Positions 1 through 64,000 of a stretch of 64,000 nucleotides of DNA are shown here, piece after piece. The notes beneath the pieces were generated by a model. That model was not told the DNA's origin and did not search any database. It was given only the letters and a program-made list of their open reading frames with translations. Position 1 is the first letter of the stretch. Each line of letters starts with the position of its first letter. Source of the stretch: a virus; UHGV virus genome UHGV-0298424; one strand, 5' to 3'. The position numbers were made by a program, and so were the translations under genes.

Positions 1-20
1 AGAAAAAAATAAGAAAGTTA

Positions 21-44
21 ACCTACCTCCTTTCGGAGGTAGGT
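21..44. terminator. intrinsic terminator hairpin
   Basis: ACCTACCTCC-TTTC-GGAGGTAGGT with A-run upstream and T-run downstream. Confidence 0.5.
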
Positions 45-52
45 GCTTTTGT

Positions 53-883
53 TTATTTCGCCAAGTCTGCTTCTTTTACAAAGATACCGTCGGCGTTCAG
101 GTAACCTTTACGGTCTTTGATTTCATGCCAGGCTAAAGAGAAGCAATGGCGAATATCCAATTTATAATACAAGGCGATACGAGCAAGATGGGCTAAACCC
201 AGGCTAACGAAATCGAAACCATGATCTTTACCTTCCATAAAGGTTGTGGCAAAACTTTCAATAGCGTGAAGGTATTGTTGATGTGGGTATCCAGCGTTGT
301 TTAAATTTTCTTCAACTTCAGCTACATCTTCCACGTCTAAGCGTAGACCAGACTCAATGCAGTCTTCTGCCATTGTAGGAAGGTCAGAATACCTATTCCC
401 TAATTCGATGATATTTACCAGAACCACCAACGCATCACCGATACCGTCCATGATTAGCTCAGGTTTGTTTTTACTGATACCAGCGGCGATTTCACCAAAT
501 TCTTCAAAGAACTTCGTGATTTGTGTTTCTAGTTTACCGTTATCTAGGATGCCGCGTTCTTTGGACCAACCAAGAACATTGGCCACGCACTCCTTCACAG
601 AGAAGAGAGAAACGCGAACGGGCGACATTACCATATTAACGAACACTGCTCTTTTGGTATCGAGATTTAGTTCGCAGTCGTTAACATCCAAAAGAGAATC
701 GCCGCGTGATATTCTACCTTGAACACGAACCTTACCATTGAGAGTATTCATCGCCATACCCCAGATGGTTTCGAATTCGAAATCCCCACCTTCAGCTTTA
801 ATAGCAGGATTAACTTGATACAGCATGTCGTCGTTGATACGAATAACTTTGAATGGAATTTGAATAGTGAAAGTTTCGCCCAT
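53..883 (-). CDS. putative all-alpha NTP pyrophosphohydrolase (MazG / dimeric dUTPase-like)
   Basis: 276-aa ORF; EEFGE and DGIGDALVVLVNI acidic-helix motifs resemble MazG/HisE-type signatures; terminator hairpin at 21-44 just past the stop. Confidence 0.4.
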   Translation of the reverse strand: MGETFTIQIPFKVIRINDDMLYQVNPAIKAEGGDFEFETIWGMAMNTLNGKVRVQGRISRGDSLLDVNDCELNLDTKRAVFVNMVMSPVRVSLFSVKECVANVLGWSKERGILDNGKLETQITKFFEEFGEIAAGISKNKPELIMDGIGDALVVLVNIIELGNRYSDLPTMAEDCIESGLRLDVEDVAEVEENLNNAGYPHQQYLHAIESFATTFMEGKDHGFDFVSLGLAHLARIALYYKLDIRHCFSLAWHEIKDRKGYLNADGIFVKEADLAK

Positions 884-924
884 TTTAAAAACTCCGTTAG
901 ATTAAACAAAAAGAATAAGGATTA

Positions 925-945
925 GGGGTGCTACATAAGCACCCC
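925..945 (-). terminator. intrinsic terminator hairpin
   Basis: GGGGTGCT-ACAT-AAGCACCCC; T-rich tract follows on the minus strand. Confidence 0.45.
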
Positions 946-1139
946 GTGAACTGTTAAATTTTGCAAGCCCCGCCTGAGCAGTTATCGTCTTCCGTGGTTG
1001 GGTCAGCACCCTTATCTACGGTAGCTTCCGGGTCTAAGCCAGGGATTGCAAATTCGTCAGTTTCTTTAACGGTTTCTACTTTAACTTCTTCAGTCATTTT
1101 AGTTCCCAAATTTCTTACAAAGGTGTTAGCAGTTTTGAT

Positions 1140-1322
1140 TTAACGATGGCGAGTGTGAGACAGAAGCAGGCCCATCCGTAATGGAACTGACGCAGTCATT
1201 GCCTTTTTATACTGCACAGTGCGTACTTTCGATTTACCAGGTCCCTTACGTACGCGGTTGTAGCCAATAAAATATAGAGTACCTGTAAAGAATCTGAGGT
1301 TATGAAAATATGGCTTCTTCAT
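1140..1322 (-). CDS. small basic protein, KGP-motif family member 1
   Basis: 60-aa ORF with RKGPGKSKV motif shared with two neighbouring small ORFs. Confidence 0.35.
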   Translation of the reverse strand: MKKPYFHNLRFFTGTLYFIGYNRVRKGPGKSKVRTVQYKKAMTASVPLRMGLLLSHTRHR

Positions 1323-1504
1323 TGTTCCTCCTTCTCGAATGGGTTAGATTCAAGGAACTTGGAATAATCAAATTGAATTACTTGGAAACGTTTACGTCCT
1401 TTACGTGGCCCTTTGCGGCAACGTGTAACAATGGTACGAAATTTTCCCGGTTCGAAATATATCACTGTGGCATTAATAACACAATCTAACGTATCAACCC
1501 CCAT
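1319..1504 (-). CDS. small basic protein, KGP-motif family member 2
   Basis: 61-aa ORF; RKGPRKGRKRFQVIQFDY motif; 4-nt overlap with the downstream ORF. Confidence 0.35.
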   Translation of the reverse strand: MGVDTLDCVINATVIYFEPGKFRTIVTRCRKGPRKGRKRFQVIQFDYSKFLESNPFEKEEQ

Positions 1505-1512
1505 AGGTTGCC

Positions 1513-1902
1513 TTAATCGGTGTGCATAGTGAGATAATTGCTTTCAAAATCGAAGGTTTCGATTAGTTTTTGCAGTTCTTCCAATGCGTGCTGTTTCCAG
1601 TCGTCTCGTGGCGTAGGCTGATCCAATTCTTCAATATATTGTTTAAAGGTGGTAAGTTGTTCTTTACTGATTGCGAATTCACTACTACCGCATACCGTCG
1701 TTATATTGAATTCGGATTTAAGTTTGTTAAACGCATTCCAACAAAACGACAGCCTTTCTGTCCACACCAAGTTACCCTGATCGAATATTTCTCCGAGTAT
1801 GTCGTCAACATGATCGACGTAATATTGGTGCTCCCAAGCCTGTCGCACGGATTCTTTTACAGCGGATTTTGAGTATGAATAAACGTAGATATCGATTGAC
1901 AT
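1513..1902 (-). CDS. hypothetical protein
   Basis: 129-aa ORF co-directional with neighbours. Confidence 0.4.
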   Translation of the reverse strand: MSIDIYVYSYSKSAVKESVRQAWEHQYYVDHVDDILGEIFDQGNLVWTERLSFCWNAFNKLKSEFNITTVCGSSEFAISKEQLTTFKQYIEELDQPTPRDDWKQHALEELQKLIETFDFESNYLTMHTD

Positions 1903-1930
1903 AATGAATTTACTCCCTGAGTTAATTTAA

Positions 1931-2182
1931 TCAGTAAGGTCGGATTATAACCTTTTCGAAGTATTTATAAATAAATACCTTCTTGTTTTGATGTTTTCTT
2001 GGACCTTTCTTGATACGAGAGATCAAAATACGATCGATGTAACATTCTTTTATAACGCGTCTTCTAGGAATGTAACAGGGAACCGCCTCTAATTCTTCCA
2101 TAGAACTAACTGGATTATCTTTAGAATCCAGGTCGATTAAATCTTCTACTGCGATGTTATGGCTAACATGAGTTTTGGTCAT
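1931..2182 (-). CDS. small basic protein, KGP-motif family member 3
   Basis: 83-aa ORF; KKGPRKHQNKKVFIYKYF motif. Confidence 0.35.
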   Translation of the reverse strand: MTKTHVSHNIAVEDLIDLDSKDNPVSSMEELEAVPCYIPRRRVIKECYIDRILISRIKKGPRKHQNKKVFIYKYFEKVIIRPY

Positions 2183-2241
2183 TTCAATGTTCCCTTTTTA
2201 GTTAGGTAGTGGTTCAGATATAGATTGCATGTGAAACAACT

Positions 2242-2538
2242 TTACTGAAAATCACGTTTAGCCTTGCTAATGATTTGAGATATTCGGCTTGGCGTCACTC
2301 CGTGTATTTCGGCCAATTTCTTGTTACTTAGGCCACCCAATTTACCAACAAGAATATTCAATACACGTAAGTCTTTTAACGTTGCCGAAATCTTCTCTAA
2401 GATTTCGATATCAGCTTGATCAAACTTACCTTTAGTCTGTAATGCTATCCCAGCACGCTCAGTAACAGTTTTTAGCTCAGCTAATCGACTAATGCCGAAA
2501 GAAGTTAACTCCACGTACGATTTCTCATTAATCATCAT
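2242..2538 (-). CDS. helix-turn-helix protein (sigma-70 region 4-like)
   Basis: 98-aa ORF; C-terminal LSNKKLAEIHGVTPSRISQIISKA resembles region 4.2 / LuxR-type HTH. Confidence 0.4.
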   Translation of the reverse strand: MMINEKSYVELTSFGISRLAELKTVTERAGIALQTKGKFDQADIEILEKISATLKDLRVLNILVGKLGGLSNKKLAEIHGVTPSRISQIISKAKRDFQ

Positions 2539-2545
2539 GTACCCC

Positions 2546-3586
2546 TTAGACAGCTATGGGAGCTTTAATTGTGTCGTGCGATTGATAACCAACTAATTCG
2601 AAGTCTTCGTATTTGTAATCGAAGATGGAATCAGGTTTACGTTTGATAACCAGTTTAGGTAGCGGGTAAGGTTCGCGAGTAAGTTGTAGTTTTGCCTGCT
2701 CCAGATGGTTAGAGTAAAGATGAACGTCTACACCACTATAAACCAACTCGTCTGGAACCATGTTCAACTGCTGTGCAATCATGTGAGTTAACAACGCGTA
2801 CGAAGCGACGTTAAATGGCGCGCCAAGTAGGTAATCGTTGCTCCGCATCATGTAAAAACATGAAAGTTTACGGCGTGGAATACCTTCACGATCTAAAGTT
2901 TCATGAAGTCGCTCTTCATCATCAATATCTTCGTGATTAATAAGCGGTGCGCTCGCAAATTTTTCCGGCTCGTTTACTTCGTACCAATCCAGTCGCTCAA
3001 GCAGTGTCATTTCTGTAGTGTAGAATTGGAAATAGTTGTGGCATGGGTTAAGTGCCATATCGTCCAGGTCACCTACATTCCAGGCACTAACAATAATACG
3101 ACGGGAGTCAGGGTCTTCACGAAGTTGCTGGATAACTTTGCTGATCTGGTCGTGAGATTTGCGATAAATAACGATACTTTCTTCAGGATCGTCCTTTGCT
3201 ATAGTCCCAACGTAGCGATATCCTCGTTTTCTCAACACGTCTTTACTACGCTCGTCCCAAAGATAAACCATCTTGGTATCCATCCATTCCCGCCACTGGT
3301 GTCCGTAGACAGGGCCTAATTCCCCTTCTTCATTCGCCCATGAATCCCAAATTTTTACCCCGTTCTCTTGCAGGTACTTCACGTTAGTGTCGCCATTTAA
3401 GAACCACAGCAGTTCATGAATGATACTTTTCAGGTGAACCTTTTTCGTAGTAACTAATGGGAAACCTTCTTTTAGGTCGAAACGTAGTTGGCGACCAAAT
3501 ACAGAAAGTGTCCCTACGCCTGTACGGTCTTTCTTGACAACACCGTTATCTAGAATGTCTTGCATTAACGCTAAATACTGTTTCAT
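2546..3586 (-). CDS. thyA: thymidylate synthase (ThyA family, with two in-frame insertions)
   Basis: 346 aa; near-collinear with E. coli ThyA from memory ([57 protein letters not shown]-terminal KAPIAV); about 30-aa and 40-aa insertions. Confidence 0.8.
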
Positions 3587-3900
3587 TTGTTATTCTCCAT
3601 ACGTTTCGTTAAAATGTCTAAATTACGTTGCGCTTGCTCAGGACTAAAAATAATGTTTTCCTGGCTATACGTTACATGGAAATGTTTTTTGTTAACAATC
3701 TCAACCTTAAGGCCACGAACTTCGAATTGCCGTTTAGCCTCTTCAACCTTTTTTGGTGAGATTCTAAGAAGACCTGGAAATAGTTCGTCTGCAGGAACGT
3801 AGTATTTGATTTCCTTAGTTTCGGGAATTAATTCGATCCTATCTAAACTGACGCTTATGATTTCGTCAATCTTTTTCTTTATATTGTCGTTCACAGTCAT
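3583..3900 (-). CDS. hypothetical protein
   Basis: 105-aa ORF; 4-nt overlap with the thyA start. Confidence 0.4.
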
Positions 3901-4208
3901 CAGATTTTGTCCTTTTCGAGTTCAGTTAAAATTTCAAACAGGTCTGCGTTGGACTGCAGTACGATTTCACTGCCTTCTGCTACAACAGTAATTAAAGGCT
4001 TCTTACCACGTAGCAAGAACTCCCAACGCATTGTTCTTACGTGGCTGTCGAGTAACTGTTTTAATTTGTGGTTAACTTCAACTTCCAATTTGCCCAGTAA
4101 CTGTGGTGTAATGCTTTCACCTGAGTTTTTGTTATAAAGTGTACGCACTAAAGAACGTAAAGAATAGCCAATGCACTGCGAAATTGCCCAACCCGAATAG
4201 TTTTCCAT
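3900..4208 (-). CDS. hypothetical protein
   Basis: 102-aa ORF in operon-like array. Confidence 0.4.
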   Translation of the reverse strand: MENYSGWAISQCIGYSLRSLVRTLYNKNSGESITPQLLGKLEVEVNHKLKQLLDSHVRTMRWEFLLRGKKPLITVVAEGSEIVLQSNADLFEILTELEKDKI

Positions 4209-4209
4209 G

Positions 4210-4755
4210 TTAATCCTTCAAAATGTCTTTAAGTTTTAGTTTTGTATAGAACGGAGAACTACTTAGTTCTTCTGTCCAACTTATACGTCCGTTCTGTAGA
4301 ACCCGGTCGAAGATTAGGCCGTTCATCTTTACAATTCTGGCCAATTGATAAAAGAGTGTCGCGAGATGTAGACGACGCTCCATTTGTGCGCGAGCGGTAC
4401 AACTTCGTACCGCTTTGATAGCAAGTACCGCTTCTGGCATCAACGTAACCGCGATTGACTCAGGATGTTCGTTTTTCCATTTCTTAATGGCTAGTAGTCG
4501 GTGTAGTGATTTTTCAAGGGGACGTAAATCCCCGTTATTCATCACGTAAACTAGAGCAGCAATATCCCACAAGGCGTTACCCACCGCTTTAGCAACAAAC
4601 AACCCGTCGTGTGATGTCGTGGATTCACAGACTTTGCCAATACTTCCATAAACACGTGCAGTCCATGCGTCTGTCTGTTCGCCGGGTTTTATACCCGCGT
4701 TATCCAGAAAGTGTTTAAACGCATTAACGTGATCAGTTAACTGTATTTGTTTCAT
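4210..4755 (-). CDS. hypothetical protein
   Basis: 181-aa ORF. Confidence 0.4.
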   Translation of the reverse strand: MKQIQLTDHVNAFKHFLDNAGIKPGEQTDAWTARVYGSIGKVCESTTSHDGLFVAKAVGNALWDIAALVYVMNNGDLRPLEKSLHRLLAIKKWKNEHPESIAVTLMPEAVLAIKAVRSCTARAQMERRLHLATLFYQLARIVKMNGLIFDRVLQNGRISWTEELSSSPFYTKLKLKDILKD

Positions 4756-4769
4756 TTCCGATACCCGAT

Positions 4770-5234
4770 TTAGTCACGAGACTTTATTTTAAGGTACGCA
4801 ACCGCAGCTCCCACGATTGCAATACCGGCGCCCCAACCTATCTTTTCTATTACACTCATATCGTCCCATCTTTTCTCTTCGTTACGTCGTTTGGCCTCGT
4901 CTGCCCGTTCTCTCCACATCGCTTCGCGTTCCAGACAGCTGGGATTTATTTCCTCTTCACAACGACGTTTCCGCTCTTCTTCCCTAACCAGTTCTTCTAA
5001 ATAGAGCCTCGTTTCTTCCACAGCTTGTTCATAGACGTCTATGCGTTCGGGAAGAATTCTCCTGTGAGCGGCTTTGTTGCGAACGGAAGCAATCATGTGG
5101 AGTTTCCGTTCGTATTTTGGTTCGAGAAGATGAGCTATGCTTTTGGTCTTCCCATGAAGCCCATGACCGGTACCGCCGAGTTTTTCCACAAGTTCTTCTA
5201 CAGAAATTGCAAGATCGAGAATATATCCACGCAT
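4770..5234 (-). CDS. hypothetical protein with C-terminal transmembrane helix
   Basis: start moved to ATG at 5234 with GGAGA SD; Glu/Arg-rich helix then GWGAGIAIVGAAVAYL hydrophobic tail. Confidence 0.4.
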   Translation of the reverse strand: MRGYILDLAISVEELVEKLGGTGHGLHGKTKSIAHLLEPKYERKLHMIASVRNKAAHRRILPERIDVYEQAVEETRLYLEELVREEERKRRCEEEINPSCLEREAMWRERADEAKRRNEEKRWDDMSVIEKIGWGAGIAIVGAAVAYLKIKSRD

Positions 5235-5294
5235 AATTGTTTCTCCGCTTAAACGCAGTCTTGGGAGACATAAGTCTGTTCCCAACTGTAAAAA

Positions 5295-5663
5295 TCATTT
5301 CAACAAAACAAGATGAATTTGGTATTCGTCATCAGCAGGAGAAGAATAATCGCCAGCTTCAGGTAACGTTATATCTCCCAGTAGAGCGTGGAAGGGTAAT
5401 CCACGAGCAGCCTCAACTATTCGTACAAGCGGAAAACCTGTTCTTTTAATCCAATTGTAATCAACAAACATAACACCACCAGGACTTCCCGAACCTTCCC
5501 ACACACGAATTTCCACAGTCTTTCCCGAAAAGTTGGCAAGTACGGTGCGTAGTCCTAATCGCACATAACTGGGAAAGGGTACTTCAATAACTTGTTTTGG
5601 TAAAACAAATTCAGGGAATTTAAAACCGAAACCTTTGGGTGTACTAAAAAACTGAGCTTGCAT
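5295..5663 (-). CDS. hypothetical protein
   Basis: 122-aa ORF. Confidence 0.4.
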   Translation of the reverse strand: MQAQFFSTPKGFGFKFPEFVLPKQVIEVPFPSYVRLGLRTVLANFSGKTVEIRVWEGSGSPGGVMFVDYNWIKRTGFPLVRIVEAARGLPFHALLGDITLPEAGDYSSPADDEYQIHLVLLK

Positions 5664-5694
5664 GATAATTCTCCTTTAGGGTAAAAAATGAAAA

Positions 5695-5722
5695 TACCCT
5701 ACTCCTGTCTAGGAGTAGGGTA
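5695..5722 (-). terminator. intrinsic terminator hairpin
   Basis: TACCCTACTCCT-loop-AGGAGTAGGGTA followed by T-run on minus strand. Confidence 0.55.
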
Positions 5723-5726
5723 GGTA

Positions 5727-6386
5727 TTACATACGGGTAACTGAATCCCAGTAATCGCGAAGATATTCTTGATCTTCAGGATCTTTCGGTGTAGCCGGAA
5801 TGTGGCCGTCAAACTCAAACGGAATTACAGACAGAACATCCGCAATCTCGTAACGCTCGACTTCCAGTTCAACTTTCACCCAGTCACCGACGCTGGTACT
5901 ACTACGCATCTCGGTGAGGAGATCGTTAAAGTCAGCCGAAACTTCAATTGCAGGGTGTCCGGTGGTGATAGTGAAAATATCAATATCCCAATGCTTAGCG
6001 CCTTTATCGGCTAATTCACCCGGTTCTAAGTGGATACGTTTCACCAGGTGAGCCAAATAACCGTCCTTGTAAAAAGAGAGTGCAGAACTAATACCGATAT
6101 CCGAATTCTCTTCAACCTTTCCGTCCAGGAATTTACGCTTAAGCGTTAGCTGTGCTGTACCGTCTTCTTTAATACGGATACGACGACGCCCACCTTCTAT
6201 CGGCATGAGAATGTCCATGAACATCTTAGTGGACTGTGCGTGTAGCCAATCCCATCCCGCTTGCGTGGGTTTTACCCAAACGCAATATTCCTTTTCCACT
6301 TCGCGTTTAATGGATTCGCCTGCAACGCGAATAACCTCTTCTTCCTGCGCTTTTTCCAATTGCGCAAGGGTATCGAATAATCCCAT
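5727..6386 (-). CDS. hypothetical protein
   Basis: 219-aa ORF; terminator hairpin 5695-5722 after stop. Confidence 0.45.
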   Translation of the reverse strand: MGLFDTLAQLEKAQEEEVIRVAGESIKREVEKEYCVWVKPTQAGWDWLHAQSTKMFMDILMPIEGGRRRIRIKEDGTAQLTLKRKFLDGKVEENSDIGISSALSFYKDGYLAHLVKRIHLEPGELADKGAKHWDIDIFTITTGHPAIEVSADFNDLLTEMRSSTSVGDWVKVELEVERYEIADVLSVIPFEFDGHIPATPKDPEDQEYLRDYWDSVTRM

Positions 6387-7207
6387 TAGATTAATCCCAT
6401 ACTTTCACTGACGCTCGTAATGTCGAACGTTGTGTCGTTAAAGTCGATGTTTTCTACAATAGAAACCACCAGATTAGGAAGCCATTCTGAATGGGGTGGT
6501 GTAATAACCCGGCCGTTCATAACGTAGTAATGCAAGAACGGTAGTCCCATCGAATGGCAGTACGATAACACATTACCTAAGCAACTTCCGTCAAACTTCA
6601 AGAGTCGGAGCTTACGCAGTAATGCGTTTTGAAATGCACCGCTTGCGTAATTGCTAAACTCGCCAGGTCGATAATCCGTGCCCCCGTAGATACTCGCCTT
6701 TAATCGCCGACCGCGTTGTATACATTCAGCCCCAGTCAGGGTTCGTAATAAACGAATGTCTGGATATTCAGTTTCCAAACGACCCAAAGCGTTTATTCCG
6801 TAGCCCTTGTAGAACAGATAGTCTACGATCCTTAAATAATGATAGTAACCTTCCAACGTTAAAAACTGACCGTGAATTGTGTCGAATTTAGCACCGTTAG
6901 GTTGCGCGTAGAAGTTACTGATCATTTTCCCTACGGTAGTACGACCGTTAGAGTAAAGGTTAAGGTGGTTGATACCGTCGGTAAAAGGGAGTTTTTCGGG
7001 TAACGCACAAACGTAGCCTAAACGACGAAGGTATAGGACATAAACAAAGCGCTCATCAGGAGTAAGCACAATGTTTGACGCGTTAACGTATGTATTAGGA
7101 TTATTTCGGCCAGGTTGATAACCCAGCGTTAAAGCCAATGCTTGATTGTCTTCGCTCTGACTTTTGATCTTCTTTAATACGGAACGCAGTAATTGTGGTT
7201 CGGACAT
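6386..7207 (-). CDS. hypothetical protein
   Basis: start at ATG 7207 preceded by AAGAGG; track ORF extends to 7228. Confidence 0.45.
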   Translation of the reverse strand: MSEPQLLRSVLKKIKSQSEDNQALALTLGYQPGRNNPNTYVNASNIVLTPDERFVYVLYLRRLGYVCALPEKLPFTDGINHLNLYSNGRTTVGKMISNFYAQPNGAKFDTIHGQFLTLEGYYHYLRIVDYLFYKGYGINALGRLETEYPDIRLLRTLTGAECIQRGRRLKASIYGGTDYRPGEFSNYASGAFQNALLRKLRLLKFDGSCLGNVLSYCHSMGLPFLHYYVMNGRVITPPHSEWLPNLVVSIVENIDFNDTTFDITSVSESMGLI

Positions 7208-7217
7208 AACCGGCCTC

Positions 7218-8492
7218 TTAAATTGCAAAATAGTCTTCCACGATTTTATCGGTAGACTGGTAACTTACACTGCCTGCAGCAATCACGTAATTACGTTTCT
7301 CAGTGGTCAGTAGTGCCTGAATCGCATTTACGCCCGCGTAGGTGTAAAGTTTAAGTTCAGTCATCTCCGGCGTGATGTTCTTCGCTTTGTCCCACTTTGC
7401 ATCTAATCCTTTAAATAGCGTTAATATGCGAGTACCATACGTTTTGAAACTGACACCAGGTTCAACCCGAAGGTTAGCCATGAGGTTTTGGATAACGGTG
7501 GCTGCGATCTGAGTCCCTTGTCCCGGTTGCAGTTTATCCAGATAGTATTCCGTTGAATCCAGATTACCTGTCGCTGCCGCCTGAATCATCAGCTCGCCGT
7601 ACAGTACCTCTTTTGCTTGTGCGTCGGTAATCGCTTGAAGCATCGGCTCAATTTTAGCCGGTAAACCATAACTGTTCAGTTTGGTAGAGAGGCCATAAAT
7701 CAGCGCCGAAGAGGTATTAATGTCTAACGCGGAGAAACTGTTGCTGCCTTTAAAGCTGTTAATCAGGTTATCGATGGCTAAGAAGTCGTCTAAGTCTTTG
7801 TAGCTGTCGAAAGTATGTTGTACGTCATCAACGATCGAGGTGATTTGATAACGCATACTGTTGACTTCAGACATAAACCCGTTGACTTCTTGACTAACTT
7901 CCGAGGGGAGTTTAGCCAGTTGTCCAGCAATGTTCATCGTCCCTTCGAGACGTTTTTTCACCGAGTTAAAGTCAGTACCGATACCGGATAAAACGGAGTC
8001 GTTTAAGCTGCCGATACTATCCCACCCTTTACCTAACAGCTTCCCCATCCCACCTGGACTTAGGTAGTCTAGCGCTTTTAGGCCATCTTCATCCTTTTTC
8101 TTAAAGGGTTCAGAAACGTCACGCTTTTGTGGGTCGAGGACAGGAAGCGTTTCTTTGGTATTAGATGCAAAACCGGGAACCTTTTGTCCTGGCGACACCC
8201 CGGAGGCTGAACTCCCCGCAGTCTTAGTTCCCCCAACACTGGCGGTATCGCTACCGCCAAAAAGGTTACCAATTTTGCTGGTCAGCTCGTTGCCGCCGCT
8301 AATGAGTTTGTTGAAAGTTTCACCAGCGCGGTCTGATAGTCGGCTGACGCTATCGACCGTGTTCTTAATACCACGCTCCGCATTTTCCACTGTTGTTTGT
8401 ACGCGGTTTGTGGCGCTCTTTGCCGTATTAACGGAATTATCGATTGCCGACTGACCTTTATTTATCTGACTGGTTATTTGGTCGATTTTCAT
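7218..8492 (-). CDS. hypothetical protein with Gly/Ser/Thr-rich segment (possible virion protein)
   Basis: start at ATG 8492 with GGAGA SD; N-terminal helical region then low-complexity G/S/T stretch. Confidence 0.45.
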   Translation of the reverse strand: MKIDQITSQINKGQSAIDNSVNTAKSATNRVQTTVENAERGIKNTVDSVSRLSDRAGETFNKLISGGNELTSKIGNLFGGSDTASVGGTKTAGSSASGVSPGQKVPGFASNTKETLPVLDPQKRDVSEPFKKKDEDGLKALDYLSPGGMGKLLGKGWDSIGSLNDSVLSGIGTDFNSVKKRLEGTMNIAGQLAKLPSEVSQEVNGFMSEVNSMRYQITSIVDDVQHTFDSYKDLDDFLAIDNLINSFKGSNSFSALDINTSSALIYGLSTKLNSYGLPAKIEPMLQAITDAQAKEVLYGELMIQAAATGNLDSTEYYLDKLQPGQGTQIAATVIQNLMANLRVEPGVSFKTYGTRILTLFKGLDAKWDKAKNITPEMTELKLYTYAGVNAIQALLTTEKRNYVIAAGSVSYQSTDKIVEDYFAI

Positions 8493-9303
8493 TCTGGTCT
8501 CCAATTTGGTATTCGTCAAGGTTTACCGTGACCTGAACTTCGTAGATCTTATTGTCTTTCTGACGCCTTAAGGTCAAAAGGATTTCGAAACTACGAACAT
8601 CAATTGCCTTGAGTACCCTCATAAACCATTTCCAGGAAAACTTCTTTTTTAACCTTAGATTGTGCTGCATATTGTGCCGCAAATCATTTCGTTTCGACGG
8701 CGTCTGCTCACAGTTAGCGGGATCGTTAACGAAGTTTGTGGAAAGACGGTACCACCAATCCGCATTCATTTTCATGTTTGCGAAGATAGTCCAAGTTAAC
8801 CGAGATAACGGATGTACCATCATCTTTGCGGTCTCACCACAGTTCTGGAAATAACGGTTCAGTTGCGCCGTTGCAGACTCCTTAGGTCGTTCGTCGTTAT
8901 CTTCGAACAAATCCCGAGCGAGATCTTCACGCACGCGTGTGGTAACTTCAGATACGGTTTTTGTTTTGAAGTGTCCTCGGTAAGTGGTTACACAAATCCG
9001 CAGTGTTTCCACTCCGGTAATCACCAACCCTTCTGTAAAACCTCGCCAGGTAAGATCGACAGGTAGTGCAGGGATGTTACCTGAACTCAGCTTCGTGGAG
9101 ATACGTTGTATTCGATCGTCCATCGTTGCTTTTGAACGTGTTTTAAATTCTGGAGACAGAATATGTTTGGCGACGGCGAGTTTGTAATCCGAAGGCTTCC
9201 ATCCGATCAATTCTTTATAATTCCAATAAAGCGTTTGAAGTGGTCCGCCAGCACGTTCGTCTTCAGCGTCCACGACCACACTTACTTTTTTGCTATCCAT
9301 CAC
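8458..9303 (-). CDS. hypothetical protein
   Basis: 281-aa ORF. Confidence 0.45.
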   Translation of the reverse strand: MMDSKKVSVVVDAEDERAGGPLQTLYWNYKELIGWKPSDYKLAVAKHILSPEFKTRSKATMDDRIQRISTKLSSGNIPALPVDLTWRGFTEGLVITGVETLRICVTTYRGHFKTKTVSEVTTRVREDLARDLFEDNDERPKESATAQLNRYFQNCGETAKMMVHPLSRLTWTIFANMKMNADWWYRLSTNFVNDPANCEQTPSKRNDLRHNMQHNLRLKKKFSWKWFMRVLKAIDVRSFEILLTLRRQKDNKIYEVQVTVNLDEYQIGDQNENRPNNQSDK

Positions 9304-9333
9304 ATCACCTTGTTACAAGGGGTTACTGGTTTG

Positions 9334-9882
9334 TTAAATAGGGCGTTCTAAAAGGTAGTGTTCGATCAGTGTTTCCAACTCCCGGAATAAATGCGCTGTT
9401 TGGTTTACCAACGCTTTGTCTTCGTCGGACTCCGGTTTAAGGAACGTCGATTCATAAGGTTGAATTAGCGCGAGTAATTTACCCAATTTATAAGCGGCAA
9501 CCTCAGGACTGGACGTCCCAAAATAAGTGTCTAGCCATCGGTATTCTGCCAAGTCGTTTCGTTTATTTAAAGCATCGGGCAATGGTAGCCATTCAATTGA
9601 ACTCCTGTTAATTGCTCGTTGGTATTCGTTAATGAGAAATGCTAAACGTTGATAAAGAATGTCAATGTTATTAACGCGCAATTCGAGGAAACCGCGAAGG
9701 CTGGGGCGAAAGGGTTCTTCATTTATGTTTAAAGGCAATGTAAGCAATTGTAAGCCGGTAAAGACTCTGACATAGGGGTTGTGGGTGTTCTTATGGAACT
9801 CCTGCTTCAAAGACTCTCTGAGGGCTTTTAAACGGTTATTCTCTAACCGTTGTTTAAAACGAGTTATTATTCCTGTTAACAT
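9334..9882 (-). CDS. hypothetical protein
   Basis: 182-aa ORF. Confidence 0.4.
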   Translation of the reverse strand: MLTGIITRFKQRLENNRLKALRESLKQEFHKNTHNPYVRVFTGLQLLTLPLNINEEPFRPSLRGFLELRVNNIDILYQRLAFLINEYQRAINRSSIEWLPLPDALNKRNDLAEYRWLDTYFGTSSPEVAAYKLGKLLALIQPYESTFLKPESDEDKALVNQTAHLFRELETLIEHYLLERPI

Positions 9883-9953
9883 AATTCACTCCTAAAGAAT
9901 GTCTCACGTAGATAATATCTGTCTGACTTCTTTTTGAAATTGAGGTAGTAAGA

Positions 9954-10418
9954 ATGGCTGACGAAGAAGTGAAATATCAGGCGTTTGATGGAGATGTGGA
10001 CGACGAAGAATCGCTTCTCCGCCAAACGCAACAAGCCCGTGTACGGATTGTGAACCTCATCTTAGACGATCCACAAGCACACAAAGACTTGAAAACGGTA
10101 GACCGTCTAGGGTCTTTGCTTAACGACGTTGATAAACAAATCATTTCCAAACGTCGTGTCGCCGCTGCACAGAAAAACAGCGAAGCTAACCAAGATTTGG
10201 CGAATGCACTTAATAGCATCCTCATGCAACGTGGTAATATCAAAATACGACGTCATGATGAGGAAATCGAAGAAACCCAGGGCTACCAGCCCCCCGTTCC
10301 TGCTATTCCCAATGTTGAGGTAACAGAAGGGGAGCTGGCACCAGTAGGTGAACAAATCGATGTTAAGTCCATTATGATGGCGGCGTTTGCACGTCCTGAA
10401 CAGGACGAGCAAGACTAA
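9954..10418 (+). CDS. hypothetical acidic protein
   Basis: 154-aa ORF with GAGG SD; isolated plus-strand gene, highly acidic. Confidence 0.4.
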   Translation: MADEEVKYQAFDGDVDDEESLLRQTQQARVRIVNLILDDPQAHKDLKTVDRLGSLLNDVDKQIISKRRVAAAQKNSEANQDLANALNSILMQRGNIKIRRHDEEIEETQGYQPPVPAIPNVEVTEGELAPVGEQIDVKSIMMAAFARPEQDEQD

Positions 10419-11094
10419 ATAAAGCAGCATCCCGTGGGTCGACACCGACCCACTCTGCCATAAACCGGATATGTTCCTTAAACGGGTTAACGCCGTCTTG
10501 TTTGATTTGTTCAACCAACACGCCGGTCAATTCTGGTGTGAGCATGGCAGGGTGTGTGATGGTAAAGCTTGGAATCGGTTTTTTCAAGTGCGAAGCGTTA
10601 AGCTTAATCCACTCGAACCAATCGTACATTATCCAGCAATCCCACGCCAATGATAATCTCCCCGGTGTGAGGTCTTCTAACGACCAAGACACCAATTCGA
10701 CTTGTACGTTATTGTAATACATCCGAAACAGATTCAAAAAGGCTTGAAGTTCTTCGCCTGTTAAATCCGTATAAGGCCATGTATTGATGGTCAGAGTAGG
10801 TTTTTCAATTGGCGAATGCATTTCGATTTCAAGCATCATACACTCGAATTCGTTTTTCATCGTTGCCAATAATTCAGTAGGCTGCGCATTAATCAAAGCG
10901 CGCTTATCCCGCTTCCGCCACTCTTCATCCCATTTTTCAAACCCGAGTACACCCGCCCATGCTTCTGTATAGCGACGCCGATAAACATCGTAGTCTAGTA
11001 AGGCTAAGCTTTCAGGCTTAATGGCTTTTACCCAACCTAAACGCGTATCAAATAACGTATCAATATCGATTAAGAAACGTCGAGATAATCTCAT
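10372..11094 (-). CDS. hypothetical protein
   Basis: 240-aa ORF, convergent with the preceding gene. Confidence 0.4.
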   Translation of the reverse strand: MRLSRRFLIDIDTLFDTRLGWVKAIKPESLALLDYDVYRRRYTEAWAGVLGFEKWDEEWRKRDKRALINAQPTELLATMKNEFECMMLEIEMHSPIEKPTLTINTWPYTDLTGEELQAFLNLFRMYYNNVQVELVSWSLEDLTPGRLSLAWDCWIMYDWFEWIKLNASHLKKPIPSFTITHPAMLTPELTGVLVEQIKQDGVNPFKEHIRFMAEWVGVDPRDAALFSLARPVQDVQTPPS

Positions 11095-11759
11095 GACGGA
11101 TGGCCTATGTTGTTACCGATATGCATCGCTTTGAGGTACGCTGACCACGTCCGTGTTGCTTTAGAACTCGTTCGCTCAGCTCCAGGCAAATCGATACGTC
11201 CTTTACCGGTTTGGCGCAGCGACTGATAGAAAGCACGTTGTAGTGCGTCGTTACCACCACGCGCCCACAAGAACTCTTTCAGTGTCCAGTCGTGACCATC
11301 GGAATACATGATGTATGCTTCTGGGAAGGAGACCCCGGATGCTTTGGAAGGACCGACAACTTGACCGGAGAGTTTATCGCGAACTTTGTCGTTCTTCGCA
11401 ACCGCCATTTTCTTCTCTTGCATCTGCGTCTGACGACGGACAGGCAAGCGTAAGACCAAGTGAGGGTAACGAGTACGGTGATAAACACCTGTTTTTGGTT
11501 CTGTTAGCCACAACCGTTGCTCCAGGTTTACCCCTAGGATTTTGCACACCTCGATATTGCGCAGGTGGTCAATTTCGACTTTACTTCCCACCGGGTTGTA
11601 AATAGGTAAACCGTTACGAAGTCGGTTAAACTGTTCGTCGGTCATTCGTGCGAAGGCTTTCTTCGCGGCTTCGGCATTAATGCCAGAAGGGTCTACCAAC
11701 TTTAAGATTTGTAAGGCGTAGGCTTCCGCCTTTTTACGCCGCGCTGGTTCGAGTTTCAT
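11091..11759 (-). CDS. hypothetical protein
   Basis: 222-aa ORF; 4-nt overlap with downstream gene. Confidence 0.4.
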   Translation of the reverse strand: MKLEPARRKKAEAYALQILKLVDPSGINAEAAKKAFARMTDEQFNRLRNGLPIYNPVGSKVEIDHLRNIEVCKILGVNLEQRLWLTEPKTGVYHRTRYPHLVLRLPVRRQTQMQEKKMAVAKNDKVRDKLSGQVVGPSKASGVSFPEAYIMYSDGHDWTLKEFLWARGGNDALQRAFYQSLRQTGKGRIDLPGAERTSSKATRTWSAYLKAMHIGNNIGHPS

Positions 11760-12033
11760 TGTCTACCGCCTTACGTAAATTGGATAACGTTTCTGCTTCA
11801 AGCAGGTCAATCCAGTAGCTGATAGCTTCCGTGTTTTCAGGAAGTTCGGAACGTACTGGCGCATACCCGTAACGTACTAATAGATTCGAGTAATACTCAG
11901 CGACCTTTAAACAAAAGGATTCCAGATCGGGAAACGGAAGAGTGAAGGCTTCACGAAATTCGGCCGCTGTTTCTAAATTAACACTTGCCAATCCTTCACT
12001 TAAGCGTTCCACAATCTCCGTTTGATAACGCAT
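11734..12033 (-). CDS. hypothetical protein
   Basis: 99-aa ORF; AGGAG-like SD upstream of ATG at 12033. Confidence 0.4.
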   Translation of the reverse strand: MRYQTEIVERLSEGLASVNLETAAEFREAFTLPFPDLESFCLKVAEYYSNLLVRYGYAPVRSELPENTEAISYWIDLLEAETLSNLRKAVDNETRTSAA

Positions 12034-12048
12034 GATGACTCCTTAGGT

Positions 12049-12070
12049 CGGGTAGGGTTTACCCTACCCG
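12049..12070 (+). terminator. hairpin with plus-strand terminator geometry
   Basis: CGGGTAGGGT-TT-ACCCTACCCG then T-rich tract on the plus strand only; lies between two minus genes. Confidence 0.3.
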
Positions 12071-12077
12071 ATCCTAT

Positions 12078-13574
12078 TTATTTCTTTTTCGTCAGGAACT
12101 TCGGTTCTAGTCCATCGACAGCCATACCCAGAATAGTACGTGCAGTCAGTGTACGTTTACCACCTTTGGTTTCCTGGTCTTTAAACATCCAGTATTCTAC
12201 CGTGTTATCCAGAATTTCATTCCAGTCCCACTTCTCGTCAATCAGTTTGTAAATCTCACCCATGCTGAGATGATACTTCATTTCAAGACGGTGGTAGTTG
12301 TTTTGCATATACGCGATTGCCGCCGTGATTTCTAAAGCGCGACGTAAGCGTGCGTTATCAGAAATCATATCACGGATTGTCGTACGTTGGAATTTCACAC
12401 CAGGTAAAATGTCCAGTTCTTTGATAGAACCGCCACTACCGCTTGACGTAAAACCAAAGTCTGACTTCTTCAGCGTGTCACTTAAATAGTGCCACAGGCT
12501 CAGGTGATATAACAGACCCATTTCCTGAGAGAAGATCATCTGGAATTTCACACCGGTGTGACCACCCTTCGCACGATACTGAGTAAAGGTGATAATCTTC
12601 AAGTCGTTTACCGAAGCATTCATCGCTTTAGAACGTGACGTCGGATAAAGTTCTTCGTTAACACCGGTCTGTGCGTTATAGCTCTGGTCTTTCTTCAACT
12701 CCCCTGATTTCGTCGCGACGATAAAAGAGTTTGTTAAAAAGCTAAGCTGACGGCGAGGAATACCTGCGAATTTTAAATCGTCGTTGGCATCGTCAAGAAT
12801 TTTCGCATTTGCTTTTTGTGCCTGACGACCACCTGCCATCGCTTTCCCAGAGTCATCGGCCATCTGTGCCACGAAACCCATATAGAAACCACCGCGTGCA
12901 AACGCAGACGGCCAGCGGCTCATCATGTTCGATTTTTGCAGTGCATCGTGGGCGTTCAGGATGTTCTGATCAGAATCACCGATATCTGTTTTTGCGTGTT
13001 TGTCTTCCAGCGAACTGGAATGCCACTCTGACAAAGAGTCGATAGAATAAAGCCAGGGGTCCAGGATTTCTTTTAACTTCCGACGAACCGGATCGGGGAA
13101 CGGCGTTACACGGGTTTTACCAGACATATACTGCTTGAAGCGTTTTTCAACTTCGTCACGAATATAATCACTGTAATACTGTTCCCCAGGCATTACATCA
13201 GAACCGACCAGGTTATAACGACCTTCGTGGATGAGTTCCAATACGGACGTTCCGTCGTCGATACCGTTGGCGTTCATGGCAGAGATGTACCCAGTTTCTA
13301 AACGATCGAGGGCGGCGGACACTTCTGTATCGTACTTAGAACCCCACTCTGCTTTATAACGTTGCAGGATTTGGAAGATACAGAAATCTAACAAAGTGGA
13401 TTTAAAGGTGTTACCGCGACCTGCGAAACCCATGATGTGGGCAAAACCACCGTTAAGGTAGTACAAACCATCTTCACCTTTTTCGTAGTTACCTAAGGCA
13501 TGATCCATGATGGTGTAAACGTTAAAACGTGGACGAATTACTTCACCGATAACTTGCTTAGTTGGGCCTGCCAT
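12078..13574 (-). CDS. hypothetical protein (498 aa)
   Basis: long ORF; GRGNTFKST is only a weak P-loop-like match; function not recognised. Confidence 0.45.
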   Translation of the reverse strand: MAGPTKQVIGEVIRPRFNVYTIMDHALGNYEKGEDGLYYLNGGFAHIMGFAGRGNTFKSTLLDFCIFQILQRYKAEWGSKYDTEVSAALDRLETGYISAMNANGIDDGTSVLELIHEGRYNLVGSDVMPGEQYYSDYIRDEVEKRFKQYMSGKTRVTPFPDPVRRKLKEILDPWLYSIDSLSEWHSSSLEDKHAKTDIGDSDQNILNAHDALQKSNMMSRWPSAFARGGFYMGFVAQMADDSGKAMAGGRQAQKANAKILDDANDDLKFAGIPRRQLSFLTNSFIVATKSGELKKDQSYNAQTGVNEELYPTSRSKAMNASVNDLKIITFTQYRAKGGHTGVKFQMIFSQEMGLLYHLSLWHYLSDTLKKSDFGFTSSGSGGSIKELDILPGVKFQRTTIRDMISDNARLRRALEITAAIAYMQNNYHRLEMKYHLSMGEIYKLIDEKWDWNEILDNTVEYWMFKDQETKGGKRTLTARTILGMAVDGLEPKFLTKKK

Positions 13575-13589
13575 TTAGCGCTCCGATAA

Positions 13590-13889
13590 TTAACGATTCT
13601 TGGTCGGAAGAAGAAGACGGCGGTTGTGCCAGAATTCAAAGTAGGTCTCTACCCACTCAGTAACTTCTTCCGCATTTTCAGGATAAGGGTTTTCAATAGA
13701 CTCGAAACGGCGTTTGTTACGCTCGTCAATTTCCAGTTCCATAACACGTTTACCGCTCGGGCACGACGTTACGCTCAAGACTTTTCCAACTTGAATAGGC
13801 TTACCGTTCTGACCTTTTTTAACAGGGCTCAGATAAATTTCCGGTTCTAAACGCGGTGTGGTGTTTCGAGTCAGTAATTTGATTTTCAT
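13590..13889 (-). CDS. hypothetical protein
   Basis: 99-aa ORF. Confidence 0.4.
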   Translation of the reverse strand: MKIKLLTRNTTPRLEPEIYLSPVKKGQNGKPIQVGKVLSVTSCPSGKRVMELEIDERNKRRFESIENPYPENAEEVTEWVETYFEFWHNRRLLLPTKNR

Positions 13890-13987
13890 CGAGCTTTACC
13901 TTTATGGAATTGTCTCGGTCATAAGGTTTGGGTGAACTGTAAAAAGACTTTACTATGTAACCCTGACTTATAATCCGAGGTTTTAGA

Positions 13988-14743
13988 ATGAATGTAAATC
14001 CACTTGCAGCGTTATCTAGCTTCGCCGCTAAAGCGTCTGCAATCTTACCGAAAGGCTTTAGTGGCCCTCAACAAGAGATTGCATTAACCACTTATGACGA
14101 GATGTCGGACGTTTCCAAGTGGATGCAACAAGAAAAATTCCTTCACTTTGCGGGAATGTTGGTTATCGTTCCACCTGGGTTTAATACCTACGTGATGGAT
14201 CATTTGAACCGCTTAGAATCCGTATGGAGTTCACTGCAAAACATTTATACGGGTATTCTGTTCCCGGTCGATAAACAACTTTCGGCCCTTACACATGATG
14301 TGGGTGTACTGTCATTACCGATTGGTTTCCGTTACAAAAATGTTAATATACCTTTACGTAACGTTAACCCGAAAGATCTGGTTAACTTGTTAGCGAAATC
14401 GTACACTAACAACGTTATTGACCAGCGACCAATCGAGAAGACGTATCACAGCGCGTCCGAAATTGATGTTGCGTTCAATCGTGCTAAGGCACTGAACGTT
14501 GAAATCACAAAACGTCTACGGACAAACATCGACAAGTCAATCGAGTCTATTCGCACTACGTCAGAAATCTTGTCAGAACAAAACATTCATCCGAATGTAG
14601 CAAAAGAACTGACGATGATGTTAGATTTTGCTTCCGATTGGGTGGAGCTGTTTGGTTTGTTCATGAAACAGGTTAACGAATTAATCGAATGCCTGAACGT
14701 TACTGCCGAACGCTTAAAAGCGCTTAAGGCAAACAAAAAATAA
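13988..14743 (+). CDS. hypothetical protein
   Basis: 251-aa plus-strand ORF ending at bidirectional terminator 14756-14781. Confidence 0.4.
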   Translation: MNVNPLAALSSFAAKASAILPKGFSGPQQEIALTTYDEMSDVSKWMQQEKFLHFAGMLVIVPPGFNTYVMDHLNRLESVWSSLQNIYTGILFPVDKQLSALTHDVGVLSLPIGFRYKNVNIPLRNVNPKDLVNLLAKSYTNNVIDQRPIEKTYHSASEIDVAFNRAKALNVEITKRLRTNIDKSIESIRTTSEILSEQNIHPNVAKELTMMLDFASDWVELFGLFMKQVNELIECLNVTAERLKALKANKK

Positions 14744-14755
14744 AAAAGTAAAGCT

Positions 14756-14781
14756 ACCCCTAGACCACACGGTCTAGGGGT
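14756..14781. terminator. bidirectional terminator between convergent genes
   Basis: ACCCCTAGACC-ACAC-GGTCTAGGGGT flanked by A-run and T-run. Confidence 0.55.
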
Positions 14782-14788
14782 AAACTAT

Positions 14789-15688
14789 TTATTTCCCACG
14801 ATAAAATCCAGAGATGTAGCTTGGCGCTATCCATCGCCATTCGCGCCAACGCATTTCTGACATTTTACCACACCATACACGCTTCCAATGAGCACGACGG
14901 ATATGTGCTGCGCAATAAATCGCCAAACAAACCTCGTGTCCCTCCTTGCGTTGTTGTTCTATATCTTCCCATTGTACCGGACTTACGTCTAAAACGACCG
15001 CTTCACTACGTGGGCGAATCTCTGTATCAGGAACATAACGAATGGTCCTCCCGCGAAATTCTTTCTTCTCACGTTCAGTTCGTTTAATTCGCGATGAAAG
15101 ATATAGTCCGATATAGACGGCGTCGAGTAGTCGTTGATTCTCCTTAACCGAAGTAAGGAGCGGCTTTAACTCCACGAAATCATCATTACTTTTATCGATC
15201 GTGTAAATCTCAAACTCCATGTATACCGACTCGTCATGTTCTTCGCATGACATCACAAAGAGAACTTCTTCACCTTCGTAAAGACGTCTTCCGATAAATA
15301 ACGTGATTGGACATTCGTCGAGATTTACGGTAACCGAGAAAGTAAATGAAGGGATGGTTTCTATCCAGAAGTACGGGATATTTTTTAGTCTCTCAGTTTT
15401 TGCTAAGAGCGCCATCAGTTCTTCATCCGAGATGATTTCAACAGCAGCGTATTGCCATCCTAGTCCCAGGGACTGCTTAATCAGTCTGGGAATCTGTTCG
15501 GTAACGCCATATTCACGATAGGTCGGATCTTTAACTGGCATAAACGTTACGGGTATTTGTCGTTTATGCTCGTTAATGAACCGAATAAAACGGCACTGAT
15601 CTAATCCGTGAATTGTTTGGTGTGCTTTTTCTATCTGTTCGCTCATGCGTCTTAGCGCTTTCCCGTAAAGTCTATTATTCGTTGTCAT
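14789..15688 (-). CDS. hypothetical protein, AHIRRAHW-motif family member A
   Basis: start at ATG 15688 with AGGAG SD; C-terminal AAHIRRAHWKRVW basic/Trp motif shared with upstream paralog. Confidence 0.45.
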   Translation of the reverse strand: MTTNNRLYGKALRRMSEQIEKAHQTIHGLDQCRFIRFINEHKRQIPVTFMPVKDPTYREYGVTEQIPRLIKQSLGLGWQYAAVEIISDEELMALLAKTERLKNIPYFWIETIPSFTFSVTVNLDECPITLFIGRRLYEGEEVLFVMSCEEHDESVYMEFEIYTIDKSNDDFVELKPLLTSVKENQRLLDAVYIGLYLSSRIKRTEREKKEFRGRTIRYVPDTEIRPRSEAVVLDVSPVQWEDIEQQRKEGHEVCLAIYCAAHIRRAHWKRVWCGKMSEMRWREWRWIAPSYISGFYRGK

Positions 15689-15713
15689 TTTAATGCTCCT
15701 AAACACTTTTAGC

Positions 15714-16640
15714 TTAATTGTGGGGTACGTAGCCACGGACAAATGTAGGTGGAATCCAACAAAGTTTTCTTTTTCTTTCCCCATCTCTTGGACCGACCCA
15801 ATATCTGCGCCAGTGCGCGCGACGAATATGTGCGGCCTTGGCGTGTTTGATACCTTCCATGGTTTTCAAGTCGGTGTTAAATCCCTTTAGATATTTCACT
15901 TGTTCTGGTGTGATGTCTATTTTAACGTCACGTTCACGAGGTTTGATTTCGTGACTTATGCTACCATTCTTTTTGATTTCTTTGAACTTAATGTCATTGA
16001 AAGACCCTCTGAGATTGGGCGGGATTAGCGTACAGAGAAATATCAACGATATGGCGGTTTTGGCCAGTGATAACCATAACGTCTTCTCTTGTTCGGTCTG
16101 TACGCCAGTTGTATAATCGATTTCAACAAGCCCGTTTCCAACACTACATATCTCTAACGAGCAGGTGGCGATTGTGGTAACGCCTTCTGTTAACCCGTAA
16201 TCAGTATTTGTAGCAATTATAATAAACCTTCTATTCCCATTTTTTCGATAACCGAGAAAGAAAGTCTCATCTTCTTTACCTACATCGATTGCTACAGTCC
16301 AAGTAGGTATAAAGTCTAACCACTCTTCAGGGAATTTACTGGGCATCTCAGTCTCGAAAACAAGTTCTCTAAGTGCTCGATCGGATATTAAGGAAGCACC
16401 ACCGTATAGCCATCCAATTGCCAATGTTTGAGCGTGAAGAGAACGGAGATCTTTGAGACCTAACTCAGCGTCGTAGGGTATAAAGGCATTAGTTAAATGC
16501 TTACGATTCTTTTTTATCCATTTCGAGACGGGATTTTCTTTTGTTTGATTTTCTTCCATGACATTTTCTAGATGCTGACTCCCCATTTGTCTAAGGCAGT
16601 CTTTAACACCTTTTACTTTTTTACTTTTGTACAAATACAC
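15714..16640 (-). CDS. hypothetical protein, AHIRRAHW-motif family member B
   Basis: 308 aa; C-terminal KAAHIRRAHWRRYWVGP motif and similar central architecture. Confidence 0.45.
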   Translation of the reverse strand: MYLYKSKKVKGVKDCLRQMGSQHLENVMEENQTKENPVSKWIKKNRKHLTNAFIPYDAELGLKDLRSLHAQTLAIGWLYGGASLISDRALRELVFETEMPSKFPEEWLDFIPTWTVAIDVGKEDETFFLGYRKNGNRRFIIIATNTDYGLTEGVTTIATCSLEICSVGNGLVEIDYTTGVQTEQEKTLWLSLAKTAISLIFLCTLIPPNLRGSFNDIKFKEIKKNGSISHEIKPRERDVKIDITPEQVKYLKGFNTDLKTMEGIKHAKAAHIRRAHWRRYWVGPRDGERKRKLCWIPPTFVRGYVPHN

Positions 16641-16699
16641 GGTATATTCTCCTAAAATGGTTAAAAATAAAGTTACCCTAGCCGAAGCTAGGGTGTCTA

Positions 16700-17188
16700 T
16701 TAGTCGATTTTGACGTAGTCGGGATAGTTAGCTTTTAACCACTCCCATAGCTGTAAGGAAAGTAGGTTTTCACTACGTTCGATGATTTCCATGATATCTG
16801 CCACGTAAGACCCACCAATCCAAATTCGTCTATAAAAATTTTCCCATTCCGGTTCTGTATAGGGAACAATCGGTGTAGGAAATTTCTCTAAATTGTACGC
16901 ATCGGTAACTTTTCTTAAGAACTGATACCGGCAATCGCGAAGGCGTTGTCGAACGTCTGTTTCTGTTATGTGGTCGTTTGATGGATTGAAGAAATCAAAC
17001 AGGTTAGCTGTGTATGCTATTATGCTCTGGCAACTGAAGTAGGCCGCAGCGTAATCTGCCATCCAAGGAGTGGAAGCAACCATTGGGGCCAACTTTTCTT
17101 CTATTTCTTTTCTTACACGCGCACCGTGATTGAGAAATTCATGCACAATATCACTTTTACTAAGATTGATAATATCATTTACGTTCAT
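16700..17188 (-). CDS. hypothetical protein
   Basis: 162-aa ORF. Confidence 0.4.
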   Translation of the reverse strand: MNVNDIINLSKSDIVHEFLNHGARVRKEIEEKLAPMVASTPWMADYAAAYFSCQSIIAYTANLFDFFNPSNDHITETDVRQRLRDCRYQFLRKVTDAYNLEKFPTPIVPYTEPEWENFYRRIWIGGSYVADIMEIIERSENLLSLQLWEWLKANYPDYVKID

Positions 17189-17189
17189 T

Positions 17190-17714
17190 TTACTGTCCTA
17201 AAATTGGGGTGAGTCTGTCTGCGGTGTTTAACAATGCTTTTGTAATTTCGTGGTTGGTCTCTTTTAGGATGGCGCAGCAGAGAGTGGTATAAACCTCGAT
17301 TGCTAAACCGATTTCTTGTTCAGTCAGACACGGTTCGGTGCCGCCAATCCCGTAACGCTGCGCTGCATACTCAATTTCAAGTTTCAAACGTTTTCGTAGT
17401 GCCTCGTCATCAGTTAAACGCGCGCACGCCCGATCGAAACGTCTATTGTAAGCCTCGATCTTGTGGACAATTTCGCGTCGCAGTTGGTCGACCTTTACGT
17501 TATCATCAAGAGTGATGGTGACGTTGTCAACTAAACAGTAATGCACCGCGTGTCGTAAGTTGTGTAATGTGGCGGCAGTAACGACCCGCTCCTGATGGTC
17601 GCTAAAGCCGTGGGCACCACAGAGCTTGCGTGCAACCGCGCCAGAGATTTTCTCCTCTAACGCTATCGGCGTGGCAATGGTTGTTTTCTTACGAAGCTGA
17701 ATTAAAATATCCAC
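17190..17714 (-). CDS. hypothetical protein
   Basis: 174-aa ORF. Confidence 0.4.
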   Translation of the reverse strand: MDILIQLRKKTTIATPIALEEKISGAVARKLCGAHGFSDHQERVVTAATLHNLRHAVHYCLVDNVTITLDDNVKVDQLRREIVHKIEAYNRRFDRACARLTDDEALRKRLKLEIEYAAQRYGIGGTEPCLTEQEIGLAIEVYTTLCCAILKETNHEITKALLNTADRLTPILGQ

Positions 17715-17716
17715 GG

Positions 17717-18259
17717 TTATACTCCTTTAGGTTGTCCGTATTTTGACGATAGGTAGATGAGTTCAGCATGGCAGATTTTCTCAACTAACCCGAGTGTCTC
17801 AAGGAAAATATCCCGGATACGGGACATCGTTTCGTTGGTAAGAATATCGCTCCAACATGTTGTGTCTATTATATCCGTCGTTGAAGATTGGCGCTGCAAT
17901 ATTGCGACATACACTTCGTCGAGGCTATCTGGTGCATTATTCTGTAAGTAATGGGCGGCATGTAGAAAGGCTTTCTCAAGAATCAGCTGAATATCCGTAT
18001 CGGGATCAGTTACCCGTACTAAATGCGGGTATGTCATAGCCGAACTGATTTTTATCACTAACTGCTCAACGAGGTTATTCACCATCGCTTCTGAATCCAG
18101 GATAGTAATATCAGCTCCATCGTGTTCTTCAGAAATCTTATTCTCATGCACTGCTATCGCATCGTGTAATTCAAACGCAACGCGACTTCGCATCTCACTT
18201 AACACTTTGTTTAATTTGTCCCGTGACTCGCTGAGTGAGAAATCGATAAGTATTTTCAT
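17717..18259 (-). CDS. hypothetical protein
   Basis: 180-aa ORF. Confidence 0.4.
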   Translation of the reverse strand: MKILIDFSLSESRDKLNKVLSEMRSRVAFELHDAIAVHENKISEEHDGADITILDSEAMVNNLVEQLVIKISSAMTYPHLVRVTDPDTDIQLILEKAFLHAAHYLQNNAPDSLDEVYVAILQRQSSTTDIIDTTCWSDILTNETMSRIRDIFLETLGLVEKICHAELIYLSSKYGQPKGV

Positions 18260-19002
18260 TATACGTACTCCTGATAAATTGGCCGACCCCGATCTTCTCG
18301 AATCTGGCAGTATGTTACAACAATACCGTTAGGGATTTGTGCGCCGCTGTCTTCAAGGTAAATAACGCCCGTAGCTTCACAGAGATAAAACGACCACAAT
18401 CGTGAGATACCAAGCCGTGCGTTCTCGTAGTGACTGAATGGCCAGAAACCACAGTGAATCTCATCATAGTCTCCCCGTTCTATCCCGTAAGCAATCATTT
18501 CTTTTTCCCACAACGTACATTCAGCGTCGTAAGTCGAAAACCAGAAACCAACGAGATTCTTTGTCCGCTTAACGTTCATTAAGTCGTTATAAATGGGAAA
18601 GAGTGCTTTATTGAAATTTTCTAACATCTCTGGAGAGAATAGAAAATTCATGTAGTATTCTAGCCATTGATAAACGGCTTCCCAGACATCTTCAGAAGAG
18701 AAATGTTCGAATACGGCGTCATCGCAATCGTAGTTATCGAAGATCCCTGAGAGATCTATTTCGACGACGCCGCGAAGGTCAAAGTTTCTGTTGGTATTGA
18801 CAGCGTCAATAACCTCAGCGATGAGACGAGTAAAGACGATTGTGCAGGCGGTTTGTGCGGTATAAAAGAATTCTCCTTGTACGGTTGACCACTTCGGGTC
18901 CTTCAAATGTTCATTGAAGTATTGTGGCCAAATTTTATAAAAGATTCCCTCGAACAACGAGGGATTGATACGTTGTAATTGAGGGACATAAACTTTTAGC
19001 AT
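18259..19002 (-). CDS. hypothetical protein
   Basis: 247-aa ORF. Confidence 0.4.
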   Translation of the reverse strand: MLKVYVPQLQRINPSLFEGIFYKIWPQYFNEHLKDPKWSTVQGEFFYTAQTACTIVFTRLIAEVIDAVNTNRNFDLRGVVEIDLSGIFDNYDCDDAVFEHFSSEDVWEAVYQWLEYYMNFLFSPEMLENFNKALFPIYNDLMNVKRTKNLVGFWFSTYDAECTLWEKEMIAYGIERGDYDEIHCGFWPFSHYENARLGISRLWSFYLCEATGVIYLEDSGAQIPNGIVVTYCQIREDRGRPIYQEYV

Positions 19003-19038
19003 TCTAATAACTCCAATGGTGTTACACCTGGATAATAT

Positions 19039-19707
19039 CTATCTAAGAATATTTTTAATGAAAAAAGGATCGGCTGTAAACTCCTTCACTTGTGAGTCAT
19101 AACCCGAATGTATTTGATCGCTACTGAGCAAATACTGGTCTAGGTCGTGCGGAAGAATCCAAGAATCACCTTGCTTAAAAATACCATAATCTGCTGTTCC
19201 TGCGGAAAAAATGATTTCCTCTGGAAACGAATAGACACGGCGTAAGGCAAGATCGGATGGCTTTAACACGATTAATCGAACGGGATGTTGACTGACTGCC
19301 TCTTTAATAAACTGTTCACGATTAAACCAAATTATTTTTTCGGGGTAAGTTTCGAATTCAGCCCATGCCCGCGTGATAACTAATTTGGAAATCTTTCTCA
19401 ATTCTTCAGAACGCTCTGCGTAGCCGATGCACTCCTTGCGTACTTCATGATTTTCTATCGATGTTGTGAATTTTTGGAATAGGTGTTGTTGGAAAAAGCC
19501 GTTCTCCGGGATATCACAACCCGCGTTGTATAGTGCAATGATCTCCCACAACAACGAAAGAGAAAACACAAATGCTAACTTTTCCACAACTTCCCAATCT
19601 TCGGAGTAAGGGGCTTTAAAGCCCCAATACTGCCGTGCGTTATACATAAAGTGAGTTTGTAAAAACCGAGGGGCTTTTGACAAGACCTCACTATAAACGA
19701 TCAGCAT
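19039..19707 (-). CDS. hypothetical protein
   Basis: 222-aa ORF. Confidence 0.4.
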   Translation of the reverse strand: MLIVYSEVLSKAPRFLQTHFMYNARQYWGFKAPYSEDWEVVEKLAFVFSLSLLWEIIALYNAGCDIPENGFFQQHLFQKFTTSIENHEVRKECIGYAERSEELRKISKLVITRAWAEFETYPEKIIWFNREQFIKEAVSQHPVRLIVLKPSDLALRRVYSFPEEIIFSAGTADYGIFKQGDSWILPHDLDQYLLSSDQIHSGYDSQVKEFTADPFFIKNILR

Positions 19708-21221
19708 TCAAGCTCCTTATCCGTCAATATTCGTTTGTTTGAATAATAGCCGCACCACAAACCATGATATTTTTCCCCGATATAAACCAACGCGTATTCG
19801 ATATACTGCCGTTCTGGACGACGTACAGCCACGTAAAACCGCCCTTCCGGTTCTTTGATACGGTTGATTTCCGTACGCGTCGGTATGTCGATACCTCGAG
19901 TAAGGATAGCTTTAACCTTGTTTTTACTACCAGGGATCTTGATGGTTACGTCAAAACCTTTATCTACGTTACGATAAATGTCTTTCTTCGGCTTACCTTT
20001 CTCATCGTAAAGTACGTCAGTAATGTCATTCAACACTACTGAGTTTTTCCCTTCCATGGCATCGCGTAACCAACCTGCAAGCTCATCACGAATCGCAATA
20101 CAACGATAAGATAATAGCGCAGGACGAAGAATTCGTGTAATCGAAAGATCTTCAAACATCCACAGGTTTTTGTCTTCACTAAAATGCATCCGATCGATAG
20201 GAATGCCGTTAGCAGCGGCTTCTGCGAACTTCTTGCGCTTTACGAATAAGTTAAAAACAACGGCGATTGGATCAAATTGACGTAAACGGGGCACCCCTTC
20301 CCACGCTTTCGCAGAATGGGTATTTACCAACTCGTATACGTTATCCCACGGTTCTTTGGTAAACATTACGCAGAATTGTGCATCTGGAATGTACTTACCA
20401 ACGAAGACGATATCATCCTTCTGTTTTGCGTGGTTTCCACCGAACATGTAATAAAGTTTATTACCGTTAACTGTAACAGTGGGGTGAGGCTCGTTCACCA
20501 TCGGGTAACAGAACTTCGTAACACAGATATCGGGAAAAGTGGACAAATTGACACCCTCACCAACAACTTCCGGTTGCTGTTCTTCCTCAGGCAGTTCGTC
20601 TTTTGACCAATACGGTGTATAGTCTAACCCCTCCCCTCGGGCAGAGATAATTGAGCCTTTCCGCGCTAACTCGTCTGCGCGTTCGTTTCCATAACGTCCA
20701 GAGTGGCCTTTAATTTTAAGGACACGAACACCTTTCCCTTCTTTCTTTAAGCGCTGTTTAACCACCCACATCCGTTGGATTAATTCCAGATTCGCAATAG
20801 GTGTACCGTCCGCACGACGCCAACCACGTGCTGCCCAACCATCAATCCAGTCGTTATACGTGTTGACAACGTAAGATGCGTCGATATAGATAACGTAGTT
20901 TTTGGCAACGAAGGGGGCGTGTTCGAAGACGGTCAGGAAAGCCACGAGTTCTGCAACGTCGGAGTGTGACATTTTTGGTACAGGAACAACTCCGTCAATA
21001 AACTCCACGGTTTCTGGTAAAGGCGGAAGTTTTTCATCTTTGTTTATCTGGCGGTATCCTGACGTCGTAATCCCCTCGGGAATAGTGGGATGGCGGTAAA
21101 CCCGACCATCCTCAATCGCTTCACGATTAAATAAGTATCCATGAATCCCCGCCCCTGTACCGAGCGGGGAAGTCAAATGGCTACCGTCCGTGTAAATTAC
21201 TGCAACATCAACGTTCTTCAT
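19701..21221 (-). CDS. ribonuclease H domain protein with about 320-aa C-terminal extension
   Basis: N-terminus IYTDGS, ELVA, IDASYV, KGHSG..NERADELAR matches RNase HI catalytic motifs; C-terminal half not recognised. Confidence 0.65.
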   Translation of the reverse strand: MKNVDVAVIYTDGSHLTSPLGTGAGIHGYLFNREAIEDGRVYRHPTIPEGITTSGYRQINKDEKLPPLPETVEFIDGVVPVPKMSHSDVAELVAFLTVFEHAPFVAKNYVIYIDASYVVNTYNDWIDGWAARGWRRADGTPIANLELIQRMWVVKQRLKKEGKGVRVLKIKGHSGRYGNERADELARKGSIISARGEGLDYTPYWSKDELPEEEQQPEVVGEGVNLSTFPDICVTKFCYPMVNEPHPTVTVNGNKLYYMFGGNHAKQKDDIVFVGKYIPDAQFCVMFTKEPWDNVYELVNTHSAKAWEGVPRLRQFDPIAVVFNLFVKRKKFAEAAANGIPIDRMHFSEDKNLWMFEDLSITRILRPALLSYRCIAIRDELAGWLRDAMEGKNSVVLNDITDVLYDEKGKPKKDIYRNVDKGFDVTIKIPGSKNKVKAILTRGIDIPTRTEINRIKEPEGRFYVAVRRPERQYIEYALVYIGEKYHGLWCGYYSNKRILTDKELEC

Positions 21222-21223
21222 TC

Positions 21224-21958
21224 TTAATCCCTGGTTAATTGATCACGAATCTGCGGCGCAACATACTCGCCAGTTTTCAGTTCTTCGTGACAGGCTTTGG
21301 CGCGTTCAAACCCGTATTGGCGGGTGACCAAAGCGAGGTGATAAATACGTGCCGTGGTGTAGGCTTCTTTTGCTGCATCCCACATTGCGTGGTGCTCAAA
21401 AGCGGGCTTACCGCGTGTCCAATAAACTTGCTCTACCGTTAAGTCGGGTTCGAAACCAAACGCAAAAGCTAAACGCTCTGCGGTACGATCGCTATCCAAC
21501 GCACTAAATTTACGGAACTTCCCTGGCGGAATATCGCATTGTGCGAAAGCGTTTATGAAAATCGGCGCATCGAAGTCGGGACCGCGCATGGTAATAACAA
21601 ACTCATGTTTTGCGGTGATCTCCCCGAGCCATTTTTGCATCGCCCACAGAGCATCAGGCAATGCTGTTGTTCCACCCCATGCTTCCGCATAGGCTTCACG
21701 AGACGGCGCGTATTCAGGTTCGCCTTTACCTTCCCACCATCCAACCGTTTGTGGGTCTTCGTGGAAAATAGCTTTTGCTTTAGGGTCATTAGGATCGATA
21801 CGGATGTATGAGGAACCAACCATTTTCAAGGTAGGGACGTCAAACGCCACTAAACCTGCACTCAACAGATAAGCGTCGGGACGTAACGATTTGGTTTCTG
21901 CATCGGCACCAATAACCAACGTCGGTGTGTACGGGGTGATAATTTTTGGGTAGGTCAT
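21224..21958 (-). CDS. putative 3'-5' exonuclease (DEDDh-like)
   Basis: VIGADAET (D-x-E) near N-terminus and HHAMWDAAKEAY (H-x-A-x-x-D-A) near C-terminus. Confidence 0.5.
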   Translation of the reverse strand: MTYPKIITPYTPTLVIGADAETKSLRPDAYLLSAGLVAFDVPTLKMVGSSYIRIDPNDPKAKAIFHEDPQTVGWWEGKGEPEYAPSREAYAEAWGGTTALPDALWAMQKWLGEITAKHEFVITMRGPDFDAPIFINAFAQCDIPPGKFRKFSALDSDRTAERLAFAFGFEPDLTVEQVYWTRGKPAFEHHAMWDAAKEAYTTARIYHLALVTRQYGFERAKACHEELKTGEYVAPQIRDQLTRD

Positions 21959-22012
21959 GTTGAATTCTCCTGTTAGTCTACATTAAAATAGTCGTAAACG
22001 TTAAAAAGAAAG

Positions 22013-22042
22013 GCCCTCCTGTACCTCGAAGGGTACAGGAGG
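22013..22042 (-). terminator. intrinsic terminator hairpin
   Basis: CCCTCCTGTACC-TCGAA-GGGTACAGGAGGG; T-run on minus strand. Confidence 0.5.
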
Positions 22043-22047
22043 GAGTG

Positions 22048-22506
22048 TCAGTACAAACACGATGTCAAGTATTGGTTATACGAATCGAGCAGTGCCTGAC
22101 GGTCGGAACGGTAATTCCACAACAAATTATTGAGTTTACGCGATAAATCACGGCTAATCTCCTGGGCCGTTAAAGAGCTCTCATCAAGAAACATGCGCTC
22201 AGGTACAACGTGTAATTTCGGTAACTCATAGCGTTCACAAAGTGGAGCCAACATTGGTGGACTCCAGCCACGTTTAGCGGCTTGCTGGTTTAAATTTCGT
22301 GTGTAGACATAAACGTAATAAGCATAGGTGTTGACATCTGCAACATACTCACGCATTGCATTCTTGTCAATTTTCCAATTCACCATTATTGGCGGTTCAG
22401 GAGGAAGTTCCAGTGGTCTATAAGCTGGACGTTTAACTTCGTCACCGTAGCTATTACTCACCAACCCCACGAACACTACCATGATGAATAATAGCATTTT
22501 CATCAA
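22048..22506 (-). CDS. secreted hypothetical protein
   Basis: N-terminal signal peptide MMKMLLFIMVVFVGLVSNSYG; no lipobox Cys. Confidence 0.45.
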   Translation of the reverse strand: MMKMLLFIMVVFVGLVSNSYGDEVKRPAYRPLELPPEPPIMVNWKIDKNAMREYVADVNTYAYYVYVYTRNLNQQAAKRGWSPPMLAPLCERYELPKLHVVPERMFLDESSLTAQEISRDLSRKLNNLLWNYRSDRQALLDSYNQYLTSCLY

Positions 22507-23010
22507 TCACTCCTTAGAAGACGATAGCGTCTTTATGATCTCCTGTCGAAAACTGTTCGCGTTTAAATTACCAACAGGTCTCGCCGAAGCCTCTTTACGT
22601 TGTTCTGGTGTTGAAGCCGGATTAACAGGAGTTTCTGGTTTTGCCGAGGACAGATCCTTCGTCGTACCGCTCGCTTTCGATGAATTAAACGTGCTTTCAT
22701 ATGGCGGTTTCTGGCCGAGGCAAACGAAGAGTCTGTCGTATAACTTATCATTATCTTCTTTTAGTTTATCTCGATCTTGTTTCATCTCTTGGTAAGACTG
22801 TGACATATAAGTGTCATGAGACTGCACTGCAACGAGCGCGTGAAACTGTTGTACATAGGCGTAGGAGACGAAGCCAGAATACGACAACAAGATCGTGATG
22901 ATTAAAGTCATTATCTTGCTTGCTCTTGATACGTTTTCTCCTTCTCCTGGTTTAAATGCTTCCATTAACATCTGAAGGAAGAACGGAAGCACTTTAAAAA
23001 ATGAACCCAT
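22507..23010 (-). CDS. membrane-anchored coiled-coil protein
   Basis: hydrophobic helix TLIITILLSYSGFVSYAYV then charged helical region and Pro/Thr-rich tail. Confidence 0.4.
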   Translation of the reverse strand: MGSFFKVLPFFLQMLMEAFKPGEGENVSRASKIMTLIITILLSYSGFVSYAYVQQFHALVAVQSHDTYMSQSYQEMKQDRDKLKEDNDKLYDRLFVCLGQKPPYESTFNSSKASGTTKDLSSAKPETPVNPASTPEQRKEASARPVGNLNANSFRQEIIKTLSSSKE

Positions 23011-23035
23011 TGCTCACCTCGGAGTATTTTTAATT

Positions 23036-24409
23036 ATGTTAGACTTACAAGGTTTTATTCAGATACCGGCACTGTTTGACAATCAGGACGGCGTCACCGC
23101 TCCGGTGGGCGAGCTGTCGGATTTGACACTCTCGTACGCGAAGAGTAAACAGACGTTTACCAAAACCAATTTGCAAGTTCAATTGGTGACTTTTACGTCT
23201 AAACGAGAAAAACAGACGGTTGTTGTACCAGCCGAATTTTCTGATCATATTCTAACCGTTTCTCAATGGATATACCAGCAAGCCATCTTGGGGAATCTGA
23301 GAAATGACGAACTTGAATTCCAGCGCCTGTTACTAGGACAATTCCAATCAACCATTTCTGGCGTTCAGTCCGGTGCGATGATCCAGACGAACAGTAACTG
23401 GTTCCCACGCTGGGTGAGCTGGAAATATGAAGCAACAGCAGATCAAGTACAAGATGACACTGATGTAGATAATCAGATCATTGTTTGGTTCTCGGATGAA
23501 GACTTCGATCAAGATTACACAGGGTTCGAAATCGAAGTGCAGATGCCGATTTCACCAATCGACACATTTTTGTCGACCAAGTCAGTCGTTGAAAAGGCGA
23601 TGGAAGGGTTTAACCTCACCGAACACCATAAGAAAATCAATGAGTTAATGGCAGGATTTCCTTACACCGCTATCCAAACCAACTACTATACTTGGCACGA
23701 TAAAGAAAACTACGAGTCCACCCTAGTTGTCCCAATGTCGGTCATTATTTACGGCCGCGCGGGAAAAAACCCAACGAAAATAAAGCAAGCGTTGCGTGAA
23801 CATATTCTCGCTAATTCTAGCTTTACTGTCCCAGTCGGGGTAAAGGTATTTCCTGAAATTTTCACTACCACGAAATTTACAATTGTTCCTGGATGGAAAA
23901 TTCGTGGAATACCTAATGAGGAAGACGTAGCGGCGCTTTATTCCCCTATCCTTCCATATGATTTCTGGGTCAAAGCTATCAGTCGGTTTGGAGAATGGGC
24001 AGACCTGACGGTAGCAGAAAGAAATACTAAAACGATCAGTAAGCCTACGACAGATGTAACTGACTTACCAACCGTTTATAAATCATTAAACTGTGTTGTA
24101 ATCAGTGGGCCGGAAAATGATACGCGGAAAGCGACCTTACACGAAACTATCCCGGATTATGCGTTAATTGCGACGACTAACCCTGATATTGCACGTATGT
24201 CGAAAACAACGACCGAATGGTTGGCGTTATTCTTCCAGGCACTTATTGCTGCGGAAGAATACCACCCGTATCAAACCAGCTTAGACATTGTAAAACTGGT
24301 CGATGAGGCAGACCCTGATAACTATTTCTGGGTATTTGAGTACGATAATGTGGAATATCGAATCCTGTCTCGGAAAGCGAAATGGTACAGCGAGTTAGAC
24401 AAGGAGTAA
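23036..24409 (+). CDS. hypothetical protein (457 aa)
   Basis: plus-strand ORF followed 4 nt later by a second plus ORF; the pair ends at bidirectional terminator 25044-25069. Confidence 0.5.
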   Translation: MLDLQGFIQIPALFDNQDGVTAPVGELSDLTLSYAKSKQTFTKTNLQVQLVTFTSKREKQTVVVPAEFSDHILTVSQWIYQQAILGNLRNDELEFQRLLLGQFQSTISGVQSGAMIQTNSNWFPRWVSWKYEATADQVQDDTDVDNQIIVWFSDEDFDQDYTGFEIEVQMPISPIDTFLSTKSVVEKAMEGFNLTEHHKKINELMAGFPYTAIQTNYYTWHDKENYESTLVVPMSVIIYGRAGKNPTKIKQALREHILANSSFTVPVGVKVFPEIFTTTKFTIVPGWKIRGIPNEEDVAALYSPILPYDFWVKAISRFGEWADLTVAERNTKTISKPTTDVTDLPTVYKSLNCVVISGPENDTRKATLHETIPDYALIATTNPDIARMSKTTTEWLALFFQALIAAEEYHPYQTSLDIVKLVDEADPDNYFWVFEYDNVEYRILSRKAKWYSELDKE

Positions 24410-24412
24410 TGA

Positions 24413-25036
24413 ATGGCTACGCGTTTACCACTACAGGTACCAGTCAACACCACGGGTCTGTTTAAAGTAAAAACACCATTTACTTTAGCCGAGACAGTCA
24501 TTTATACGGTAGAGGCATCGCGTACCTTCCCAGATTTAGTACGTCAGAATATCGACGTTTATAATTCGTATTACCAGCCAGCAGGGCTAGGGCGTGAAGA
24601 ATATTTAGCAGATGCGAATGTTAGTGCGTCGATTTTGACATTTAAATCTCGTGATGGTCAAGTTGTATACATACCTGACACCTACCTGGAATCGTACCCA
24701 GGTTTATCCGGGATCACGTATCAACGAAATGTGTTAGTGGTAGATTTGGCACTAGTACCGGATTACGTGAAAGTGTCGTCTATAACAAAAGACGTTTCAG
24801 ATATTCTCACGCATACTCTGGGGATTGAACCGAAAGTTGAAATTACAACTCTCGAGTATGAGGGGAAGGTAACGGAGGAACAACACTTGCAGATGGAAGC
24901 GGCACGAAAAAATAAAATTCGTGAGTCTATTCCGTTGGGCGAGAAAGTTGCTGCGTTGACAGAAGAAAACAAAAAATTAAAAGAGTTAAACAACCAAATG
25001 TTAGAGATTCTTAAAGCTAACGGGTTAGTTAACTAA
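24413..25036 (+). CDS. hypothetical protein with C-terminal coiled coil
   Basis: 207-aa ORF; C-terminal KVAALTEENKKLKELNNQMLEILKANG heptad-like segment. Confidence 0.5.
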   Translation: MATRLPLQVPVNTTGLFKVKTPFTLAETVIYTVEASRTFPDLVRQNIDVYNSYYQPAGLGREEYLADANVSASILTFKSRDGQVVYIPDTYLESYPGLSGITYQRNVLVVDLALVPDYVKVSSITKDVSDILTHTLGIEPKVEITTLEYEGKVTEEQHLQMEAARKNKIRESIPLGEKVAALTEENKKLKELNNQMLEILKANGLVN

Positions 25037-25043
25037 AAAAGAT

Positions 25044-25069
25044 TACCCTACTCCTTCGGGAGTAGGGTA
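25044..25069. terminator. bidirectional terminator
   Basis: TACCCTACTCC-TTCG-GGAGTAGGGTA between AAAAAA and TTTTATTTT; convergent genes on both sides. Confidence 0.6.
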
Positions 25070-25078
25070 GCTTTTATT

Positions 25079-25627
25079 TTAAATGTCGACTTCTAGTTTA
25101 CGGTAATCGATGACGCCTTGAGCAATCATAGCAGCAACATCGTTCCAAGTACGAAAAATGAAGTAAACGGTATCCCCGTTTAAATAGATATTGGATTCTT
25201 TATCCGGGAAATCATCTTCGCTAAGGTAATAGTAGGGCCTGTCGAATGGGAAGTCGCGTTCATCAGAGGAGCCAAGTACCGCATAACGATTGCCACAATC
25301 AAACAGAATCTTCCAACCAGACATTTCACTATTAATGTCAATACGATCGGCGATTTCAACGGTAATAGGGGAATGATCAAGAAAACTGATTGTAATATCA
25401 CCGTTATAACGCTTGAATCGCCAAATATCTGTAGGTACGATTTCAGACGCCGCTATAAGGGAATAAAGTTGTGTTGAGGTGATCTTTTTGTAAACGTTAG
25501 TTCCATCTCCAAAATGGTTATATAAGAAATTAGCCAGGAAATTTATATCCTTTAAACGTGTGCGGAAAACAGAACCACGGCGAATACCGTAAGCCAGATG
25601 AGTTAAATATTCAGACGATGGAAACAT
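25079..25627 (-). CDS. hypothetical protein, paralog pair member A
   Basis: 182 aa; N-terminus similar to 25689..26633 product. Confidence 0.45.
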   Translation of the reverse strand: MFPSSEYLTHLAYGIRRGSVFRTRLKDINFLANFLYNHFGDGTNVYKKITSTQLYSLIAASEIVPTDIWRFKRYNGDITISFLDHSPITVEIADRIDINSEMSGWKILFDCGNRYAVLGSSDERDFPFDRPYYYLSEDDFPDKESNIYLNGDTVYFIFRTWNDVAAMIAQGVIDYRKLEVDI

Positions 25628-25658
25628 TTTAATACTCCTAAGATGGAAAAAGAATTAA

Positions 25659-25680
25659 CCCTACTCCCGGAGGAGTAGGG
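25659..25680 (-). terminator. intrinsic terminator hairpin
   Basis: CCCTACTCC-CGGA-GGAGTAGGG; T-run on minus strand. Confidence 0.5.
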
Positions 25681-25688
25681 GTCTTAGA

Positions 25689-26633
25689 TTATTTTTTGGT
25701 TTGGCCCAGCTTTTCAAGAACCAGTTCACGAATGTACTTTTGAGTACGTTTCTTCGGTGGTAAAGCCATAAGTGTGTCAACAATTTCCTGGCCACCGATA
25801 ACCTTGCTGACGAGTTGTTGAACTTGGAAGAGTTCTGCTTCTTCGTCGCTAATTTCGTTAGCTTGGTCTTTCTGACACAATGCTTCTACCAGGTCAGCTA
25901 CGGATATTTCATTTTCGTCACCAGGGAAATCCAGGTTTAACGATTCGAAAACATCGCGTTTAACGAGCACAGATTTCAGATCGTCGTAGTTTTCACAGAC
26001 GGCGACTTCTGTGCCAGGTACCGCCGGTTCATTGTACGCAGCAAACAAATCTTCCATTACTTTCTGATTGTGCTCTACTTTCAAAGCGTGGAAAGTTTTG
26101 GAGGCGCTGGTTAAAACGTAACCAATTTGCGGCCAGCTGCTCAGAATGAAGCAAACCGTGTTTCCAGTTAGACCGATATTGCCCTGACGTGCGTCAAAAA
26201 AGATTTCTTCGGTGCGAGAAATCTGTCCAAGTTCGAAATAGGTTTCTTTTTTGGCCGCGACGACTTCATACTGATTCTTACCCTGCTCTACAACAACTAA
26301 CCAGTTACCAAGAATTTCGTGTTGGTAGTTTGATACGGAAAGTGACTCGTTGCCCGCGTGCGGCTTAATGTCAATGGACGCCCGACGCATACCCATTGAG
26401 AAGTTGAACTTAACCCCGTCATGATACGCTGAGGCGTAGTCGATCGGGATAATTTCCGAGACACGTTCGATATCCATAATTGTTTCCTGCGTAACACATG
26501 CAGGATCGGTACCAATTAGATAATTATACAGAAAGTCGGCTGTAACATCTACTGATTTCCGGAAGATTGGGAAATTATGGCTGCGACGGAAAATGTTAGC
26601 CAGTGTGTAAATTACTTCAGATGGAAAAGTCAT
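25689..26633 (-). CDS. hypothetical protein, paralog pair member B
   Basis: 314 aa; shared N-terminal region plus acidic C-terminal extension. Confidence 0.45.
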   Translation of the reverse strand: MTFPSEVIYTLANIFRRSHNFPIFRKSVDVTADFLYNYLIGTDPACVTQETIMDIERVSEIIPIDYASAYHDGVKFNFSMGMRRASIDIKPHAGNESLSVSNYQHEILGNWLVVVEQGKNQYEVVAAKKETYFELGQISRTEEIFFDARQGNIGLTGNTVCFILSSWPQIGYVLTSASKTFHALKVEHNQKVMEDLFAAYNEPAVPGTEVAVCENYDDLKSVLVKRDVFESLNLDFPGDENEISVADLVEALCQKDQANEISDEEAELFQVQQLVSKVIGGQEIVDTLMALPPKKRTQKYIRELVLEKLGQTKK

Positions 26634-26686
26634 TTTAATAGTCCTCTTTTAGGTTTGTTCAAATCAACTAAGGGTTATGTAAAAAG

Positions 26687-27166
26687 TTAAAACAGTGGTA
26701 AGTTACGCCATTGACCTACCGAGTAAAAAGCTTTTGGATGTTTGCGGATATACGCTTTCGCTTCTTCTGGCAACCAACGATCGCCTACCAGTTTTTGTTG
26801 CGCAACAATTACCGCCAACAGTAAATACGGGTTTTTCGCACCGGGGAACTTTGCATTGGTTTCTAGCGCAATATCTAACATTGACGACCAGCCCAGTAAT
26901 TTACGTTGCGCCGGTAAACGTCCTTCAATAAACATTAGCCAGTCCATGATTTGTCTGGGTTTATACGGACACGTATAATTCGCCCAACTCACCATGGCGA
27001 ACTTAATAGCCTTCGCAATAACCCATACAGGAACTGCCACGAAAAGACAGAAAATGGTCAACTGTGAGGCAGGTGCATCGATAAAAGTAACCGCTACAAG
27101 AACCATACACAGTTCAAGCACCACAAACCAAAAACGTGTTGGATAACGCCAAATGAATTTTATCAT
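26687..27166 (-). CDS. putative membrane protein
   Basis: 159 aa; two N-terminal hydrophobic helices; AAGGAA SD. Confidence 0.45.
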   Translation of the reverse strand: MIKFIWRYPTRFWFVVLELCMVLVAVTFIDAPASQLTIFCLFVAVPVWVIAKAIKFAMVSWANYTCPYKPRQIMDWLMFIEGRLPAQRKLLGWSSMLDIALETNAKFPGAKNPYLLLAVIVAQQKLVGDRWLPEEAKAYIRKHPKAFYSVGQWRNLPLF

Positions 27167-27198
27167 ATCTCTGTTCCTTTAGGGAATGAAAATAAAAT

Positions 27199-27228
27199 TA
27201 CCCCTTACTCCGTAAAGGGTAAGGGGTA
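27199..27228 (-). terminator. intrinsic terminator hairpin
   Basis: TACCCCTTAC-loop-GTAAGGGGTA; T-rich after stem on minus strand. Confidence 0.45.
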
Positions 27229-27232
27229 GAGA

Positions 27233-27742
27233 TTAGAAGAACGGCTGATTTGGAATGACAGCGTACTCTAAAATGAACATGTGCTCTGGGGCGTCTTCTT
27301 TACGCCAGACTTTGTGTGTTAACACAAGTTTTTCCAGAATCGTTAGAAAACTACGCTGGCAGTATGTGTTTTCGCCAAGTAGCAGTTTCTGAAGTTCTAC
27401 AGTAGCGTCCATATACGCCTGTTTAAAGACTAGGCTACGGTTATACTGTCCGGTAAAATTCCAAAGCAAGACTTTCCCTTCTTCGGTTTCTTTTACCGTT
27501 GGACGTAAACCACAAATCCACAGCAAGGCAAGGTTGACGTTCCAGTCAAACTCTAAACCTTCCTCTTCGTCATCACCGAATGCTGTAGGTAAAGCATCGT
27601 AAAATTCGTGTTTCTCTGCGAATTCTTCATCCGATTTAATCTCGTCTTCGATGCTGCTTCGGACGATACCGTAAATGTCTTTCGCGGTTAGTTGTGCGGC
27701 TTTTGTAATGCCTTTATACCAATCGGTTACAACGATGCTCAA
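27233..27742 (-). CDS. hypothetical protein
   Basis: 169-aa ORF overlapping the upstream gene by 4 nt. Confidence 0.4.
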   Translation of the reverse strand: MSIVVTDWYKGITKAAQLTAKDIYGIVRSSIEDEIKSDEEFAEKHEFYDALPTAFGDDEEEGLEFDWNVNLALLWICGLRPTVKETEEGKVLLWNFTGQYNRSLVFKQAYMDATVELQKLLLGENTYCQRSFLTILEKLVLTHKVWRKEDAPEHMFILEYAVIPNQPFF

Positions 27743-28464
27743 AGGGTAACTCCTCTATTGATTGGAAAACTCGTGTTTATCGTATCCCAAATTTTACTAA
27801 CTTCCGCCAATTGAATCTGACGTGATGTTTTCTTCGCAAACGCAAGCTGACGTGGGGCCGAGCCCACAACAACAGGCACATCGATTTTCGCGCTATAGAA
27901 CGCGGCATCTTTCATAAAGCCTGCCATTTCTCGTTGTGCTGCTCGAGATTTGCTTTTGATTCGCGTGTGAGCGCCACTTTCACCCCAGTGGTAAGCTAAC
28001 GCAACTTCAGCCATGGTGGGCTTGCGTTTGAGTCGTTTGGTTAACCCCTTCTCAAGATGTTTAACATACGCGGTAGCCAGCAAAACAGCGTTACGCGGAT
28101 TATACAAATCGGCGTTCTGACTAAGACCTAATTCTTTTCCATAAAGCTTTAGCAGACTACGCTTGGTACTTGGAAGCATCTGTACCAGGCTGTGTGCCCG
28201 TGAGCTTTTGTTGTAAGCCTTGGGATCAAAACGTGATTCGCGATAAATCAGCGTAATCATCAGCTTAGGATCAACGCCTTGCTTTCGTGAGATTTCCACA
28301 ATTAACGGACTGACTTTTTCGAACCGATGTTGGATTTGTGTAAACTCACGCTGATGTTTAGTTTGTGGCGTTGACGTTGACGCCTGTGCGTTAAACGCGA
28401 AAAGTGTTACCAGTAAAAGAAAGAAGATACGAAACATTTTGTTTCTCCAGTTGGATTTATACAT
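27739..28464 (-). CDS. secreted lytic transglycosylase (SLT domain)
   Basis: signal peptide; ESRFDPKAYNKSSRAHSLVQM resembles the SLT E-S...GLMQ catalytic motif, followed by AYVKHL. Confidence 0.55.
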   Translation of the reverse strand: MYKSNWRNKMFRIFFLLLVTLFAFNAQASTSTPQTKHQREFTQIQHRFEKVSPLIVEISRKQGVDPKLMITLIYRESRFDPKAYNKSSRAHSLVQMLPSTKRSLLKLYGKELGLSQNADLYNPRNAVLLATAYVKHLEKGLTKRLKRKPTMAEVALAYHWGESGAHTRIKSKSRAAQREMAGFMKDAAFYSAKIDVPVVVGSAPRQLAFAKKTSRQIQLAEVSKIWDTINTSFPINRGVTL

Positions 28465-28537
28465 TTCCGTATTCCGTAAGACGAAATGACGGCGCGGACA
28501 GCTAATACTCCTTTGTTGTGTGCCCTAATGATAATAT

Positions 28538-29098
28538 CTATTTAAAAGAGTTTGGAATTAATGACTCTGCTTCTCGGTACAGCTTATCGGGTAAGTATAA
28601 CGTGTAGTGTTGCCTCCTCGGTTCAAGTTTTTTGTAAAGCCACAAGAAGATTTCTTGCCTTTCCCAGGAATCTAACCACCCATTTGCCATTCCCAGTGGA
28701 GGGATAGCAACGCTGGTATCCAGTTCCTCAACACAATCTGCTAATGCGGTAATGCCCGCAGTAACATAAGAAACCTTGGACTTTAAACGCCAATGTGTTT
28801 TCGTGGGGAGCAAGATGCACTTTTCATCAGGGTAAACGTAAACACTTCCAATCTTGATTTCGTCTTCGCGACACCGCTTACGGTAATCTTGATAAAGGTT
28901 GGGGTAGCGTTCACGGCACGCCAGTGCAATACCGCGACCCATTGCTCCTACACAGTTAATGGTAACGACTTTATAGTCTTCGGGCGCATTAAAAAGATCG
29001 TTACCAATTTTAGATTCTTTACGTACCGTTAACATAACGAATCGGCCATAGTTGATGTGTAGTATTAAAACGTGTACCGCCGATTGATAGCTCGACAA
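28538..29098 (-). CDS. macrodomain protein (TARG1/OARD1-like ADP-ribose hydrolase family)
   Basis: GNDLFNAPEDYKVVTINCVGAMGRGIALACRERYP and AIPPLGMANGWLDSW resemble recalled TARG1 signatures; true start may be ATG at 29035. Confidence 0.5.
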   Translation of the reverse strand: MSSYQSAVHVLILHINYGRFVMLTVRKESKIGNDLFNAPEDYKVVTINCVGAMGRGIALACRERYPNLYQDYRKRCREDEIKIGSVYVYPDEKCILLPTKTHWRLKSKVSYVTAGITALADCVEELDTSVAIPPLGMANGWLDSWERQEIFLWLYKKLEPRRQHYTLYLPDKLYREAESLIPNSFK

Positions 29099-29122
29099 GT
29101 ATAGCGATATATGTTTTACCCA

Positions 29123-29491
29123 TTAGCGATTTTTTGTAATCCATTGTTTGACCGCCGTTTCTAAACCTTCGTGTTGTAAGCCCAGGCGTTGCATAGTCAG
29201 TGCCAAGTTGAGCGTGTGGACAACCTGTTCACGGAACTGATGATCGTTCATGCGGTCCCAGACCTTCTCTACTGAAATATTGTGTTTCCACAGCAAATAA
29301 GCTTCGCGACACGATGCACGACGAACCAAGCTGGGTTTAACAAAAGGTAGCTCGATTTCAGGTAAGTAACCTAAAAGCTTAACTAGCTCTGTTACCTGCG
29401 TCTTACCAAAGTCGTCGCACTGATAACAAATTTGTAGAATGTCAATTTCATTCAACGGTATGCCGTAAATTGATGGGTTCACTGTGAACAT
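29123..29491 (-). CDS. hypothetical protein
   Basis: 122-aa ORF. Confidence 0.4.
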   Translation of the reverse strand: MFTVNPSIYGIPLNEIDILQICYQCDDFGKTQVTELVKLLGYLPEIELPFVKPSLVRRASCREAYLLWKHNISVEKVWDRMNDHQFREQVVHTLNLALTMQRLGLQHEGLETAVKQWITKNR

Positions 29492-29693
29492 TCGTATTCT
29501 CCTCAGGCTCGAAATATGGTTCGGGTGGCAACGTCCCTAAAGCCCCTTGGATACAAGCCGTCAATGAAGGTTTGCCGAAACAGACCTTACCTATTGTCCC
29601 TACATTGGGATGTTGTAAGAACGCTTTTGCACGTTCGTATTCTTTCCAACAAATACTCGTATCCAAACCACCCACTCCGTACGATTTTAACAT
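29448..29693 (-). CDS. hypothetical Cys-containing small protein
   Basis: start at ATG 29693 with AGGAGA SD; avoids overlap with the GNAT gene. Confidence 0.35.
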   Translation of the reverse strand: MLKSYGVGGLDTSICWKEYERAKAFLQHPNVGTIGKVCFGKPSLTACIQGALGTLPPEPYFEPEENTNVHSEPINLRHTVE

Positions 29694-29760
29694 AATTAGC
29701 TCTCCTGACGTAAATTTCTCACACTCATAGTGAGGTACGCCAAGAGAGCTTTTATTGTTT

Positions 29761-30204
29761 TTAGAATGTTTTGCTAAAATCGACCCACTCACGATCGTGT
29801 GAGTAAACCGCCTGATAGCCGCGTCGGATGAAATACTCTTTTGCTTCTTTACATTTCGCATACATGCCAGTAACAATTTCACCGAAAACTTCATCAGCGG
29901 CAATTGCTTTGAAAATCTCTTTCATTACACCCCGCTGACGATAGTCTGGGAGCACGTATACCGAACGTATCTTAAGTGAACCGTTACGATTCCGATAACT
30001 ACAGTATCCTACCGCGACATCATCCTGATACACCAGAACTATGCAGTTACCTTCGATCAGTTGCCGAGCTTTTAATTTCGGTACCGACGTTTTTATTTTT
30101 AGTAATGTAGCCTGGTGGTCCAAGTAACGGTAGTGTAGTTTGAGTAAATCGGCAGCTTGTCGTTCGCCGACTTTAGAAGATGCGTTCAACAAATAAATTT
30201 CCAT
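29761..30204 (-). CDS. GNAT-family N-acetyltransferase
   Basis: about 147 aa; YRQRGVMKEIFKAI resembles GNAT motif A; ATG at 30204. Confidence 0.45.
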   Translation of the reverse strand: MEIYLLNASSKVGERQAADLLKLHYRYLDHQATLLKIKTSVPKLKARQLIEGNCIVLVYQDDVAVGYCSYRNRNGSLKIRSVYVLPDYRQRGVMKEIFKAIAADEVFGEIVTGMYAKCKEAKEYFIRRGYQAVYSHDREWVDFSKTF

Positions 30205-30235
30205 TTGCAAACCTTAGAGACGCAAAAAAGTAAAA

Positions 30236-30364
30236 TTAAAACCAACGCGCGATGACGAATGCCGCTGCGGCTAATATGGCCGTGGTGATTATCAACCCAC
30301 CCCATGAAAGTTCCGCATCGTATAATGCGGATATCGCTACATTCGTAGTGTTTATCGAGGTCAT
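30236..30364 (-). CDS. small single-pass membrane protein (42 aa)
   Basis: not in the 60-aa track; ATG at 30364 with AGGAG SD; own translation MTSINTTNVAISALYDAELSWGGLIITTAILAAAAFVIARWF. Confidence 0.4.
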   Translation of the reverse strand: MTSINTTNVAISALYDAELSWGGLIITTAILAAAAFVIARWF

Positions 30365-30380
30365 TTTCTGCTCCTAGTAA

Positions 30381-30400
30381 TACCCTCACGCCGGAGGGTA
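30381..30400 (+). terminator. hairpin with plus-strand terminator geometry
   Basis: TACCCTC-ACGCC-GGAGGGTA followed by TTTTCCGGATTATTT on plus strand, inside the minus-gene block. Confidence 0.3.
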
Positions 30401-30531
30401 TTTTCCGGATTATTTGGGTGTTTAGTCTTCAAACGCCCATCTGTGTTGTTTAACCAGCAAGTTTAAACCTTTACCGATTAACCACATCGCACCAAGTGTT
30501 AACAGAACCCCTTCAACCATATTCCCTTCTC

Positions 30532-30717
30532 CTAATTCCGCCATTCGCATTCACGTTGACGCCAAATTGAACCCCATGATAGTTTAATCAGATAAGATGA
30601 AACTACCCATAAAATCATCACCACGCAAAACATGACATAAAGAACCGCTAGAATGGACATGAAACCAAACCCCGCCGCGTCCATAAAACGACGGAACCAA
30701 TCAGTTTGCATAAACAA
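30532..30717 (-). CDS. small membrane protein
   Basis: 61-aa ORF with hydrophobic helix FGFMSILAVLYVMFCVVMILWVV; overlaps the Rad50-like stop. Confidence 0.4.
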   Translation of the reverse strand: MFMQTDWFRRFMDAAGFGFMSILAVLYVMFCVVMILWVVSSYLIKLSWGSIWRQRECEWRN

Positions 30718-33205
30718 TTTTTACTCCTTCGTTATACACCGCAGGCAATGTCACTCCTTCCGGTTCGATGACACAGTACGATGCTTCATTAAGTTTAGAA
30801 TGGACCTCAGCTTCGTGGGAAACTACCAAGAGTTGTGAAAATTCTCCCGAGTTTGCTAACGTTTTAATAAAGCCGACCAGGTTATTACGGTGTTCCTCGT
30901 CCATGCCTTCCGAAGGCTCATCCAAAAGCAACGGAAACTGATGCAACTTCAGCGCTTTGTACGCAGTCAGTCTGAACATCAGATTAAATATAGCACGCTG
31001 TGCCTTAGACCCTTTACGCACGTCAGGAACAGGCTCAGGGTGCGTTTTTAGCTGGACAGGAAAAGTATAATCCAAATCACCGTCAGTGAGATCACAGGGC
31101 ATAACACGCATGGGGTACGTCCAGACCTGTTCGATATAACGCGTCATTAACTCTGTGATTCTAACGATAGCGTTGTAAAAATACTTTCTAAGTACACCCT
31201 TTTCTGGCGAGAAGGCTTGAATCATCAGTTTGTTATTGAACTGTTGGGCTTGTAAGTCTGTAAGTTCGCGCTCCAAACTGTTGAGCTGATTCAATTCATT
31301 TTCCATCTGACGATAACGTTCGCGTGCAGTTGTAAAAGCATCCAGCTTCCCTTCCCGCACTCGTAAGAGTTCCTCGACGACCGTATTTGTCAACGTAACC
31401 TTAACATCACTCTCTAACCGTTCGAATAACGCACTGAAATCATCTACAGCACGTTTAACATTCACTAGATAGGTAAGTGTCGTGTTAGCCAGTTCGTGCT
31501 CTCTACGACGCATTGAGAGCATCTCTGTGGCTTTACCTAACCGTGACTGTTGGAAGGCGATCTTTTGTTGTAAAGCACCATCGACGTTACCAACGGCCGC
31601 CACGGCATCCTGCCATTCTTTTTCCGCTTTCACTAACCGTTGTCGGGTTTCATGGTACTCAATAGCAGAGTACAACTCACCGTCAAACGCTGCGCATAGA
31701 CTCCCGAACTGCTCGCGAGACTCTGTGAAAACGTTACGTTCTTGCAAACGCTTAAAGAACATACTCAATACAGGGTCCTTTGAATACGTCAGTACAATCT
31801 CACGAACCTGCCGCATATAAGTTACATCAGATTCTAATTCAACACGATCGCGTAATAAGGTCTCTAGCTGTGTTTGAAGTTCCGTCCGTTGCTGCTGTTG
31901 ACCACGAATCGATGACTCGAGTTCAGGTAAAGAACGCGTAACACCTGGCCGAAACTTAAACCGACACTGCGGACAATCCACTTCTGCTGTTTCTAAGTAG
32001 TGGTTACGTTCGTGATTTAAATTCTGTAAAACGTTCTCCACTCGCTGGAGTCTATCCCGTAATCCTGCGGTTTTTTGATCCATCACCAGAAGGCGTTCTT
32101 CCAAAACATTGAGTTTCTCGGTTGAATGAATAGCGTCCAGTGTTGTTCCCAACCGTTGTCCCCAAACACGCGCATCGGTAGCCGCACGAAGTTGGTCTAA
32201 ACTGACGTTATCGTTAAATAAACCCGGAAAGAGATGCTCGGTGTCCCATTTGGTAAGTAACTCACGTAAACGTGCCAGTGTATTCTTGAGACCTTCGTGG
32301 TTCCGCATCAGGTAGTCTTGTCGTGTTGACTCATCCATCAATAACGACAAGTCTTTATTCAACATCGATACCTCTGTTTCGGTAGAAACGACGGCTTCGC
32401 GGGCTGTCGCTTCATTTTGTCGGGCGGCCAGTATCTGTTCATCAGTAGGCAACCCACCACGATGTTGTAATATTGCGTCGATGGTTGGACCCAAGCCGTT
32501 TAATAAGGCTTGGATTGTTTCGATCGTGACGGCACGATTTAATCCTGGCAACTGTTCGATTTCTCGGTTCAGTTCACGTAAATCCGATTCCAAACCTTTT
32601 AATCTCGTTGCTAATTGTTGTCGTTCTTCCTCGTTCTCAATAACGCGCGTCCGTAATTCGGCAATCTTACGACTGGTGATTTCAATACCCCCATTTAAGG
32701 CGGTAAGGTTTTTACGCAAACGTTGATAAAACCCTAACGCGTATGTAAGATCAGAGGTACTTAAACGGTAAAACCATTTACGGCGTAATTCGGTTCCCGC
32801 ATCGGTTAACAAAACCTCACCATTTAATAGTTCTTTAATTTCTTTCGTAATACCCGTGATTTCTTCAACACGGGAGTTGTAGACCTTCGCATTACCTTGC
32901 TCGACGATCTTTGCTCCCGTGGTCAGATTTTCAATATCGCAAACCAAAGAGTTACCTTTACGGGCAACTTTGAATCGATACCGTTGATCACCAACTAAAC
33001 AGTAGTTCGTGTAAGAACCGCCGTCTCTGAATTCAGTTTTAGCCGGTGCTAAGGGTAAGAATACAGACAGTAGACTGGTTTTCCCGCAACCGTTCCCACC
33101 CAGGATAATTGTTGTTGGAGACTGGATAGTGAAATCGAAAGTTTCAATTTCATGTAATCCCATCCCCGTAAAACCTTTGAGTATAATGCGTTCAACTTTT
33201 AGCAT
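30701..33205 (-). CDS. Rad50/SbcC-like SMC-family ATPase with zinc hook
   Basis: start at ATG 33205 after GGAGGTGGG; N-terminal Walker A GGNGCGKTS, long coiled coils, central CPQC hook, C-terminal LLLDEPSEGMDEEH signature/Walker B. Confidence 0.65.
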   Translation of the reverse strand: MLKVERIILKGFTGMGLHEIETFDFTIQSPTTIILGGNGCGKTSLLSVFLPLAPAKTEFRDGGSYTNYCLVGDQRYRFKVARKGNSLVCDIENLTTGAKIVEQGNAKVYNSRVEEITGITKEIKELLNGEVLLTDAGTELRRKWFYRLSTSDLTYALGFYQRLRKNLTALNGGIEITSRKIAELRTRVIENEEERQQLATRLKGLESDLRELNREIEQLPGLNRAVTIETIQALLNGLGPTIDAILQHRGGLPTDEQILAARQNEATAREAVVSTETEVSMLNKDLSLLMDESTRQDYLMRNHEGLKNTLARLRELLTKWDTEHLFPGLFNDNVSLDQLRAATDARVWGQRLGTTLDAIHSTEKLNVLEERLLVMDQKTAGLRDRLQRVENVLQNLNHERNHYLETAEVDCPQCRFKFRPGVTRSLPELESSIRGQQQQRTELQTQLETLLRDRVELESDVTYMRQVREIVLTYSKDPVLSMFFKRLQERNVFTESREQFGSLCAAFDGELYSAIEYHETRQRLVKAEKEWQDAVAAVGNVDGALQQKIAFQQSRLGKATEMLSMRRREHELANTTLTYLVNVKRAVDDFSALFERLESDVKVTLTNTVVEELLRVREGKLDAFTTARERYRQMENELNQLNSLERELTDLQAQQFNNKLMIQAFSPEKGVLRKYFYNAIVRITELMTRYIEQVWTYPMRVMPCDLTDGDLDYTFPVQLKTHPEPVPDVRKGSKAQRAIFNLMFRLTAYKALKLHQFPLLLDEPSEGMDEEHRNNLVGFIKTLANSGEFSQLLVVSHEAEVHSKLNEASYCVIEPEGVTLPAVYNEGVKIVYAN

Positions 33206-33258
33206 ACCCACCTCCATAAAGACGGAGTGTGGTGTAAAAAGAAAAAAAAACAGAGAAA

Positions 33259-33280
33259 GGGAGAACCCGAAGGTTCTCCC
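33259..33280 (-). terminator. intrinsic terminator hairpin
   Basis: GGGAGAACC-CGAA-GGTTCTCCC with 9-A run upstream (T-run on minus RNA). Confidence 0.55.
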
Positions 33281-33285
33281 AAACG

Positions 33286-33894
33286 TTATTTGGTATACGG
33301 CTGATAACCCATTGAAGTCCAATAATCGATATTCTTCGCGTTTTCTACCCAAACCTGTCCCGCCTTTGTGGCTAAGACTTCCATTGTCAGTGCACAGATC
33401 AGGTTTGTTACCGGAATGCAATTTCCTGGCGTAACGTCGTCCAGATAAACCGGGTATAAAAACGGTGATTTAATGGATTGGTACGGATAAGAATAGTGAT
33501 TGCCGACCTTCCACCCTTCCTCTACAGGACAGAGATTAAACGTACGTGTTTCTGGAACTGCGTTTTCAGAGATCCAGTTAACAACATCGGCTTTAATTCG
33601 GTCGTGGTCGATATAGTAGAACACGACACGTTGTGGGATACTTGTGGTACCAGCCGGGTCTAAAGCCTCCAACGCCTTGAAAGGCGTCGTTAACAATGTT
33701 GAACTGTTCTCAAGTGCGTAAACCAATTTTTCGTAAGCAGTCGGCGTTTTACGTTTAAAATACTCCCGTAAGCGTGGATACGCCAGGAAGCCCTCTACTT
33801 CCTCTTCCATTAAGTCGATGAATAAAGGCGTATGCGAATAACGCTCTGCATTTTGCATCGCTTCAAGAAAACGAACTAATGTAATTTCGTTCAT
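33286..33894 (-). CDS. hypothetical protein
   Basis: 202-aa ORF upstream of the Rad50-like gene; no metallophosphatase motifs seen. Confidence 0.4.
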   Translation of the reverse strand: MNEITLVRFLEAMQNAERYSHTPLFIDLMEEEVEGFLAYPRLREYFKRKTPTAYEKLVYALENSSTLLTTPFKALEALDPAGTTSIPQRVVFYYIDHDRIKADVVNWISENAVPETRTFNLCPVEEGWKVGNHYSYPYQSIKSPFLYPVYLDDVTPGNCIPVTNLICALTMEVLATKAGQVWVENAKNIDYWTSMGYQPYTK

Positions 33895-33924
33895 CTGGTC
33901 TTTCCTTTTAGATCAAAAAAAGAA

Positions 33925-33941
33925 GCCCCGAATAAACGGGG
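33925..33941 (-). terminator. intrinsic terminator hairpin
   Basis: GCCCCG-loop-GGGGC; T-run on minus strand. Confidence 0.4.
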
Positions 33942-33950
33942 CCGGGCTAA

Positions 33951-34427
33951 TTATAGCCCTAAGTGCGTGAGTGATAAAATAGGCTGTGTTTCACCTTTAA
34001 TCGTCGCGAAGGAACGATACATTTCTGCGTTACTTGAAAAAACTTCGTTAGCAACGATACATTCACCCGTCTCTAAAGAAAGGAGATAAATGTAGTCGCT
34101 CCATACGCTTTGTACCAATACCCATTCGAGCGCGGTGTCATTTTCGCGTGTTGTCCGCAGGTGGTGAAAGTAAGGCCGGATTGCGTCGACCGCTGCATTA
34201 AAACGGCGATGATAAATTCGGGTTAAATCAAATGTCCAGATTGTTTCCAGGTCAACTGGGTGTAATGTGCGCACAGTGTCGATAATCGTCGACTGATCGT
34301 TAAGGCGTGCGGCTTCAGCGATGCGCAGCAGTTTCCAGGCCACCGTTAAGTTGTGACGAATTTGTTCAGGTTTAGCCGACAGGTCATGATGAAATTGCGC
34401 AGCTTGATAGACGTTAGATAATTGCAT
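33951..34427 (-). CDS. hypothetical protein
   Basis: 158-aa ORF. Confidence 0.4.
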   Translation of the reverse strand: MQLSNVYQAAQFHHDLSAKPEQIRHNLTVAWKLLRIAEAARLNDQSTIIDTVRTLHPVDLETIWTFDLTRIYHRRFNAAVDAIRPYFHHLRTTRENDTALEWVLVQSVWSDYIYLLSLETGECIVANEVFSSNAEMYRSFATIKGETQPILSLTHLGL

Positions 34428-34464
34428 TTTAATACTCCTTTAGGTAAAACATGTCGTAAAAAAG

Positions 34465-34485
34465 GACCCCGGACATTCCGGGGTC
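34465..34485 (-). terminator. intrinsic terminator hairpin
   Basis: GACCCCGGA-CAT-TCCGGGGTC; T-run on minus strand. Confidence 0.5.
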
Positions 34486-34495
34486 AAGACTACAC

Positions 34496-34885
34496 TCAAT
34501 GATCTAATTCGATAGCGCCAGCCATCTTGCCCCGTTCTTCGATAACGATCAGATAACGGTCGCGAGATTTGCTTTTAGCGAGAGTTAAGACAACAGTAGG
34601 GTCGCACGTTTTCGTGGTGATAGGAAGAACCTCTCTTGCAACGGAATCGAGTAGAAAGTAATAACCTGCGGGACACATTGTGCCACCATCAGCTTTTACC
34701 AGAATATAGCGCCCGTCTGCGCCGACTTCTTGGCAGATTGTTTCACCGACTTCACAAACTTCAAACCCCGGGGGATTATACTGATAATCGGTATTGTTGT
34801 TTGAGGTTAGCAGTAAATCATTAACCTGGGTAGATGCCGCTACACTCAGGGAGAAGAAGAATGCTAAAGCGCAGATGAGACGCAT
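34496..34885 (-). CDS. small secreted protein 1
   Basis: signal peptide MRLICALAFFFSLSVAAS; 6 Cys in mature part. Confidence 0.45.
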   Translation of the reverse strand: MRLICALAFFFSLSVAASTQVNDLLLTSNNNTDYQYNPPGFEVCEVGETICQEVGADGRYILVKADGGTMCPAGYYFLLDSVAREVLPITTKTCDPTVVLTLAKSKSRDRYLIVIEERGKMAGAIELDH

Positions 34886-34895
34886 GAGTTACTCC

Positions 34896-35306
34896 TTAAA
34901 TTTTAAGTTTATCCATAGCTACAACGATAGGTTTTTCCGAAGTGTCTAATATCCCTACCATCGGTACACCATTTTTGATTTCGAAGAACGGTTTGTTATT
35001 GCCAGAGCACAAACGTTTGTCGTTGTATTCGAGACGTTGTGCCTTCCACGTTTCGAGGTTGAGTACGGACATAGGGCTGTCGTAGCACCAGGCCCCACCC
35101 TGCTCAACGATGAACACGTATCTGCTACCTTTGTATTTAAACAGGCTCTTCGCCTGACAGTACAGGCCGTCAATTTCTGTACAGTAGAAATCGTCGGCAC
35201 TATTGACGTACTTAATTCCAGCTGGCAACTGTGTTATTTTTGCTGATACGTTAACAGAGAACAGAATAGCAATTGCAATGAGAAGAGTGTTGATGATAGT
35301 TTTCAT
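34896..35306 (-). CDS. small secreted protein 2
   Basis: signal peptide MKTIINTLLIAIAILFSVNVSA. Confidence 0.45.
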   Translation of the reverse strand: MKTIINTLLIAIAILFSVNVSAKITQLPAGIKYVNSADDFYCTEIDGLYCQAKSLFKYKGSRYVFIVEQGGAWCYDSPMSVLNLETWKAQRLEYNDKRLCSGNNKPFFEIKNGVPMVGILDTSEKPIVVAMDKLKI

Positions 35307-35316
35307 GATAAACTCC

Positions 35317-35802
35317 TTAGTATTTAGATTGTTCTACGTACTTCTTAACCAGATAACCGAATTCAGCAACGCCGATTTCGCCGAACCAAACCAGATAACC
35401 GGGGTCGATGTTGTAGTAATAACCGACGAGTTTCTTGGTGTGTGGGTTGTATAGCGTTACGATATATTCCCAGCCACAAGCGTTAGCTTTACAACCACCA
35501 CTTTCAATCCAGATTTTGTTGTTGATATTTACCGGATACATGTTACCGCCAGGGCCATCCATGTAACCTTTAGAGCCGAACATTCCATCCAGTCCCACCG
35601 GATCTAGTGTTTTATCAACAACACCTTTAAATGACTTATCGGTATCGTACAAGTCGTTGATGTTTGGACACGCATTTGGCTGACCTTCCCGAGCGTTCCC
35701 ATCGCAGGTAAGCAATTCGTCTACGGAGGCCGCATCTACAGTAGGTGTGGCACCGATAAACAAGAAAACCAGAAAGAACATCAGTGTATGTAAACGTTTC
35801 AT
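35317..35802 (-). CDS. small secreted protein 3
   Basis: signal peptide MKRLHTLMFFLVFLFIGATPTVDA. Confidence 0.45.
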   Translation of the reverse strand: MKRLHTLMFFLVFLFIGATPTVDAASVDELLTCDGNAREGQPNACPNINDLYDTDKSFKGVVDKTLDPVGLDGMFGSKGYMDGPGGNMYPVNINNKIWIESGGCKANACGWEYIVTLYNPHTKKLVGYYYNIDPGYLVWFGEIGVAEFGYLVKKYVEQSKY

Positions 35803-35820
35803 TGTGACTACTCCTTTAGA

Positions 35821-36213
35821 TTATTCAGCAGGACGATTTAAAGTAACACGGCCAATTAATTCGGCGTTATGAAAGAAGTCCACAGCGGTATAGTTACCAA
35901 CTGATAACGGATGTATGCTAACCGACATGACTTTTGGTTGTTCACAGGCGATATCGGTCAAACGTTGGTAGACTTGTGCACGGGTGTCAGCAATGAGTAA
36001 TCCTGTACATGTTTCACCACGTACTAAACGATAAACTTGCAGTTTACCGAAACTGCGCATTAACGTAGGTGTCTCATCCGGGTTGATAATCGGTGAGTCA
36101 GGAGCGGGTTCGTAATGGTTGACATCCGAACCGCCGAAAGCGTAAGTGCCAGTAATGCCGATTGCACAGAAAACAATGATAGTATAAAGTATAGTTCTAA
36201 TATTCATTTTCAC
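35821..36213 (-). CDS. small secreted protein 4
   Basis: signal peptide MKMNIRTILYTIIVFCAIGITGTYA. Confidence 0.45.
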   Translation of the reverse strand: MKMNIRTILYTIIVFCAIGITGTYAFGGSDVNHYEPAPDSPIINPDETPTLMRSFGKLQVYRLVRGETCTGLLIADTRAQVYQRLTDIACEQPKVMSVSIHPLSVGNYTAVDFFHNAELIGRVTLNRPAE

Positions 36214-36235
36214 GCACTCTAAAAAAGATTAATAC

Positions 36236-36697
36236 TTATTTGTTAGGACGGGTGTGTCCACAGTTCTGGAAGAAAGTTTCAGATAGACGTTCGCCTTCTA
36301 CGGTAAAGTTAGCGGCGTCATTACCATTGATACTCACGCTGAAATTTTTGGCATTACCGATAGCATTAACGAAAGCAACCCAAGCGAGTTCTGCTTTGTC
36401 ACTACCATCCACGGTAGGGATGTTATAGGTTTTGCCGTTTACGACAATATCCATCGTGTTATCTTCAGCGTTAGTTGCACCTACAGGTTCCCCGTAATAC
36501 CAAACCATGCGACCGTAAAATTTGCGATTCGCGGTTTCAGTGTCACAGTTGATAGACAGTCCGTTTCCGGTGGTGTCTTCGATTTCGTAAACTGCCTGAC
36601 CAGGGTTCTGTATTTGTTCCCAGCTGTTGATAGCGGCGTGTGCAGTATTGAATCCGAAAGTTAAAATGGTTACTAAGAACGCGATAAAAGTTTTCAT
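36236..36697 (-). CDS. small secreted protein 5
   Basis: start at ATG 36697 with AAGGAG SD gives signal peptide MKTFIAFLVTILTFGFNTAHA. Confidence 0.45.
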   Translation of the reverse strand: MKTFIAFLVTILTFGFNTAHAAINSWEQIQNPGQAVYEIEDTTGNGLSINCDTETANRKFYGRMVWYYGEPVGATNAEDNTMDIVVNGKTYNIPTVDGSDKAELAWVAFVNAIGNAKNFSVSINGNDAANFTVEGERLSETFFQNCGHTRPNK

Positions 36698-36743
36698 TGA
36701 AATGCTCCTTCGGGTTATGGGAAAGTTCCCACAAATCATGAAA

Positions 36744-37166
36744 TTAAATGAGAAAGTGGGCAACTCTTTTAATCTGTCTATAACTATCATCGATACCTCT
36801 TATTATTTCCAGACGTTCTTCTGAAGAAAGGCATTGGTTAATGTCTTCGTCAAGATTGAACAATGTCATGAGTTTTGCAATCGAAACTGCCAGGTTGTCC
36901 GATAGCTCGTTGTTTTTACGCCATTCTTCGTTACGGAAAATACAGATAAGGTCTTTCACCTGGTTTTCAGCGAGCGGTTTGGCTAACTGTGCGTCGCGCT
37001 GTTCGAGAAGGTATGCTTCGTTGGTAAGTAATTGTTTCAGGTCTTCTGGGTAAAGGGCAGCGCGAGTAACGATCAGTAATACAACAAACGGGTCTTTGAA
37101 CAATTCGTTTTTCATCTTTAGTTCTCCTAAAATGGTTTCGTTAAGTGAGAGTAACTGAACTCTCAC
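36744..37166 (-). CDS. hypothetical protein
   Basis: 140-aa ORF; conserved 21-bp motif and hairpin immediately upstream. Confidence 0.4.
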   Translation of the reverse strand: MRVQLLSLNETILGELKMKNELFKDPFVVLLIVTRAALYPEDLKQLLTNEAYLLEQRDAQLAKPLAENQVKDLICIFRNEEWRKNNELSDNLAVSIAKLMTLFNLDEDINQCLSSEERLEIIRGIDDSYRQIKRVAHFLI

Positions 37167-37190
37167 CTAAGTAATATATATCTGAAATTA
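37141..37190 (+). promoter_or_regulatory. hairpin plus conserved TAAGTAATATATATCTGAAAT motif (copy 1)
   Basis: GTGAGAGT...ACTCTCAC stem followed by the motif; near-identical element at 41520-41590. Confidence 0.35.
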
Positions 37191-37219
37191 TTTTTAATGT
37201 TGACGAACAAAAAATAAAA

Positions 37220-37239
37220 GGTGGGGGTAAACCCCCACC
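37220..37239 (-). terminator. intrinsic terminator hairpin
   Basis: GGTGGGGGT-AAA-CCCCCACC preceded by AAAAAATAAAA. Confidence 0.55.
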
Positions 37240-37243
37240 GACG

Positions 37244-37822
37244 TTATACATCGAACCGATACTGCCGGGAGTTAATGAGGAACTCAGTATTCAGCTCAAT
37301 CCATTCGAGTAAATCCCCCAACGGTAATCGGTTTGGGTTTTCTAACTCGATAGATGCAACCGGATAAGAGTTTACTAATTCCGTAATCGCCTCAATGCCC
37401 TCTTGCGTTCCATCGTCTTCTAAGGTGATTGTAAACGGCATATCGGTACGTTCCGCATTAGGATTGTACAAACTGACTTTCGTTGCTTGCACAAACGCAG
37501 TCAGGTCGTCTCGCATAATGCGAATATCTGGCGCTAGAACTACCCAGAGATGTTGCCCTGGCTGGAGTTTACGTTTTGCGTAGTTTACGAAAGGACTTGC
37601 CGTCAAGTTATCTAAACCACAACAGATGTTACGTAAACGAATTCCGCGCGGATCTTTGTAATCCACGTCGAAAATCCCCACAGGTTCATTCGCTGCCCGC
37701 TTTATCAGAAAGGCTAATACCGTGTCCGCTCTTTCTGGTAAGGAAAGCTCTATTCCCTCAAGCTCCCCATCGACGAGATTTTCTAACCAAACGTCTTTTC
37801 GCATTTCTATTAATCGGTACAC
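37244..37822 (-). CDS. hypothetical protein
   Basis: 192-aa ORF; terminator 37220-37239 after stop. Confidence 0.4.
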   Translation of the reverse strand: MYRLIEMRKDVWLENLVDGELEGIELSLPERADTVLAFLIKRAANEPVGIFDVDYKDPRGIRLRNICCGLDNLTASPFVNYAKRKLQPGQHLWVVLAPDIRIMRDDLTAFVQATKVSLYNPNAERTDMPFTITLEDDGTQEGIEAITELVNSYPVASIELENPNRLPLGDLLEWIELNTEFLINSRQYRFDV

Positions 37823-37834
37823 GGTTCCACCTCA

Positions 37835-38608
37835 CTAATAATTAAGTTTTACATCGGCAATAAACAGCAACTGTTTACCGTGTTGCTGCACTTCTTTCCA
37901 ACCTAGTTTCATAGCAGCGTCAACAACATCTATCATGCTGTAACGAGACATCAACGCGGTTGATTTTGTTCCTGACATTAAGTAAAGCGGCTCGTTGGGG
38001 CAACGGTCGCGTGCATCAGGAAGTTCCCGAGAGACTGCTGAGCCTTCGGGTACGGTAACAACATGAATCACGGTAAATGGTCTTTTGTGGGTTAAATAAA
38101 TACGAAACCCAACGTGTTCAGACTCATGAAAGACTTTCTTTACAACCACATCTTTTAGTGTCGTCTGAACATCAATCCCAGGTAATATCGTGGATTCGCG
38201 AGAAACAAAACAACGACTATTTTCAACCATGGAGAAATAATTACGTATCGGTAAACTGGCGTTATGATCGCGCAGTTTTTTGCTCAGTAGATCGAAGTTC
38301 AGTTCTTTAACTTTCTCTAGCCATTCTTTGGCTTGTTGTATGTAATAACTACCAACGGTGCGATAAGTCAATACCTTGCCTGTGCTTACTTTCCAAAGTT
38401 TAACGCTTAGTGAATTCGGCTTATAGCGACGATACTCACCCCGCGTATAGTTGATGCGCTCGTAACGCTCTACATCGTCAACGGGCGCAGATTCGATCGA
38501 TTGTAATTGCAACGTACGATCTAATCTATCGGCGAATAGTAGTGATGTTAGCGGACCTTCGATCAAATACGGTTCGGTTTTAAAGATATCATCTAGATGG
38601 ATTTTCAT
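37835..38608 (-). CDS. hypothetical protein, QLLF-tail paralog family member 1
   Basis: N-terminus MKIHLDDIF and C-terminus GWKEVQQHGKQLLFIADV shared with three adjacent genes. Confidence 0.45.
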   Translation of the reverse strand: MKIHLDDIFKTEPYLIEGPLTSLLFADRLDRTLQLQSIESAPVDDVERYERINYTRGEYRRYKPNSLSVKLWKVSTGKVLTYRTVGSYYIQQAKEWLEKVKELNFDLLSKKLRDHNASLPIRNYFSMVENSRCFVSRESTILPGIDVQTTLKDVVVKKVFHESEHVGFRIYLTHKRPFTVIHVVTVPEGSAVSRELPDARDRCPNEPLYLMSGTKSTALMSRYSMIDVVDAAMKLGWKEVQQHGKQLLFIADVKLNY

Positions 38609-38630
38609 TTCTATTTCCTTCTTAACAAAA

Positions 38631-38649
38631 GCCGCGACTAAAGCGCGGC
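38631..38649 (-). terminator. intrinsic terminator hairpin
   Basis: GCCGCG-ACTAAAG-CGCGGC; T-rich tract on minus strand. Confidence 0.4.
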
Positions 38650-38675
38650 AGTTAGAGAAAGTCTATTTTTACTTA

Positions 38676-39827
38676 TTAGAGGTCAGCAACAAACAACAGC
38701 TGGCAGCCGTACTTTTGTACGTCCGCCCAACCGTAGTCTTTTCCGATTATAGGTAGATGTAAAAAATCCAGCTTCTCGTCTTTCGCTTTTAGTTTCGCCA
38801 TTAACGTATTGGACTCCTCAGCACTGAGCAGTAATGCGGGCTCTTTTTCAGTACGTCCTTCTGCGGTTGGGAAGAAATTGTAATAGCTGCGAGTAGGTAA
38901 ATCGACAGAAAAACTACGATTGCCTATTCTGGCGATGAACGCAACTCCTTCACAGTTAGCATCTACACTACACGACCATCCCGCCTCCGTTAAAAGGTCT
39001 TTTAACAGACACCACACTTTAAGTTGGTTCTTAGAAACTGTACGGTAAATAGCAAGATGTTCAGGAAGTAAATGTACGCCCATAACCACGTTTTCAGATT
39101 TCTCGTCAAGCAACTCTGGATGCTGTATCGGGAACAATAATTCAGTGATACCCACGTTATCAATTTTGTTAACAAAATCAGTTAATTCATCTTTTAAGGT
39201 ACACACGGATTTTTCTCCTTTGTCTTCAATAATCAGGTGGGGTTCGCCGCTAATTAAAATGTGGTAAACGAGATCGTCAGTAGAACGGTAAGTGAGCTTG
39301 ATTGCTTTATCACTTAATATTTCGTAGCGGAAGAAACTTTCGTACCAACTTGAGCCGAAATCGTTTTGTGTGAGTTCCTGCTCAACTTTGATGGTTTTTG
39401 CTTCAAAGCCGATTAACTCGCTTAATAACGCGAGTTCTTGTTTAGTTAAAATAGTTACACCGTGAAAGGGCACTTGTTCAAGCTGAAAACATAACTTAGT
39501 GACTTCACCATTTGGGAAGACCTTAAACATAATCTTCCGGTTGCTACTCTTTTCCCTAACAACAAGTTTACGGTAATTTAGTCCACAATTTGTGTAAGAC
39601 GTGAACTGGTAACCTTCAATTTCTTCATCGAAAGTACAGACATCGACAGGCGCGATAATCTCATTGTATTCACTAAGTACACAGCAGCCCAATTTATAAC
39701 CAAACAACGTATGTTGTAAAAAATAGTCGAGGGTTAAGCTTGGTAGTGGCCAAGCCCGATTATAGCATCTGTCCATCAGTTCTTTTAGGTACTTGGCATG
39801 TCTTGGTTTAGAAATAATATTTCGCAT
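38676..39827 (-). CDS. hypothetical protein, QLLF-tail paralog family member 2
   Basis: 383 aa; C-terminus FFPT...GWADVQKYGCQLLFVADL; appears to contain an internal duplication of the domain. Confidence 0.45.
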   Translation of the reverse strand: MRNIISKPRHAKYLKELMDRCYNRAWPLPSLTLDYFLQHTLFGYKLGCCVLSEYNEIIAPVDVCTFDEEIEGYQFTSYTNCGLNYRKLVVREKSSNRKIMFKVFPNGEVTKLCFQLEQVPFHGVTILTKQELALLSELIGFEAKTIKVEQELTQNDFGSSWYESFFRYEILSDKAIKLTYRSTDDLVYHILISGEPHLIIEDKGEKSVCTLKDELTDFVNKIDNVGITELLFPIQHPELLDEKSENVVMGVHLLPEHLAIYRTVSKNQLKVWCLLKDLLTEAGWSCSVDANCEGVAFIARIGNRSFSVDLPTRSYYNFFPTAEGRTEKEPALLLSAEESNTLMAKLKAKDEKLDFLHLPIIGKDYGWADVQKYGCQLLFVADL

Positions 39828-39859
39828 TTTTACTCTCCTTTAGGGGGTTTTTTCGTTAC

Positions 39860-40414
39860 TTAAGCAGGGCAAGCTAAGAACAACAACTGCTGACCGATTT
39901 TACGTACGGTATACCAACCGTGGGCTTTAGCGACCGCGATCAACGTTTCCCAGTCATCAACATCACATTGCTCGTTCCGAAGTTTTGTAAAGAGTGCTTC
40001 GGCTTCGTCTTGGTTTAATAACTTACCTGGATTATCAGGGGTGGTGCCAGAAGGGGTTGGAAAGAAATCGTATTGACGCGCTAAGAGAAAATCAACCAGA
40101 TACTTGGTGTTCTCTTTATAAACCAGCGTGGAAGTCTTCCCTTCGTGGAAGAAGCTGCCTGTTTTCCAAACGCTATCTTTCAGTAAGCTCTGAAGGTAAT
40201 CTGTAAAGCCCGTTCTAAATGGGATATGCGTTTTACGCGTGATGTTGCGACGCAGCGGGGTTTCCTCTACAGCTTGTACACTTACCCCTACTATCATCGC
40301 ACCTGGCTGGATAATGGTATTGGTCAGTACGGTATAAGGACGGACAAAGAAATGTTCGCCTACGCCTTTTTCAAGGGTTTGGATAATTTCATTTTTCAGT
40401 TCAGTTTGAAACAT
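39860..40414 (-). CDS. hypothetical protein, QLLF-tail paralog family member 3
   Basis: 184 aa; C-terminus FFPTPSG...HGWYTVRKIGQQLLFLA. Confidence 0.45.
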   Translation of the reverse strand: MFQTELKNEIIQTLEKGVGEHFFVRPYTVLTNTIIQPGAMIVGVSVQAVEETPLRRNITRKTHIPFRTGFTDYLQSLLKDSVWKTGSFFHEGKTSTLVYKENTKYLVDFLLARQYDFFPTPSGTTPDNPGKLLNQDEAEALFTKLRNEQCDVDDWETLIAVAKAHGWYTVRKIGQQLLFLACPA

Positions 40415-40445
40415 GGTATATTCTCCTTTTTTTCGGTTTTCTTAA

Positions 40446-41183
40446 TTACGCGGTTTTAATTAACAGCAGATAGTCCTTCGTAATCTCAGCACAACTCCAC
40501 CCTCTCATCGTGGCGATTTTACGAAGATCAATTTTCTCGTGATATTTCAATAAGGGATCGTCTGAGTTAATCTCAACCAGGTGGGTGGCTTTAGAAATCG
40601 TTTCCACATCTGGGATCTGTTTTGCTAAGTCGGATGCAATCAGTTCAATAACGCGGTAACCCTTTAACACAGAAACATAGATGCGCAAACCATATAGCGT
40701 GCCCTCGTCTTCTAATGGACAAAGATCGATGCCGGGTCCAAGCAGTGATAACTCGACGTTATCGGGAAGGTTTTCTGCATTTCGGAGTAACCCTATCCCA
40801 TTTCTAAACAGAGGGAAGTAAGAGAATAGTGGTGGTAAAGCCCAACCGTTCCCAATAAGCACATCATCGATACTAGTAGGCGTGTTCGCAAGAAGACGAA
40901 TGTGGTCAGCCACAACTTCAAGTTCGGCATCACTGATCAACTTATAGATTAACATGACACTGGTTTCGGTATTAATAACGAAGAAGACGCGGTTGGCGTA
41001 ACTGCCTATCACGTATTCGTCAATCATACAGTCGATAACGTCAGTGTCTGGATAATCTTCAGGTTTAATTGTTCCAGCATCGATTAACTTAGCAGGTTGC
41101 GATTGTTTTAATAGTTCGTTAACAACAGTAGAAGAAAGTTCTAAACTGGTGTTAGTAAAGATATCGTCTAATAATTCTCTCAT
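40446..41183 (-). CDS. hypothetical protein, QLLF-tail paralog family member 4
   Basis: N-terminus MRELLDDIF, C-terminus RGWSCAEITKDYLLLIKTA; first gene of the minus block. Confidence 0.45.
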   Translation of the reverse strand: MRELLDDIFTNTSLELSSTVVNELLKQSQPAKLIDAGTIKPEDYPDTDVIDCMIDEYVIGSYANRVFFVINTETSVMLIYKLISDAELEVVADHIRLLANTPTSIDDVLIGNGWALPPLFSYFPLFRNGIGLLRNAENLPDNVELSLLGPGIDLCPLEDEGTLYGLRIYVSVLKGYRVIELIASDLAKQIPDVETISKATHLVEINSDDPLLKYHEKIDLRKIATMRGWSCAEITKDYLLLIKTA

Positions 41184-41279
41184 GATTTACTCGCTAATCT
41201 TAATAAAGGGAAGTCTATTATTATGGATTGTAAAAGAGGTATAAGGAAGTCACTACGTTCCTCTGGGAAGAGTATGTCG

Positions 41280-41340
41280 GTATACTACGTATACCTCCGC
41301 TATTTATATCCGTATACATAATGCCCCCTACCCCCTACCG
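41280..41340. promoter_or_regulatory. cluster of GTATAC palindromes and CCCCTACC direct repeats
   Basis: three GTATAC hexamers within 40 bp (41280-41317) followed by CCCCCTACCCCCTACC; lies in the 420-bp divergent intergenic region. Confidence 0.3.
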
Positions 41341-41519
41341 GTATCCCGAGTAGCAGAATAAAGGGACAGACTGTAAAATTTTAGTACCTGTTATCGGAAG
41401 GTACTAAATGGAGTGTAGTCTTTAAGCCGTTTGTGCAGCTCATTGAGACTTTCTTTTTTTAGTAGACATGATCTGTCTCCCCAAATGGTTTAATCAATCC
41501 GTTTCGAATGAAACGTGTC

Positions 41520-41590
41520 CGTAGGGACTGAAGTGCCAGTTCAGTCCCTATTCACTTAAGTAATATATATCTGAAATCAATTCCGATCTA
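41520..41590 (+). promoter_or_regulatory. hairpin plus conserved TAAGTAATATATATCTGAAAT motif (copy 2)
   Basis: AGGGACTGAA-loop-TTCAGTCCCT stem followed by the motif, about 15 nt upstream of the first plus-strand structural gene. Confidence 0.4.
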
Positions 41591-41602
41591 AGGAACGTCC
41601 CG

Positions 41603-42568
41603 ATGGAGAAATCCAGTGTTGATTTTTTCTCAATTGGTATCGTCGCGGAAGACAAACCCCGTGGTACAGATCGGGTAAAAGTGATACCAATTGAAACTAA
41701 TTTTGCTAACCCTACCGTGGTGCAATCTGTTTCTTCAGCAACTGAAAAGACACATGAAACATCTGGTGCAACAGATAACCTAACCATTAAGACGGGTAAC
41801 ACGATAACAGCAAAGTGGTGGAAGTTTAACTCCAACCGAATTAATTCCCCTGACGTTAAACGAGAAGATTACGTTATCTTGTTACGTTTGGGGAAAACCG
41901 ATATTTATTTTTGGATTGATCTGAACTTCGCTAACGTTAAGCGATTAGAGGATGCGGTTTACGCGTGGTCTGCTGACCCTGAAAACCAGATGGCGGATGA
42001 CCTGTCCAATGCGTATGTGTTGAATATCTCGACGATTGACAAACATATCACGCTAAGAACAAGTATGGTGAACGGTGAGAAAGCGGCGTGGTTATTTCAG
42101 TTTGATAATGCAAATGGCACGTGGCAGTGTGTTGACCACAAAGGGAATAAGTATTACATTAACTCGGTGGAAGACGATTTAGGTTTTGAGAATGCGATGC
42201 TCTCAAAAGTGAACATCAACAAAGAAGATGCGTTCATTTATTCAAAGCGTTCTATTAACCTGGAAACGAAAACGATTAATGAAAAATGCGAAGTTCGCAA
42301 TACGGAAGCAGCGAAATCCGTTACGTTTAAAACACAAACCTGGTTAACGGAAGCAGGGAGTTCGACAACATTTAAAACGCCGAACTTTAAACAAGAAGGG
42401 AAGGAAGCGATGTTCACCGGTAATCTGGAAGTCGCTAAGAACTTCAAATACGGTGGTACGGGCAAAGGCGTCGGTGTCTTTACGGTTAAAGATGCCGTTA
42501 TTTCTGGTATTACCTTTAGCGTTCACATTCACCAAGGTAAACATGGCCCGACATCACCTCCGCAATAA
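41603..42568 (+). CDS. hypothetical protein (possible baseplate/tail component)
   Basis: 321-aa ORF, first of the plus-strand structural block; AAGGAA SD. Confidence 0.45.
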   Translation: MEKSSVDFFSIGIVAEDKPRGTDRVKVIPIETNFANPTVVQSVSSATEKTHETSGATDNLTIKTGNTITAKWWKFNSNRINSPDVKREDYVILLRLGKTDIYFWIDLNFANVKRLEDAVYAWSADPENQMADDLSNAYVLNISTIDKHITLRTSMVNGEKAAWLFQFDNANGTWQCVDHKGNKYYINSVEDDLGFENAMLSKVNINKEDAFIYSKRSINLETKTINEKCEVRNTEAAKSVTFKTQTWLTEAGSSTTFKTPNFKQEGKEAMFTGNLEVAKNFKYGGTGKGVGVFTVKDAVISGITFSVHIHQGKHGPTSPPQ

Positions 42569-42774
42569 TTCCCCTTTTTCTTACGTTGTTTTTATATATT
42601 GTGACCTGACGTTGGTAAAACTTTTTATCAACACTTTTCTTAAACCCATCGTTTAGTTAAGCAGGCCACTTTTTTCGCGCACTCTACTCCTCCCTACGGG
42701 GAGGAGCTATCTTATGCTTCGGTTGTAATACACGTCGGTCTTAGACCACTAACCTTTTGAAATGGAGAGCTGTT

Positions 42775-42984
42775 ATGTCTATTAAAGAGTTCTCTTCTGC
42801 TGAGCATATTCCAGAAGAGTTTAAGAAAATCGGTAACGTTAGCGCTTTCGGCGATACCGTTGATCATGTAACTGGTAAACTGGCTGCTGAAGCCGAAAAA
42901 ATTGGCGGCGACGCATTCAAAGTTATAGGTATTTCCGGCAACAACAAACTGCACGGTAACGCGATTGTCTACAAAAAAGACTAA
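42775..42984 (+). CDS. DUF1471 (YdgH/BhsA/McbA-like) domain protein
   Basis: ATG 42775 after GGAGAG; KIGNVSAFGDT...LAAEAEKIGGDAFKVIGISGNNKLHGNAIVYKK resembles the enterobacterial DUF1471 fold; no signal peptide. Confidence 0.5.
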   Translation: MSIKEFSSAEHIPEEFKKIGNVSAFGDTVDHVTGKLAAEAEKIGGDAFKVIGISGNNKLHGNAIVYKKD

Positions 42985-43003
42985 GCGAAAAAAAAACGTG
43001 CTA

Positions 43004-43028
43004 CTCCTACCCTCTTAGAGGGTAGGAG
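43004..43028. terminator. bidirectional terminator
   Basis: CTCCTACCCTC-TTAG-GAGGGTAGGAG flanked by A9 and T7 runs; between convergent genes. Confidence 0.6.
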
Positions 43029-43034
43029 GTTACT

Positions 43035-44297
43035 TTATTTTTTTCGTGCCCTAAAGCGATGCATTTCTAAATACACTTTTTCCCAGGGACCGAATGGACC
43101 AACGATTGCTTGAGCGTCGTTAATCTTCTTCTGATTATACCACCGGGCTTCACGAAAGACGTAGTTTTGACTGTCGAATTCGGTAGTGTTAAATACCCAC
43201 TCACCTTCCTCCCACGTAGGCCAATAACCTACCGTCTTACCAAATCGATTATTTAAGTACCCTAATGGTTTTTCAGAATCAGGATCGTTGGGGTCCTTGA
43301 GATAACAACGTCCCCAAACGGCGTTATGCGAAACGCCCACAACTTCTTCTTCTAAATACGGATTATCTACCGTAAAGATAAAAGAGGATTCGTGCAGTAA
43401 AAGCGCTTTCAGTGTTTCAGGGTTACGAATACGTTGAACGTTGGTAGGCGATGATAAATCCCCTACACCAATGCTATCCCAGTCGTAATAACGGCGGGTT
43501 TCCAGAACGGTCCGTGCAAGATCAAAATTCGGTAAAGAAATCATGATCGCGCGGTCAGAGAAATAACCGTCCGGGGGTAACCAACGTAACAATCCGCCTA
43601 TGACGAAACCCACGGTTTTCCCCGTAATAGACTCAGGCAGCGATATCATTAACGTGGAGTAATAGTCGCGTGTAGTGTCGAGCTTGTTTAGCGTAAGGTT
43701 GGCGATTGGGTAAGTTTTAACATTCCCTAGCTGACCAAAAACCATACAGCCAATATCTGGCGTACATGCTCTCCGTACAATTTTACCGGCCCCAGGCAAC
43801 CGCACACCTACGGTATCCGTCTGGTGCGGTACCCATTGACCGTTAATGTTGTACAGCACACTATTACGGTATTTGTCTTTCCACTTGTCCTCACAAACGA
43901 CGACAACGTCATCAGCATCGTCTAGGCTGAAATCTTGACTGTGGTGGTACCCTGGTGGACACAGATATGTTTCGACAGGTACATCGGCATTAATTGATTG
44001 GTAGTGTGCCCAACTGAATTCCAGTTTCGGCAATCCAGCCTTTAGAGTGGGAATGACGTTTCCGGCCTTTTCGTTTAACCAATCTTGTAAAGTGTCTGTT
44101 CGGTTTTGTAGTTCGGCAAGATGGTATTGACTGACTAACGTATAGTCTTTACCAAGTGCACTTAAACCGATCTCAAAGGTGTGGTAGTCTGAACACAACG
44201 TAGTTAAAGGTTGCGTGACATCGATGGCTCCCCAGGTACGGGACTCTCGAGAGAAGCCAAAAGCGCTGTCGGGTCGCACTTGATAAGCAGTAGTCAC
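43035..44297 (-). CDS. hypothetical protein (420 aa)
   Basis: only minus-strand gene inside the structural block; bidirectional terminator 43004-43028 at its 3' end. Confidence 0.45.
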   Translation of the reverse strand: MTTAYQVRPDSAFGFSRESRTWGAIDVTQPLTTLCSDYHTFEIGLSALGKDYTLVSQYHLAELQNRTDTLQDWLNEKAGNVIPTLKAGLPKLEFSWAHYQSINADVPVETYLCPPGYHHSQDFSLDDADDVVVVCEDKWKDKYRNSVLYNINGQWVPHQTDTVGVRLPGAGKIVRRACTPDIGCMVFGQLGNVKTYPIANLTLNKLDTTRDYYSTLMISLPESITGKTVGFVIGGLLRWLPPDGYFSDRAIMISLPNFDLARTVLETRRYYDWDSIGVGDLSSPTNVQRIRNPETLKALLLHESSFIFTVDNPYLEEEVVGVSHNAVWGRCYLKDPNDPDSEKPLGYLNNRFGKTVGYWPTWEEGEWVFNTTEFDSQNYVFREARWYNQKKINDAQAIVGPFGPWEKVYLEMHRFRARKK

Positions 44298-44366
44298 AGC
44301 TCTTTTTCCTCTATAGATTCAAGTCATAGTATGAACTTCGACGCCCACGGACTATAGGAGTAGATA

Positions 44367-47300
44367 ATGGCTGTCGTCTTAGACCCACACTTCAAAAAAC
44401 CGGGGAATAAAATAACCGGTGAAGCGGTCGCCGTCATTGGTACGAAATACCGAATGTTGGTACCTGCCCACGCCCCTTTTTTCACCACATCCCTGGTGGT
44501 CAAGAGCGGCGGCAAAATACTGACCTTAGGCGACGATTACGTTATTACACACCCGTACGAGACTGGTATGTTGCGCACAGCCTATCTCATTCACGGGATG
44601 ATTTGGATTGTTAATGACAAATACAAATCGAACTTTACTGTAGATTACCATGCTGTTGGTTGTGGCCAGGCTACTCAGCAGCAGATTACCGCAGAGCGCG
44701 AGCTTAATAAAGGTAAATACCCCTCCGCGTGTCAGTGGGACACCGTTATCGGAGACGTTTACTTTCCACCGGTCGATATCCAGTTCGATTGGGAGAATTG
44801 GAAAGGTGAACTGGAGCTAATGCAGGCCATTGCTGGGGTAGGCGATTCGTTAGGGGAAGTCGTGAGTCGTCTTAACCCAATCGCACGCAATACACTGGAT
44901 TTGGAATATCGTGCTAATAGCAAGGTTATCACTTCCGAGCAGTATGCTGCGTACGATAATAAAGGCGGTTTCACCTACAACACAGCTCGCCACCGTTATA
45001 GCCTGAGTTATAAAGCGACAACCTTTAACAACTATTCCCTGTCGGTGAAACACAGAATTCCTGCTATTCTGCCAGACATGACAAAGTTGAATCCGAACGA
45101 ACAGATCGATTGGATGCTCTGTTATGCCAACGGCGGTGCAAGTATTCTACGGTTACAGCTAAAACAGCGCAAAATCTCACTGGTCTTAACTGTCGCTATT
45201 GGCAGTGGTTCAACAAACTACGATTATACTTTAATCAACGGTTTAACTGACGATGAGTTAAAAAACGATATCGATTTTAGTGTAACCCGACAACCCGGAA
45301 ACGGCGTTTACGTAATCGTAGTAAAAACAAATAAACAGACCATGGATTATACGTTCAACGTCGATACGCCGCCTGATGAGTTCTCGGCAGGGTATTCGAA
45401 AACGGATGTAGCCAAATGGTTGAAGTCTAAAACGAACATTAACCTGAACTGGTATGCGGCTGAAAACGATTATGTTCAAATTCGTTCTTTACCCGGCGCG
45501 CCGGAGCCTGACGTCGATAACGATGTTTACCAGTTAATAGTTAAGTATCATCAGTTGGTTGAGCAGCTGTATCGTAATGCGCCTGCGCACGAACACGTTA
45601 CACGTAAGGACAACCCACACACAGATACGTGGGGTCCGATCCGTGCGTTAGAGTTGAACGGTATTGCGTCGGATGCAGCATTAGCTTACGGAAAAACGAA
45701 GCCGCAGTTAACGGATTATGTTAATGCTAAGTATCCAACACAAGCGACGCTGACAGCACAAAAGAAACTATTGCGCACGTCAGCTACGAAAACGGCTAAC
45801 GGAACTATTGGAACGCTGCCCGGTTTTACTTCGTTCACGACGGAAGTTGACCCGGTGTCAATGTCGAAATACGTGAGTCCTCGTTTTAGCGAAAGCTACG
45901 TTAGTAATGGTCACAGGTATCACGGTGCGCTTCGTTACACAGGAACGAAGAGTGGATTCGCCACTTCTTTTAATGCGGTACCTGCTAACCTGCAAGATAT
46001 TGACTTTATTGTTACCGGACGTAAAACAGCGTCTGGTAATGAAGCTGTCGGTACGGTTAGCCTACGTTTCTATCAGAAACCTGGTACTAACTCTGGAAAA
46101 TTTATCCAGCTTACAGGTGAAATTTCTGCGGGTAAAGTCGGCGTTAAGTTGGAACTGAACGGTTTTTCGAATCCCACACCGGAAGTTCAGTATCTTTCCC
46201 AAGCTCCTAATCCAGCAATACCGGATGGGGATTTTACGCTGCGTTTTCAACTGAAACGCACAGGGAACGTGTTTGATGTCGTTATTACCATAAACGGCAA
46301 GACATACAGTGCACGTGTTAACTTCACTAACATGGACGCTGCACTAGAAGCATTGGAGAATAGCCACCACTTTAAATCATTGATCAGTAATGTTGCTGAC
46401 AATGTCACTATTAGCTCGGGGAATAAAGGTAACACGGTTACCATTAAGAAAGCGCCCGACGTCGTTGACGGGACCAGTTTAGGTGCCCAGTTTGTCGTTG
46501 ACCCGAAATCCATTAAGTTTATTGGACAAGGTTCAACCGAGGTTAATGCGGGGAATAACCCTGTAACGTTTCAAGCAGGTACTAACCAACTTATATTGTA
46601 TCCTGATGATCGTGGGTTACAGTGGCGTGGTAAGAAACTCTTAGACCCCACTACCGTGGCTCCGTATCTGCCAGGCAATACCGCGGGCGGTACGGGATTA
46701 TTCTACGGTACATCTACAACCACGGTAGAACTTACCGGTAGCGGGATAAAAGCATCGCCGTTCGTAGCGACTTTTATTCTCCCTACCGCGACCGATACAA
46801 CAGCCCTGGCAGCTTGGCAGTTGACCGATGAGTTTGGTACCGCTGAAAACCTTGCAGCAACGCCAGCACTGATTGAAAAACTCGATGCGGAGTTCACCGG
46901 TAAATTAGTTGCGGTTAAATCGTACATTAACGACATGCAACTTACCAGCTCGGTCACTATCGACAAAATTACCTTTGGTTTAGGTAACGTTGCGAATACA
47001 CCCGATGTCAATTTACCGATTTCTACAGCACAACGTGCGGAGTTAGATAAATACTCGCCTAAAGTTCACCAACACCCGTTTACCGCTTTTGGTACTGGGA
47101 ACGCAACCACAGCGAAACGTGGTCTGATTAAATTTGGTCTGGATGTGGATGATGCGACTTTAGCACTCGATGGGAGTGTGGTAATGGCGCAGACTTCCCA
47201 GATTGAAAAATTGGAAAATGCTGTCGGTGGCGTTGACTCGGGTGCTCGCGTTGACATTATTCGTTTCGGCAAGTCTGGTGACGACTTAATTAACGTTACG

Positions 47301-48689
47301 GTTAAAGACAAAATTCTGGCTATGCTCCCCGCTTCAACGTACTTTGTTGGTGGTGAGACGTATGACGTACCGTTAATGTCGGTTAACGTCACTGAACGTT
47401 TCCCGAATCCGAAAACGTTGATCTACGCAGGAATTTTTGTTGATATTGTTGACAACAAAGCGAAGTATGTTATCCACGACAGCTACAATCAGGCTGAAAC
47501 GGATACCATGACGCGCGTGGGAAGACTCGTTGTCAATGAGCTTTCCGAAGTGGACGTAGTGGAATTGCGTAACGTGACACGATTAGGCGAATTCCACGAG
47601 CTGAAAGACCACATCGCTAATGACAACGCACACATTCAACGTTCTGCTTCGCGCGCAGTATTGGGGTTAAGTGATTTAACAGTAGGTGCACCTTGCTGGG
47701 CTTCTGGACTCCAGGCAGTAGTGCGTGGTGAAGCAGATTGGCGTTATGTTGTTCGTGGACAGTATAAAGCATTAGACGGGGTGAAATACGACCAGATCGC
47801 ATCAAAGTGGATTTTCGATGCGAAAGGGGTAAGTGACAACGTTCACGGGTTTATTCACAACTTATTCCCGACTTTCAAAAACGCAGGAATGCGGGTAAGT
47901 TGGGAAACAGAAAGCAACGCAAAAACCGGAACAGTGTTAGAAACTGTTTTAGGTTGTTGGAAGAACACCGACGGCGAGTTTATGCGGTTGTCATTACTTA
48001 TCACTCGCGGTTATCGTTTAACTGACAGTAACGGTGAATATTGTTACGCAGGGTTCGGTTTGAACTTCGGTAGCGGGAAATCGGTAGTGGTAGGTTTCAC
48101 ACCAACGAAGCGTGTTACGCCTGCACCGTGGAGTTCATTACGACCTGACGTAACGTTTACCCACACCCGTGGTGCAAACAACGCAATAACGTTTAATGCA
48201 TCGCTGACTTTAGCTGGCACTGTGTATACTATCGTGGTGTTTTTATCCGCGACAGATAAATACGTAAGCTGTACGGCGGCAGGGGGAACTACGCAGAAAA
48301 TCCCATTAGCCGACCGTTTAACCGGGTTCAATATCGAACCTATCGTTAATGATCCGTATACCCCTATTTACTACGGTTTAGGGGGACTTTATGAGGATGA
48401 GGTTCGTGCCAACATCCGCTCTACAGCAGACAGCGCAACTGCGAACAAAGTCTACGGTACGTTGTTGGACTATGTTAGCAACTATTCCTCATTAAATCGA
48501 GTACGCGTCATGGAATTGTCCGGTGTCAGCTCAGACCCCGAAACGCTTAATGCGTTAGTGGCAACTGAATTTAATAACAACCTGGCAGATTACGCTGCGT
48601 TACCGATACCTCCTTATCTTAACAAGGAGCGCGTAATGTCGTTTATCGACACCGACAATAAAGTGCAGGCGGTAATCATTCGCGATTAA
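44367..48689 (+). CDS. tail fibre protein (1440 aa)
   Basis: TAGGAG SD; N-terminal P-x-x-PFF...G-DY-x-x domain shared with the next three genes; KITFGLGNVANTPDVNLPIS fibre-type repeat. Confidence 0.65.
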   Translation: MAVVLDPHFKKPGNKITGEAVAVIGTKYRMLVPAHAPFFTTSLVVKSGGKILTLGDDYVITHPYETGMLRTAYLIHGMIWIVNDKYKSNFTVDYHAVGCGQATQQQITAERELNKGKYPSACQWDTVIGDVYFPPVDIQFDWENWKGELELMQAIAGVGDSLGEVVSRLNPIARNTLDLEYRANSKVITSEQYAAYDNKGGFTYNTARHRYSLSYKATTFNNYSLSVKHRIPAILPDMTKLNPNEQIDWMLCYANGGASILRLQLKQRKISLVLTVAIGSGSTNYDYTLINGLTDDELKNDIDFSVTRQPGNGVYVIVVKTNKQTMDYTFNVDTPPDEFSAGYSKTDVAKWLKSKTNINLNWYAAENDYVQIRSLPGAPEPDVDNDVYQLIVKYHQLVEQLYRNAPAHEHVTRKDNPHTDTWGPIRALELNGIASDAALAYGKTKPQLTDYVNAKYPTQATLTAQKKLLRTSATKTANGTIGTLPGFTSFTTEVDPVSMSKYVSPRFSESYVSNGHRYHGALRYTGTKSGFATSFNAVPANLQDIDFIVTGRKTASGNEAVGTVSLRFYQKPGTNSGKFIQLTGEISAGKVGVKLELNGFSNPTPEVQYLSQAPNPAIPDGDFTLRFQLKRTGNVFDVVITINGKTYSARVNFTNMDAALEALENSHHFKSLISNVADNVTISSGNKGNTVTIKKAPDVVDGTSLGAQFVVDPKSIKFIGQGSTEVNAGNNPVTFQAGTNQLILYPDDRGLQWRGKKLLDPTTVAPYLPGNTAGGTGLFYGTSTTTVELTGSGIKASPFVATFILPTATDTTALAAWQLTDEFGTAENLAATPALIEKLDAEFTGKLVAVKSYINDMQLTSSVTIDKITFGLGNVANTPDVNLPISTAQRAELDKYSPKVHQHPFTAFGTGNATTAKRGLIKFGLDVDDATLALDGSVVMAQTSQIEKLENAVGGVDSGARVDIIRFGKSGDDLINVTVKDKILAMLPASTYFVGGETYDVPLMSVNVTERFPNPKTLIYAGIFVDIVDNKAKYVIHDSYNQAETDTMTRVGRLVVNELSEVDVVELRNVTRLGEFHELKDHIANDNAHIQRSASRAVLGLSDLTVGAPCWASGLQAVVRGEADWRYVVRGQYKALDGVKYDQIASKWIFDAKGVSDNVHGFIHNLFPTFKNAGMRVSWETESNAKTGTVLETVLGCWKNTDGEFMRLSLLITRGYRLTDSNGEYCYAGFGLNFGSGKSVVVGFTPTKRVTPAPWSSLRPDVTFTHTRGANNAITFNASLTLAGTVYTIVVFLSATDKYVSCTAAGGTTQKIPLADRLTGFNIEPIVNDPYTPIYYGLGGLYEDEVRANIRSTADSATANKVYGTLLDYVSNYSSLNRVRVMELSGVSSDPETLNALVATEFNNNLADYAALPIPPYLNKERVMSFIDTDNKVQAVIIRD

Positions 48690-48702
48690 GGAGAATTTTT
48701 TG

Positions 48703-51700
48703 ATGAAAGCGTATCCTTACGATCCTCGGGGGACGAAAACCGAGAATCACTTCTTAGAGGAGCGTATCATCGGGTCAGAAAACAACAACGATCGGGTGGT
48801 GATTTTAGACCATCGCCCGTTCTTTGAAGATTTAGTCGTCAGACAACCAGGTTCAACCACCCCACTGAGTCGTGGGGTGGACTACGAACTGCAATATCAG
48901 CTGACGGAACTGGATGACTCGGTAGCAGCCAACGTGTATTGTGGGGTACACCTTATCAACCCTTCCATCAAAGGCATCGTAACCTTTGAAGGACAAATGC
49001 TCGGCGGTACGTTCTACGACCCGTTTGTTGATATTCTCGATGAGCTGGTGAAATATTTGAATAACCCAGTCAGCGCTGACTGGTTGTTATTAGAAGGCAG
49101 ACCGTCGTTATACCCGGCTACGCCTGCGGCAACGTCTTGGGCGGATTTGCTAAACAAAAAATATTTAGCGTCGGCAGTCCACGATGTTGAATTGAAAACC
49201 GATGACGCTAACCAGTTAATTAAAGATAAATTAGCCGAAGTTAAAGCGTTAGTCGCCGCGCTGGGTAAAGAAATCGAGACATTTAACTACCCGGCACACA
49301 TCGCGGAAACCAACCCGCACCAAACCACTTCTGCACAGATTAACGCACATCCTGTTAACTTGAAAACACCCGACACCTTTATGGCGTACGGGTTAAAGTT
49401 GAAAGCATTGACGGATGAGCTGAAAGCGTTTCGTTTACCACAGTCAGTTATTGACACGTATATCTCCCACTGGATTTCTTCAGAAGTACGGGGTGTGTTT
49501 AACTGTACGGTGTCAGGAAACCGTGCACAGTTCCGCTCAAAAAACGGTGAGTCAGAAATCATTTTTGCGAATGATGGCTTTACGTTAAAATCCAACGGTT
49601 CTGTAGTGTTAGCGGTAGGGCATCTGGAAGGAACGGGTGCAGGACGTTACATTAACTGGCGTGCTGGTAAAAACATCCTACGTATCGAGTCAACAGGCGA
49701 TGCTTTAGGGATGAACAAACTCACCCTAAACGGTAACCCGTTACTGACCACCACAGCATTGATGGAATACCAACAAGATCCTGATGCTGGCGGGAGCGGT
49801 GGCGGTGACCCCGACGACTCAAAGGTGTACATCGAAGGCCGTAATGGGATTAGCTTCACCGGTAAAGGCTCTCGGACCGATCCTATCGTGGGTACTATCG
49901 ACCCGACGAAAGCGACAACCACTGAAAAAGGTGTTGTTAAGCTTAAAACTGGTAAAGGTACAGAAATCGTTGGGGTTGCAGCAACTCCGGCTTCGTTAGC
50001 GCCATATGCGACCGACCTATCGGGGTATGTGGCTAAAACGACCATGATTAACGGTAAGCCAATGAATGACGGCTCCAGGACAATCACGAAAGCTGACCTG
50101 GGGTTAGGGCAAGCGGATAATACCGCAGATCTTGACAAACCGTTGTCAACCAAGTTAACTGAGGCGGTTAGCGGTCTAGCAGATGTGGGCCATCATCACG
50201 ATTGGTCGGAGTTAGGTATTTATAAAGCTTCTCAATCTGTTTACGGTATTGGTCGTTATGCAACTAACCAGAACGGTTTGGTTGAAAACCGTGCAGTGGT
50301 ACCGAACATCCTAAAAGAGCTTTCGGCACGTTTAAGTGTGGTCGCTGCGGCAATTGCAAATGCGAAAGAAGGAACAGTCACGGATTTCGCTGCTGTAAAA
50401 GGCGCAGACTGGCGATTTAATAGCCAGGGTACGGCAATCTCCGTTCAGGATTTGAAATATTTCTATTTGCTGGACGGCATGAAAGGTGACAGTACCGTTA
50501 CCGGTGCGATTGACCTGCAAACCACTCCGATGTTTAACTGGTTCTCACCGAACAACCAACTTGAGCTGACTTGGCCTACGGGTAAGGTGAGTAAAGGTAC
50601 CGGGATTAGTTGGGATGGAATTGTTGATCCCCCAACAATGGGGTTTCAGTCAGTTCCGGTAGGTAAAAGCGCCACCCAGATGGGCGTTCAGTCCGTTGTA
50701 TCGGTACTGGCTAAAACGCGCGTCAAAGCTCGTCAGAAAAGGCTGTTTGTTTATGCCGCTGGCGGTGGGACAATAACCGTTTATGTAAATGGTGTTGTAG
50801 GCGCTACTGGTGCGTCGCCATTGTTAATGAACTATGGAACGTCTCCAGATGTTGAAAACTACACAATTGCTGTTAAAGCAGAGTGTAGTGACACGGCTAA
50901 ATCTGCAGCGGTACAGTTCGAAGTTTACGATGGTGACTACCCCGTTTATTTCAGTGGTCCTGAAACGCGTGTAGAGCTTCTCCAGGAGTTTGTCACAACG
51001 CATGTAGGTATTCGTCATTATTTGTACGTTAACATGCTCACAGGCTCTCTGTATTCGCGTGCTGAACCAGTTCAAGGATTTGAGGTCGATCCAGAACGCG
51101 GATATATCGGTTATGTTGATATCGTTCCTGGTCAGTCTTACGCGAATAAAACCGTGGGATTTGAAACCACGTTTGATTTCGGGAAAAGTGCGGAAGTTAG
51201 CGAGCATAATAGTATTCGTAAGGCACACGGTCTCAACGCTGCGGACTGGTCACTGACGGATAACCCACGGTTGCCGTTATTAAACCGTGCTATTGCCGAA
51301 CCAAGAGCGTGTATCTTTAGGAAACCGTTAGCAACCGCTACAGGGGATGTTTTCCATCTTGTCAGTCGTGGTCTTTATACTTACGCACACAACCAAAACG
51401 TGAAGTCGAGTCTTCAATACGTTGTGATACCTGAAGGTGCTACGCCGTATTGTTGGTTTACACCATTTAACCCGAAAGAAAACAACGCACCGACATTCGA
51501 AGGCTCGTTTGCGTTCGATGTTGACGATGTTGGTGGAACGCAAGCCCTTGCTGCTGCGCCGGATTTGGTTCTATGCACGTCAACGCAAGGTAGCAGCGTT
51601 AAACGTCGCTATCTGCGCATTGACCTAACTACCAAAACCTGTAAGTTGGGGATTGGTTCCCGTTCAGATTCTGCTGTTACGGATATTCCGTTAGTGATGG

Positions 51701-52884
51701 AGGAGTCTGGGGAAACGGCAGTGGCCGCAACGTTTAAGGATGTGTTGTTCAACGGTGAGGAAACCAACGCGGCGACGCTCGACTTGATAGGTTGGGGTGC
51801 CAGCCGAGATAAAATTTCTGCAAACCATGCACCTCGTGGCATGATTCGCTATCGTTACAACGTAAACAGTCGGGTATTACGTTTAGCACTGACGTTCTCA
51901 CAGTTCGGAACGACAACAGTTAAACATCGACAGCTGGAGATTCAATTCCCGTTCGATTTAGTGGATTATTTCACTGGCGACGGTGTGGGATTGTCGTTTA
52001 AAGAACTGTCTGCGAAATGCCGTGTAACGATTAGTCACGCGCTGATTGATCCGGCTACGAGTAACGTCGACATTGATAAGTACCATTACTTACGTTCGTT
52101 GTTCGAATCGTATCTGGATTCGTCCGTTGGGTATTTGGCTGATACCAAAGACGTTGATTTTAGTCAGACTGTGATTGACCCCGCGACTTATGAGATTAGT
52201 CAGAAATACCGCGTTACAGAAAGCATCGCGCTGCCAACCGGCCAGGGAAGTGTTGCTGTTTCACATGACGGTCAGTTGCCTGCGCAGTTCTTTGACCGTA
52301 AGCTGTCTCGTGGTGCCTTGATGGCCAAGAAAGGTGAACTCAACGCTTCCTGGAATAATGAGTGGAGCACGACTAAAGCTGCTGCGAGTCGTTATCGCCA
52401 TAAACTCATTCTACGCTTTGCACAAGGTGCTGATAAACAGCAGTATCGCGTTGCAAAAGTGGCCGGGACGGTGAAGTCTAACTGGCCGGGTAAAGTGATT
52501 ATCGGTGATGCCGGGAAGGACCCGTATGTATCGGCTATTGATAGCGTATCTTTTGCGCTTTCGACCGCCTCTGATACAGGTAAAGCGATTACTCTTACGC
52601 CAAAGGACTTACGTGTAGGTCAGGACATTTATATTGTCTTAGAACCGCCCGGCAATAATCCGGAAGGTTATGAACTTAACTTTACCTGTTCGTTAGATGT
52701 CACTGACGAGAAAGGTGTCCGTCAAGATCAACTCAATGCACAGAGTTTCGAACTCCGTAGCGGCGAAAGTCAGTTCTTAATGGAGAAACGCAACCCGTAC
52801 CATATCACGAGTAAAGCGTGGAAGTGGATTTTGGCTGTACTGAAACGTGAACTTAACGGGAAGCAGTTAGGGGATCGTACTTAG
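48703..52884 (+). CDS. tail fibre protein (about 1393 aa)
   Basis: ATG 48703 after AAGGAGA; shared N-terminal domain; KATTTEKGVVKL and TITKADLGLGQADNTADLDKPLS fibre-shaft motifs; tandem terminator hairpins after stop. Confidence 0.7.
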   Translation: MKAYPYDPRGTKTENHFLEERIIGSENNNDRVVILDHRPFFEDLVVRQPGSTTPLSRGVDYELQYQLTELDDSVAANVYCGVHLINPSIKGIVTFEGQMLGGTFYDPFVDILDELVKYLNNPVSADWLLLEGRPSLYPATPAATSWADLLNKKYLASAVHDVELKTDDANQLIKDKLAEVKALVAALGKEIETFNYPAHIAETNPHQTTSAQINAHPVNLKTPDTFMAYGLKLKALTDELKAFRLPQSVIDTYISHWISSEVRGVFNCTVSGNRAQFRSKNGESEIIFANDGFTLKSNGSVVLAVGHLEGTGAGRYINWRAGKNILRIESTGDALGMNKLTLNGNPLLTTTALMEYQQDPDAGGSGGGDPDDSKVYIEGRNGISFTGKGSRTDPIVGTIDPTKATTTEKGVVKLKTGKGTEIVGVAATPASLAPYATDLSGYVAKTTMINGKPMNDGSRTITKADLGLGQADNTADLDKPLSTKLTEAVSGLADVGHHHDWSELGIYKASQSVYGIGRYATNQNGLVENRAVVPNILKELSARLSVVAAAIANAKEGTVTDFAAVKGADWRFNSQGTAISVQDLKYFYLLDGMKGDSTVTGAIDLQTTPMFNWFSPNNQLELTWPTGKVSKGTGISWDGIVDPPTMGFQSVPVGKSATQMGVQSVVSVLAKTRVKARQKRLFVYAAGGGTITVYVNGVVGATGASPLLMNYGTSPDVENYTIAVKAECSDTAKSAAVQFEVYDGDYPVYFSGPETRVELLQEFVTTHVGIRHYLYVNMLTGSLYSRAEPVQGFEVDPERGYIGYVDIVPGQSYANKTVGFETTFDFGKSAEVSEHNSIRKAHGLNAADWSLTDNPRLPLLNRAIAEPRACIFRKPLATATGDVFHLVSRGLYTYAHNQNVKSSLQYVVIPEGATPYCWFTPFNPKENNAPTFEGSFAFDVDDVGGTQALAAAPDLVLCTSTQGSSVKRRYLRIDLTTKTCKLGIGSRSDSAVTDIPLVMEESGETAVAATFKDVLFNGEETNAATLDLIGWGASRDKISANHAPRGMIRYRYNVNSRVLRLALTFSQFGTTTVKHRQLEIQFPFDLVDYFTGDGVGLSFKELSAKCRVTISHALIDPATSNVDIDKYHYLRSLFESYLDSSVGYLADTKDVDFSQTVIDPATYEISQKYRVTESIALPTGQGSVAVSHDGQLPAQFFDRKLSRGALMAKKGELNASWNNEWSTTKAAASRYRHKLILRFAQGADKQQYRVAKVAGTVKSNWPGKVIIGDAGKDPYVSAIDSVSFALSTASDTGKAITLTPKDLRVGQDIYIVLEPPGNNPEGYELNFTCSLDVTDEKGVRQDQLNAQSFELRSGESQFLMEKRNPYHITSKAWKWILAVLKRELNGKQLGDRT

Positions 52885-52946
52885 GACAGACTGCCTGCGG
52901 GCAGTTGTCTGTCCGTAGGTAACCCCTCCCTGTAATGGGGAGGGGT
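52884..52946 (+). terminator. tandem hairpins after the 1393-aa fibre gene
   Basis: GGACAGACTGCC...GGCAGTTGTCTGTCC then ACCCCTCCC-TGTAAT-GGGGAGGGGT followed by ATTTTATTT. Confidence 0.5.
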
Positions 52947-52978
52947 ATCCATTTTATTTAAAAGTAGGAGTCTTTACG

Positions 52979-55900
52979 ATGCCGAGAGAAGACGCGGCGC
53001 AGTTTAACGGTACGCTAAGCACAGCGACGTACCCTAACCGATTTAACGTGGTCATTCCGCCTGAAGGACCTTTTTATCGTATCGGATTAAAACTCACAGT
53101 AGCCGACGATACCGCGCCTAACGGACGTCGTACTCTGATTGAGGGGTTGGACTACTATTTAGGCTATTACTTTAAAGAACTCGCAGAAGCTGAACAAGAT
53201 CAGATTTATGGCGGGTTTATGTTGCTTACTGCAACAGAAATCGAATATGAGATTTTAGGGGTAGCACGGCAGTATCGTGTACCGCAATCTGAAATCGGGA
53301 AGTTCTTAGTTCGTACTGACCTGAAAGACCCGCGTAACGTGGACTGGTCGGAGTTAATGGCGTACGCGCCGGTTATTCAACCAATCGACCCCCCTGCTAA
53401 CTTAGAAGAAGCTATTCTGAGGGACGAGGTCGTTAAAGCGTTGAACGATATCCGTAAGAAAATCGTTCAGCGTTCAACAGAGTTAGATGCGGCCTTCACC
53501 GAAGTCACTAACCTGATTTACGAGAACGGTAAAAAGATTTTCGATGAAGAACTATACCAACACCACCTTAATCCTAACGCTCACCAGTATACGACCAATG
53601 ACGTTGGGGCCCTTCCGGTTTTAGGACGTGCTGTTGACGCTACAAAAGCGTTTGGGTTGACAATTGACCAACTGGCTACGCTGATGGGTTCGGCGGGCAT
53701 TGAGCAATCAGACGTTGAACAGCTAATGGGTGAAGCCCTCGGTACCGTTTACGGTCGTTGGGGCACCACGAACGGTAACGAACTAACGTTTAAAACACCG
53801 GGTGGACACATCATCAGCATCCGTGGTGATAAGTGGTTAATTACCTCCCCGCAACCGTTAGTGATTAAAGCAGACCAAGACAACAACGAATCCGGTTTGG
53901 CGGTTGAGTTTAGTGCGGGACTGAATACGCTTTGGGTACACTCTGGGTCAGAACAGGATGTATTAGCACCGGTCTATAACTCTGTGTATCTCGTTACACC
54001 AGAAATGGTGAACATGTACCTGACGTCTGTAACGTTACTTGAAGCGAATGCCTATTTCAAACCGTCAGACACCGTAAAACCGTACGGTACAGCGAAGCAG
54101 TCTAACCCACTAACGTTGAACGCGAATATTCCCACAGCAACCGAGTCGGTTTATGGGGTGTTTTCGATTACGAATATCGCAACCTCTGTAGCGCTAGGCA
54201 CTGCTATTTCCCAAAAGGCTGTGACCGAGTTAAAAAACCGGTTGGACTTGTACGTTGACGACGACTACACGGTTAACGGTAAAGGGTTTGTTAAGACAGG
54301 CGACAACATGGTGTTAACCTTAACGAAGGCCGATTTCGGTATCGATAAGATGAATAACACCACACCCATCGCTAAACCGGTAACAAAAGCATTAGCGAAC
54401 GTGCTGAAAAATAAAAGTTTGAAGGTACACACGCACACTACCGCTGATTTGGATAATGTCCCGATTGGTAGCGCAACAGTTGACGGTATCTTACAGCTGT
54501 GGGATGCGATTGATACCACGAATGATAAAGCCGTCACATCACGCCAAGGGTGGCTGTTCGCAAAAGAGATTAAGAAGGTCTCTGATAAACTGAATACCCT
54601 CTTGCCCGCATGGACAACGGCCGGGAGCAAATATACCAACAATTCGATATTGCCGATCTTGTCGATGGGTAATTACGAAGGTTATGGTAAAAACATGGAT
54701 GCGCTCCAGATGGTTATAGGGGTACAACAAGGTAAGCTTTATGCTTTAATTAGCTCTAAATCCGCCCTTCCGGGAACTGAGGGTATTTATTACGCTGTTG
54801 CTGGGTTAAAAAACGACAAAAGTCTCGGTGAAATTTACAAAACAACTTTCCGTTATAAGCCGAAAGGGTTAGAGACGAATTATCCGGGGGTGGAACTAAA
54901 AGAAATTACCGTTACTGGTACCGAAGCATTTATAGCGAAGGGCAGCGACGATAATTATTATTTAGTTAAACTGAACGGTTCAATGGATTACACCAAACAT
55001 ACCGATGTCAGGTTGGTAACTTTCTCAGAATTTGTTTCAGAAACAACATGGGAATTTGTGCCGAATATGTTCATGGATCGTGTGGTCATAGCCGATAACG
55101 GCGTCTATGTTTTGCGTACGATGCTAATGGCCGATCTGAAAAACAATACTCTGGTGGACTACATTAAGGATACCCCACAACCCATGTTCCGTGTTGGCTT
55201 ATTGCGGCTTAATAAAACCGATCGGTTTGAACAGGTTGATTTAAGGTCTACACGAAAAATCGGTAAGTGTGCCGATTTGGTTGAACCTGGCGCGTTCGAT
55301 GTAGATAATCCGAATACGAAGCGTCTTGCCTACTTCACTGCGGAAGGCAAAGCGTTGTGGACAGTGAACTTACAATTAACTAGAGGGTCGTCAAGATGGA
55401 TAACGCCCGTTGTTAAGGACGGTCACTTGTTAACCGTCGGCGTGTCTGGTGTTTGTCTTGGTTTTTCTTCAACGAAAGGTACCACATTCGGGCCATGGAA
55501 TGGTGCTTATCGTCTTGACCTATTAACCGGGGAGGTTGGGTTAGAGACAACTAACGTCTTCCCAATCAAAATCGATACTACAGGTTGTTACTTAAAAGAC
55601 GGAACAAAAATAGAGCTGAAATGGAAATGGGCTACTCGAAGTTCTGGCTATATGGCCGACAATAGAATCTGTGTCGGTGATATGGTTTATTCTTGCTGCT
55701 GTTCGACAGAAAAACAACTCGCACCATCTCTCCATTACCAGAAACTCCCAGAAGGAGTTAGTTATCTGGACTATGTTAAGTTGAGTGTGGGGTATGAGGG
55801 GCAATCTACGTTTGAAAATCGGATAAACCCTGTGGTGGGTTCGGTGTGGAAACCGTCTATGACCTTCCCATTGTTCTTCCCAGGAACAAACAAAGTATGG

Positions 55901-58165
55901 CTTAAACATCAAAAATCGGCTTATTTCATTGAAGCCGAATATGATAAAAATACGACCTATGGTTATCCTGGATACGGTGGTTTTGGACCAACATCCCGCC
56001 GTGTTGAAAAAACAGCGAACGAATACGGCATATTGACAAATATACCGCTGGTTGTTACGCCAGAAATACCGAACGGCCTACTAGAAGGGGCTTATTTTAT
56101 CGGTGCCGAAAGTAAACCGTGTACAGTTGTTTACGGTACCACTACGGTGGGTAGTGATCGGTTGTCTATCGATGCGGCAGAATGGGCGAAGCTGACTAAT
56201 ATTGTTCAGTCCAGCCAGTTCTCCGGGGCATCTAACGGCAACGCCTATGAGCGGATTAGCGTAGCTAAGACCAAAAAGAACAACTACAGTTTGTCCTTTT
56301 GGGTGCTTGGTCAAACGATGTCTGGTGGTCCGCTTTGTATCGCGATAGTGAGTCTTATCTATAAAGACACTGACGGGGTAAATAAGTTTGCTTTTTACTT
56401 CTTTCAGGTAAAACCGACTATAACCAACGGGGTCATAAGGTTCGTTAGTTCGGAAGCGAGAATGATGACGTTCAGGGAAAAAGTGGCCAGTAACGCCATT
56501 AATCTCTCACCCACAGCTTTTAATGGTGAACTTAAACAACGCTCCGGTCAAGTTTTCCTTTATTCGCAAGACGGACAAAAGTTCAGATTCTCAATACATA
56601 ACCTGGTTGGTGGGAATCTTGTAGGATCAGAGATTTCTTTTGCTTTTGGGATAAACTTGACTAAAAAAGGCGAATGGTTTACCGGCGAAATTCATCGGGC
56701 GTGGGGCTATACGTATACGCTGAATAATACATCTGAAGTCTATATACCCGATCTCTCGGGCATCGCGCTATTGACTTGTAACTCGGAAGATTTAAACGAG
56801 TTGTATCTCGGCGGCGAACAGTATAGAATCTCTGATTTGTTTAACAAAAAATATACTGTTATCGATAAGATTATTATTGGCGGCGTACAAACACAGAGCG
56901 GTTGGAATTTCTATCTGACGGAGGAAACCGAGTTAAGTTTTGGAAATAAAAGATATACCGTTCCAAGATGGTCCGTTGATTTAAGCGATGAATTCCCGAC
57001 TAATCACGCTAACCAGACGTTCTACGTTTATGCTGAAGTGGTCGGTTCTACTGCCCAATACCGCATCGGTTTAGAGCAGTTAGCTGATACCTCGTCGAGA
57101 CTGTTTGTTGGGACAGTAACCACTGATTCGAACCGTATTACGGATATCAGTATCGATAAAGTAAAACGGTTAGGTCGTGTAAAAGAGCTGGAAAATCATG
57201 CCTCGATTGTTGATCAACACGATGTGGCGCAGGCATTCGACAGGAAAACTGGCCCACTATTAACGCTGGTTAATAAACCCGTTAAAGTCGTTACAGCATC
57301 TGCGAGCAAGGGTGCTGGGTATGTCGATGGTCAGAAATGGAATACGTTGTCCGGGATTACAACACGTTCCAGGTTGCCGGTACAGGAAACCTATTCAGGT
57401 TATAAAAGTATCAGCAGGGTGGCGTATGAGAACTGCGCTGACCAGTTCTGGCAGAAAGCGGTTGCTGCGAACGTTGCAGCGGCTACTGCTTCTGAGAACA
57501 AACAAGCAGCAACCGCGAACATGAAGTGGTTGGGCGCGTATACGAAACCGACTACTGGCGAGTATGCATATCTGGCATTGAGTCTGCGTGTTAAAGTACC
57601 TGGCGATCCTGGTACTGCTAATCGTAGACTGAAAATCAGGCTTGCGGCCCCGACAGGTATAACTCAAGTTCGTTACGGGCTAAATCAGTCTGGCGGTACG
57701 ATGACTGAACAGACAGTAACGCTAACTGCTAACAGTTACCTGGAAAAAGAACACGCGGGATTTAAGCCAGCCGCCGAAGTCCGCCTTCATGCTACGTTTG
57801 TCATTCCAAAAAATGAATACGATAGTTACCGGACCAAATTTGGTGCTGTTCAGCTGATTGACGTTGAGACGAACACTGTCATTAAACAGACAGATATCGA
57901 CACACCGTTTATCGTGTACACCGCCACAGAGCAAGCGGCACAATCTGGTTTGGTGTATAAAGCGGTTAAGAGTCAGTTTCGTCAACTCCCGGCTCAACCT
58001 GTCGTCATTGTAACTGATGGACAGACAGGGACTACACCACCGGTGAAAACCGCGTTTTCTGACGGGACATTAACGGTCTACGTGGCAACCACGTACGATG
58101 CGGTTAACCCAGCACAAACTCGCGATATCGATAAGCTCCAGTTCAATCTTATGTTTACATCTTAA
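52979..58165 (+). CDS. tail fibre protein (1728 aa)
   Basis: shared N-terminal domain (PPEGPFYRIGL...GLDYYLGYYF); LTLTKADFGIDKMNNTTPIAKPVT motif; very long ORF. Confidence 0.65.
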   Translation: MPREDAAQFNGTLSTATYPNRFNVVIPPEGPFYRIGLKLTVADDTAPNGRRTLIEGLDYYLGYYFKELAEAEQDQIYGGFMLLTATEIEYEILGVARQYRVPQSEIGKFLVRTDLKDPRNVDWSELMAYAPVIQPIDPPANLEEAILRDEVVKALNDIRKKIVQRSTELDAAFTEVTNLIYENGKKIFDEELYQHHLNPNAHQYTTNDVGALPVLGRAVDATKAFGLTIDQLATLMGSAGIEQSDVEQLMGEALGTVYGRWGTTNGNELTFKTPGGHIISIRGDKWLITSPQPLVIKADQDNNESGLAVEFSAGLNTLWVHSGSEQDVLAPVYNSVYLVTPEMVNMYLTSVTLLEANAYFKPSDTVKPYGTAKQSNPLTLNANIPTATESVYGVFSITNIATSVALGTAISQKAVTELKNRLDLYVDDDYTVNGKGFVKTGDNMVLTLTKADFGIDKMNNTTPIAKPVTKALANVLKNKSLKVHTHTTADLDNVPIGSATVDGILQLWDAIDTTNDKAVTSRQGWLFAKEIKKVSDKLNTLLPAWTTAGSKYTNNSILPILSMGNYEGYGKNMDALQMVIGVQQGKLYALISSKSALPGTEGIYYAVAGLKNDKSLGEIYKTTFRYKPKGLETNYPGVELKEITVTGTEAFIAKGSDDNYYLVKLNGSMDYTKHTDVRLVTFSEFVSETTWEFVPNMFMDRVVIADNGVYVLRTMLMADLKNNTLVDYIKDTPQPMFRVGLLRLNKTDRFEQVDLRSTRKIGKCADLVEPGAFDVDNPNTKRLAYFTAEGKALWTVNLQLTRGSSRWITPVVKDGHLLTVGVSGVCLGFSSTKGTTFGPWNGAYRLDLLTGEVGLETTNVFPIKIDTTGCYLKDGTKIELKWKWATRSSGYMADNRICVGDMVYSCCCSTEKQLAPSLHYQKLPEGVSYLDYVKLSVGYEGQSTFENRINPVVGSVWKPSMTFPLFFPGTNKVWLKHQKSAYFIEAEYDKNTTYGYPGYGGFGPTSRRVEKTANEYGILTNIPLVVTPEIPNGLLEGAYFIGAESKPCTVVYGTTTVGSDRLSIDAAEWAKLTNIVQSSQFSGASNGNAYERISVAKTKKNNYSLSFWVLGQTMSGGPLCIAIVSLIYKDTDGVNKFAFYFFQVKPTITNGVIRFVSSEARMMTFREKVASNAINLSPTAFNGELKQRSGQVFLYSQDGQKFRFSIHNLVGGNLVGSEISFAFGINLTKKGEWFTGEIHRAWGYTYTLNNTSEVYIPDLSGIALLTCNSEDLNELYLGGEQYRISDLFNKKYTVIDKIIIGGVQTQSGWNFYLTEETELSFGNKRYTVPRWSVDLSDEFPTNHANQTFYVYAEVVGSTAQYRIGLEQLADTSSRLFVGTVTTDSNRITDISIDKVKRLGRVKELENHASIVDQHDVAQAFDRKTGPLLTLVNKPVKVVTASASKGAGYVDGQKWNTLSGITTRSRLPVQETYSGYKSISRVAYENCADQFWQKAVAANVAAATASENKQAATANMKWLGAYTKPTTGEYAYLALSLRVKVPGDPGTANRRLKIRLAAPTGITQVRYGLNQSGGTMTEQTVTLTANSYLEKEHAGFKPAAEVRLHATFVIPKNEYDSYRTKFGAVQLIDVETNTVIKQTDIDTPFIVYTATEQAAQSGLVYKAVKSQFRQLPAQPVVIVTDGQTGTTPPVKTAFSDGTLTVYVATTYDAVNPAQTRDIDKLQFNLMFTS

Positions 58166-58205
58166 CGCCACGAGACAAGGACGTCTCGGATTAAGGAGAG
58201 TGGCC

Positions 58206-59405
58206 ATGGCCTCCATTGTATACCAATACCCTTTAGATTTAACGGGAACCCTAACCTCTAACGCCGTGGAGCGTCAGATTACGTTAGGTACAGGCAAAGT
58301 TAACCGTGCGTTTGCTTTCCCTGATGGTCCGTTTTATGCCGATACGTTCCGCTTGCGGGTTGCCAATCGACCTGGAGCGACATATGAGCGTGGAACGGAC
58401 TATGAACTGATTTTTGCACACCCGGCTTATGAGAAATTGACGAAGAACCGGGAAGTGGTAATGGCGGTTGTTGTAACGAACACCGCGATTCCGACCGATA
58501 TCACGGTATCGGCGCAAGTAGTTGGTGGTCCGCAGTCTGCAAATGTGACCGCGATTGAGCAAGCGATTGCCGAGTTGAAACTCGATAATCGAACTGTTGG
58601 CTTTAAAGACTTGCGAAATGTGCCGGACACGTTTCCTTCAGCACCAACGTATAAAGACGTCGGTGATATTTACGGCTTCGAATATATCATTACAGTGCTC
58701 GCTGGCATTAAAGATGCGATAACTGCGGGTGATGCTGTACAGCTTGAGAACATCAAAGCGATTCTCGAAAGCCTGAAAAACGATTTCCTGGACGCGCTGA
58801 ACGCGCACATTAACTCCACTGGTAACGTCCACCATCTGGATATTCATCAGGTTAACGGGTTAACAGAAACGGAAATCCGCGCTTTAATTCGCAGTGTTCA
58901 GACAGCCATTGATGCAACGATTGCCGATATCAATGCATTGAAGAAAGCGGACGTAGCGTTAGGAAAACGTATTGATGCCGTTGTCAAATCTCTGGAAGCG
59001 TGGAACGACCAACTTAACGTCGTTGCACAAAACTACCAGAAAATGGCACTGGCAATGGCGAACCTAAACTCGTTAGTGTTACAGTTACAGAAAAATATCA
59101 ACGATCTGAGCACCAAACTCAACCAAGCGATTCAACGTATTGCTGCGTTAGAGCAACGGGGTAATGAGACTGATCAGAAAATTGATAAACTGCAACAAAA
59201 CCTGGATGCGCTTAAACAACAGGTTGCGAATAACACGAACGCTATTAGTCAGGCGAATCAGAACCTACAAAACCACATTGCGGCGGATAATCCACACACA
59301 GGTTACCTGCACAAGAAATACGGTGGCGTGGTTCAGGCTTCAGTACACGTTAACGCTAACTTGACGTCCCGTGATGACGTTCAGGCAGAAGCAGGTACGA
59401 AATAA
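58206..59405 (+). CDS. coiled-coil fibre protein (fibritin-like)
   Basis: ATG 58206 after AAGGAGAG; N-terminal domain FPDGPFYADTFRL...GTDYELIF homologous to the three giant fibres; long heptad-repeat region. Confidence 0.6.
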   Translation: MASIVYQYPLDLTGTLTSNAVERQITLGTGKVNRAFAFPDGPFYADTFRLRVANRPGATYERGTDYELIFAHPAYEKLTKNREVVMAVVVTNTAIPTDITVSAQVVGGPQSANVTAIEQAIAELKLDNRTVGFKDLRNVPDTFPSAPTYKDVGDIYGFEYIITVLAGIKDAITAGDAVQLENIKAILESLKNDFLDALNAHINSTGNVHHLDIHQVNGLTETEIRALIRSVQTAIDATIADINALKKADVALGKRIDAVVKSLEAWNDQLNVVAQNYQKMALAMANLNSLVLQLQKNINDLSTKLNQAIQRIAALEQRGNETDQKIDKLQQNLDALKQQVANNTNAISQANQNLQNHIAADNPHTGYLHKKYGGVVQASVHVNANLTSRDDVQAEAGTK

Positions 59406-59414
59406 TTTAATTAC

Positions 59415-59460
59415 AGGAGGAACTATGTTTATGGACGTAGTCCTCCATTCTTTTTTATTT
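59415..59460 (+). terminator. hairpin plus T-run between fibre gene and Cys-rich gene A
   Basis: AGGAGGA...TCCTCC stem then TTTTTTATTTT; also contains a 12-codon mini-ORF after AGGAGG. Confidence 0.3.
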
Positions 59461-59472
59461 TAAGGATACGTG

Positions 59473-59865
59473 ATGGCGATCAGTGTTAAAAATGTGCGTG
59501 ACCGAATCACCAACGTAGAGAACCAAATGGCAACTGGCCCACGTGTTGATCCGCAAGTTGCGTCGAAAGCACATAACGCTGCTGATTCATTTTCAGGTTG
59601 GACACCCGGTCGATTAGATTGTGGAGGTAGCTGTAGCTGGACATGCTCAAACGGTTGTACGCATGGTTGTACGAGTTGTTCAGGTACATGTACATCGGTG
59701 TGCGTAGGAAGCTGTTCCTCTGCGTGTGGTAATCAATGCAGTGGTTGTAGCGGAACGTGTTCGGGTGGTTGTTCAGGATGTAGTGGGACTTGTAGTGGGG
59801 GATGTGCTGGACGTTGTTCCTCGGGGTGTAGCGGTTCTTGTGCAGGTGGTTGTTCTAACCCATAA
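59473..59865 (+). CDS. Cys-rich precursor-like protein A
   Basis: about 130 aa; leader-like N-terminus then DCGGSCSWTCS and about 30 Cys in C-S/T-G-x-C repeats; AAGGA SD. Confidence 0.6.
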   Translation: MAISVKNVRDRITNVENQMATGPRVDPQVASKAHNAADSFSGWTPGRLDCGGSCSWTCSNGCTHGCTSCSGTCTSVCVGSCSSACGNQCSGCSGTCSGGCSGCSGTCSGGCAGRCSSGCSGSCAGGCSNP

Positions 59866-59884
59866 AAAATAAGGATCAATTCGA

Positions 59885-60799
59885 ATGGAAGAACTTACTA
59901 GACCGACGGTATCCGATAAGCTCTACAGTAATCCGAGAACGTTAAACGTGATTACAACATCCAAATGTAATCTGGACTGTAGCTTCTGCGGCGGAGCCTA
60001 TTACATGCATAGAGAGGATACAACCGCAGAAGTACAAAAGGAAAGTATTATCGAGGCGCTGGAAAATAACCCGACTATCACAAATATCCAATGGTCAGGG
60101 GGCGAACCATTACTTGCCACGCGTAAAATTGATACCCTTATAGAAGAGATAAGGGAGAAGTATCCTCGTTGCGAACATTACCTGTATACCAACGGTTTAA
60201 AAATGCGTAAATCGCATCTACCGTTGTTAAAGGGTTTTGATAGTATCTTTTTTAGCATGGATGGATTCAAAGAATCAGAGCGTCCGTTCATGCGGATTAT
60301 CGAAGAAAAACAATACGAGGTTTTGGAGACAATTTACGAATTGAAAAATATTCGTACTTGGGCGGTTTTGACACGCGAGCGTATTGGGGATAAACGTTGG
60401 TACGAAGATATAATTGCGTTACATAACCACATTTACCATTATGGTTTTTGTGAGATGTCGCTGGTTTTGGACAAAAACATGCCAAAACCGTTATCTCCCG
60501 ATCACGTTATGAACTTTATTTACGGGTATTTTAGAATTCAGGAGAATATAGAAAGACTGAATTCGTCCAATCGAAGCGAATGTGCGTTTACGCTAAATGC
60601 GTTATTTGATGAACCCTGTAACACATGTAGTCGTTGTTTTCGCATTGAGTCTGACGGTGCCCAGAACCAAGTAAAGAACGTTGAAATCGTAACGCAACAC
60701 GGCTGTAGTGACTTGGCCAGAAAGGTTGGATTAGATGCTTACGACTATATACGTCGTGTGGTAGGGGCTAAGAATAGAGTCTCAGAAAAACTACGATAA
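59885..60799 (+). CDS. radical SAM enzyme 1 (SPASM/twitch-like)
   Basis: 304 aa; CNLDCSFC (Cx3Cx2C) at residues 28-35, SGGEPLL SAM motif, C-terminal Cys cluster EC...CNTCSRC...GC. Confidence 0.7.
   Translation: MEELTRPTVSDKLYSNPRTLNVITTSKCNLDCSFCGGAYYMHREDTTAEVQKESIIEALENNPTITNIQWSGGEPLLATRKIDTLIEEIREKYPRCEHYLYTNGLKMRKSHLPLLKGFDSIFFSMDGFKESERPFMRIIEEKQYEVLETIYELKNIRTWAVLTRERIGDKRWYEDIIALHNHIYHYGFCEMSLVLDKNMPKPLSPDHVMNFIYGYFRIQENIERLNSSNRSECAFTLNALFDEPCNTCSRCFRIESDGAQNQVKNVEIVTQHGCSDLARKVGLDAYDYIRRVVGAKNRVSEKLR
59957..60556 (+). repeat. three identical nucleotide blocks shared with radical SAM 2
   Basis: 54 nt (59957-60010 = 62919-62972), 41 nt (60191-60231 = 63153-63193) and about 84 nt (60473-60556 = 63436-63519) identical inside otherwise diverged paralogs. 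Confidence 0.6.
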
Positions 60800-60857
60800 T
60801 TTTACAGAAAGCGAATTATAATGTGTCCTAGGGGGCACTAAACCAGTAGGTATTAAA

Positions 60858-61256
60858 ATGGCGATTGGTTTATCTTCTTTAAAGGCCCGGCTAGATAACA
60901 TAGACTCTACTGCATTAAAAAATACAGGTGCGGTGCAGAACTATATTCGTGGTAAAGCCACTAATAATAGCGATCTGTTTGGAGGACAGCCGAGAAATCA
61001 CTATGACTGTGGAGGTAGCTGTAGCTGGACGTGCTCAAGTTGTTCGGGCGGCTGTACCGGCAACGCCTCCGGCGGCTGCGGTTCTTCCTGTTCAGCGAAC
61101 TGTGTTTCAGGATGTAGTACAGGTTGCACAGGTTGTAGCAGTACCTGCTCAGGAGGGTGCACAGGTAATTGCTCGGGCGGTTGTTCAAGTAGTTGCACCG
61201 GAACATGTTCAGGTTCATGTCGAGGCGGATGTCAGCAATCGTGTACTGGAAGATAA
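60858..61256 (+). CDS. Cys-rich precursor-like protein B
   Basis: 132 aa; same architecture as A with 23-nt identical stretch at the DCGGSCSWTCS codons. Confidence 0.6.
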   Translation: MAIGLSSLKARLDNIDSTALKNTGAVQNYIRGKATNNSDLFGGQPRNHYDCGGSCSWTCSSCSGGCTGNASGGCGSSCSANCVSGCSTGCTGCSSTCSGGCTGNCSGGCSSSCTGTCSGSCRGGCQQSCTGR

Positions 61257-61259
61257 GAA

Positions 61260-61463
61260 ATGATAAGTCTTAAAAACATACGCGACAGATTAGTAACGGC
61301 GGAGGGATATATCACCACCGCTAATGCAAACAACTATATTGCAAACCAAGGAACGGTTTCCTCAACCAACAATCTCGCAGGATTACCTTTAAGTCATTAT
61401 AATTGTAATGGCGGATGTAGTTGGTCGTGCAGCGGTAGCTGTAGTAAGGGGGCGGGGGGGTAA
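61260..61463 (+). CDS. Cys-rich precursor-like protein C (short core, ends in G7 run)
   Basis: 67 aa; starts 3 nt after the B stop; leader ISLKNIRDRL..., core NCNGGCSWSCSGSCSKGAGG; stop directly after the poly-G tract. Confidence 0.5.
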   Translation: MISLKNIRDRLVTAEGYITTANANNYIANQGTVSSTNNLAGLPLSHYNCNGGCSWSCSGSCSKGAGG

Positions 61464-61924
61464 GTAAGCCCTCTAGCGGTGGTTCTACGCCAACCCCTTC
61501 AAGACCAACCTACGACAACAAAGCCGTTGTTTATGTTGAGTCTAAGCTACACGCTAAAGATACTGTTCGTATCAATTTCTCTACTGGGGCTGTCTTTATT
61601 CAATGCGTAACGTTAACCGGTAGAGAGAAACCGATAAGGGTCTTTAAATCGTTACTGTCTGGAAAGTCCTACGCCTACCCTCAAGTTGCAATGGGTAATG
61701 GTATCACTGTTAATTTTACAGACGCGGCTAGTTTTAAGATAGACTCTATCGGTAATGCATCTTCTGCTTCTATCTCATTAGAAGTATTAAGTAATTCCGG
61801 CGGAAGCATGGCGATTAAGCAGCAACCGAGTAAATCAAACGGCTTTACTGCAGAATTTGAAGTTACCGGCAGGCAATGGCGTGGCGGGTTCTATACCTTG
61901 AACGTCAGATTGACCGTAAAATAA
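61448..61924 (+). CDS. possible C-terminal extension of protein C via -1 frameshift
   Basis: -1 frame open for about 158 codons from inside the G-run to 61924 with no ATG/GTG/TTG before 61691. Confidence 0.3.
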   Translation, partial: GGGGVSKPSSGGSTPTPSRPTYDNKAVVYVESKLHAKDTVRINFSTGAVFIQCVTLTGREKPIRVFKSLLSGKSYAYPQVAMGNGITVNFTDAASFKIDSIGNASSASISLEVLSNSGGSMAIKQQPSKSNGFTAEFEVTGRQWRGGFYTLNVRLTVK

Positions 61925-61936
61925 TTGGAGTAATCA

Positions 61937-62824
61937 ATGAAAAACGATTTGCATTTAGCCTATAAAACAATTTTCAACCACCCACTTCATATTTCTTCCC
62001 CCGATTCAATACGCGCTCATTTGGAAGATAAAGTTCGTTTGTTAACCCAGTTACCTGGCGAATGGCCCAAAGTGCGTGGTCGTTTTTTTACCGATCGCAA
62101 TAACTATTCAGTAGAAAACACTTTTAAAATACGCGATCTGACAGCAGAAAGCGTAGTGGTGTTTACCGGTGATTCAGATTTACGCGGTAAATTGGTTGAC
62201 GGTAAATATTTCTTTAGTGACGGTATTCTGAATAATTCTGTAGATTTGGAATTGTTCTTTACGCCATTTAAAGAGTTGAATGCGAAGCCTGTAGCACGAC
62301 GTTGGTGGTCTCCAGACTATCTTGGTTCATTCCCGTACTTTTATGCCCTGGTTCCTGTAGAAACAAAAAACTATGTTGATACTGAACCGTATATTGAAAT
62401 AGAAGGTTACGAGGAACTTGGCATCAACTGTTTAGCAGATCTGATGGCGTACAGTTACAAATTTATGTGGGATCGTGAACGTTCAGTATGGGTTGCCCTT
62501 ACAGATGAACATGAAATCACAAAACGTATTCGTAAACCATGGATGCAGCATTTAATTCAAACACGTATTGGTGAACATCCGTCATCGGAAGCAGATTTAG
62601 CGAAACTTGTTAGTTTCTTAATGACGAAAGTCACGTTAACTGATGAAGAAAAAGCGGCAGTGTCGGCGGTATTGGAACGTAACGTAACGTTAGCGGATCT
62701 AGAACGTTTAAACGTGCGTTATAAAGACCTTAATCGTATTATTGAGGCTTACAATTCACCGTTTGTATTAAAACCTGGAGTTAACGCTTACGACGATCCT
62801 TTGTTATCCATTGGCTATATTTAA
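61937..62824 (+). CDS. hypothetical protein in the radical SAM cluster
   Basis: 295-aa ORF with GGAG SD between the precursors and radical SAM 2. Confidence 0.5.
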   Translation: MKNDLHLAYKTIFNHPLHISSPDSIRAHLEDKVRLLTQLPGEWPKVRGRFFTDRNNYSVENTFKIRDLTAESVVVFTGDSDLRGKLVDGKYFFSDGILNNSVDLELFFTPFKELNAKPVARRWWSPDYLGSFPYFYALVPVETKNYVDTEPYIEIEGYEELGINCLADLMAYSYKFMWDRERSVWVALTDEHEITKRIRKPWMQHLIQTRIGEHPSSEADLAKLVSFLMTKVTLTDEEKAAVSAVLERNVTLADLERLNVRYKDLNRIIEAYNSPFVLKPGVNAYDDPLLSIGYI

Positions 62825-62831
62825 AAAATAG

Positions 62832-63770
62832 ATGGACTCACCTGCAATGACAACCTACGTAGAGCCAAGGTTATCGAATCGTTTATACAATAAACCCACC
62901 GTATTGTCCGTAGTTGCTACATCCAAATGTAATCTGGACTGTAGCTTCTGCGGCGGAGCCTATTACATGCATCGTGAAGATTCTCCGCGAGAGTTTCAAC
63001 GTGAACGAATTTTGAAAGCGTTGGCGTCTAACCCAACCATTACTGAAATTCAGTGGACTGGCGGTGAACCGCTACTGGCAACTCGAAAGATTGAGGCGTT
63101 TGTCGACGAATTAAAAACGATCCGTCCTGAACTCAAACACCAGATGTTCACGAACGGTTTAAAAATGCGTAAATCGCATCTACCGTTGTTAAAACAATTC
63201 GATGCTATATATGTTAGCATCGATGGGTTTAATCTTTCTGAACGGCCTTTTAAGCGCTTTATTGATGATAATTGTCATGAAGCGTTAGAAGTAATTTACA
63301 GCTTGAATAATGTTAACACTTGGGCTGTTGTTACGAGGGAGAATTTATCCAATAAAAGATGGCATGAAGATATCATTCAATTACATACTGCTATCTATCA
63401 TTACGGTTTTCGTTCCATGTCCTTATTACTAGATAAAAACATGCCAAAACCGTTATCTCCCGATCACGTTATGAACTTTATTTACGGGTATTTTAGAATT
63501 CAGGAGAATATAGAAAGATTAAACGTTCTAAATTCTAGAGACTGCGGTTTTATTGTAAACAGATTCTTCGATCATGCTTGTAATGTCTGTAGCGAAAGTC
63601 TCAGGATAGACGCGGACGGGGAAGAAAACCAACTTAAAAATGTACCAATAACTACAAAAGCAGGGTGTAACCAACTAGCCTCCTCAATAGGTGTAGAAGC
63701 TTACGAGTACATTCGTCGTGTAGTGATGGCAGAGCGTAATAGAGGGGCGGAAAATGAGTCAAGAAAATAG
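62832..63770 (+). CDS. radical SAM enzyme 2 (paralog of enzyme 1)
   Basis: 312 aa; CNLDCSFCGGAYYMHRED, TGGEPLL, C-terminal Cys cluster; three nucleotide blocks identical to enzyme 1. Confidence 0.7.
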   Translation: MDSPAMTTYVEPRLSNRLYNKPTVLSVVATSKCNLDCSFCGGAYYMHREDSPREFQRERILKALASNPTITEIQWTGGEPLLATRKIEAFVDELKTIRPELKHQMFTNGLKMRKSHLPLLKQFDAIYVSIDGFNLSERPFKRFIDDNCHEALEVIYSLNNVNTWAVVTRENLSNKRWHEDIIQLHTAIYHYGFRSMSLLLDKNMPKPLSPDHVMNFIYGYFRIQENIERLNVLNSRDCGFIVNRFFDHACNVCSESLRIDADGEENQLKNVPITTKAGCNQLASSIGVEAYEYIRRVVMAERNRGAENESRK

Positions 63771-64000
63771 TTATCCTAAACAACTGACTTATCAAATTGT
63801 TACAAATTTATCGTGTAACTTGGACTGTGAGTATTGTTACGAACGTAAGTATCCCCGTAATAACAAAGCGGCGGATATTGTTGATTTTCTACACGCTTGT
63901 TTTGAACGAGATAAAGATCTGACAAACATCGAGGTCGTTATCGATATCATCGGTGGTGAGCCGTTTATGCAGCCTAAACTATTAAAGGCGGCATTTGAAA
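63754..64000 (+). CDS. radical SAM enzyme 3 (partial, runs off window)
   Basis: ATG 63754 overlaps enzyme 2 stop; own translation MSQENSYPKQLTYQIVTNLSCNLDCEYCYERK...IGGEPFM. Confidence 0.6.
   Translation, partial: MSQENSYPKQLTYQIVTNLSCNLDCEYCYERKYPRNNKAADIVDFLHACFERDKDLTNIEVVIDIIGGEPFMQPKLLKAAFE

What the first reader, a model, noticed from the sequence alone, without database searches (positions are those of the whole stretch)
61440..61924. Precursor C ends at a G7 run; the -1 frame then stays open for about 158 codons
Gene C stops at TAA 61461-61463 immediately after AAGGGGGCGGGGGGG. From inside the G-run the -1 frame is open to 61924 and has no ATG/GTG/TTG start for about 80 codons before the track ORF 61691..61924, which is unlikely by chance (a few percent). 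A -1 slip at the poly-G, by programmed frameshift, transcriptional slippage or a homopolymer sequencing error, would fuse the Cys-rich segment to a beta-rich domain (VSKPSSGGSTPTPSRPTYDNK...FYTLNVRLTVK). That would make C a modified-peptide module attached to a folded, possibly receptor-binding, domain.
Basis: seen in the sequence. Interest (0 to 1): 0.7.

Follow-up and report, generated by a model that had tools for sequence, protein, structure and literature searches.

The report
Poly-G switch splitting a phage gene
The short Cys-rich gene C and the start-less open frame behind it are two halves of one jumbo-phage gene, joined or separated by a run of G whose length differs between otherwise identical phage genomes, so a C-terminal domain can be switched on and off.

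Summary
C (61260-61463) ends at AAG GGG GCG GGG GGG TAA, and the -1 frame is open from 61448 to 61921 (158 codons) with no start codon for 81 codons.

The downstream frame is real coding sequence:
- dN/dS is 0.09-0.19.
- The other two frames carry 10 and 16 stops.

In-frame fusions occur in public assemblies. One is a 222-aa protein built from exactly the window's C and the window's domain, joined by three Gly.

Fifteen loci carry this domain family. Three of them have flanks 100% identical to the window. Their tracts hold 6, 8, 9, 10 or 11 G after the Ala codon, and the G run is the only indel.
- One locus is in frame.
- Six are in the window's phase.
- Eight are in the other out-of-frame phase.

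G-TAA-G-TAA follows the tract, so both out-of-frame phases stop within two codons. They leave a 67-70-aa C like the stand-alone C of SPN3US and JN03.

The best reading is a hypermutable poly-G switch for a C-terminal domain, and the window holds an OFF allele. A classical programmed -1 frameshift is unlikely, because relatives need +1, -1 or no shift. RNA-level or ribosomal slippage cannot be excluded. The domain's function is unknown. The closest precedent is poly-G phase variation in Campylobacter phage receptor-binding proteins.

The parts
61260..61463 (+). Gene C as it reads in this allele: a 67-aa short product, made of an N-terminal region, four Cys spaced by three residues, and KGAGG before the stop
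   Evidence: It matches phrog_6085 at E 9.5e-25, the same family as A and B. A stand-alone 68-aa homologue is present in JN03.
61404..61442 (+). Cys-Xaa3 repeat block C49-NGG-C53-SWS-C57-SGS-C61
   Evidence: Read directly. Paralogues A and B reach the cut-off of TIGR04114 (Cxxx-repeat radical SAM target). C itself has no NCBIfam hit.
61448..61460 (+). G-rich tract G5-C-G7. The homopolymer at 61454-61460 holds six G after the Ala codon GCG. It encodes the poly-Gly hinge and sets the reading phase.
   Evidence: Tract lengths are 6, 8, 9, 10 and 11 in relatives, three of which have 100% identical flanks. The tract is the only indel in alignment A2.
61461..61467 (+). Overlapping stops TAA-G-TAA, which end both non-fusion phases within two codons
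   Evidence: The P0006-type cassette has the equivalent TAA-A-TAA.
61460..61507 (+). Pro/Ser/Thr/Gly-rich linker VSKPSSGGSTPTPSRP, read in the -1 frame
61508..61924 (+). C-terminal domain of about 138 aa plus its stop codon. It has no start of its own until 61691.
   Evidence: dN/dS is 0.09-0.19 overall and 0.13-0.35 in the start-less first 77 codons. Homologues are P0001-P0003. Secondary structure is all strands, but from a low-confidence model.
59470..59865 (+). Cys-rich paralogue A (context)
   Evidence: phrog_6085; TIGR04114 at its cut-off.
59885..60799 (+). Radical SAM enzyme (context)
   Evidence: PF04055 at E 8e-14; phrog_1802.
60858..61256 (+). Cys-rich paralogue B (context)
   Evidence: phrog_6085; TIGR04114 at 22.3 bits against a cut-off of 20.
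61937..62824 (+). Conserved 295-aa gene. In SPN3US and JN03 it follows C directly, so it marks the downstream edge of the domain cassette.
   Evidence: phrog_8030. In JN03 the stop of C lies 22 nt before this gene.
62832..63770 (+). Second radical SAM enzyme (context)
   Evidence: PF04055 at E 4.9e-13.

Best explanation
C and the start-less ORF behind it are one gene. A hypermutable poly-G tract lies at the boundary between two protein modules and encodes the poly-Gly hinge between them. The N-terminal module is a Cys-Xaa3-repeat segment, paralogous to the radical-SAM-associated proteins A and B. The C-terminal module is a domain of about 140 aa that appears to be all-beta.

The number of G after the Ala codon sets the reading phase.
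- With 3k+1 G (7, 10 or 13), a 221-223-aa fusion is made.
- With any other number, translation stops within two codons at G-TAA-G-TAA. That leaves a 67-70-aa C equivalent to the stand-alone C of SPN3US-type phages.

The window carries an OFF allele with six G, which needs one more G or two fewer.

Shown:
- The tract is polymorphic on identical flanks.
- All three phases occur in nature, including an exact ON version of the window's sequence.
- The domain is under purifying selection.
- Both OFF phases terminate immediately.

Inferred:
- The length changes arise by slipped-strand mispairing during phage DNA replication, and they are frequent and reversible.
- The switch diversifies a virion (fibre-like) component.
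- The Cys block is modified by the neighbouring radical SAM enzymes.
For: 1. In-frame alleles exist.
- P0069 is the window's C, three Gly and the window's domain, residue for residue.
- P0034, P0035, P0041, P0042 and P0044 are 221-222-aa fusions with diverged copies of the same domain.
- L063 has 10 G and a called 222-aa gene on a 225-kb contig.

2. The tract is hypervariable.
- L057, L059 and L064 match the window at 188/188 nt upstream and 464/464 nt downstream, yet carry 9, 8 and 8 G against the window's 6.
- L058 has the same flanks and GGGAGGGGG.
- L004, L035 and L003 have 8 G and L002 has 11.
- The tract is the only indel in alignment A2.

3. The same design recurs with two other C-terminal cassettes.
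- P0006 type: 10 G, in frame, followed by TAAATAAT.
- P0004 type: an interrupted GGC GGA GGG GGA GGG, in frame.
- Both types also have out-of-frame members (P0059, P0064, P0065).

4. The domain is maintained by selection. dN/dS is 0.09-0.19, and 0.13-0.35 in the start-less half. The ORF is intact in every OFF allele examined, even at 60% aa identity with saturated dS.

5. GGG makes up only 20% of Gly codons in the window's long ORFs, yet the hinge is an uninterrupted GGG run in most lineages, including diverged ones; interrupted tracts also occur (L008, L058, L040).

6. Assemblies break at or next to the tract.
- Logan contigs L005-L007 end inside the G run.
- A 224.8-kb contig ends in the tract (L011).
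- A Shigella contig ends inside C, 8 nt before the tract (L067).

7. No terminator or promoter lies between C and the domain.
Against: - No read-level data are available, so heterogeneity within a population and reversibility are not shown. Homopolymer miscalls could add to the apparent variation.
- ON alleles are a small minority: 1 of 15 loci at the DNA level, and about 6 contigs against more than 100 among the cluster members listed. This is unexpected for a neutral three-phase switch. It leaves room for expression from OFF alleles by RNA-polymerase or ribosome slippage.
- Interrupted, presumably locked, OFF alleles are common (P0008 'KGAGGR*' on 43 contigs; L058). L040 has lost most of the domain. 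The extension is therefore dispensable.
- The window's six-G allele was not found on any other complete contig.
- Nothing found here shows what the domain does.
Confidence: 0.7

Rival explanations
1. Recoding at the RNA or ribosome level is the main route. The gene is kept out of frame, and a set fraction of ribosomes or transcripts slips on the G run. On the ribosome this would be G GGG GGG followed by a stop, a 'shifty stop'. For transcripts it would be phage RNA polymerase stuttering. The phage would then make mostly short C plus a minor C-domain fusion, as lambda does with G/GT and T7 with 10A/10B.
For: - In the window, the zero-frame heptamer G GGG GGG is a formal X XXY YYZ site, with TAA directly behind it.
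- Out-of-frame alleles predominate: 14 of 15 loci, and most of the cluster members listed.
- The domain is nevertheless under purifying selection.
- Short C is evidently functional on its own, because SPN3US and JN03 encode only that form.
- An SD-like AAGGGGG or AAGGAG lies just upstream of the tract.
Against: - The frame relation is not conserved. The window and the 9-G alleles need -1, the 8-G and 11-G alleles need +1, and in-frame alleles exist for all three cassette types. A dedicated ribosomal frameshift site would keep one geometry.
- No stimulatory structure sits at the usual 5-9 nt spacing. The only fold starts 10 nt after the stop, has z = -2.3, and its core hairpin lies about 50 nt downstream.
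- The SD-like GGAGCG is also present in JN03, which has no tract.
- From general knowledge, transcriptional slippage in bacteria is documented mainly for A/T runs.
- P0004-type phages carry an interrupted, in-frame hinge on about 30 contigs, so an all-fusion state is viable.
Confidence: 0.15
2. The window's G7 is a homopolymer sequencing or assembly error. The real phage would carry another length, possibly an in-frame one, and nothing biological would happen at this site in this genome.
For: - The window's six-G allele was not found on any other complete contig. Only Logan contigs that end inside the run match the 67-aa product.
- Phages with identical flanks have 8 or 9 G.
- Poly-G tracts are known trouble spots, and assemblies break there.
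Against: - The large genes of the window read intact. For example, the 1728-aa ORF has the same length as in relatives.
- Even if the count is wrong, the split-gene architecture and the length polymorphism rest on more than 15 independent assemblies made with several assemblers.
- Six G is in the same phase as the common nine-G allele and differs from it by exactly one Gly codon.
Confidence: 0.1
3. The downstream frame is either a separate gene with its own start or a decaying remnant with no present function.
For: - In 8-G and 11-G alleles the domain is in frame with an ATG or GTG inside C's Cys block, and gene callers report 164-173-aa ORFs.
- L040 shows that the domain can decay.
- SPN3US and JN03 lack the domain entirely.
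Against: - That ATG is simply the Asn-Gly codon pair AAT GGN of C. It is absent where Asn is AAC (L035, L040, L011), and no SD precedes it.
- In the window's phase, no start exists for 81 codons.
- The would-be N-terminus is an out-of-frame reading of the Cys block.
- dN/dS of 0.09-0.19, including the start-less half, argues against a remnant.
- In-frame fusions exist.
Confidence: 0.05

Closest known systems
Hypermutable poly-G tracts giving phase-variable receptor-binding proteins in Campylobacter Fletchervirus phages (Sorensen et al. 2021, Cell Rep 35:109214; seen here only as cited in PMC10579305, PMC10877375 and PMC12823448)
   Same: A run of G lies inside a phage gene, and its length sets the reading frame. 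ON and OFF variants therefore coexist among closely related phages.
   Different: - The host here is enterobacterial (Salmonella, E. coli, Shigella assemblies), and the phage is an SPN3US-like jumbo phage.
- The tract sits exactly at a domain boundary and doubles as the poly-Gly hinge.
- Both OFF phases stop within two codons and leave a short product that is conserved on its own elsewhere. The switch therefore adds or removes a C-terminal domain and does not silence the whole protein.
- Neither switching nor receptor binding has been demonstrated here.
Bacterial contingency loci (homopolymer phase variation in Campylobacter, Neisseria and Haemophilus; general knowledge, reviewed in PMC4235727)
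   Same: The proposed mechanism is slipped-strand mispairing at a G run of 8 or more. The marks are a length polymorphism on identical flanks, and a tract that is uninterrupted in most lineages although GGG is a minority codon.
   Different: The locus is in a virus. The rate, the reversibility and the selective agent are all unknown.
Programmed frameshift C-terminal extensions in phages (lambda G/GT, T7 10A/10B; general knowledge)
   Same: Two products share an N-terminus, and the longer one carries an extra C-terminal part.
   Different: Those sites have a fixed slippery sequence and a conserved frame relation. Here the frame relation differs between relatives, and in-frame alleles occur.
Cys-Xaa-Xaa-Xaa repeat radical SAM target proteins (NCBIfam TIGR04114, TIGR04117)
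   Same: A and B reach the TIGR04114 cut-off. C has four Cys at the same spacing. Radical SAM genes flank the three genes.
   Different: C itself gives no hit. The proteins are phage-encoded and lie in a virion-structural gene block. No modification has been shown, and the chemistry is unknown even for the bacterial family.
Tail-fibre tropism switches that exchange C-terminal parts (Mu Gin and P1 Cin inversion, Bordetella phage DGR; cited in PMC10579305)
   Same: They vary the C-terminal end of a fibre-like protein. Here at least three unrelated or barely related cassettes occupy the same position behind C.
   Different: The mechanism is homopolymer length, not inversion or retro-mutagenesis. 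The fibre role is inferred only from gene neighbourhood.

Membership tests
Phase-variable homopolymer (contingency) locus | A homopolymer of about 7 or more bases lies inside a reading frame | tested here: met
   The window has G7. Counting the G of GCG, relatives have G9 to G12.
Phase-variable homopolymer (contingency) locus | Tract length differs between genomes whose flanks are otherwise identical | tested here: met
   The window has 6 G, L059 and L064 have 8, L057 has 9, and L058 has 9 positions with one A. All share 188/188 nt upstream and 464/464 nt downstream.
Phase-variable homopolymer (contingency) locus | All reading phases occur, including an ON phase that gives the full-length product | tested here: met
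   Among 15 loci, 6 are in phase 0, 8 in phase 2 and 1 in phase 1 (L063). ON proteins are P0069, P0034, P0035, P0041, P0042 and P0044.
Phase-variable homopolymer (contingency) locus | The switched coding sequence is kept intact by selection | tested here: met
   dN/dS is 0.09-0.19, there are no stops in five OFF alleles, and the other frames carry 4-18 stops.
Phase-variable homopolymer (contingency) locus | Switching within one population is frequent and reversible | not testable with these tools
   This needs raw reads or plaque lineages. The only hints are contigs that break at or next to the tract and ON alleles that mostly sit on short contigs.
Programmed -1 ribosomal frameshift | A slippery heptamer X XXY YYZ lies in the zero frame | tested here: met
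   G GGG GGG at 61454-61460 in the frame of C, followed by TAA. It is an automatic consequence of the G run.
Programmed -1 ribosomal frameshift | The frame relation and the site are conserved among relatives | tested here: not met
   Relatives need +1 (8 or 11 G), -1 (6 or 9 G) or no shift (10 G).
Programmed -1 ribosomal frameshift | A stimulatory stem-loop or pseudoknot lies 5-9 nt downstream | tested here: inconclusive
   The fold of 61461-61560 has z = -2.3. Pairing starts 10 nt after the stop, and the core hairpin lies about 50 nt downstream. Covariation was not tested.
Programmed transcriptional slippage | mRNA is heterogeneous in tract length relative to the DNA | not testable with these tools
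   This needs RNA-seq or cDNA amplicons.
Cxxx-repeat radical SAM target (TIGR04114/TIGR04117) | A match to the family model at its cut-off | tested here: not met
   C has no NCBIfam hit. A scores 20.1 and B 22.3 bits against a cut-off of 20. C shares phrog_6085 with A and B.
Cxxx-repeat radical SAM target (TIGR04114/TIGR04117) | Cys residues spaced by three, with an adjacent radical SAM gene | tested here: met
   Cys are at 49, 53, 57 and 61. Radical SAM genes lie at 59885-60799 and 62832-63770.
Cxxx-repeat radical SAM target (TIGR04114/TIGR04117) | The Cys block is modified post-translationally | not testable with these tools
   This needs mass spectrometry.
Phage receptor-binding or tail-fibre protein | Homology or fold similarity to a known fibre or receptor-binding domain | tested here: not met
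   Pfam, PHROGs and NCBIfam gave no hit for the domain. PDB sequences gave nothing, tblastn against phage records gave nothing, and the exhaustive HMMER search found only the phage's own clade plus two weak hits. The AlphaFold models reached pLDDT 44 and 32, too poor for a fold search.
Phage receptor-binding or tail-fibre protein | The gene lies in the virion structural module | tested here: met
   The upstream 435-aa protein matches phrog_2163 (virion structural protein, E 5.5e-104). Three ORFs of 1394-1728 aa precede it. The JN03 and SPN3US neighbours are annotated as virion structural proteins.
Phage receptor-binding or tail-fibre protein | Presence in the virion and binding to the host surface | not testable with these tools
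   This needs virion proteomics searched against a database that includes A, B and C, plus adsorption assays.

The most novel reading that the evidence does not exclude
The out-of-frame state may be the designed state. The phage would keep the tract mostly in one of the two OFF phases and rely on slippage of its own RNA polymerase or of the ribosome on the G run next to the stop. That would set a low, fixed ratio of C-domain fusion to short C in a Cys-crosslinked virion fibre. DNA-level length changes would then tune the ratio and would not act as a plain on/off switch. If this phage is nucleus-forming like its SPN3US relatives, host mismatch repair could not reach its DNA, which would make such tracts intrinsically hypermutable.
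Probability: 0.15. Interest if true: 0.8.

Novelty: new variant of a known kind. Interest (0 to 1): 0.62.

Why it matters
Poly-G phase variation of phage host-recognition proteins is known to me only from Campylobacter phages. This locus would extend it to a widespread but undeposited jumbo phage, about 225 kb, found in Salmonella, E. coli and Shigella assemblies and in metagenomes.

The layout is also different. The tract is the hinge between two modules, and both OFF phases still give a product that is conserved on its own. What is toggled is an exchangeable C-terminal cassette, of which at least three kinds occur.

The locus also gives a practical handle on the unannotated Cys-Xaa3 / radical SAM gene set of SPN3US-like phages, whose function is unknown. 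Locked-ON and locked-OFF hinge mutants are simple to design.

Two practical consequences follow. Gene callers and assemblers mishandle this locus, producing split ORFs, wrong-frame ORFs and contig breaks. Host-range phenotypes of such phages may be heterogeneous within a single stock.

Tried and rejected
- Phage-record searches for the domain failed. tblastn found no match. megablast found only an 81% match over 187 nt, inside a radical SAM gene of JN03.
- PLSDB plasmids and complete E. coli genomes gave no match.
- IMG/VR searched with the domain gave no relatives.
- The junction DNA pattern was scanned in three collections and gave 46 hits. Only L011, L035 and L040 were real loci; the rest were chance matches.
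- Pfam, PHROGs and NCBIfam gave nothing for the domain or for the P0004 and P0006 cassettes.
- PDB sequence searches gave nothing.
- The exhaustive HMMER search found only the phage's own clade, plus two weak hits (E 3e-4) to a repeat 'QQPSxxNxFTA' in proteins of about 550 aa with no Pfam domain assignment.
- AlphaFold gave pLDDT 44 for the domain and 32 for P0006. No fold search was run, because it would have been meaningless.
- Profile comparison of the three cassette types showed only a short shared motif (P-S-x-x-N-G-aromatic) at 2% probability. Homology between cassettes is therefore unproven.
- A classical -1 PRF was rejected because the frame relation varies.
- Independent initiation was rejected because the internal ATG is not conserved and has no SD.
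- Termination-reinitiation was rejected because no start codon lies near the stops.
- An internal promoter or terminator was not found.
Their DNA was not seen. The in-frame state was confirmed at the DNA level only for L063, L009 and L008.
- The paper by Sorensen et al. 2021 is not held and is cited second-hand.
Full report
**1. The observation**

Gene C is an ATG-started ORF at 61260-61463 (67 aa). It ends ...TGT AGT AAG GGG GCG GGG GGG TAA.
- The G-rich stretch is G5 (61448-61452), C (61453) and G7 (61454-61460). TAA follows at 61461-61463.
- The -1 frame has TAG TAA at 61442-61447 and is then open from 61448 to 61921, which is 158 sense codons. It stops at 61922-61924.
- The first ATG/GTG/TTG in that frame is at 61691, so 81 codons have no start.
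- The other two frames of the same 462 nt contain 10 and 16 stops. An open frame of this length is therefore not a chance event.
- A G7 run alone is not remarkable. About one G run of 7 or more is expected per 64 kb, and this is the only G or C run of 7 or more in the window.

**2. Genomic setting**

The window comes from a jumbo phage related to SPN3US and JN03 (Seoulvirus) and to Erwinia phages such as phiEaH2. It has no close relative in the phage collection: identity is 72-75% over 8% of a 25-kb query.

The local gene order is:
- a virion structural protein at 58098-59405 (phrog_2163)
- Cys-rich A at 59470-59865
- a radical SAM enzyme at 59885-60799
- Cys-rich B at 60858-61256
- C, followed by the start-less frame
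- a conserved 295-aa gene at 61937-62824
- a second radical SAM enzyme at 62832-63770

A, B and C all belong to phrog_6085, a family of unknown function. A and B just reach the cut-off of NCBIfam TIGR04114, the Cys-Xaa3 repeat radical SAM target family. C does not reach it, but it has four Cys at that spacing (49, 53, 57, 61).

In JN03, C is a stand-alone 68-aa gene (...CSRGAGNR*). Its stop lies 22 nt before the 295-aa gene, and there is no long G run and no downstream domain. In SPN3US the sequence matching C abuts the 295-aa gene in the same way. Relative to these phages, the 460 nt behind C in the window are an inserted cassette.

**3. The downstream frame is a real coding sequence**

A protein search with the hypothetical fusion found three clusters that carry the same domain at 95, 91 and 60% identity (P0001-P0003).

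Codon alignments of the window with four related loci (L002, L003, L004, L035) gave these results:
- dN/dS is 0.09-0.19 for the pairs measured over the whole domain (window, L002, L003, L004).
- dN/dS is 0.13-0.35 in the first 77 codons, which have no start in the window.
- dS is saturated against L003.
- No related locus has a stop in this frame.

The sequence begins with a Pro/Ser/Thr/Gly-rich linker (VSKPSSGGSTPTPSRP). About 138 residues follow that a low-confidence model predicts as all strands.

**4. C and the domain are one gene**

In-frame fusions exist in public assemblies.
- An exact look-up of the window's C (through KGA), three Gly and the window's domain found that very 222-aa protein (P0069).
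- Five more fusions of 221-222 aa carry diverged copies of the same domain (P0034, P0035, P0041, P0042, P0044).
- L063 is a 225-kb contig that encodes the window's exact 295-aa protein. It carries a called 222-aa gene.
- Two other, unrelated or barely related, C-terminal cassettes are fused in frame to the same C module: P0004 (226 aa) and P0006 (210 aa).

**5. The tract is hypervariable**

I counted G after the Ala codon (GCN) and before TAAGTAAGCC.

| Locus | G after the Ala codon |
|---|---|
| window | 6 |
| L003, L004, L035, L059, L064, L065, L066 | 8 |
| L057, L060, L061, L062 | 9 |
| L058 | 9 positions, with one A (GGGAGGGGG) |
| L063 | 10 |
| L002 | 11 |

- A fusion needs 3k+1 G. One of the 15 loci is therefore in frame, six are in the window's phase, and eight are in the other phase.
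- L057, L058, L059 and L064 are identical to the window at all 188 nt upstream and 464 nt downstream that were compared. They carry three other tract alleles.
- In a five-way alignment, the G run is the only indel.
- The listed cluster members give the same picture at the protein level:
  - C variants are KGAGGG* (38 contigs), KGAGGGK* (37) and KGAGGR* (43).
  - Domain ORFs of 164-173 aa correspond to one OFF phase.
  - Leftover ORFs of 77, 96 or 129 aa correspond to the other OFF phase.
  - Six fusion proteins occur on one contig each.
- GGG is only 20% of Gly codons in the window's long ORFs. An uninterrupted GGG hinge, which most lineages here keep (interrupted tracts: L008, L058, L040), is therefore unlikely to be neutral.
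- Several assemblies break at or next to the tract:
  - Three Logan contigs end inside the G run.
  - A 224.8-kb contig ends in the tract (L011).
  - A Shigella flexneri contig ends inside C, 8 nt before the tract (L067). P0010 and P0011 are the two partial proteins on 153-kb and 72-kb contigs.
  - These breaks fit mixed tract lengths within a sample. They also fit poor sequencing through poly-G.

**6. What the OFF phases do**

The conserved sequence after the tract is G-TAA-G-TAA-G. In the P0006 type it is G-TAA-A-TAA-T.
- One OFF phase reads GGG TAA.
- The other reads GGT AAG TAA.
- Both stop within two codons and give a C of 67-70 aa. That is the size and ending of the stand-alone C of JN03.
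- The tract therefore does not silence a protein. It decides whether a C-terminal domain is appended to a module that is evidently functional alone.

**7. Mechanism**

The evidence directly shows four things:
- a DNA length polymorphism on identical backgrounds
- all three phases present in nature
- selection on the switched domain
- clean termination in both OFF phases

The simplest account is slipped-strand mispairing during phage DNA replication, which would make this a phase-variable (contingency) tract. The window holds an OFF allele that needs one more G.

A dedicated -1 ribosomal frameshift is unlikely.
- The heptamer G GGG GGG plus the adjacent stop is present in the window.
- However, relatives would need +1, -1 or no shift.
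- The only predicted fold downstream is modest (z = -2.3) and badly placed.
- The SD-like GGAGCG upstream is also present in JN03, which has no tract.

Independent initiation is also unlikely.
- The ATG that gene callers use in 8-G alleles is the Asn-Gly codon pair of C.
- It is missing where Asn is AAC, and it has no SD.
- No promoter or terminator separates the two parts.

Slippage of the RNA polymerase or the ribosome on the run could still contribute. ON alleles are rare: 1 of 15 loci, and roughly 4% of the contigs listed. Yet the domain is maintained. Either ON subpopulations are always present and matter, or OFF alleles are leaky. Sequence alone cannot separate these.

Interrupted tracts are presumably less mutable, and they occur in both states. 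L008 (GGC GGA GGG GGA GGG) is ON. L058 and P0008 are OFF. L040 combines an interrupted OFF tract with an internal deletion of about 105 codons. The extension can therefore be lost, as in SPN3US.

**8. Function of the parts**

- The role of the Cys block as a radical SAM substrate is inferred from gene neighbourhood and from the borderline TIGR04114 hits of A and B.
- The virion or fibre role is inferred from the structural-gene neighbourhood.
- The domain has no detectable relatives outside this phage clade in Pfam, PHROGs, NCBIfam, PDB sequences or the phage records.
- An exhaustive HMMER search added only two weak hits (E 3e-4) to a four-fold repeat in proteins of about 550 aa with no Pfam domain assignment.
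- Both structure predictions failed.
- 'Receptor-binding' therefore remains a guess. Its only support is that at least three different cassettes occupy the same position, which is typical of host-recognition modules.

**9. Comparison with what is known**

The closest precedent is the use of hypermutable poly-G tracts by Campylobacter phages for phase-variable receptor-binding proteins (Sorensen et al. 2021). I saw it only as cited in PMC10579305, PMC10877375 and PMC12823448, because the paper itself is not held.

This locus differs from that precedent in several ways:
- the host group and the phage type
- the tract's position at a module boundary, where it encodes the hinge
- OFF products that remain functional-looking
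- the Cys-Xaa3 / radical SAM context

No paper in the library links SPN3US-type radical SAM genes to Cys-rich proteins. I rate the locus a new variant of a known kind.

**10. Verdict**

Its central idea, that a slip at the poly-G fuses C to a folded domain, is right. The most likely level of the slip is DNA, giving a phase-variable tract, and not a programmed -1 frameshift. The receptor-binding and modification claims are untested. Whether the window's own count of six G is exact cannot be checked without reads, and the conclusion does not depend on it.

Noticed in passing
L001 9067-10096 (JN03); L056 4153-4488 (SPN3US): In both reference genomes the only CDS annotated between the virion structural gene and the 295-aa gene is one 111-aa ORF (JN03 QNI20864.1, SPN3US gp100). 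In JN03 it was read here as an alternative-frame ORF lying across Cys-rich gene B. The Cys-rich genes A, B and C (phrog_6085) are not annotated in either record. In related contigs, gene callers likewise call an 86-aa wrong-frame ORF over B.
   Followed up: partly
whole window; L057-L066: This phage type of about 225 kb has no close relative in the phage collection, PLSDB or complete E. coli genomes. Its 295-aa protein is nevertheless indexed in 128 blocks of public assemblies, 39 of them with contigs of 0.2-1 Mb. Its proteins carry NCBI names from Salmonella (Chester, Dublin, Enteritidis, Braenderup, Agona, Weltevreden), E. coli and Shigella flexneri isolate assemblies. The phage seems to travel with bacterial isolates, which suggests a carrier state.
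   Followed up: partly
L005-L007 ends; L011 end; L067 end: Independent assemblies break at or next to the poly-G tract. One is a 224.8-kb contig whose end falls in the tract. Another is a Shigella assembly split into 153-kb and 72-kb contigs; its 153-kb contig ends inside C, 8 nt before the tract.
   Followed up: partly
window 59885-60799: The window type has an extra radical SAM gene between A and B. JN03 lacks it, and the gene spacing in L002, L008 and L009 leaves no room for it. It is a paralogue of the gene at 62832-63770.
   Followed up: no
L040 (IMGVR_UViG_3300045988_095954), reverse strand about 7870-8050: This is a decayed version of the locus. The tract is interrupted (GGGGGAAGG) and out of frame, and about 105 codons of the domain are deleted. 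A 47-codon remnant is left: VNKPSGGST joined to AITQQSSKSNGF...LTVN.
   Followed up: yes
window 61510-61533: The stretch CTACGAnAACAAAGCCGTTGTTTA (encoding YDNKAVVY) is nearly invariant at the nucleotide level, even against L003, where synonymous sites are otherwise saturated. It contains the short inverted repeat ACAAC/GTTGT. Whether a nucleic-acid element overlaps the coding sequence was not tested.
   Followed up: no
P0072, P0073: Two proteins of about 550 aa that begin with a hydrophobic N-terminal stretch carry four repeats. The repeat motif ...V.QQPS..N.FTA.I.I.D...G.D.Y.L..DW weakly matches the C-terminal third of the window's domain (E 3e-4). No Pfam family covers them.
   Followed up: partly
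window 59470: the ORF listing starts gene A at a GTG, giving MMAISVK. The ATG one codon later (59473) matches the start of the JN03 homologue (MAISIK) and is the more likely start.
   Followed up: no
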